DNA from: Candidatus Odinarchaeia archaeon
Lineage (GTDB): Archaea; Asgardarchaeota; Odinarchaeia; Odinarchaeales; Odinarchaeaceae
Length of the DNA stretch: 27,700 nt
NCBI GenBank assembly: GCA_029856525.1
Contig: JAHQXC010000008.1
Span: 1 to 27,700, forward strand
Direction of reading: 5' to 3'
Positions within the stretch are counted from its first letter, which is position 1; every line of letters begins with the position of its first letter. Shown in pieces: positions 1-27,700 of this stretch. The notes under the pieces are model-generated. The model worked only from the letters and a program-made list of their open reading frames with translations. It ran no database searches and was not told the DNA's origin. The position numbers and the translations under genes are program-made.

Positions 1-230
1 CTTCAGCGAGTTTTAACAGAACAAGGAACCTGGTTAGTGAAAATAGAAAAATAAGAAGGGGAGTTGAAGCATACAGGTGTTAGAATTACTAGAATCCACG
101 GTGGTTTAGGAGGCGTTAAAGGCAAGGCCGCCGGTGCATGTTTACGGCTGAAAAATTTATAAGCAGACGCCGAGCTCATTAACCAGTAGAGCATATTATA
201 AAATATAGGCTAGGCGAGTTAAAATATTAA

Positions 231-238
231 TATATAAA
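231..238 (+). promoter_or_regulatory. Putative TATA box for leuS
   Basis: TATATAAA at 231-238 in an AT-rich stretch. Its position favours a leuS start downstream of 240 (GTG at 288). Confidence 0.4.
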
Positions 239-287
239 GGTGAATCAAATATCTGGAGCTCACGTAGGAGACTTTAACATAAGGACG

Positions 288-3116
288 GTGTCTAAAGTGG
301 AGCAATCCTGGTCATCTATAGAGGAGAAATGGCAGTCTAAGTGGCGTGAAGCAAAAATTTTCGAAGCCGATCCTTCAGATAAACCTAAAGTTTTTGTAAC
401 CTTCCCATATGCTTATTTAAATGGCCCGCTTCACTTAGGTCACGCTTATACATGTCTGAGAGTGGACATCTACGCACGTTTTAAAAGAATGCAGGGATAT
501 AATGTTTTATTCCCGTTCGCGTTTCACGCTACCGGGGAGCCTATAGCAGGTGTGGCTGAACGGGTTAGAAAAAATGATGAGAAACAGATTAAAATATTAA
601 TAGATAGCGGGGTTCGACCTGAAGATATAAAAAAATTCAGCGACCCTGAATACATAGTAGAATACTATCGCTTGGATGGAATAAAAGCATTTAATAGAAT
701 AGGCTTCTCTATAGATTGGAGGAGGCAGTTTACTACTATAACTAAAGAGTATAATAAGTTTATAGAATGGCAGTATTATACGCTTAAAGATAAAGGTTAC
801 GTTCAAAAAGGAACCCATCCTGTTGTATGGTGTCCTTCATGTCAAAGCCCGACAGGAGATCATGATAGACTTATCGGAGAAGGCGTATCCCCTATAGAGT
901 ATATTATATTAAAATTTAGATTCGAAGACTCTTGGCTTGTTATGGCTACTCTAAGACCGGAAACAATTTTCGGCGTTGTAAACGTATGGGTTAACCCGGA
1001 TGCGGATTATGTGAAAGCTGAGGTTAACGGCGAAAAATGGGTGATTAGTAAAGACGCGGTTATAAAATTTATAGAACAGAAAAAGAAGGTTAAAGTGATT
1101 GAAGAGTTTAAAGGTGAAAAAATTCTAGGGAAATATTGCGAGGTCCCGTTAGCTAATAGAATGGTCCCCATCCTACCAGCGTATTTCGTTGATCCTAGTA
1201 ACGCTACAGGGATAGTTATGAGTGTACCAAGCCACGCCCCCTATGATTGGCTTGGTTTAATCGATTTGAAAAATAATCCTGGGATTCTTGAAAAATATGG
1301 TTTAGATACTAAAATACTAGATGATATTAAACCAATCTCATTGATTAAAACACCGGGTTTAGGTGAGCATCCGGCAATAGATATTGTAAATGAAATGAAG
1401 ATTAAAGATCAAAAGGATCCTAGAGCAGAGGATGCTACGAAAATAATTTATAAAAAAGAGTTTCACCAAGGGGTTTTGAAGGAGAATACAGGGAAGTATA
1501 GTGGTATACCTGTAAGAGAGATTAAAGAGAAGCTGGCAGCGGATCTAATCGAGAAGAATATAGCTGATATAATGTGGGAGACCGCTGACAGAGTTATTTG
1601 CCGGTGTAACACACCTTGCATTGTGAAAATATTAGAAGATCAATGGTTTTTAACTTATTCAAACCCTGAATGGAAGAAAATAGCTCATGAAGTATTAGAT
1701 AATGCGATTGTCCTCCCACCTGAAGCTAAAACCGCGTTCGAATATACTATCGACTGGTTGACGGATAAAGCGTGTGCTAGGCGAACAGGTTTAGGAACAA
1801 GGCTGCCTTGGGATAAAGAGTGGATTGTGGAAACATTATCTGATTCCACAATTTATATGGCGTTCTACACGATAGCTAAATATATTAACGACGGACGGCT
1901 TAAAGCAGAGCATTTAACCAGAGAGTTCTTCGACTATGTTTTCTTAAGTAAAGGAGACCTAGATGAACTCGCTGAAAAACTAAAATTGGAAAGAGGATTC
2001 ATAGAAGAAGTGAAAAAAGAGTTTGAATACTGGTATCCTGTAGATTTACGTAATTCCGCTAAAGAGCTGGTTTACAATCATTTCACATTCTTTCTATTCC
2101 ACCACGGAGCTATTTTCCCTAGAAAATACTGGCCTAGGATACTCGGAGTTAACGGTATGATCAATATTGAAGGACAGAAAATGTCTAAATCTAAAGGTAT
2201 ATTCATATCGATAAATGAGGCGGTTGATCGATTCGGAGCGGATGCAACTCGACTTGAACTAGCCTACGCTTCCGAAGGGCTAGCTGACGCGGATTGGAGG
2301 ACAGCCGACGTTATAGGTCTTCGAAATAAAATAATAACTGTATTTAATATGTTGAAGAATATAGGGGAGAATTTAGATGATAAAATAGAGTTGGTTGATA
2401 AATGGTTAGAGAGCAGAGTTAACTTAGCTATTAAGAAAGCTACAGAGCATTATGAGAGATTGGAGAATAGATCGGCGATACAAGAGGCTTTCTTCAATTT
2501 ACAAAATGATTTAAAATGGTATCTTAGAAGAAAAATTAAACCTTCAAATATTTTCAGAAAAGCCGCGGAGGTTATGGTTAAACTCGTAGCTCCTGTACTC
2601 CCTCACTTCGCAGAAGAATTATGGTCGTGTTGGGGTAAAACCGGGTTTATCTCCCTGGAGAAATGGCCTGAATATGAAGAAAATAAAATAAATAAGGAGT
2701 ATGACCTCTGGGAGGAGTATCTGCAAACACTTTTAACAGATATTAGAGAGATAATTAAAGTGAATAAAATCAGTGAACCTTCTAAAATAAGTATTTTCAT
2801 AGCCCCTGAATGGAAGTATGAAGTGTACCGGGAGGCTCAGAAAAAACCAGTTAACTTATTTGAAACAGTGATGAAACAGGAGAAGTTTAAAAAATATGGG
2901 AAAGAAGTTTTAAACTACTTGAAAAAATTGCAGAAAACAAGTGTTGTAGAATTTCAAATAGATCGGGGTAAGGAGATAAAACTTTTAAATGACTCCGCTT
3001 GGTTTATTAAAAAAGAACTCGGCGTTGAACAAGTTGAGATAGTTGACTCTGAGGCTTCAGAGCATCCGAAGAGTAAAATAGCTGATCCTTTAAAACCTGG
3101 GATACTCATAGAGTAA
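288..3116 (+). CDS. leuS: Leucine--tRNA ligase (archaeal/eukaryal type)
   Basis: FPY..LNGPLHLGH (HIGH motif), KMSKS, CP1 editing motifs ATLRPET and GIVMSVPSHAPYD, DWRRQFTT. The frame is open from GTG 240; GTG 288 (preceded by AAGGA) is chosen as the likelier start. Confidence 0.97.
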   Translation: MSKVEQSWSSIEEKWQSKWREAKIFEADPSDKPKVFVTFPYAYLNGPLHLGHAYTCLRVDIYARFKRMQGYNVLFPFAFHATGEPIAGVAERVRKNDEKQIKILIDSGVRPEDIKKFSDPEYIVEYYRLDGIKAFNRIGFSIDWRRQFTTITKEYNKFIEWQYYTLKDKGYVQKGTHPVVWCPSCQSPTGDHDRLIGEGVSPIEYIILKFRFEDSWLVMATLRPETIFGVVNVWVNPDADYVKAEVNGEKWVISKDAVIKFIEQKKKVKVIEEFKGEKILGKYCEVPLANRMVPILPAYFVDPSNATGIVMSVPSHAPYDWLGLIDLKNNPGILEKYGLDTKILDDIKPISLIKTPGLGEHPAIDIVNEMKIKDQKDPRAEDATKIIYKKEFHQGVLKENTGKYSGIPVREIKEKLAADLIEKNIADIMWETADRVICRCNTPCIVKILEDQWFLTYSNPEWKKIAHEVLDNAIVLPPEAKTAFEYTIDWLTDKACARRTGLGTRLPWDKEWIVETLSDSTIYMAFYTIAKYINDGRLKAEHLTREFFDYVFLSKGDLDELAEKLKLERGFIEEVKKEFEYWYPVDLRNSAKELVYNHFTFFLFHHGAIFPRKYWPRILGVNGMINIEGQKMSKSKGIFISINEAVDRFGADATRLELAYASEGLADADWRTADVIGLRNKIITVFNMLKNIGENLDDKIELVDKWLESRVNLAIKKATEHYERLENRSAIQEAFFNLQNDLKWYLRRKIKPSNIFRKAAEVMVKLVAPVLPHFAEELWSCWGKTGFISLEKWPEYEENKINKEYDLWEEYLQTLLTDIREIIKVNKISEPSKISIFIAPEWKYEVYREAQKKPVNLFETVMKQEKFKKYGKEVLNYLKKLQKTSVVEFQIDRGKEIKLLNDSAWFIKKELGVEQVEIVDSEASEHPKSKIADPLKPGILIE

Positions 3117-3358
3117 TTTTAAATTACTAATTATGCGAGCTACCCTCCCTACCGGAAGAGTTTACCGCTTCAGAAAAATCCACAGACACCTCTTTTTTAA
3201 AACACGTGTTTACCATACTCTGCTACTTGAACTGCGTTGATATCGTAGAGCGTAAACTGTACGAGTACTCCTGTGAAGCGTATATTTCACAGTCGCTAAG
3301 TTTCCTCGGAAACTATAGAACACCTTCAGCTTTCACAGAGTGCGCCAGCCGATAAAAG

Positions 3359-4438
3359 TTAAATGAATTTCAGACCGATAGTAGGCTTCTTATACTTTCT
3401 CCCTATATTTATAGCGAGAGATGTAAGATACTCTAAGGTTTCAGCGTTTTTAAGAGAACCGCCGTCTAAAGGTCTGAGGTTAGGGATCTGTGATATAAGC
3501 CGCATTATCGTCTTTTTAGCCTGCACATCGTTTCCAGCTACAACAACATCGAAGTTAAGCGGGAATTCTATTCTAGAAAGATTAGCTGCTGGAATTGTGT
3601 GAAAGGCCGCTACTGTCTCAGGGCCTAATGCCTTAGTCATTAAATAAACTTTCTCCGCTGCTGAAATCCTGTGCCTGTCTATGCCTATCTCACCGCTATC
3701 ACGCGTCTTCAATGGCACTATAGGGCTTACAATGATTTGACCTTCATGTAAACCGTCTTTAATTGATAGAATAAGTTCTTCAATAGATTGATAGGGGATG
3801 GTTAAAACAATTATTTCAGCGTCATTAACAATCTGATTATTCAAACCCGCTTCAACTTTAGGTTCAACGCCTATAGAAGTCAGATTCGCTCTAATCTGGT
3901 CAGCTATTTTCTCAGCGTTTTCAAGGCTTCTGGAGCCTATCATAATATTATGGCCAACTTTACCCCACCTTAAAGCTAGACCCCTACCCTGCTTACCTGT
4001 CCCTCCGATAATCGCAATCTTATATGGTTTACCAATAGTACAGCTTGTTTTATTATTTATGACGCATTCATCGCATTCAACAATAACTTTAGCGGAGATT
4101 AAGCCGACTACCCTCTGATCTTTATCGACTACAACCACATTCTTAATCCTGTTATTCATCATCAAACTTATACTTTCCTCAATCGGACTGTCTTCCTGAA
4201 TTGTAATAACAGGGAAAGACATTACCTCTTCTACTGGAGTGGTGTCAAAAGGATAACATAGCGACTTAGCTTTCATAAGATCCCATATAGTTATCACGCC
4301 AACACAGCGGCCCTTCTTATCTAATACTATTGTAGTATCTATGTTAGAGGCCTTCATCTTCTCATAAGCGGCTGCTATACTATCCCCTAAAGTTACTTCA
4401 TTAAAGTTTTTAATCATTATATCTCTGACCTTCTTCAT
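3359..4438 (-). CDS. npdG: CBS-domain pair fused to NADPH-dependent F420 reductase (F420H2:NADP+ oxidoreductase)
   Basis: aa 1-121: two CBS repeats (VRDIM..., VEEVMSFPVITI, VVGLIS). aa 139-359: IAIIGGTGKQGRGLALRW, IGSRS, VAAFHTIPA, DVVVAGND, PLDGGSLKNAETLE, all typical of NpdG/Fno. Confidence 0.88.
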   Translation of the reverse strand: MKKVRDIMIKNFNEVTLGDSIAAAYEKMKASNIDTTIVLDKKGRCVGVITIWDLMKAKSLCYPFDTTPVEEVMSFPVITIQEDSPIEESISLMMNNRIKNVVVVDKDQRVVGLISAKVIVECDECVINNKTSCTIGKPYKIAIIGGTGKQGRGLALRWGKVGHNIMIGSRSLENAEKIADQIRANLTSIGVEPKVEAGLNNQIVNDAEIIVLTIPYQSIEELILSIKDGLHEGQIIVSPIVPLKTRDSGEIGIDRHRISAAEKVYLMTKALGPETVAAFHTIPAANLSRIEFPLNFDVVVAGNDVQAKKTIMRLISQIPNLRPLDGGSLKNAETLEYLTSLAINIGRKYKKPTIGLKFI

Positions 4439-4610
4439 TCAACCACTCCGCCTGCTAAAAAAACTTAGCATTAAATTAATAATCATGCTTATAGATTTTT
4501 TGTTTAGTTTAACGCTTCATTATTTTTTATAAAAAAATATTTATATTCATTAAACTATATTTTCATTAACATAAACCTAAACCTAATAAAAATAATTAAC
4601 GTGGTAAAAT

Positions 4611-4757
4611 ATGTCAACTCAATTAAAATGTAAGAAATGCGGTAGCACAAATGTAGCTCAGGAAGCTAATAAAAGCAAAGTTTTAGATTACACATCCCAC
4701 ACTCCTATTTACGCTAAAAAGTATATATGTAATAATTGCGGAGCTGAATGGGAGTAA
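4611..4757 (+). CDS. Small zinc-ribbon protein, 48 aa (below the ORF-track cutoff)
   Basis: Hand translation: MSTQLKCKKCGSTNVAQEANKSKVLDYTSHTPIYAKKYICNNCGAEWE*. Two CxxCG knuckles, ATG start, GTGGT upstream, co-oriented with glmM 44 bp downstream. Confidence 0.8.
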   Translation: MSTQLKCKKCGSTNVAQEANKSKVLDYTSHTPIYAKKYICNNCGAEWE

Positions 4758-4801
4758 TATTTTTAAAATTTTATTTTCGTGAAGGTAATGAGGCTGGTTA
4801 A

Positions 4802-6160
4802 TTGCCTGGTAGACTTTTCGGAACCACAGGGGTTAGAGGGGTTTTCAACAAAAACTTTGACGCTTACACAGCTTTAAAACTCGGTTTTTCACTAGCTACA
4901 CAACTTAAAAATGGAAGAGTACTCGTAGGAAAAGATACCAGGACGTCGGCTAATATAATCGAGGCGGCTTTACTAGCAGGCTTAACAAGCTGTGGATGTG
5001 ATGTATACAGGCTGGGGGTTGTCACCACTCCTACACTAGCTTATCTTACAAAAAAGTTTGAGTGTAAAGCCGGTGTAATGGTAACCGCCTCCCATAATCC
5101 CCCCGAATATATAGGAGTTAAATTCTGGAAGAACACGTCGCAAGGTTATACTAGAACTGAAGAAGAGGAGATTGAAAAAATATACATTGAGGGAGTATTT
5201 AACAAAGTTGAGTGGAATAAAGTTGGAAAAATATATGAGTTCAGTGAAGCTGAAAAATACCATGTTCAAGATATTATCAGCTTAATCGATTACCAAACAA
5301 TAAGGGATAGAGAGTTCAAGATTGTTTTGGATATAGGGAATGGGGCGGCTTACTCGATAGCGCCTCTTTTAACAAAAGAATTAAACTGTACTACTATAAC
5401 TTTAAACAGTCAGCCTGACGGTTTCTTTCCAGGTAGACCTTCAGCCCCCACTAAAAAGAGTTTAACCGCATTGATGAAAATTATGAGTAAAGAGGAATAT
5501 GATCTAGCAGCAGCCTTTGACGGAGATGCGGATCGCATAGTCTTCATAGATAATGAAGGGTCCTTCATACCGGGGGATGTACTTATAATCGCTTTAAGCA
5601 GATATCTATTAAAGAATAAAAAAGGTAAGATTGTAACTACAGTTGAAAGCAGCATCGCAGTTGAAGAGTATGTTAAAGCTGCTGGTGGAGAGGTTATCTG
5701 GACTCCTGTAGGAGATATTAATATAAGCGTAGCGGTTGAGGAGAATAAAGCTCTTTTAGGCGGAGAGGAGTGCGGTGTTTTTATCTGGCCGGAGTTTCAT
5801 CTAGGTCCGGATAGCTTTCTAACGTTAGCGCGTGTTCTAGAAATTTTAGCTAAAGAAAAAATTACAATGAAGAAGTTCATTAACGGTGTTCAAACATACC
5901 CTGTTATTAGAGAAAGCGTGGAGTGCCCGGATGAGAGAAAAGAACAGGTTATGAGAAGTCTTGAGAAAGCTGTTTTAAATATCAATGGAGTTCTAGATGT
6001 TAATAGAATCGACGGTTTAAATATCAAGGGGGAATGGGGTAGAGTCTTAATAAGACCTTCAGGAACCGAGCCTCTTATAAGAATAACAGCTGAAGGTAAA
6101 GATATCGTTAAATGCGAGGAGACTGTTTTAAAAATTAAGGATTTAATTAGAAATAGTTAA
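4802..6160 (+). CDS. glmM: Phosphoglucosamine mutase / phosphohexomutase family
   Basis: LFGTTGVRG, active-site TASHNPPEY, metal loop FDGDADR, GEECG, LIRPSGTEP. TTG start. Its stop overlaps the convergent roadblock stop on a shared TTAA (6157-6160). Confidence 0.9.
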   Translation: MPGRLFGTTGVRGVFNKNFDAYTALKLGFSLATQLKNGRVLVGKDTRTSANIIEAALLAGLTSCGCDVYRLGVVTTPTLAYLTKKFECKAGVMVTASHNPPEYIGVKFWKNTSQGYTRTEEEEIEKIYIEGVFNKVEWNKVGKIYEFSEAEKYHVQDIISLIDYQTIRDREFKIVLDIGNGAAYSIAPLLTKELNCTTITLNSQPDGFFPGRPSAPTKKSLTALMKIMSKEEYDLAAAFDGDADRIVFIDNEGSFIPGDVLIIALSRYLLKNKKGKIVTTVESSIAVEEYVKAAGGEVIWTPVGDINISVAVEENKALLGGEECGVFIWPEFHLGPDSFLTLARVLEILAKEKITMKKFINGVQTYPVIRESVECPDERKEQVMRSLEKAVLNINGVLDVNRIDGLNIKGEWGRVLIRPSGTEPLIRITAEGKDIVKCEETVLKIKDLIRNS

Positions 6161-6552
6161 TCGCTTAAAGGGAATAGATCAGCTATTTTCCTAGAGTAGA
6201 TTCTGAAAACTGATACAGTTGTAGTTAATGTTTTTAAACTTGAACCGGCTCCGATTAAAACAAGTTTACCCGCCCCTGATAAAACTATATACCCTTCCTC
6301 CCCTGTGATTATAACCTCCCAAAGCTCTTTTAACCCCATTTTCTCAACAGCACTCTCCCCTACATGCAACATAGCCGCGGAGATAGCTGACATTAAATCA
6401 GGGTCAACCTGCTTAGATCCGACGACCTTAAAAGCTAGTCGAACACCCTCCCTTGTAACAACAGCTAATGCTTCAAGATCGGTTTTCATAGCGATTTCGC
6501 TTAAATTTTTAGCTAAAGCCGTAGCTTTATCTTTACTAACCTTACTAGCCAT
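6157..6552 (-). CDS. Roadblock/LC7 (MglB-like) domain protein
   Basis: 131 aa with the roadblock pattern: helix, ALAVVTREG strand-turn, DLMSAISAAML helix, EVIITGEEGYIVLSGAG strands, C-terminal helix. Confidence 0.85.
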   Translation of the reverse strand: MASKVSKDKATALAKNLSEIAMKTDLEALAVVTREGVRLAFKVVGSKQVDPDLMSAISAAMLHVGESAVEKMGLKELWEVIITGEEGYIVLSGAGKLVLIGAGSSLKTLTTTVSVFRIYSRKIADLFPLSD

Positions 6553-6554
6553 AT

Positions 6555-7415
6555 TTAACCCTCGTTATTCTCGTCGGATCCCTCACCTTGGATCTCGATT
6601 TTAAAGAAGTCCACTAAGTCGCTTAAATTATATTTTAATTCGTCTCGTATAGAAGAAACCTCCTCGGTGGGTATTTCAACTGATTCAACTTTCTTCAAGA
6701 ACTCTACAGCCATCACGGAACCGTTATTAACGATTACTCGGGGAATATAATCCTCAGCTAGGAAGACACCTTCCGGAACTGTTCCGAGTGGTGCTCTTTC
6801 AAGCTTCTTCTTAATCTGTTTTTTGCCGAGAAAGTGAATCGTATGCTCGGTGACGGTGTAAACGTTATTCCCCACGATAACAAGCTCCCTCTCAAATCCT
6901 CTAGGTAACGGTATACTCTCTAGTTTTTCAAGTATACCAGAATTTTCAACACTCTCAGAGACCGTTTTAATAGTTGTAGACCGCGGGGACTCAACGCGAG
7001 TTTTCACTTCTCTGCTTTCTATAAGCGGTTCAACGCTTTTTTTAACGGTTTCAATTTCAGGTTTAACAGGTGCTTGAAGTTTTTCAGCAGGTTTCTCCTC
7101 CGTTATAGAAGGTTTCTTAACCTCAACATGTTTAGGAGATTCACCTATAGATTTAAGAAAACTATCCGATTCCTCGCCTTCATCTTCACTAGAAACTTTG
7201 TAATTTAAACCGCGCTCCTCTCGAATCTGAGAGGCGGCTCTAGCGCTTATAAATTTCTTTCGCACAGGGGCTTCAGAGCCCTTCCATATCCATATCCTTT
7301 TCTTATCATCGTCGACTATTATAAAAACCGAGTTACTTTTAAGATGATCTCTTATAGGACGGCTCCCAGTAATCTCGATTACATCCCCGTTATCTTGAAC
7401 ATCAAACAATTGCAT
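6555..7415 (-). CDS. Gelsolin-domain protein (single gelsolin domain, P/E/K-rich linker, C-terminal domain; Asgard 1DGelX-like)
   Basis: aa 1-90: LKSNSVFIIVD..RIWIWKGSEA..KKFISARAA..EDEGEESDSF matches the gelsolin-repeat pattern. Low-complexity linker at about aa 91-155, then a globular C-terminal domain. Confidence 0.82.
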   Translation of the reverse strand: MQLFDVQDNGDVIEITGSRPIRDHLKSNSVFIIVDDDKKRIWIWKGSEAPVRKKFISARAASQIREERGLNYKVSSEDEGEESDSFLKSIGESPKHVEVKKPSITEEKPAEKLQAPVKPEIETVKKSVEPLIESREVKTRVESPRSTTIKTVSESVENSGILEKLESIPLPRGFERELVIVGNNVYTVTEHTIHFLGKKQIKKKLERAPLGTVPEGVFLAEDYIPRVIVNNGSVMAVEFLKKVESVEIPTEEVSSIRDELKYNLSDLVDFFKIEIQGEGSDENNEG

Positions 7416-7451
7416 TTTATATCACTCTAATTTTAAAGCGTTTATTATTTT

Positions 7452-9071
7452 TTATTTATTATTAATATTAAAGGTTTCAGTTTTTCTAGATTTAAGCACC
7501 TCGTAAACTTTTTTATCAGGTTGAGAGATACTTAAAGTGTTTTCGAAGGCTAAAGCCTCATCTAAAGCTGCGGGGATGTAATCTATTAGCTCAGATGATG
7601 TGAAGTGGTAGCCTTTCTTATCAGCTATGAGATTACCTGATAAACCGGTTATGAATACAGCCGCACAGGCTGCTTTGAAAGGTTCAACCCCCTGGGATAG
7701 GAAACAGCCTAATATGCCTGTTAGAACATCCCCGATACCGCCCACAGTCATTCCCGGATTTCCTAGAAGGTCAAGCTTAAACATGTTTCTGTAAGCTACT
7801 AAGTCGACGGCTCCTTTAACAGTGAATGTTATATCAAACATGCTAATCTTAGCAAGTATCTCGTTAATATTAGTTAATATATCCTCGCTTGTTTTAATCT
7901 CTAAACCTGTTAACAGTTTAAATTCGCCTCTGTGAGGAGTGGCTACAGTTAGAGACCCGGCTAGCGCATTCGGATGCTCGGCTAAAACTTTCAGAGCGTC
8001 AGCGTCAATTACTAAAGGTTTATTAGCTTCTTTTATTAGAGTGAACAGTTTATAAACAGCTTCTTTTGTCTCAGCTTCAACACCCAGACCCGGGCCTAAA
8101 ACTATGGCGTCAGCCCAGTTGATTAAAGTAGAAATATATTTTACAGATTCAGGTGTAAGATATCTGCCAGGGTAATCTCTAACAATAAAGTTCGGGGTGT
8201 ACGCTCTTATAGTATTAGCTATCAGTTCAGGCGCGGAGATTATTACAAGGTCAACTCCAGCTCGAATAGCAGACATAGCTGATAGCACTGGAGCACCGTG
8301 ATATCTTTCACTGCCGCCGATTATCAGCAGTTTTCCGAAGTCCCCTTTCCTGTTCTCGAAAAACCTTCTCTTTAGCGCTGTTATAACATCGCCCGGCCCT
8401 ATTATGTATTCAACCTCTTCCGGTATGCTTATCGAAGTGACTACTAGCTCACCTAAATCCTTCTCCCGTCCTATAAACCCTTTCTTAGCTTTATGAAAGG
8501 TGATAGTTAGATCCGGTTTCACAGAAATATCCGCTGTCACACCTGTTTCAGGATCCATACCGGATGGAATGTCTATTGATATTTTCTTAGCTTTAGCTTC
8601 ATTTATCATTTTTATAGCTGTCTTCAAAGGCTCCCTGATCAGGCCTCTAACACCTGTTCCTAGGATAGCGTCTACTATTATATCAGCGCTATCCACAATC
8701 GGCTTGATTTCACGTAAATCATCTGTAGATGAGATTACATGAGTTTTAACTCGCTGATAGATTTTTTCAAGAATCTCCCAGTTTATTCTAGCTTCCTTTC
8801 TAGATATTTTATCAGGTGAACCTAAAAGCACCACGTGAACTATAGTATGAGCTGAGAGTTGCCGCGCTATCACGAACCCGTCGCCGCCGTTATTACCTGT
8901 CCCACAGAATACGATGATACGGCTATTATTAACGTTGAACCTTCTCTTAATCTCTTCGTAAGCCCCTCGACCAGCATTCTCCATTAATATAACAGGAGGT
9001 AAGCCTATAAATGCGCTGTTCAACTCTAATTCTCTCATTTTAACTGGTGTTACAGTTTCCATAGCCATCAC
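7452..9071 (-). CDS. nnr: Bifunctional NAD(P)H-hydrate epimerase/dehydratase (YjeF_N + YjeF_C)
   Basis: LMENAGRG, GTGNNGGDG, DAILGTG, DIPSG; KGDFGKLLIIGGS..YHGAP, GPGLG, DADAL, TPHRGEF, GNPGMTVGGIGDVLTG. Confidence 0.95.
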   Translation of the reverse strand: MMAMETVTPVKMRELELNSAFIGLPPVILMENAGRGAYEEIKRRFNVNNSRIIVFCGTGNNGGDGFVIARQLSAHTIVHVVLLGSPDKISRKEARINWEILEKIYQRVKTHVISSTDDLREIKPIVDSADIIVDAILGTGVRGLIREPLKTAIKMINEAKAKKISIDIPSGMDPETGVTADISVKPDLTITFHKAKKGFIGREKDLGELVVTSISIPEEVEYIIGPGDVITALKRRFFENRKGDFGKLLIIGGSERYHGAPVLSAMSAIRAGVDLVIISAPELIANTIRAYTPNFIVRDYPGRYLTPESVKYISTLINWADAIVLGPGLGVEAETKEAVYKLFTLIKEANKPLVIDADALKVLAEHPNALAGSLTVATPHRGEFKLLTGLEIKTSEDILTNINEILAKISMFDITFTVKGAVDLVAYRNMFKLDLLGNPGMTVGGIGDVLTGILGCFLSQGVEPFKAACAAVFITGLSGNLIADKKGYHFTSSELIDYIPAALDEALAFENTLSISQPDKKVYEVLKSRKTETFNINNK

Positions 9072-9076
9072 GCCGG

Positions 9077-10750
9077 TTATTCTAAGCTTGATAAATCAAC
9101 TACTGTTCCGGATAGAATTTTAGCCGGTAATAAGAGATCGCTGAAAACCTGGCTGCGGCTTGTAAACGGTATTTTACTGAAACCTAGTAGAATAAGCGGT
9201 TTAGATAGGGATGAAACCTCTGAAATGGAGCTATAAGGTTCCTCATAGGTTATTTTAACAAGCCGTTCAAGATTATAGTAGATTATATCTCTTAAAACCA
9301 GCAGTAAAGGAGCCTCATTAGTTATTAATGGTGATAGTTTTTCAACGTTTTCATTTATTTCCACGTTAATCATACCATCTTCGAGAGCGATTACCCGTTT
9401 AATCTCCTGTAAAAGTTGTTTAATTCTATCAGGGTTTTCAACATAATTCAAGGAGAAATCTAATGTTATAGAAGATAAGGAGGCTTCAGGGTTAAAGCCG
9501 TTTATACCGCTAATATTAATTTTTGAATTAGCTAAATCAATCTCCTCTAAAGGTTCTCCAGTCTCTTTGAAAAGTTTAGCAGTGTATTTTAAGAGAGCGT
9601 TGTTTAAAACATCCGGTTTTAAATGTTTTTTATCAGCGGTGAAGCTTATAGTATAAGAGATGGTCCGCTTAGGAATGATCCCTATAGAGTCGAATTCCCT
9701 GTCGACAAGCATGATCGTGTAGTCTGATTTCTTAGTGAGTTCAACGAGATAGTTCGCTTTCTCTTTCAGGTTATCACTGAATATTATATAGAAGTTAATT
9801 TTACCGGTTAGATTATATCTTTTTAAAGCTATAGCGGTCAGCGCTATGCTGATCAAGCATTTTTTAAAATACTCGATGCCATTAAGATTTAAATCTAGTA
9901 TGATATTCAGTACAGGTTTTTGAGAGTCGTCGAATATTTTTAAACAGGTGTTACCGGCCTCTAAAGAATAGTCTAACCCATTCTCTTTGAGTAATCTGAA
10001 AAGAGATCCCTCCATCCTAGGGAATTGCTCTAGTTCTCTAACTATATCGATAGCTAACAAGTCCTCGGCAATAGAGTTAAGCGTAGGCGTGTTTTTATCA
10101 AACCACTGGTAGAAGTTATAGACTTTGCTTGAAAGAGATTTAGGTGATTCAAACACTTTAGGAACGGTTAGAACGGGTTTACTTATAGTTGAAGGCTGTT
10201 TAATAGTAGGCTCAGGGATGTGAACGCCTCGCGTTAACTCTTTAGCTGAAGAAACAGCGTTTGAAGCTATTCTCATGAAAGCGTCAGCTACATTCTGATC
10301 TAGTTTAGCGCTTGTCTCAATATATTCTACTGAAAGACGCTCGCATAGTTTTTTAGCCTCCTCGTATGAAACCTCTCTAGGTAAATCGATTTTATTCCCT
10401 ACAACGATTACAGGTATTTTTTTAAGAGCTGAGATTATGTCGGCGTGCCAGGCGGGAACGCTTTCAAATGAACGCCTATTAGTTACATCATATACTATTA
10501 GAGCAGCTTTAGCGCCAGGGTAAAATGCTCTTCGAAGATCGCGGAAAAGTTCCTGGCCGCCTAAATCCCAGATTTGAAGTTTAACCTCCTCTCCGTTAAC
10601 AATCACGTTTTTAACAGCGAAGTCTGTTCCTAAAGTCTTCTTATACTCGGCGCTGAACCTGTTCTCAGTAAATCTTAAGAGAAGCGAGGTTTTACCTACA
10701 CGGCCATCTCCTACTAGAATTACTTTAAAAACATATTTTGAAGGCGGCAT
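9077..10750 (-). CDS. Rab-like small GTPase fused to a degenerate M20 (ArgE/DapE-like) fold
   Basis: aa 1-168: G1 GDGRVGKT, G2 T, G3 WDLGGQ, G4 NKID, G5 ETSAK, RabF-like LGTDF, KLQIW, FYPGA, IVYDVT. Pro-rich linker aa 170-205. The GTPase domain is near-certain; the M20-like reading of aa 206-557 is by eye only. Confidence 0.85.
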   Translation of the reverse strand: MPPSKYVFKVILVGDGRVGKTSLLLRFTENRFSAEYKKTLGTDFAVKNVIVNGEEVKLQIWDLGGQELFRDLRRAFYPGAKAALIVYDVTNRRSFESVPAWHADIISALKKIPVIVVGNKIDLPREVSYEEAKKLCERLSVEYIETSAKLDQNVADAFMRIASNAVSSAKELTRGVHIPEPTIKQPSTISKPVLTVPKVFESPKSLSSKVYNFYQWFDKNTPTLNSIAEDLLAIDIVRELEQFPRMEGSLFRLLKENGLDYSLEAGNTCLKIFDDSQKPVLNIILDLNLNGIEYFKKCLISIALTAIALKRYNLTGKINFYIIFSDNLKEKANYLVELTKKSDYTIMLVDREFDSIGIIPKRTISYTISFTADKKHLKPDVLNNALLKYTAKLFKETGEPLEEIDLANSKINISGINGFNPEASLSSITLDFSLNYVENPDRIKQLLQEIKRVIALEDGMINVEINENVEKLSPLITNEAPLLLVLRDIIYYNLERLVKITYEEPYSSISEVSSLSKPLILLGFSKIPFTSRSQVFSDLLLPAKILSGTVVDLSSLE

Positions 10751-10805
10751 CCAGTCCCCCGCTTTTATTTTATATCTAATTTAAAGCTTAATCTCTAAAT
10801 AAATA

Positions 10806-11804
10806 CTATCTTCTAAGAATTGCAAGCTCTAGAATATCGTTTAAAACAGAGCTGGCTGTTTCCACTCCGCCTGCGCCTCTTCCAATCAGAGTTAAATCTT
10901 TAGCGAGATCTGTTTGAAGCTTAACCACGTTCAGTGAGCCGCTGACAGCGAAAGATGAACCGACTTCTACAAGTCTAGGAGCTACTTCTAAAACCCCGTC
11001 CTCGCTTATAGCTAAATGTTTAATTAGAAAACCGTCTTTTCGAGCCAGTTCAATAGCTTCAGGGGTTATATCCCTTATACCCTGCCTGTTAACGTCTTTA
11101 AATCGACATTCCTTTCTTAACAAAGCGTTAGATAATATTACCAGTTTAGCAGCTGCATCAATACCGTCAACGTCATAGGAGGGGTCGGCTTCAGCGAAAC
11201 CTAGCCTCTGAGCCTCTTTTAAAACGGTTTTAAAAGGCAGCTTCTCGCTTGTCATCCTAGAGAGAATATAATTGGTGGTGCCGTTTAAAATACCTTTAAC
11301 TGAGATTATTCTATTAGCGCGTAAAGTGTTTCTTACAAGATTGAAGAGGGGGATAGCTCCGGCTACAGTGGCTTCGAATAATATTCTCCTTTTCACCTGC
11401 CTCGCTAACTCCATTAATTCAGGATAGTATAATGCCAACGGACCTTTATTAGCGGTAACAACATCCATTCCATACCCTAAAGCTGTTTTTATATGTGATA
11501 GTCCTGGTTCACTCGTCTCAACATTTGTAGGTGTTAATTCTACTGCACAGTCACAGTTTAACTCTCCGGCTATTTTATTAAAATTAGCTGCTTCAACCCA
11601 CTCCTCTTCGCTTCTATAATTCTGCGAGTTAATAATTTTTTCTAAATCTAAACCGTTAGTATTTATGAACGCGCCGTCTTTCTTAAACACGCCTACGGTT
11701 TTTATTTCAACACCGTACTCGTCTAAAATCAGCTTGGATTTCTCAGCTAAAACTTTTAAAAGAGACTTTGCTACTGTACCGAAGCCTATAACAGCGATTC
11801 TCAT
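10806..11804 (-). CDS. hom: Homoserine dehydrogenase (no fused ACT domain)
   Basis: IAVIGFGTV, VVTANKGP, FEATVAGAIP, GILNGTTNYIL, EADPSYDVDGIDAAAKL, GRGAGGVETAS. Confidence 0.95.
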   Translation of the reverse strand: MRIAVIGFGTVAKSLLKVLAEKSKLILDEYGVEIKTVGVFKKDGAFINTNGLDLEKIINSQNYRSEEEWVEAANFNKIAGELNCDCAVELTPTNVETSEPGLSHIKTALGYGMDVVTANKGPLALYYPELMELARQVKRRILFEATVAGAIPLFNLVRNTLRANRIISVKGILNGTTNYILSRMTSEKLPFKTVLKEAQRLGFAEADPSYDVDGIDAAAKLVILSNALLRKECRFKDVNRQGIRDITPEAIELARKDGFLIKHLAISEDGVLEVAPRLVEVGSSFAVSGSLNVVKLQTDLAKDLTLIGRGAGGVETASSVLNDILELAILRR

Positions 11805-12295
11805 TCTCTAACACTCCTTATTAAATACAGATTTTTCTTTTTACAGATCTGTTTTAAAAGTTCAATACCTTTACTAAGCTTCTCCTCGGAATTACTCTGT
11901 AAAACCATTTTCACAGATGAAACCTCTTCTATTAAAGTTATACGCGCATCTACGCTAGCAACCTGTATACCGCTGTTAGCTATCTGTATTATAGTATCCG
12001 TGATATCTGTGGTGAAAACATGACCGATCAAGATAACAGTCTCCCTGAAGGTTTGAATATTAGGACTGTAACTTATTATTACAATCCCCTCTCTCCTCAG
12101 CGATTCAACAACAGTGTCAACGTTTACTCTATCATCAGCTTCAAACGAGATCTCAACTCTAGCTGTATCCTCTCTATCAAGCTCTCTAACATGGTGTATG
12201 TTTAAAATATTACATCCACACTCAGCTAAAGGTGTGATTATACGAGCCAGCTGGCCGGGTCTATCCGATAACTCGACTACTATCATCCCTCTCAA
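11801..12295 (-). CDS. Stand-alone tandem ACT-domain protein, probable allosteric partner of Hom
   Basis: VELSDRPGQL..GCNILNIHH (ACT signature) plus a second ACT-like repeat (VILIGHV..DITDTI). 4-bp overlap with hom. TTG start at 12295 (ATG 12286 is an alternative). Confidence 0.8.
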   Translation of the reverse strand: MRGMIVVELSDRPGQLARIITPLAECGCNILNIHHVRELDREDTARVEISFEADDRVNVDTVVESLRREGIVIISYSPNIQTFRETVILIGHVFTTDITDTIIQIANSGIQVASVDARITLIEEVSSVKMVLQSNSEEKLSKGIELLKQICKKKNLYLIRSVRE

Positions 12296-12421
12296 TTAAA
12301 ACACCAGTCTTATAGTAATTGTGCATGTCTTAAATAACTTTACGGAATATAATTAAATCTAATAATTCAGTTATTATACTTTTAAAACAATGAGTGTAAA
12401 AAATGCTAAAGGTAATGTTCT

Positions 12422-13417
12422 ATGAATAAGCTTAAGCTTTACATCACAAGAGAGATTATTAACCCTATGTACGAGCAATTAGCGGAATACTATGAAATAG
12501 AGGTGAACAAATCTAATAAACCTTTAAGCGTGGATGAGTTGAAAGATAAAATTAAAGATAAAGACGCGCTTATATCGATGCTTTCAGATCCGTTAGGGAG
12601 AGAAGTTTTATCAGCTGCTAAAAAGTTAAGGATAATCTCACAGTATGCGGTGGGCTATGATAACATAGATTTAGAATATGCTAATAAGCGAGGTATCACC
12701 GTCACGAACACACCTGACGTTCTCACAGAGACTACAGCGGATATTACATGGGCGCTTATCCTATCCGTGTCTAGGAGGATATGCGAAGCGGATCGCTATG
12801 TTAAAAACGGCTTATGGACTGAGGGATGGGGGCCTAAACTATTACTGGGAAGAGATGTATACGGTAAAATTTTAGGTATAATCGGATTCGGTAGGATAGG
12901 GCAAGCTGTCGCCCGTAGAGCTGTAGGCTTCAATATGAGAATTCTATATTATAGTCGTAATAGGAGAATAGACTTAGAGAATGAGTTGAAAGCGGAATAT
13001 GTTGACCTGGACACGCTTTTAAAAGAGTCTGATTATATCACAATACATACTCCGTTAACCGGGCAAACATATCATTTACTAGGTGAAAGAGAGTTTAAGA
13101 TGATGAAGAAAACCGCTTATTTAATAAACACTTCTAGAGGTAAAGTTATCGATGAAAAGGCTTTGATTAAAGCCTTAAACGAGGGTTGGATAAGCGGCGC
13201 CGGATTAGATGTCTTCCATAATGAGCCTATTGAAATAGATAACCCTCTTCTAAAAATGGATAATGTGGTTTTAACACCTCACATAGGGAGTGCAAGTATT
13301 GAAACTCGCACTCGTATGGCGGAGGTTGTTGCACAAAATCTGATAGCGTTCGCTAAAGGTTTAAATCCGCCTAACATGGTTAACGTAAAGAGGGAACTAG
13401 ATGAAAATAAAAAATAA
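12422..13417 (+). CDS. gyaR: Glyoxylate/hydroxypyruvate reductase (D-2-hydroxyacid dehydrogenase family)
   Basis: AVGYDNID, NTPDVLTETTAD, GIIGFGRIG, INTSRG, LDVF..EP, TPHIGSA. Confidence 0.9.
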   Translation: MNKLKLYITREIINPMYEQLAEYYEIEVNKSNKPLSVDELKDKIKDKDALISMLSDPLGREVLSAAKKLRIISQYAVGYDNIDLEYANKRGITVTNTPDVLTETTADITWALILSVSRRICEADRYVKNGLWTEGWGPKLLLGRDVYGKILGIIGFGRIGQAVARRAVGFNMRILYYSRNRRIDLENELKAEYVDLDTLLKESDYITIHTPLTGQTYHLLGEREFKMMKKTAYLINTSRGKVIDEKALIKALNEGWISGAGLDVFHNEPIEIDNPLLKMDNVVLTPHIGSASIETRTRMAEVVAQNLIAFAKGLNPPNMVNVKRELDENKK

Positions 13418-14783
13418 AGATGAAATAATCGGCAACACTCTCACCGATAAGCGTAGAGCAGCTAGAAGCATGATGTTAGAGCTTGTTGAACAAGCCTTAA
13501 ACTCTGTGCACCCTCGAAACCTCCTTACAGATAAAATACTTGTTGAAAAAGATTATATTAGAATAGCCGGTGTTAAAATAGATATAAACAAGGTTAAAGC
13601 GATACATGTAGTAGGCGGGGGAAAGGGAAGCGGGTATCTTGCAGAAGTATTAGAAGAAAAACTAGGTGATTATATAGTCGACGGGGTTGTCTCAGTTTTA
13701 ACTGGAACAGCTAAATATTTTAACACTAATAAGATTAAAATCGTAGAAGCCTCTCACCCCATCCCTGATGAAAGCTGTATTAAAGCAGCGGAGAGCGTTC
13801 TTAACATAGTGAAGGAGGCTGGGGAAAGAGACTTAATTCTCTGCCTTTTAACCGGAGGAGCTTCAGCCCTGTTAACATACCCTGTTAAAGAGATACCTTT
13901 AAAAGACATTCAGGAAACTCATAGAGTTCTACTAGCCTCAGGCGCTAATATTGTTGAGATGAACGCTATAAAAAAACATTTATCGCTTTTAGCGGGGGGA
14001 AGGTTAGCTCAACAAGCTTATCCTAGAAAAGTTGTAAGCTTAATTATATCAGATGTTGTAGGCGATAGAGTAGATACTATAAGCGCTGGTCCAACAGCCC
14101 CTGATCAAACAACATTCAAAGATTGCATAAATATAATCGAGAAATACCAGATGAGAGATAAATTACCTGTATCAGTTTTAGATTATCTGAATAAAGGCGC
14201 TAACGGCTTATTAGCTGAAACCCCTAAAGAAACTGATCCTGTGTTTAAAAATGTTAGAAATATAATTATAGGCAGTAATAGAATCGCGTTAAACACTATA
14301 ATTACGCAGGCTAGAAAAACAGGGTTAAAACCTTTATTACTAACTTCAAGAGTTGAAGGTGAAGCTGAGGAGTTGGGAGTATTTCTAATGGCTATAGCTA
14401 AAGAGATAGCGGAGACGAATAAACCGGTTAGAAAACCGGCTTTAATAATATGCGGCGGCGAGAGCACTGTAACTTTAAAAGGTAAACCTGGATTCGGTGG
14501 ACGGAATCAAACTGTTAGTTTAAGCGCGCTTACAAAAATTAACGGTTTAGAGAACATCACTATTTGCTGTATAGGAACCGATGGTATTGACGGTAACAGT
14601 AAAGCTGCAGGCGCTATAGCAGACGCGGATACTTTGAAAAAAGCTTTAGAAAAAGGTTTAGACCCGTTAAGATATCTTTCAAATTTCGACTCCAACACTT
14701 TTTTCTCAAAAGTGGGAGGTGAAATAGTCACAGGACCTACAGGCACTAATGTAAACGATATATATATGATTATGATTTCATAG
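13401..14783 (+). CDS. gck: Glycerate 2-kinase (MOFRL family)
   Basis: GGGKG, EASHPIPD, GGASAL, ISDVVGD, GGESTV, GGRNQ, GTDGIDG, TGPTGTNVND. 17-bp overlap with gyaR. Confidence 0.92.
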   Translation: MKIKNKDEIIGNTLTDKRRAARSMMLELVEQALNSVHPRNLLTDKILVEKDYIRIAGVKIDINKVKAIHVVGGGKGSGYLAEVLEEKLGDYIVDGVVSVLTGTAKYFNTNKIKIVEASHPIPDESCIKAAESVLNIVKEAGERDLILCLLTGGASALLTYPVKEIPLKDIQETHRVLLASGANIVEMNAIKKHLSLLAGGRLAQQAYPRKVVSLIISDVVGDRVDTISAGPTAPDQTTFKDCINIIEKYQMRDKLPVSVLDYLNKGANGLLAETPKETDPVFKNVRNIIIGSNRIALNTIITQARKTGLKPLLLTSRVEGEAEELGVFLMAIAKEIAETNKPVRKPALIICGGESTVTLKGKPGFGGRNQTVSLSALTKINGLENITICCIGTDGIDGNSKAAGAIADADTLKKALEKGLDPLRYLSNFDSNTFFSKVGGEIVTGPTGTNVNDIYMIMIS

Positions 14784-14945
14784 CTTGTAGATTGAACCGT
14801 TATCAAATTGTTACCAGCCGCCTAATAAATTAGAAACCTGCGGCGAGTATTCTCTATAGGATATTTGAAGCTGCTAAAATTTAATTTAATGTATGTTTAA
14901 TTATATATAGCCAGTGTTAAAAACTTGATAAGAGAAGGTGAGTTC

Positions 14946-16229
14946 ATGAATGAGCCTAAAAGTGTAGATGTCGAAAAATACCCGTTCGATACAGTTGTAA
15001 ATTTACAAGGTCACTTACTCGACTCAAATATTTTCGCACAGGTTTTAGGAACAATATATGATTTAGACGGTGAAATTGAGATTATAGATTTGAAGGTTGG
15101 TAGAACTAAAGAGGATATATCATATGCTTCGATAAGAGTTTTCGCTAAGAGCAACGAAGAACTGCAACACATATTAGAGGTTATTCAAAAATATGGAGCC
15201 AGGTCCCCTGACTACGAAGATGTTGAATTAGCCCCTGCACCGGCGGATGGTGTTTTCCCGGATGGCTTCTACTCAACTACACATCACAAGACTTATGTTC
15301 GATATAAAGGGGAGTGGCTTGAAGTTAAAAACATGGAGATGGATAAGGGGATAATGATTAAAAACGGGGAGGCGCGCTGTATACCGCTAGCAAAGGTCAA
15401 GAAAGGAGACTTATTCGTAGTTGGGACTAAAGGTATTAGAGTGAAGCCTCCTGAAAGACCTAGGCGGAGGGGACTGTTCGAGTTTATGACTTCAAGTGTT
15501 TCAAGCGAGAGACCTGTGAAAGTCTACGCTGAAGCGATTAGTGAAGAAATGTATAAGGTGAAAGTGAAGGGGGGTCGAATAGTCATAGTAGCTGGACCCG
15601 CGGTCATACACTCCGGTGGGAGGGAGTACCTAGCAGAGTTGATTAAAATGGGTTACGTGGATGCTCTTTTAGCCGGTAACGCTTTAGCCGTCCATGATTT
15701 AGAAGCAAGCCTCTTCGGTACATCTCTTGGAATAAACTTGAAAACAGTTCAACCCATGGAGGGAGGGCACAGGAATCACCTAGTTACGATAAATGAGATT
15801 AGAAAAATAGGATCTATTAGAAAAGCTGTAGAGAATGGGATTATAAAAGACGGTATAATGTACGAGCTTATAACTAAAGGTATCCCGTTTATTCTAGCAG
15901 GTTCGATAAGAGATGACGGTCCTCTACCGGAGGTTATAACAAACACTATTGAAGCTCAGGATAAAATGAGGGAGGCTTTAAAAAACGTTGATTTAGTGAT
16001 AATGCTCGCTTCAACACTACACTCGATAGCGGTTGGAAACATGCTGCCTTCATGGGTTAAAACTATATGCGTCGACGTGAACCCTGCTGTCGTATCTAAG
16101 CTTATGGATCGTGGAACACAGCAAGCGATAGGAGTGGTAAGCGATGTAGGAGCCTTCCTACCTTTACTTGTTCAAAACCTTAAAAAACATGAGCCTTTAA
16201 AACCAGTGTTTAATAATAAGCCTGAATAG
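14946..16229 (+). CDS. TIGR00300-family protein (ArgZ/AgrE C-terminal-like, probable ornithine cyclodeaminase)
   Basis: GHLLDS, APADGVFPDGFYSTTHH, MEMDKGI, FEFMTSSVSSER, GPAVIHSG, GNALAVHDLE, LAGSIRDDGPLP, LHSIAVGNMLP. The frame is open from TTG 14925; ATG 14946 has GAAGGTG upstream. Confidence 0.85.
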   Translation: MNEPKSVDVEKYPFDTVVNLQGHLLDSNIFAQVLGTIYDLDGEIEIIDLKVGRTKEDISYASIRVFAKSNEELQHILEVIQKYGARSPDYEDVELAPAPADGVFPDGFYSTTHHKTYVRYKGEWLEVKNMEMDKGIMIKNGEARCIPLAKVKKGDLFVVGTKGIRVKPPERPRRRGLFEFMTSSVSSERPVKVYAEAISEEMYKVKVKGGRIVIVAGPAVIHSGGREYLAELIKMGYVDALLAGNALAVHDLEASLFGTSLGINLKTVQPMEGGHRNHLVTINEIRKIGSIRKAVENGIIKDGIMYELITKGIPFILAGSIRDDGPLPEVITNTIEAQDKMREALKNVDLVIMLASTLHSIAVGNMLPSWVKTICVDVNPAVVSKLMDRGTQQAIGVVSDVGAFLPLLVQNLKKHEPLKPVFNNKPE

Positions 16230-16246
16230 GGATTCAACTATAAAAC

Positions 16247-17071
16247 CTAGTATGAGTTGAACGCTAACTCGTCGAATTTAGGTAGCTCCCTTAGTTTACC
16301 TAGATACATGCCATCTAATAAATGGATCTCCGCGTTCTCCACGTCTATAAATTGAGGTTTTAAAACCGGTCCTAGAAATGGATTCACCTTATTCACGTTC
16401 ACAGGGGATCCTGTTATCAAAGGGTTAAAAGCGGGTATTATAATTACTTTAGTTGTTTCACGGTCATATGTAAATTCTCTCCCCTTTAATAGATTCTTTA
16501 AATTTTTTGGATTAAGCTTAGTTGTAATCCAAGCAGGCTCCGTAAACTTCTTATACAGTTGATCTACTAGCCTGACAGCTGGGTGAGTGTGAGCTACTAG
16601 CAGAATATCCGTGTTTAATACTTGAGCTGAGGGTCTGGTATGACCGTGAATGAATCCTATTCTAGTTTTTTTGAAATCTACTACCATACCGGTTGAATGC
16701 TCTAAGCGGATATAACCGGGTATTATTTTTTTTAAACCTGTATCATGATTTCCAGGTATCACCGTGATTTTAAGTTTCTTAGATAATTCTTTTAAGAATT
16801 CAGGAACGTGCACAGCTTCTAGTAGAGTGCTGAAAGGGATATTATGTTTAAGATCGCCGAGTATGAATAGCTCGGTTGCGTTAAAATTTAAAGCTATATT
16901 TAAGATAGCATCTGCAAGCCGGGTGCTTTGAGGAGTGATATTAATACCTTTCTCTCTGAACGAGTCTTCTACTCCAAGATGAAGATCAGCGATGCAGAGT
17001 ATTCTCCGATCATCCCCGGCTATTAGAAGAGCTGGTTCACCGGGGATCGGTTTTAAAACAATATTCTTCAT
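16247..17071 (-). CDS. Calcineurin-like metallophosphoesterase (archaeal ICC-like family)
   Basis: ADLHLG, GDLKH, PGNHD, HGH, AHTHP, IIIPAFN. Confidence 0.85.
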   Translation of the reverse strand: MKNIVLKPIPGEPALLIAGDDRRILCIADLHLGVEDSFREKGINITPQSTRLADAILNIALNFNATELFILGDLKHNIPFSTLLEAVHVPEFLKELSKKLKITVIPGNHDTGLKKIIPGYIRLEHSTGMVVDFKKTRIGFIHGHTRPSAQVLNTDILLVAHTHPAVRLVDQLYKKFTEPAWITTKLNPKNLKNLLKGREFTYDRETTKVIIIPAFNPLITGSPVNVNKVNPFLGPVLKPQFIDVENAEIHLLDGMYLGKLRELPKFDELAFNSY

Positions 17072-17094
17072 AAAAACCTTTTATTGACAGTATT

Positions 17095-17610
17095 TTACAC
17101 TCTGCGACCGCGGCGACCGCCTTTAACACGTGTGCCATCATGTGGAATAGGAGTGTTTTCCTCGATTCTACCGATTCTTAAACCGGCTCTAGCTAGAGCT
17201 CTTATAGCCGCTTGAGCTCCAGGACCAGGTGTAACCGCGCTTCGGCCTCCAGGCGCTCTCACCTTAATATGAATGCCAACTACTCCTTTATCTTTAGCAG
17301 CTTGAGCGGCTTTGAAAGCAGCCTGCATAGCAGCGTACGGGCTTGACTCCTCCCTGTCAGCTTTAACTATCATTCCACCGCTGTAACGGGCTATAGTCTC
17401 AGCTCCGCTTATATCAGTGATATGGACAATAGTATCGTTGAAGCTGCTGTATATGTGAGCTACACCCCAAAGCTGTTTTTCTTTAGATGTCTTAGATGGC
17501 ATATCGCTTGATTTAGCTGCGGCTTGTTGAACTTGACTTTTCTCCTCTGTTTTAGAGGTTGTTTTCTTAGTTTTAACGGTCTCAGCTTTATTTTCTTTAT
17601 TCTCACTCAT
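17095..17610 (-). CDS. rps11: 30S ribosomal protein uS11 with an N-terminal extension
   Basis: [60 protein letters not shown] 17610 used (TTG 17616 is in frame). Confidence 0.97.
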
Positions 17611-17632
17611 TCTCAAACACCTTGATAATTAT

Positions 17633-18145
17633 TCAGGCGGATACGCTAATATTGCTTTTAGCTTTAAAGGGACTGTTTAAAGCGTAATCCACTGTAGGCT
17701 CCTCGCTTAATAATACTAAATAACCTGGATTCTTCACAACTTTACCGTTAACAGCGATGTGACCGTGCGTTATAAGCTGCCTCGCCTGGTAGATTGTGCT
17801 AGCTAAGCCTTTCTTGTACACGATTGTTTGGAGACGTCTATTCAAGATATCTTCTACCGTTAAGCCTAGAATATCGTCTAAACTAGCTGTTTCAGAGATA
17901 AGGCCTAGACTACTCAATTTCCTAATTAAAATTGTTTCAGCTTCAACAGTTTTCTCTGTTTTAACACCTAGCAGTTTACGCGCTAACTGTCTGAATCTGG
18001 ATATCTGAGTCCTATGCTTCCATAACTCTCTTTTATTACGTAAACCGTACTTTCCAATATAAGGAAGCTCTTCCTGTAATCTCTCTTTCTGCCATGGGTG
18101 TCCAGGTTTAGAATATTTTTTGTGAAGTCTTCTCGGATCTCCCAA
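17633..18145 (-). CDS. rps4: 30S ribosomal protein uS4
   Basis: MGDPRR..KYSKPGHPW, YGLRNKRELW, RRLQTIVY..GLA..IYQARQLITHGHI. Confidence 0.97.
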   Translation of the reverse strand: MGDPRRLHKKYSKPGHPWQKERLQEELPYIGKYGLRNKRELWKHRTQISRFRQLARKLLGVKTEKTVEAETILIRKLSSLGLISETASLDDILGLTVEDILNRRLQTIVYKKGLASTIYQARQLITHGHIAVNGKVVKNPGYLVLLSEEPTVDYALNSPFKAKSNISVSA

Positions 18146-18155
18146 TCACATCACC

Positions 18156-18653
18156 TTAACTTCCAGATTTCACCTTCTTTCTGCTAACGCCTACCGTGGC
18201 CCCGCCTCTAGTAGTTGTTCTAGTATGCTGACCTCTCACCTTAAGGTTTAAAGCGTGGCGTATACCCTTCCAAGACTTTATCTTTCTCATATTATCAATG
18301 TCTTCTTTAAACTTTAAGAATAAATCTGAACCGTATATATGGAGATTTTGACCGGTCTGCGGGTCTTTAACTCTATTAACCATCCAGTAAGGTATACCAT
18401 ATTTTACAGGGTCTTGGAGTATTTCTTCAATTTTTTTAAGCTGAGAGTCATCTAACTCTCCTAGTCTTAAATTCGGGTTAATCTGAGCGGTTTTCAGTAG
18501 AGCTTGAGCGAATCTTATATTTATACCAGGGACTTTAAGTAAAGCGAAAGCTGCTTTTTTAGTCCCGTCCAGATCTGTTTTAGCAAGCCGAACTACATGT
18601 TTAATCTCTTTTGGTAGCGAGAGTTCGACTTCAACATTCTTATTACTCGACAT
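18156..18653 (-). CDS. rps13: 30S ribosomal protein uS13
   Basis: HVVRLAKTDLDG, IPYWMVNR..D..TG, WKGIRH..LKVRGQHTRTT. The frame is open from 18689; ATG 18653 is the likelier start. Confidence 0.96.
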   Translation of the reverse strand: MSSNKNVEVELSLPKEIKHVVRLAKTDLDGTKKAAFALLKVPGINIRFAQALLKTAQINPNLRLGELDDSQLKKIEEILQDPVKYGIPYWMVNRVKDPQTGQNLHIYGSDLFLKFKEDIDNMRKIKSWKGIRHALNLKVRGQHTRTTTRGGATVGVSRKKVKSGS

Positions 18654-18996
18654 AATTCTACCCCGAGATATTTTGAGACACGCATTCAAAAAAGTACACT
18701 GAACTATATTTAAACATTATTAATTAAAGAACCATTCTAGCCTCCGCAATGTGTCTCCCACTTCAGTAGTGGTTTCCTCTTCACAGGCTTCTTAGATAAG
18801 CCCTAGCAACGGATATTTAACCTATTCTACTTATATAAAGCTCTTGTATGAGAGAACGGTGTGTTAACTCTTCCAGCGCTCTTTTCACCTAAGCGTTGAA
18901 TATATTAAAGAGATTCCTCCCAGTAAATATAAGTGTCAATAAAATTTTGTTAACTTTCACTCTACGTTATGTTAAGGAGATCTCCCGGCGATGAAG

Positions 18997-20172
18997 TTAA
19001 ACATGGGATGGGAGGGTTAAGAATACTACTAGAAAGGTTGCCGCGACTAGAAGCGCGGATGCTATTAGAGTAGTATTATAACCGAAAAAATCGAATAATA
19101 ATCCTCCTATAAAAGGAGCTGGAAAAGCTGAAACCCCTCTTATAGCAGTTGACCATCCTATTATTTCCGCCTTTCTTTTATTAGGTGCGCAATCCATTAT
19201 AAACGGGTAAAAGCTTACTATATACGTGGCTCCTACAGCGGCCATGGGAAGCTGTAAGATTAAGATACTGAGATAGTTAGTTGAGAGTAAGAAACCTATT
19301 ATAGTGAAGAAGCCTATTCCCTCGGAGAGGGCGAAAATTTTTTTACGCCCGTATTTATCAGATAGAAAACCACAGACTGGGAGAAGAAACATCATAGCTA
19401 ATAGTTGCAGGCTATTAGCTAAACCTATTTGAAGAAGGTTGAGTTGAAGGTGTAAGTTTAGCATACCTGTGAAAATAGGGTAGAAAATAGACCAGGAGAA
19501 TGCGTCCATAGCCCCTGTCAGATAAACTCTACGTCTCAGCTGTTTCATATCTTTAGAGTCTGATTGAATGCTGCAAATAGGATGAACTAAGCTTGATGTA
19601 TTATTATTTACTGGTTTAAATGTGAGTATAACTATTAGTAGTAGAGTTGAAACACCGGCGATTGTGATGAAAAGCGGAGGGTAACCTAAACTTAAACCAA
19701 TGAATCCTGCTAGTATCCCAGCTACCACTCCGCCTCCGACTCTCATAGAAAAGTTTAATCCGAATCCGCTTCCACGATTCTCAGTTAAAACGCTGTCATC
19801 GACTGAAGCGTAAAACCCTGGGTCGAAGATAGCTGCCCCTATTCTGAATATTATAATAGCGGGTATTAAAATTATTAGATTAAAGAATAAGGCTAGTAGA
19901 GATGACCCTAAAATAAAAAATATTGCGCTTAATAATAGGATGATTCTACGCCCTTTCATATCTGAAAGTTTACCGGTTAGCGGATGGATTAAACTGTAAC
20001 CTAGTTCACCTAAACTTGTTATTATACCTAGAAGAGACATTGATACACCGAATGATGCTATAGCGAATAGCTCCCAGGAAACGTACTGCATGTTTACTAT
20101 CACGCCGCCTATGAAGCTTATAAGCATCATTATGCTAGACAACGGTGTGAGGATTCTACGGTTTAATTTCAT
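18997..20172 (-). CDS. Major facilitator superfamily transporter
   Basis: About 12 hydrophobic segments; MFS motif A twice (GKLSDMKGRR; GFLSDKYGRK). Confidence 0.92.
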   Translation of the reverse strand: MKLNRRILTPLSSIMMLISFIGGVIVNMQYVSWELFAIASFGVSMSLLGIITSLGELGYSLIHPLTGKLSDMKGRRIILLLSAIFFILGSSLLALFFNLIILIPAIIIFRIGAAIFDPGFYASVDDSVLTENRGSGFGLNFSMRVGGGVVAGILAGFIGLSLGYPPLFITIAGVSTLLLIVILTFKPVNNNTSSLVHPICSIQSDSKDMKQLRRRVYLTGAMDAFSWSIFYPIFTGMLNLHLQLNLLQIGLANSLQLLAMMFLLPVCGFLSDKYGRKKIFALSEGIGFFTIIGFLLSTNYLSILILQLPMAAVGATYIVSFYPFIMDCAPNKRKAEIIGWSTAIRGVSAFPAPFIGGLLFDFFGYNTTLIASALLVAATFLVVFLTLPSHV

Positions 20173-20187
20173 AACGGTCTTGGAAAA

Positions 20188-20613
20188 TTATTTTATTCTC
20201 TCTAATATTATAGTTGGACAGACTTTAATAACTCCGCTTAAATTTTCGATTCTTCTAAGAAAAGCGGCTAGTTTCTCAGAGTCTTCGAATAGGCATCTTG
20301 CGAGAATCATGTGATCGCCTGTCGACGTGTACAAGGCTTCGATTTCATCGAATTTTTTAAGTGTTTCAATATTACTTATATATGATTGAGGTGTGGTGTC
20401 TATTCCTATAATAGCCTCCACGTTTAAACCAAGCTTTTTATAATCGACTTCTACGGTGAATTTTCTAATAACCCCCGTGGAGACTAGTTTTTTAACTGCT
20501 TTTCTAACAGCGGCTTCGCTTTTCCCTAATTCACTCGCTATCTTAACGAAGGTTGTTCGCGAATTATTTTTAAGTATTTTTAGAATAGAGTTCAGGTTCG
20601 ATATTCGTAACAT
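20188..20613 (-). CDS. lrpA: Lrp/AsnC family transcriptional regulator, LrpA-like
   Basis: HTH SRTTFVKIASELGKSEAAVRK. The C-terminal TGDHMI and KVCPTIILE motifs match my recollection of Pyrococcus LrpA. Confidence 0.85.
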   Translation of the reverse strand: MLRISNLNSILKILKNNSRTTFVKIASELGKSEAAVRKAVKKLVSTGVIRKFTVEVDYKKLGLNVEAIIGIDTTPQSYISNIETLKKFDEIEALYTSTGDHMILARCLFEDSEKLAAFLRRIENLSGVIKVCPTIILERIK

Positions 20614-20634
20614 AATACTTAAATATCGTCTTAA

Positions 20635-20642
20635 ATTTATAA
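20635..20642. promoter_or_regulatory. Putative shared (bidirectional) TATA box between lrpA and the rubrerythrin gene
   Basis: ATTTATAA, with palindromic core TTATAA at 20637-20642, in a 61-bp divergent gap; about 24 nt from the lrpA ATG and about 33 nt from the rbr ATG. Confidence 0.45.
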
Positions 20643-20674
20643 CATTAACGGAAATACTTTAATGAGGGACACGT

Positions 20675-21115
20675 ATGAGTGAAACATTAAAGAATATAGC
20701 TAAATCTTTTATAGGTGAAAGCATAGCTGCTGTTAAATATTCTCTGTTCGCGGAGATAGCTGAAAAAGAAGGGTTAATAGAAGCTAAAAATCTTTTCATT
20801 AAAACAGCGGAGCAAGAAAAAAATCACGCGAAGATACAATTCAAATTTTTATCAGAATTATGCGGTAAAAAAGACTTGGAAACATTGAAAGTTGAAGTCA
20901 ACATCCCTGTCCAGTTAGGTGATACAATTCAGAATATAAATGCAGCTATAAACGGCGAGATTTACGAGTTTAAAAACATGTACCCGGATTTCGCTGTGAA
21001 AGCTGAAAAAGAAGGTTACAGTGATATAGCGGCAAAGTTTCAAGCTTTAGCTAGAGCTGAGGAAGGCCACGCTGAAAAATACAGTTTATTAATGAAGAAG
21101 ATAAAAAATAGATAG
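20675..21115 (+). CDS. rbr: Rubrerythrin-family ferritin-like di-iron protein lacking the rubredoxin domain
   Basis: FIGES.A..KY..FAEIAEKEG, EQEKNH, GEIYE..MYP.FA..AEKEG, AEEGH. Ends at aa 146 with no CxxC tail. Confidence 0.88.
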   Translation: MSETLKNIAKSFIGESIAAVKYSLFAEIAEKEGLIEAKNLFIKTAEQEKNHAKIQFKFLSELCGKKDLETLKVEVNIPVQLGDTIQNINAAINGEIYEFKNMYPDFAVKAEKEGYSDIAAKFQALARAEEGHAEKYSLLMKKIKNR

Positions 21116-21141
21116 CTAGTAAACTGGAGGGTGTTAGATTC

Positions 21142-22329
21142 ATGGCTGTTAAAGAATTAAAACCGGAGGTTTATTCTGTAGGCGCCTTACACCCGGATAG
21201 AAGACTCTTCGATGAGATAATCCCCCTACCAGATGGAACATCCTATAATTCCTATCTTATCATAGGTAAAAATAAAACAGCGCTTATAGACGCCGTAGAC
21301 CCTGCTAAACAAGATGTTTTAATAGGTAATCTTCGAAGTATGGGAATAAAAGAAATACATTACGTTATCTCAAATCACGCTGAACAGGATCACTCAGGTG
21401 GAATACCTTTAGTTCTCGAAGAATACCCTGAAGCGAAGGTTGTTACAAATATCAAGTGTAAGGAGATGCTTAAAGACTTACTGCTAATCCCGGAGGAGAG
21501 GTTTAAAGTTATAGGAGACGGGGATACACTCAGCTTAGGCGGTAAAAACCTAAAATTTATTATAGCCCCCTGGGTTCACTGGCCTGAAACAATGTTAACA
21601 TATCTTATAGAGGACTCTATTTTATTCTCATGCGACCTATTCGGGTCTCATCTAGCTTCAGATGAGTACTCTACAAGCGTCGATGAGAATAAGCTTTTGA
21701 AAGCGGCTAAAAGATACTATGCTGAAATTATGATGCCCTTCAGAGAGCATATTAAAAGGCACATGGAGGTTCTTCAAAAAATTAAAATAGAGATGATAGC
21801 ACCCAGCCATGGACCGATATATGATAATCCGAATCTAATATTCAACGCATATAAAGATTGGATTTCAGACGACGTTAAGAATATAGTCGTTTTACCCTAT
21901 GTGTCAATGCATGGAAGCACCTTAAAAATGGTTGAATATTTGGTTAAAGCTCTTGAAGAGAAGGGTATAGTTGTTAAACCTTATAATTTAACGAAAACAG
22001 ATATAGGGGAGCTGGCTATGGACCTTGTGGATGCGGCTACAGTGGTTTTAGGAACACCTACAATGCTAATCGGCCCTCATCCCTCTGCATTCTATGCCGC
22101 TTACTTAGTAAACATTCTGAGGCCTAAAACAAAGTATATATCTATTATCGGCTCATACGGTTGGGGTGGTAGAATGCTCGAGTATATTAAAGGGTTGCTC
22201 ACATCTATAAAACCTGAATTAATCGAACCGGTAGTCGTTAAAGGTTATCCTAAACAAGGCGACTTTGAAAAAATAGATCAGCTAGCGGATCGAATAGCAA
22301 CCAAGCATAGAGAGTTGAAGCTGCTTTAA
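21142..22329 (+). CDS. fprA: Flavodiiron protein (FprA / A-type flavoprotein)
   Basis: GTSYNSY, NHAEQDHSG, HWPE, CDLFG, PSHG, YVSMHGST, GSYGWGG (flavodoxin domain). Confidence 0.95.
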   Translation: MAVKELKPEVYSVGALHPDRRLFDEIIPLPDGTSYNSYLIIGKNKTALIDAVDPAKQDVLIGNLRSMGIKEIHYVISNHAEQDHSGGIPLVLEEYPEAKVVTNIKCKEMLKDLLLIPEERFKVIGDGDTLSLGGKNLKFIIAPWVHWPETMLTYLIEDSILFSCDLFGSHLASDEYSTSVDENKLLKAAKRYYAEIMMPFREHIKRHMEVLQKIKIEMIAPSHGPIYDNPNLIFNAYKDWISDDVKNIVVLPYVSMHGSTLKMVEYLVKALEEKGIVVKPYNLTKTDIGELAMDLVDAATVVLGTPTMLIGPHPSAFYAAYLVNILRPKTKYISIIGSYGWGGRMLEYIKGLLTSIKPELIEPVVVKGYPKQGDFEKIDQLADRIATKHRELKLL

Positions 22330-22350
22330 AATATAATATACCGAAGTAAA

Positions 22351-22374
22351 TTACAACTCTTCTCCAGAGTGTAA
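22351..22374 (+). terminator. Possible hairpin terminator downstream of fprA
   Basis: TTAC-A-ACTCT tctcc AGAGT-GTAA stem with one bulge, 22 nt after the stop; a T-run follows about 30 nt later. Confidence 0.25.
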
Positions 22375-22482
22375 ACCAACCGTTGAGATTATTTCACAAC
22401 ATTTTTTTATATTAAGTTTGAGGGAGTATTTTATTTAAAATATGAAATGCCAGTATACAATGTTAATAATGGATGTATTAAC

Positions 22483-23112
22483 ATGGATTATAAACCGCTT
22501 ATAAGTGAAATCGAAAGACTAAAGAATAGCGATGTAAAAAATAAGGTTGCTGAGCGTATTTTAGAGTTTAAAAAAACGGGTGGAAGCGGCTGCGAGGAAA
22601 TATATAAAGAGTTATGTTACTGTATTTTAACCGCTAATTTCAGCGCTGAAAGAGCTATAAGAATACATCAGAGAATATGCGACCGGCTCTCAGATATAAG
22701 CGAAGATGAATTAGAGAGAATATTAAAGGAGAACGGTTACCGCTTCCCTTTCAGAGCAGGTTACATAGTTGCGGCGAGAAAATATAAGGAGAATATAAGA
22801 GAACTTCTGGATAAAAATGTAAGCGAGGAAGAGCTGAGAGAATGGCTTACAAGAAATGTTAAAGGCTTAGGTTACAAGGAGGCTTCTCATTTTATGCGAA
22901 ATATAGGTTACTCTAATATAGCGATAATAGACCGGCATATACTAAGTATACTACGTAGATTTAAAATTTTAAACCCGCCTAAAACATTAACAAAGAGGAA
23001 ATATATTGAAATCGAAAAAATTCTCCGAGAGATAGCCTGTCAAACCAATATAACTTTAGGTGAACTTGACTTATATCTCTGGTATATGGAGACAGGTCGA
23101 GTGTTAAAATAG
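22483..23112 (+). CDS. ogg: 8-oxoguanine DNA N-glycosylase/AP lyase (archaeal Ogg)
   Basis: ELCYCILTAN, YRFP..RA.YI, HhH motif VKGLGYKEASHFMRNIG with catalytic Lys, IIDRHIL, LDLYLWY. The frame is open from 22447; ATG 22483 is the likelier start. Confidence 0.93.
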   Translation: MDYKPLISEIERLKNSDVKNKVAERILEFKKTGGSGCEEIYKELCYCILTANFSAERAIRIHQRICDRLSDISEDELERILKENGYRFPFRAGYIVAARKYKENIRELLDKNVSEEELREWLTRNVKGLGYKEASHFMRNIGYSNIAIIDRHILSILRRFKILNPPKTLTKRKYIEIEKILREIACQTNITLGELDLYLWYMETGRVLK

Positions 23113-23205
23113 AATTAGCTGAAATATTTCAACAATATTTTGAAGCCGTAACCTAGAAATAGAAGAGTATTTTATATAATATTCAACCATATAATCTCGA
23201 TATAA

Positions 23206-23225
23206 GTAGGCTCAGTTAAGCCTAC
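23206..23225. other. Perfect 7-bp inverted repeat / hairpin between ogg and rpl14e
   Basis: GTAGGCT cagtta AGCCTAC. Confidence 0.45.
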
Positions 23226-23319
23226 AAGTTTATGAAAAAGTGGCTTTACACCAATAATCTTTTAAATTATATGTGTTTTTTAGTACCGGGTTGAAGCCTC
23301 CCGTTCAGGAAGGGTGAAA

Positions 23320-23339
23320 CATTAGAGGCGACTCTAATG
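23320..23339 (+). promoter_or_regulatory. 8-bp hairpin with a GNRA tetraloop in the rpl14e leader
   Basis: CATTAGAG gcga CTCTAATG, ending 29 nt before the rpl14e ATG. Confidence 0.45.
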
Positions 23340-23367
23340 CTGACTGCGAAAAAGAGGAGGGTTGTAG

Positions 23368-23640
23368 ATGGCGATTTTAGAAGCTGGTAGAGTCTGCGTT
23401 AAATTATATGGTAGAGAAGCTGGTCGAAAGTGTGTTATAGTCGACGTGATCGATAAAAACTTCGTTCTAGTAACAGGGCCGAAAGAGCTTACAGGAGTCC
23501 GGCGAAGGCGAACGAATATCAAACACATCGAGTTGACGCCTATAAAAATCGATATTAGAAAAGGCGCTGACGACAAAGAGGTTTTAGAGGCTATTCAAAA
23601 AGCGAATCAGACAGAGTATCTTAAAAAACCAGTTAAATAA
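23368..23640 (+). CDS. rpl14e: 50S ribosomal protein eL14
   Basis: EAGRVCVKLYGREAGRKCVIVDVIDKNFVLVTGP..GVRRRRTNIKHIE; strong SD GAGGAGGG. Confidence 0.97.
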   Translation: MAILEAGRVCVKLYGREAGRKCVIVDVIDKNFVLVTGPKELTGVRRRRTNIKHIELTPIKIDIRKGADDKEVLEAIQKANQTEYLKKPVK

Positions 23641-23692
23641 TTAAACATATGATAGGAGAAAACTAAAGTAGATGAAATTTAGAGGCGGTTAA

Positions 23693-24688
23693 TTGGAAGG
23701 CTACCGTTTACCTGTAGACAGAGAGAGGAAGCTTCTGGTTAAGTCAGAGGATACAACAGACCCTAACCACGGTACACCGCCGAATATGAGACCTGTGAGA
23801 GAGTATATAGATAAAGGTTTCATAAACCTTGATAAACCTGCAGGGCCAACTTCTCATGAAGTTGTAGCCTGGGTTAAGCGGATCCTTAAAATAAGGAAAG
23901 CCGGGCACAGCGGAACTTTAGACCCTCAGGTTACAGGGGTACTACCTGTTTTACTTAATAGGGGAACTAAGCTAATTCAAGCATTATTGAATACAGGTAA
24001 AGAGTACATTGTTTTAATGAGGCTTCACAGCCAGGTTCCAGAGAGTAAGCTTAGAGAGGCTATTAGCTTATTTAAAGGTAGAATATATCAGAGACCGCCT
24101 GTAAGATCATCTGTTAAAAGAGAGCTTCGCATTAGAAACATTTACTATATTGATTTACTAGAGGTTTCAGGACGCGACGCTTTAATAATAGTCGGCTGTG
24201 AAGCTGGCACATACGCTCGTAAACTAGTCTATGATATTGGAGAGGTTTTAGGATGCGGCGCTCATATGCAGGAGCTTAGACGGACAAGAAGCGGGCCTCA
24301 TAAAGAAGATGAGACGCTTAAAACTTTACATGAATTATTAGACGCCTATAAATTCTATGAAGAAGAAGGGGATGAGAAAACTATTAAAAATGTGATACAA
24401 CCTATGGAGAACGCTATCCCTCATATTCCAAAAATTATAGTAAGAGACACCGCTGTTGACGCTATATGCCATGGAGCGGCTTTAGCAGCGCCCGGTGTTT
24501 TAAAAGTAGAGTCTGATATTCAACCAAACGATTTAGTTGCATTCTTCACTTTGAAAGGGGAGGTTATAGCTTTAGGGAGAGCTTTAGCCACCACTAAACA
24601 GATTTTAGAGATGAATCACGGTTTAGTTGCTTTAACAGATAGTGTTTTAATGGATACTGGAATATATCCTCCAGCGTGGAAACCTTAA
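23693..24688 (+). CDS. cbf5: H/ACA RNA-guided pseudouridine synthase Cbf5
   Basis: INLDKPAGPTSHEVV, GHSGTLDP (catalytic Asp), YQRPPVRSSVKR, GTYARKL, ELRRTRSG, PUA domain. TTG start. Confidence 0.96.
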   Translation: MEGYRLPVDRERKLLVKSEDTTDPNHGTPPNMRPVREYIDKGFINLDKPAGPTSHEVVAWVKRILKIRKAGHSGTLDPQVTGVLPVLLNRGTKLIQALLNTGKEYIVLMRLHSQVPESKLREAISLFKGRIYQRPPVRSSVKRELRIRNIYYIDLLEVSGRDALIIVGCEAGTYARKLVYDIGEVLGCGAHMQELRRTRSGPHKEDETLKTLHELLDAYKFYEEEGDEKTIKNVIQPMENAIPHIPKIIVRDTAVDAICHGAALAAPGVLKVESDIQPNDLVAFFTLKGEVIALGRALATTKQILEMNHGLVALTDSVLMDTGIYPPAWKP

Positions 24689-24724
24689 ATTATAATTGTG
24701 TAAAACTATAATTAAAGTATTCAA

Positions 24725-24826
24725 GCGGGGGTAGCCAAGCGGACTACGGCGCAAGCCTGGAGATATTAAACTTGGAAGCTTGTGATCCATTGGATCGCGC
24801 GGGTTCGAATCCCGCCCCCCGCGCCA
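24725..24826 (+). tRNA. tRNA-Ser(GGA) with a 14-nt intron at 37/38 and encoded CCA
   Basis: Acceptor stem GCGGGGG/CCCCCGC, G73, CCA. Anticodon stem CAAGC/GCTTG; loop CT-GGA-G|A after removing 24763-24776. Long variable arm GATCC-att-GGATC; T arm GCGGG-TTCGAAT-CCCGC. Confidence 0.95.
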
Positions 24827-24829
24827 TTT

Positions 24830-25387
24830 TCAACGCGTTAAACGCTTATTCATATTTGAAATATACTCGTCTATAGCTGTTAAAAGTATTTTTGTAACGC
24901 TTTCTATCGGATATATATCCGTGTTTAAAATAATATCGTAGATGCTGAGATCTGAGATATCTATACCATATATTTTCTTATATCTTATCCGCTCACTCTC
25001 CTCTCGTGCAAGCGTCTCCCTTCTAGCCTCTTCAAGGCTTTTCCCATCTCTCTCCGCAACCCTTCTTATCTCGGTTTCTAACGGACATTTCAAATAGATT
25101 CTAAACGCTTCAATATCTTTAGTCATCCACGCTGTAAGCCTGCCCTCTAATACTATATTCCCTTCTTCAGCCAGTCTCCTAGTTCTTTTATCTATTTCAA
25201 GATCTATGCTTTTATCGTCTACAACATGTGCGGAAAGCTGTTCTAAGCTTAAACCTCTCTCCTTCGCTATATCTCTGAAAATACTGCCCGCTGACGCGTA
25301 TTTTAAACCGTATTTTTTAGCTATTATAGTAGCCTGTGTAGTTTTACCTGTGCCGGCTGAACCGCTTATACATATAACAAGCTTCAT
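24830..25387 (-). CDS. cmk: Cytidylate kinase (archaeal type)
   Basis: ICISGSAGTGKTT, SAGSIFRDIA, DLEIDKR, VLEGRL, IRRVAERD, ESERIRYKKIYGID. Confidence 0.95.
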   Translation of the reverse strand: MKLVICISGSAGTGKTTQATIIAKKYGLKYASAGSIFRDIAKERGLSLEQLSAHVVDDKSIDLEIDKRTRRLAEEGNIVLEGRLTAWMTKDIEAFRIYLKCPLETEIRRVAERDGKSLEEARRETLAREESERIRYKKIYGIDISDLSIYDIILNTDIYPIESVTKILLTAIDEYISNMNKRLTR

Positions 25388-25572
25388 ACCGCCGCCTCTC
25401 TGCGCACGCCGGCTTTGATTATTTCAGCTACACAGTTATGGCAGAGGTTACCTGAAAATATTCTAGACACGTTTTTCATAGACTTACTCATTTTAGATAA
25501 TTCGACTATACTCTTTTTAGGGATGCCGTTAAGCCGCTTACCGCATTTAGAGCATTTAGCCACTAACACCAC
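25384..25572 (-). CDS. rpl34e: 50S ribosomal protein eL34, N-terminally shortened
   Basis: AKCSKCGKRLNGIP...VSRIFSGNLCHNC; conserved position between DUF106 and cmk; 4-bp overlap with cmk. Confidence 0.88.
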   Translation of the reverse strand: MVLVAKCSKCGKRLNGIPKKSIVELSKMSKSMKNVSRIFSGNLCHNCVAEIIKAGVRREAAV

Positions 25573-25576
25573 CCCC

Positions 25577-26116
25577 TCACTCTCCTGTGGTGCCTAAAGC
25601 TCTTGATATTATAGTAGCTAACGCAAAGTTGCAGATCATATACCAGAAGACAAAGTACAGGCCGTAACCGATAGAGTCAACCGCGCCTAGTAAGTTTCCT
25701 AGAAAAGGCACATTGTTAAGTCTGAAAGGCGTGTAAGCGACTAGTATAGGCGAGCCGCCTGAGCTGAAAAAACCGTTGAGAACGAAGAATAAGATAATTA
25801 ACGGGACGAATGTGAATATTAAAGGCTTCAATCTCTCCTTCGCTATTTTACCCGTAATTTTTTGAATATACTTGTTTTTTCTCTGAAGTTGAATAATTTT
25901 CTTCGTATCCCCCTCCATTTCAGCTTTCTTTAAAGCTTCTTTATGAAGTCTAATCTGTTTATTATATCTTCTAAGCTGGTCGGTGTCGGTTATTAAACGG
26001 GTTATGAGATTTGATATAAGGGATGTGGCTATAGCGATCCCTATAACTAAAAGCGCTGAGCCTGGAGGGTATTGTACAACTTCAAATATAGCTGGGGTTA
26101 AAGCGTAAGCTAACAT
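25577..26116 (-). CDS. EMC3/TMCO1 (DUF106, Oxa1-superfamily) membrane insertase
   Basis: TM1, cytosolic coiled coil (DQLRRYNKQI..AEMEGD), KPLIFTFVP TM, FWYMICNF C-terminal TM; conserved position after adk. Confidence 0.9.
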   Translation of the reverse strand: MLAYALTPAIFEVVQYPPGSALLVIGIAIATSLISNLITRLITDTDQLRRYNKQIRLHKEALKKAEMEGDTKKIIQLQRKNKYIQKITGKIAKERLKPLIFTFVPLIILFFVLNGFFSSGGSPILVAYTPFRLNNVPFLGNLLGAVDSIGYGLYFVFWYMICNFALATIISRALGTTGE

Positions 26117-26120
26117 TTTT

Positions 26121-26717
26121 TTAAACCTCTCCTATTAGCAGTTTAGCTATTTTCTCAGCTGCTTTATCAGGTTTTCCCTGCGTGTTATAAACTATGTTTA
26201 AAACAGAGCCGATTAACACCGCGCAGGATATTGCGGTTGAACGGGCTAGATCCTGGTGTAGTTGAAGGGAGCTAGTCTCCTCTATATCCCTGTTTCTCGT
26301 CTCATCTTCAAGTCTGCGAATAAATATGTCTTCAGGGTCAGCTTCAACTAGAATAATCTGATCTGGTCTAAGCTCCTCGGCAACCCAGGATGGTAAGCCT
26401 ACCAGATATCCGCCTGGTGTGCTGATAAGCATATGAGTGTCGACTATTAATGTTACACCGGAAGCAGCTTTCTCTCTTATCTTCTTAGCCGCGATCTTCT
26501 GAAGCTTTATCTGGATTTCCGGTGGAAGCTTCCTCATCTGATCTCTTTCCTCAACAAGACCCTCAGCTTTAGCTGCTTCAAACATAGCTGTCCCATAATT
26601 CGCTATTTCAATATTAGTGTAACCTTTCTCCGCTGCTTTTTGAACAGCTAAATTCACAACAGTTGTTTTACCAACCCCGGGGGCGCCGGCTATTACAATA
26701 ACTTTACCGAACGGCAT
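26121..26717 (-). CDS. adkA: Adenylate kinase (archaeal type)
   Basis: IAGAPGVGKTT, NYGTAM, RDQMRKL, VDTH, GYLVGLP, RRLEDETRNRD. Confidence 0.96.
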   Translation of the reverse strand: MPFGKVIVIAGAPGVGKTTVVNLAVQKAAEKGYTNIEIANYGTAMFEAAKAEGLVEERDQMRKLPPEIQIKLQKIAAKKIREKAASGVTLIVDTHMLISTPGGYLVGLPSWVAEELRPDQIILVEADPEDIFIRRLEDETRNRDIEETSSLQLHQDLARSTAISCAVLIGSVLNIVYNTQGKPDKAAEKIAKLLIGEV

Positions 26718-26720
26718 ATT

Positions 26721-27700
26721 TCAACGCCTCCTCATCATGAAAGCTGCTAGCTCACCCTGCTGCTCTTCGGCGATTGTTCTAAGATATTGGAAGACTATAC
26801 CTACAAGGAGGAGTACTCCCATACCCGTGCCGAACGCTCCTAGAAAATCAGCGAAAACTGTGAGTAAACCTACGAATAAACCGCCTAAGACTGTTACCGT
26901 TGGAATATACCTGTTTAAAATTGTTTCATAAACGGTTAGAGATTGACGGAAACCTGGTATTTGCATAGGAGAGGATAGAAGTTGATGCGCAATATCGCGT
27001 GAAGATATTCCTGAAACTTCAACCCATACTTTAGCTAGAGCACCGCATAAAACTGTGAAAATTAAAAGGTATATTAGCGCTCTTAAAGGATCGGCTGCTA
27101 TACTCCCCTCGCCGACTATTCCTCTAGGCGGTGTTAGGAAGTAGACTAAGCCGCCGATAGGTTCAAGCTGCCCGCTGCTACCTGTTTTAAACATAGCTAG
27201 AAGATTAAGTAGGAGATTATCGTTTAATCTGTTAAATGTATTCCAGACCCCTTGACTTACTAAGAGAATGTTAGCGTATATCGCTTGAACTAGTATAACA
27301 GGTATATTAGATACATATAAGAATCTTATAGGATACCGGCCTGTGTAACCTCTATATTTAGCCATTTTAAGAGGTATCTCGACGCGTACAGATTCGAAGT
27401 ATACGACTAATATTACAACGGCTATTGTAGCTAAAAACCCTATAAGACTAGGATTCGGATATCTTGTGAAACTTAAATATATTAAATCAGGAGGGTTACC
27501 GTTAATAGTTCCGCCTGTGACGGCTGCTATCACTCCTTGAAAGAATGCTAGTATACCCCCTCTGAAATATCCGTCACCTGCTGGTGCTGGTGAAAACATA
27601 TTCCAGAAAATAGAGCCGGTTACGTTAGCTGCGATAAACAAGCTTACACCGCTGCCTATACCCCACCCTTTCTGAATCATCTCATCCATTAGAATTATGA
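26721..27700 (-). CDS. secY: Preprotein translocase SecY/Sec61alpha (5' part outside the window)
   Basis: DEMIQKGWGIGSGVSLFIAA, YPIRFLYVSNIPVIL, IPGFR, RYIPTVT, GTGMGVLLLV. The frame stays open to the window edge. Confidence 0.97.
   Translation of the reverse strand, partial: IILMDEMIQKGWGIGSGVSLFIAANVTGSIFWNMFSPAPAGDGYFRGGILAFFQGVIAAVTGGTINGNPPDLIYLSFTRYPNPSLIGFLATIAVVILVVYFESVRVEIPLKMAKYRGYTGRYPIRFLYVSNIPVILVQAIYANILLVSQGVWNTFNRLNDNLLLNLLAMFKTGSSGQLEPIGGLVYFLTPPRGIVGEGSIAADPLRALIYLLIFTVLCGALAKVWVEVSGISSRDIAHQLLSSPMQIPGFRQSLTVYETILNRYIPTVTVLGGLFVGLLTVFADFLGAFGTGMGVLLLVGIVFQYLRTIAEEQQGELAAFMMRRR

Follow-up and report, generated by a model that had tools for sequence, protein, structure and literature searches.

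A GelX-roadblock gene pair conserved across much of the Asgard archaea, found beside a Rab-like GTPase gene in Odinarchaeia

The window, a stretch of 27,700 nucleotides from a Candidatus Odinarchaeia archaeon (contig JAHQXC010000008.1), contains four genes in one orientation on its minus strand (positions 6157-10750). These are, in the order of reading, the gene for a Rab-like GTPase whose C-terminus carries a long extension (9077-10750, 557 aa), nnr (7452-9071, 539 aa, with a GTG start), the gene of a gelsolin-domain protein, GelX (6555-7415, 286 aa), and a roadblock gene (6157-6552, 131 aa). According to the ORF listing, the gaps between them are 5 bp (GTPase-nnr), 36 bp (nnr-gelsolin) and 2 bp (gelsolin-roadblock), and the ORF coordinates on the minus strand agree exactly with the arrangement given in the initial annotation. 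Upstream, the co-oriented run goes on past the GTPase gene with a homoserine dehydrogenase (10806-11804, minus strand, after a 55-bp gap) and then an ACT-domain gene (11801-12295, minus strand). At the other end, a phosphoglucomutase-type gene (PGM, 4802-6160, plus strand) converges on the roadblock gene and overlaps it by 4 bp. TATA-like A/T-rich boxes and Shine-Dalgarno-like motifs can be read from the letters of the 55-bp and the 36-bp gap alike. An actin gene is present in the genome. Shared orientation and short gaps are commonplace in compact archaeal genomes, so the tight spacing of the run is by itself no functional evidence, and we have taken such evidence from comparison across other genomes.

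GelX begins with a gelsolin/cofilin-type domain (aa 1-92; 7140-7415, minus strand), identified by fold match, phmmer and Pfam. The Pfam Gelsolin match has an E-value of 1.5e-4 (22 bits against a cut-off of 21), and phmmer matched the Asgard gelsolins 7whg, 7c2h and 7c2f. The predicted model of this domain has a pLDDT above 90 and, when compared with VIA-align, it matches Thor ProGel (7c2f) with a Z of 15.9 (rmsd 1.2 A over 87 residues) and the domains of gelsolin, villin and Asgard 2DGel with Z of 12-13.6. A second gelsolin domain was found neither by Pfam nor in the predicted structure. What follows is a linker rich in Pro, Glu and Lys (aa 93-154; 6954-7139, minus strand), predicted to be disordered (pLDDT 40-53) and poorly conserved, with zero conserved columns in the GelX alignment, and then a third region, domain X (aa 155-270; 6606-6953, minus strand). 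This is the known Asgard 1DGelX/GelX architecture of one gelsolin domain, disordered linker and domain X. Given this architecture and the single X-domain gene per Thor-type genome (about 1e-49 with the domain X profile), we infer that GelX is of the same type as the assayed Thor 1DGelX; Thor-labelled orthologues match the GelX family profile at E about 1e-105. Thor 1DGelX binds and severs F-actin in vitro (Akil et al., 2020; PMC7444086) and the GelX of L. ossiferum (B35_GelX) is enriched in a Lokiactin co-immunoprecipitation (bioRxiv 10.1101/2025.11.30.690169).

The gelsolin-like fold has another known use, since in the Sar1 GAP the catalytic residue comes from the corresponding domain of Sec23 (PMC11914678), and the Sec23/24 gelsolin-like domains are among the fold matches of GelX. 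The gelsolin domain of GelX could then act on a GTPase, as Sec23 does on Sar1, and not on actin, with the roadblock protein belonging to a trafficking-type GAP complex. We regard this as very improbable: the Sec23/24 domains are matched with Z of just 6.4-9.5, far below the 12-16 of the actin-binding gelsolins, and both the severing of actin by the 1DGelX type and the co-precipitation of GelX with Lokiactin speak against it.

Domain X is delimited by its predicted fold and its invariant residues. In the model it runs from a helix through three strands, a short helix and two more strands to a terminal amphipathic helix, the sheet having a pLDDT of about 90, and the residues E177, G216, P225, R226, E238 and L240 are invariant in the GelX alignment. 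A profile search located it in 130 of the 151 Asgard genomes (grouped in anonymised families) that made up our comparison sample. Among solved structures, no fold scored above Z 3.7 for the domain alone. In AFDB it matched solely the C-terminal domains of further gelsolin-domain proteins from Asgard archaea, and a feature search of the ESM Atlas returned just Asgard clusters without names (0.80-0.81), so that domain X appears to be restricted to Asgard archaea. A sensor fold of the Cache/GAF kind reached at best Z 3.7-4.4 (whole model and domain X alone), which is noise level, and nothing in the structure searches supports a roadblock- or profilin-like domain that would pair with the roadblock protein as a heterodimer.

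The last gene of the run (6157-6552, minus strand) encodes a roadblock/LC7 protein that has the C-terminal helix of the full RB type. The family is indicated by Pfam (Robl_LC7, PF03259; 1.6e-6, 28.2 bits, the cut-off being 23) and by two solved relatives, 9jue_D and 7f8m_A, both at E about 1e-5. At a threshold of E<=1e-18 an orthologue is present in 111 of the 151 sampled genomes, and an alignment of 36 orthologues has a mean column identity of 52%. The protein thus belongs to a dedicated and well conserved subfamily. Of the 4-19 roadblock-like candidates scored per genome, the one adjacent to gelX matches P0003 best in each case.

In 78 of the 111 sampled genomes with a roadblock orthologue, gelX is directly followed by the roadblock gene on the same strand, with a spacing of -14 to 225 bp. 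They comprise all, or all but one, of the sampled orthologue-bearing members in each of nine families (f1, f2, f6 with 24/24, f9 with 23/24, f10, f12 with 16/17, f15 with 4/4, f23 with 2/2, and f26), and the genes that flank the pair vary from family to family. The two genes lie apart in 31 genomes of 11 families (f3, f4, f5, f13, f14, f16, f18, f21, f24, f25 and f27), neither of them having been lost there. Both are present in most families other than f11, f17, f20 and f22, in whose sampled genomes neither GelX nor the roadblock orthologue was found. GelX occurs in f7, f8 and f19 with no roadblock orthologue detected at E<=1e-18, so the partnership is not obligatory. In one f7 genome, a gene of 270 aa that lies downstream of gelX was considered as a divergent roadblock and rejected (hhalign probability 0.7%). 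Proteins of 231-2000 aa yielded no GelX-roadblock fusion or longer roadblock at E<=1e-8, which is weak evidence. In the window, the TAA stop of gelX (6555-6557) lies 2 nt before the ATG of the roadblock gene, and the end of gelX contains a Shine-Dalgarno-like GAGGGT (6558-6563, minus strand), placed 6-11 nt upstream of that ATG; the two genes are apparently translationally coupled.

The nnr gene (7452-9071, minus strand) combines a YjeF_N (1e-44) and a Carb_kinase (1e-53) Pfam domain in one protein, and encodes the bifunctional NAD(P)HX epimerase/dehydratase, a housekeeping repair enzyme. It is found directly upstream of the pair also in f2, f9 and f23, and would be an old housekeeping neighbor of gelX-robl. 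The unit that appears to be really conserved at this locus is thus GelX-roadblock, often with nnr upstream.

We have predicted the complex of the C-terminal region of GelX (residues 150-286) with the roadblock protein. It obtained an ipSAE of 0.56, with controls at 0.00-0.01; the runs share at least 81% of their contacts, and the partner has a pLDDT of 82 or more. Of the solved complexes used for calibration 58 of 80 attain the mark, as do 2 of 110 mismatched pairs, and, because the band at or below 0.60 holds just 7 of the 80 solved complexes together with both passing mismatches, the value of 0.56 is to be read as a weak pass. This score, in a weak band and with no interface reported by the prediction, weakly supports the binding of domain X to the roadblock.

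Taken together, these data make it rather probable, in our view, that gelX-robl is a two-gene module in which the roadblock protein binds GelX as a regulatory or adaptor subunit. This core module would have been inherited over much of the Asgard archaea. GelX would be an actin regulator of the 1DGelX type, and the roadblock protein, whose gene starts 2 bp further on, would most likely bind its domain X or terminal helix and, as a subunit of the complex, might set the place or the time of GelX action on actin. That the two proteins bind each other, and that actin is affected, is our inference. The two proteins might instead take part in a common process and be co-regulated with no mutual binding, the roadblock dimer acting on a GTPase encoded elsewhere, a plausible partner, since the genes of Asgard GTPases and of their roadblock/longin regulators do not usually form operons (PMC10933270). 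The weak complex score and the splitting of the pair in 11 families with neither gene lost fit such co-expression. A fixed gene order with near-zero spacing in many lineages is typical of the subunits of one complex, and the controls at 0.00-0.01 contrast with the GelX-Robl score, so we hold simple co-expression to be unlikely.

The first gene of the run encodes the GTPase. Its G domain (aa 1-180; 10211-10750, minus strand) matches Pfam Ras at 2e-53 (180.7 bits, aa 9-164), and the motifs, read by eye, are intact (P-loop GDGRVGKT, switch II DLGGQ, NKID and SAK). Among solved chains the Thorarchaeota Rab 7EZB comes closest (E 2e-40) and eukaryotic Rab1/8/14/35 come next, which points to a Rab-like small GTPase. 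A prenylatable C-terminal Cys motif is absent from the 557-aa protein, whose 377-aa M20-like domain ends in ...DLSSLE. This C-terminal extension (9077-10210, minus strand) had been annotated initially as a pseudo-M20 domain, an assignment with which our results concur. Pfam gave no match for these 377 aa and a direct hhalign comparison with M20 reached a probability of just 28% (E 6e-4), in place of which we have used a transitive chain: the region matches the Odinarchaeia protein P0018 at E 2e-42, and the C-terminal region of P0018 matches the M20 domain of P0005 at E 9e-8. The syntenic f2 orthologues of the GTPase are recognized by Pfam (Peptidase_M20 6e-18, M20_dimer 2e-8), so that homology to M20 (ArgE/DapE-like) domains is supported only transitively and by synteny. 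In the alignment, all six DapE-type metal/catalytic positions (H67, D100, E134/E135, E163 and H349) are substituted in the 557-aa protein and 23 residues are deleted. As every one of these positions is lost and 23 residues are missing in the Odinarchaeum-type genus, the extension is degenerate and, by prediction, catalytically dead, a pseudoenzyme.

Roadblock proteins are known to regulate small GTPases, as in MglB-MglA and Ragulator-Rag. The initial annotation had, on this basis, seen here a GTPase-to-actin switch in which the Odinarchaeia co-express GelX, a GTPase and the roadblock cognate to it, acting as GAP or regulator in the manner of MglB on MglA, with the pseudo-M20 domain as a possible input. 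The four tightly spaced co-oriented genes, the intact catalytic motifs of the G domain and the survival of the block in the sister family f2, despite just 47-52% GelX identity, are what such a switch would lead one to expect. However, it is only in the Odinarchaeum order (f1 and f2) that the Rab-M20 gene adjoins the pair, and the same f1-f2 synteny also retains PGM and a 958-aa ORF, both unrelated to the pair, so that the retention of the GTPase looks like background synteny. In f7 and f19, which carry the fusion and are among the families lacking a detected orthologue of the window's roadblock, it lies next to NUDIX, thioredoxin-reductase-like and RpiA genes and far from GelX (at 1.41 Mb against 2.37 Mb in genome G040). 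Conversely, the fusion was not found in 15 sampled families that have the roadblock subfamily (18 of the 20 orthologue-bearing families minus f1, f2 and f3, the f3 matches being shorter than the fusions). A Rab/Ras gene lies within about 6 kb in just 1 of 29 GelX-Robl loci outside Odinarchaeia, with no enrichment, and in the run itself the housekeeping nnr stands between GTPase and pair. A three-part switch is therefore quite improbable. Of the original proposal, the association of gelsolin and roadblock stands, and remains in related genomes; the roadblock as cognate to this GTPase is not supported, the GTPase being unlinked in f7 and f19. Rab-M20 would be a separate gene family, upstream by chance in the Odinarchaeum order, and probably not the partner of the roadblock. 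We lean towards seeing the whole run as a composite of three things: the gelX-robl pair, the housekeeping nnr and a separate Rab-M20 gene. In a looser and rather unlikely connection, the roadblock would link GelX with a small GTPase, which in Odinarchaeia might be the adjacent Rab-pseudo-M20 and in other lineages a protein with its gene at another locus. If this were true, a switch of the Ras superfamily would control the severing of actin by way of GelX-Robl as its prokaryotic effector, and the signalling from GTPases to actin in eukaryotes would have a forerunner here.

[quoted passage not shown] Pairing Asgard GTPases and roadblock/longin proteins with their partners is considered hard, as they are rarely in operons (PMC10933270). 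The domain X of GelX, so far unexplained, gains in the roadblock a candidate partner, and a roadblock tied to one actin-severing protein that is already assayable is a concrete testable pair, Thor 1DGelX having already been purified (PMC7444086). The GelX architecture and the severing of actin by Thor 1DGelX were known before; we have found no paper on a conserved GelX-roadblock gene pair. The three-part reading is corrected because the link to the GTPase is lineage-specific and probably incidental.

The Asgard 1DGelX/GelX proteins described in PMC7444086 and bioRxiv 10.1101/2025.11.30.690169 share with Odin GelX the N-terminal gelsolin/cofilin-type domain, the long linker and the uncharacterised domain X. 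There domain X is called a coiled coil or disordered, whereas our model is compact and beta-rich, and GelX appears as stand-alone, while here a dedicated roadblock gene follows it. Odin GelX is also shorter (286 aa) and has an acidic tail, the tail being basic in other lineages. As for the M20 deacylases of the ArgE/DapE/LysK type, the Frey/Jord-type fusion proteins align with them whole-length (DapE 5vo3 and 3ic1, E 1e-33 to 1e-31), and P0007 and P0009 retain all DapE-type ligands. Unlike the deacylases, the fusion proteins carry the M20 domain behind a Rab-like G domain, and the Odinarchaeum-type fusion lacks every metal/catalytic residue as well as 23 others. Bacterial MglB-MglA and Ragulator-Rag resemble our locus in that the genes of a roadblock-fold protein and a small GTPase are near each other. 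Here, the GTPase neighbor is not conserved, the conserved one being an actin regulator, and the GTPase, which has no roadblock domain of its own, resembles Rab and not MglA or Rag. Finally, the Asgard operon of a LAMTOR1-like roadblock, a Rab-like GTPase and DENN (Liu et al., bioRxiv 10.1101/2020.10.19.343400) is likewise a rare conserved neighborhood with a roadblock-superfamily gene, but its members are roadblock, GTPase and DENN, whereas in the neighborhood described here a roadblock is paired with a gelsolin-domain protein, without a conserved GTPase.

The four genes that the initial annotation had placed in one run are indeed co-oriented and closely spaced, as borne out by the ORFs, their Pfam domains and the intergenic gaps. 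On the minus strand they encode a Rab-like GTPase (557 aa, 9077-10750; Ras family at aa 9-164, E 2e-53), Nnr (539 aa, 7452-9071; YjeF_N and Carb_kinase), the gelsolin protein GelX (286 aa, 6555-7415; gelsolin repeat at aa 23-87, 22 bits vs a cut-off of 21) and a roadblock protein (131 aa, 6157-6552; Robl_LC7, 28.2 bits vs a cut-off of 23), separated by 5 bp (GTPase-nnr), 36 bp (nnr-gelX) and 2 bp (gelX-roadblock). The domains and gaps had been described correctly and the surroundings omitted: upstream of the GTPase gene, across a 55-bp gap, the co-oriented run goes on with a homoserine dehydrogenase and an ACT-domain gene, and a phosphoglucomutase-type gene is convergent on the roadblock gene. 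The source genome measures 1.32 Mb and is 93% complete; in a congeneric closed genome (1,418,269 bp) the GelX orthologue is labelled Candidatus Odinarchaeum yellowstonii LCB_4.

To follow linkage, the surroundings of GelX or roadblock orthologues were fetched and annotated at 60 loci, and the genome coordinates of both genes compared. Of the 111 genomes with a roadblock orthologue, 78 have it as the next gene after gelX in the same orientation, the two being -14 to 225 bp apart. Broken down by anonymised Asgard family, the pair was found in 4 genomes of f1 and 3 of f2 (the Odinarchaeum order, f1 including the window's genus), in 24/24 of the Thor-labelled f6, 23/24 of f9, 16/17 of f12, 4/4 of f15, 2/2 of f23 and one genome each of f10 and f26. 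Another 31 genomes, drawn from 11 families (f3, f4, f5, f13, f14, f16, f18, f21, f24, f25, f27), have the genes separated, and in the 2 further genomes they sit at contig ends or the genome is incomplete. The genomes sampled from f11, f17, f20 and f22 yielded neither orthologue; f7, f8 and f19 have the GelX domain X (described below) without an orthologue of the GelX-linked roadblock. Since the flanking genes vary from family to family, only the pair itself is conserved, with the exception of nnr, which is directly upstream of it in f1, f2, f9 and f23, thus also beyond the Odinarchaeum order (loci L011, L014, L037-L043, L056, L057 and the window, 7452-9071). This position of nnr may represent the ancestral gene order. 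In the window, the roadblock start codon ATG is preceded by the GelX stop codon at 2 nt and by an SD-like GAGGGT at 6-11 nt, an arrangement that is consistent with translational coupling.

The GTPase is a different matter. Its G domain is Rab-like: among solved chains the best match is the Thorarchaeota Rab 7EZB (E 2e-40), with eukaryotic Rabs next, and the domain keeps intact P-loop, DxxGQ, NKxD and SAK motifs. Pfam gave no match for the remaining 377 aa at the C-terminus, and BLAST with this part retrieved relatives within the genus only. Syntenic orthologues in the sister family f2 carry Peptidase_M20 (6e-18) and M20_dimer (2e-8) by Pfam, and the window's C-terminal part can be linked to this domain because it matches the Odinarchaeia protein P0018 (pairwise E 2e-42), whose own C-terminal part in turn matches the f2 M20 domain (pairwise E 9e-8). 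The same Rab-M20 fusion appears in proteins labelled Freyarchaeota and Jordarchaeales, where it aligns with DapE and ArgE over the whole enzyme. In alignment A5, scored at the DapE-type H67, D100, E134/135, E163 and H349, proteins P0007 and P0009 keep all positions, P0008, P0014 and P0016 have Gly at E163, f2 has lost D100, E134/135, E163 and H349, and in the window's genus none of the positions is left and 23 residues are deleted. The deacylase site of the family (window 9077-10210; P0005-P0018) thus decays stepwise from the Frey/Jord type to Odinarchaeum. Homology to M20 plus the loss of every DapE-type position makes the earlier "pseudo-M20" label right. The f2 proteins P0005, P0153 and P0155 are labelled 'Candidatus Hodarchaeota' at NCBI; a genome search puts their genomes in Odinarchaeum's order, so that the public label may be wrong.

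A search of the 151 genomes for open frames of at least 587 aa matching the M20 part gave hits in f2, f7 and f19 only; f1 has the degenerate form. The Rab-M20 gene of f7 and f19 is unlinked from GelX (in one genome, G040, at 1.41 Mb vs 2.37 Mb), and no orthologue of the GelX-linked roadblock was found in these two families at E<=1e-18. The Frey/Jord Rab-M20 genes have thioredoxin-reductase-like, NUDIX and RpiA genes as neighbours. The order NUDIX, Rab-M20, RpiA is kept among loci L061-L066, and in the Jordarchaeales-labelled loci nnr is about 5.5 kb away. Of 29 GelX-roadblock loci outside the Odinarchaeum order, only 1 has a Rab/Ras gene at a distance of up to about 6 kb. The GTPase as a linked partner is therefore not borne out; unlinked genes in related genomes are what the initial annotation itself had named as speaking against its proposal, and for the GTPase this is what we found. 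A link restricted to Odinarchaeum could be argued from the GTPase staying in place between f1 and f2, but PGM and a 958-aa ORF stay there too, so this is only the background level of synteny, and we consider such a link improbable. Genome comparison supports GelX-roadblock, and not the GTPase run, as the unit.

The confident gelsolin domain of GelX spans aa 1-92 in a structure model built from 43 orthologues. This predicted domain is closest to Thor ProGel 7c2f (Z 15.9, rmsd 1.2 A); its matches to gelsolin, villin and Asgard 2DGel domains score Z 12-13.6, those to the gelsolin-like domains of Sec23/24 only Z 6.4-9.5. A Pro-rich disordered linker leads to domain X (aa 155-270), compact and conserved, with a helix, three strands, a short helix, two strands and a terminal helix, and the protein has the 1DGelX/GelX architecture. 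A structure search found no relative of domain X among solved folds (best Z 3.7), and its AFDB matches are other Asgard gelsolin-domain proteins only; it is present in 130 of the 151 sampled genomes. Past the last helix, the tail in alignment A1 is acidic in Odinarchaeum (...DENNEG) and strongly basic in the Thor-type family (K-rich, ending LVAK), a difference that, judged from sequence, suggests lineage-specific membrane or actin contacts. Actin is encoded in the window's genome. Its gene spans two contig ends (G000:C3:5747-6319 and G000:C8:1-477), an assembly break and not a broken gene.

The subfamily to which the roadblock protein belongs is well conserved (36 orthologues align with a mean column identity of 52%), and orthologues at E<=1e-18 were found in 111 of 151 Asgard genomes. 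Its closest paralogue (218 aa, 43% identity; L067, G000:C107, 68-724) has an N-terminal roadblock domain followed by about 110 residues without a Pfam match, and other genomes of the genus carry orthologues of it. Elsewhere in the window's genome (L068, G000:C51, 2347-4758) four roadblock/LC7 genes lie inside 1.8 kb, adjoining the gene of a hexapeptide-repeat protein with a match to dynactin subunit 5 (DCTN5, E 7e-13, above cut-off).

In a single complex prediction, GelX residues 150-286 and the roadblock, with a separate alignment per chain, gave an ipSAE of 0.56 (runs 0.55-0.57; best control 0.01), which the prediction tool grades as weak support: the benchmark mark is reached by 58/80 solved complexes and 2/110 mismatched pairs, and the band at or below 0.60 holds only 7 of these 80 and both mismatched pairs that passed. 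Contact agreement between runs was at least 81% and partner pLDDT at least 82. Added to the gene order, which is a strong prior, the model tips the balance slightly towards a physical association of the two proteins.

Of the GTPase-roadblock-gelsolin module proposed initially, the conserved pair stands; a switch of three parts that includes the GTPase finds no support. According to Tran et al. (PMC10933270), operons generally do not hold Asgard GTPases together with roadblock genes. A gelsolin-roadblock pair was not seen described in the literature searched on Asgard gelsolin, roadblock, GTPase and GelX. The Thorarchaeota 1DGelX binds actin (Kd 7.7 uM) and needs no calcium to sever filaments (PMC7444086), and the GelX of L. 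ossiferum is enriched in Lokiactin co-IP (bioRxiv 10.1101/2025.11.30.690169). We view GelX-roadblock as a variant of a known actin regulator whose partner is undescribed and probably a physical one.
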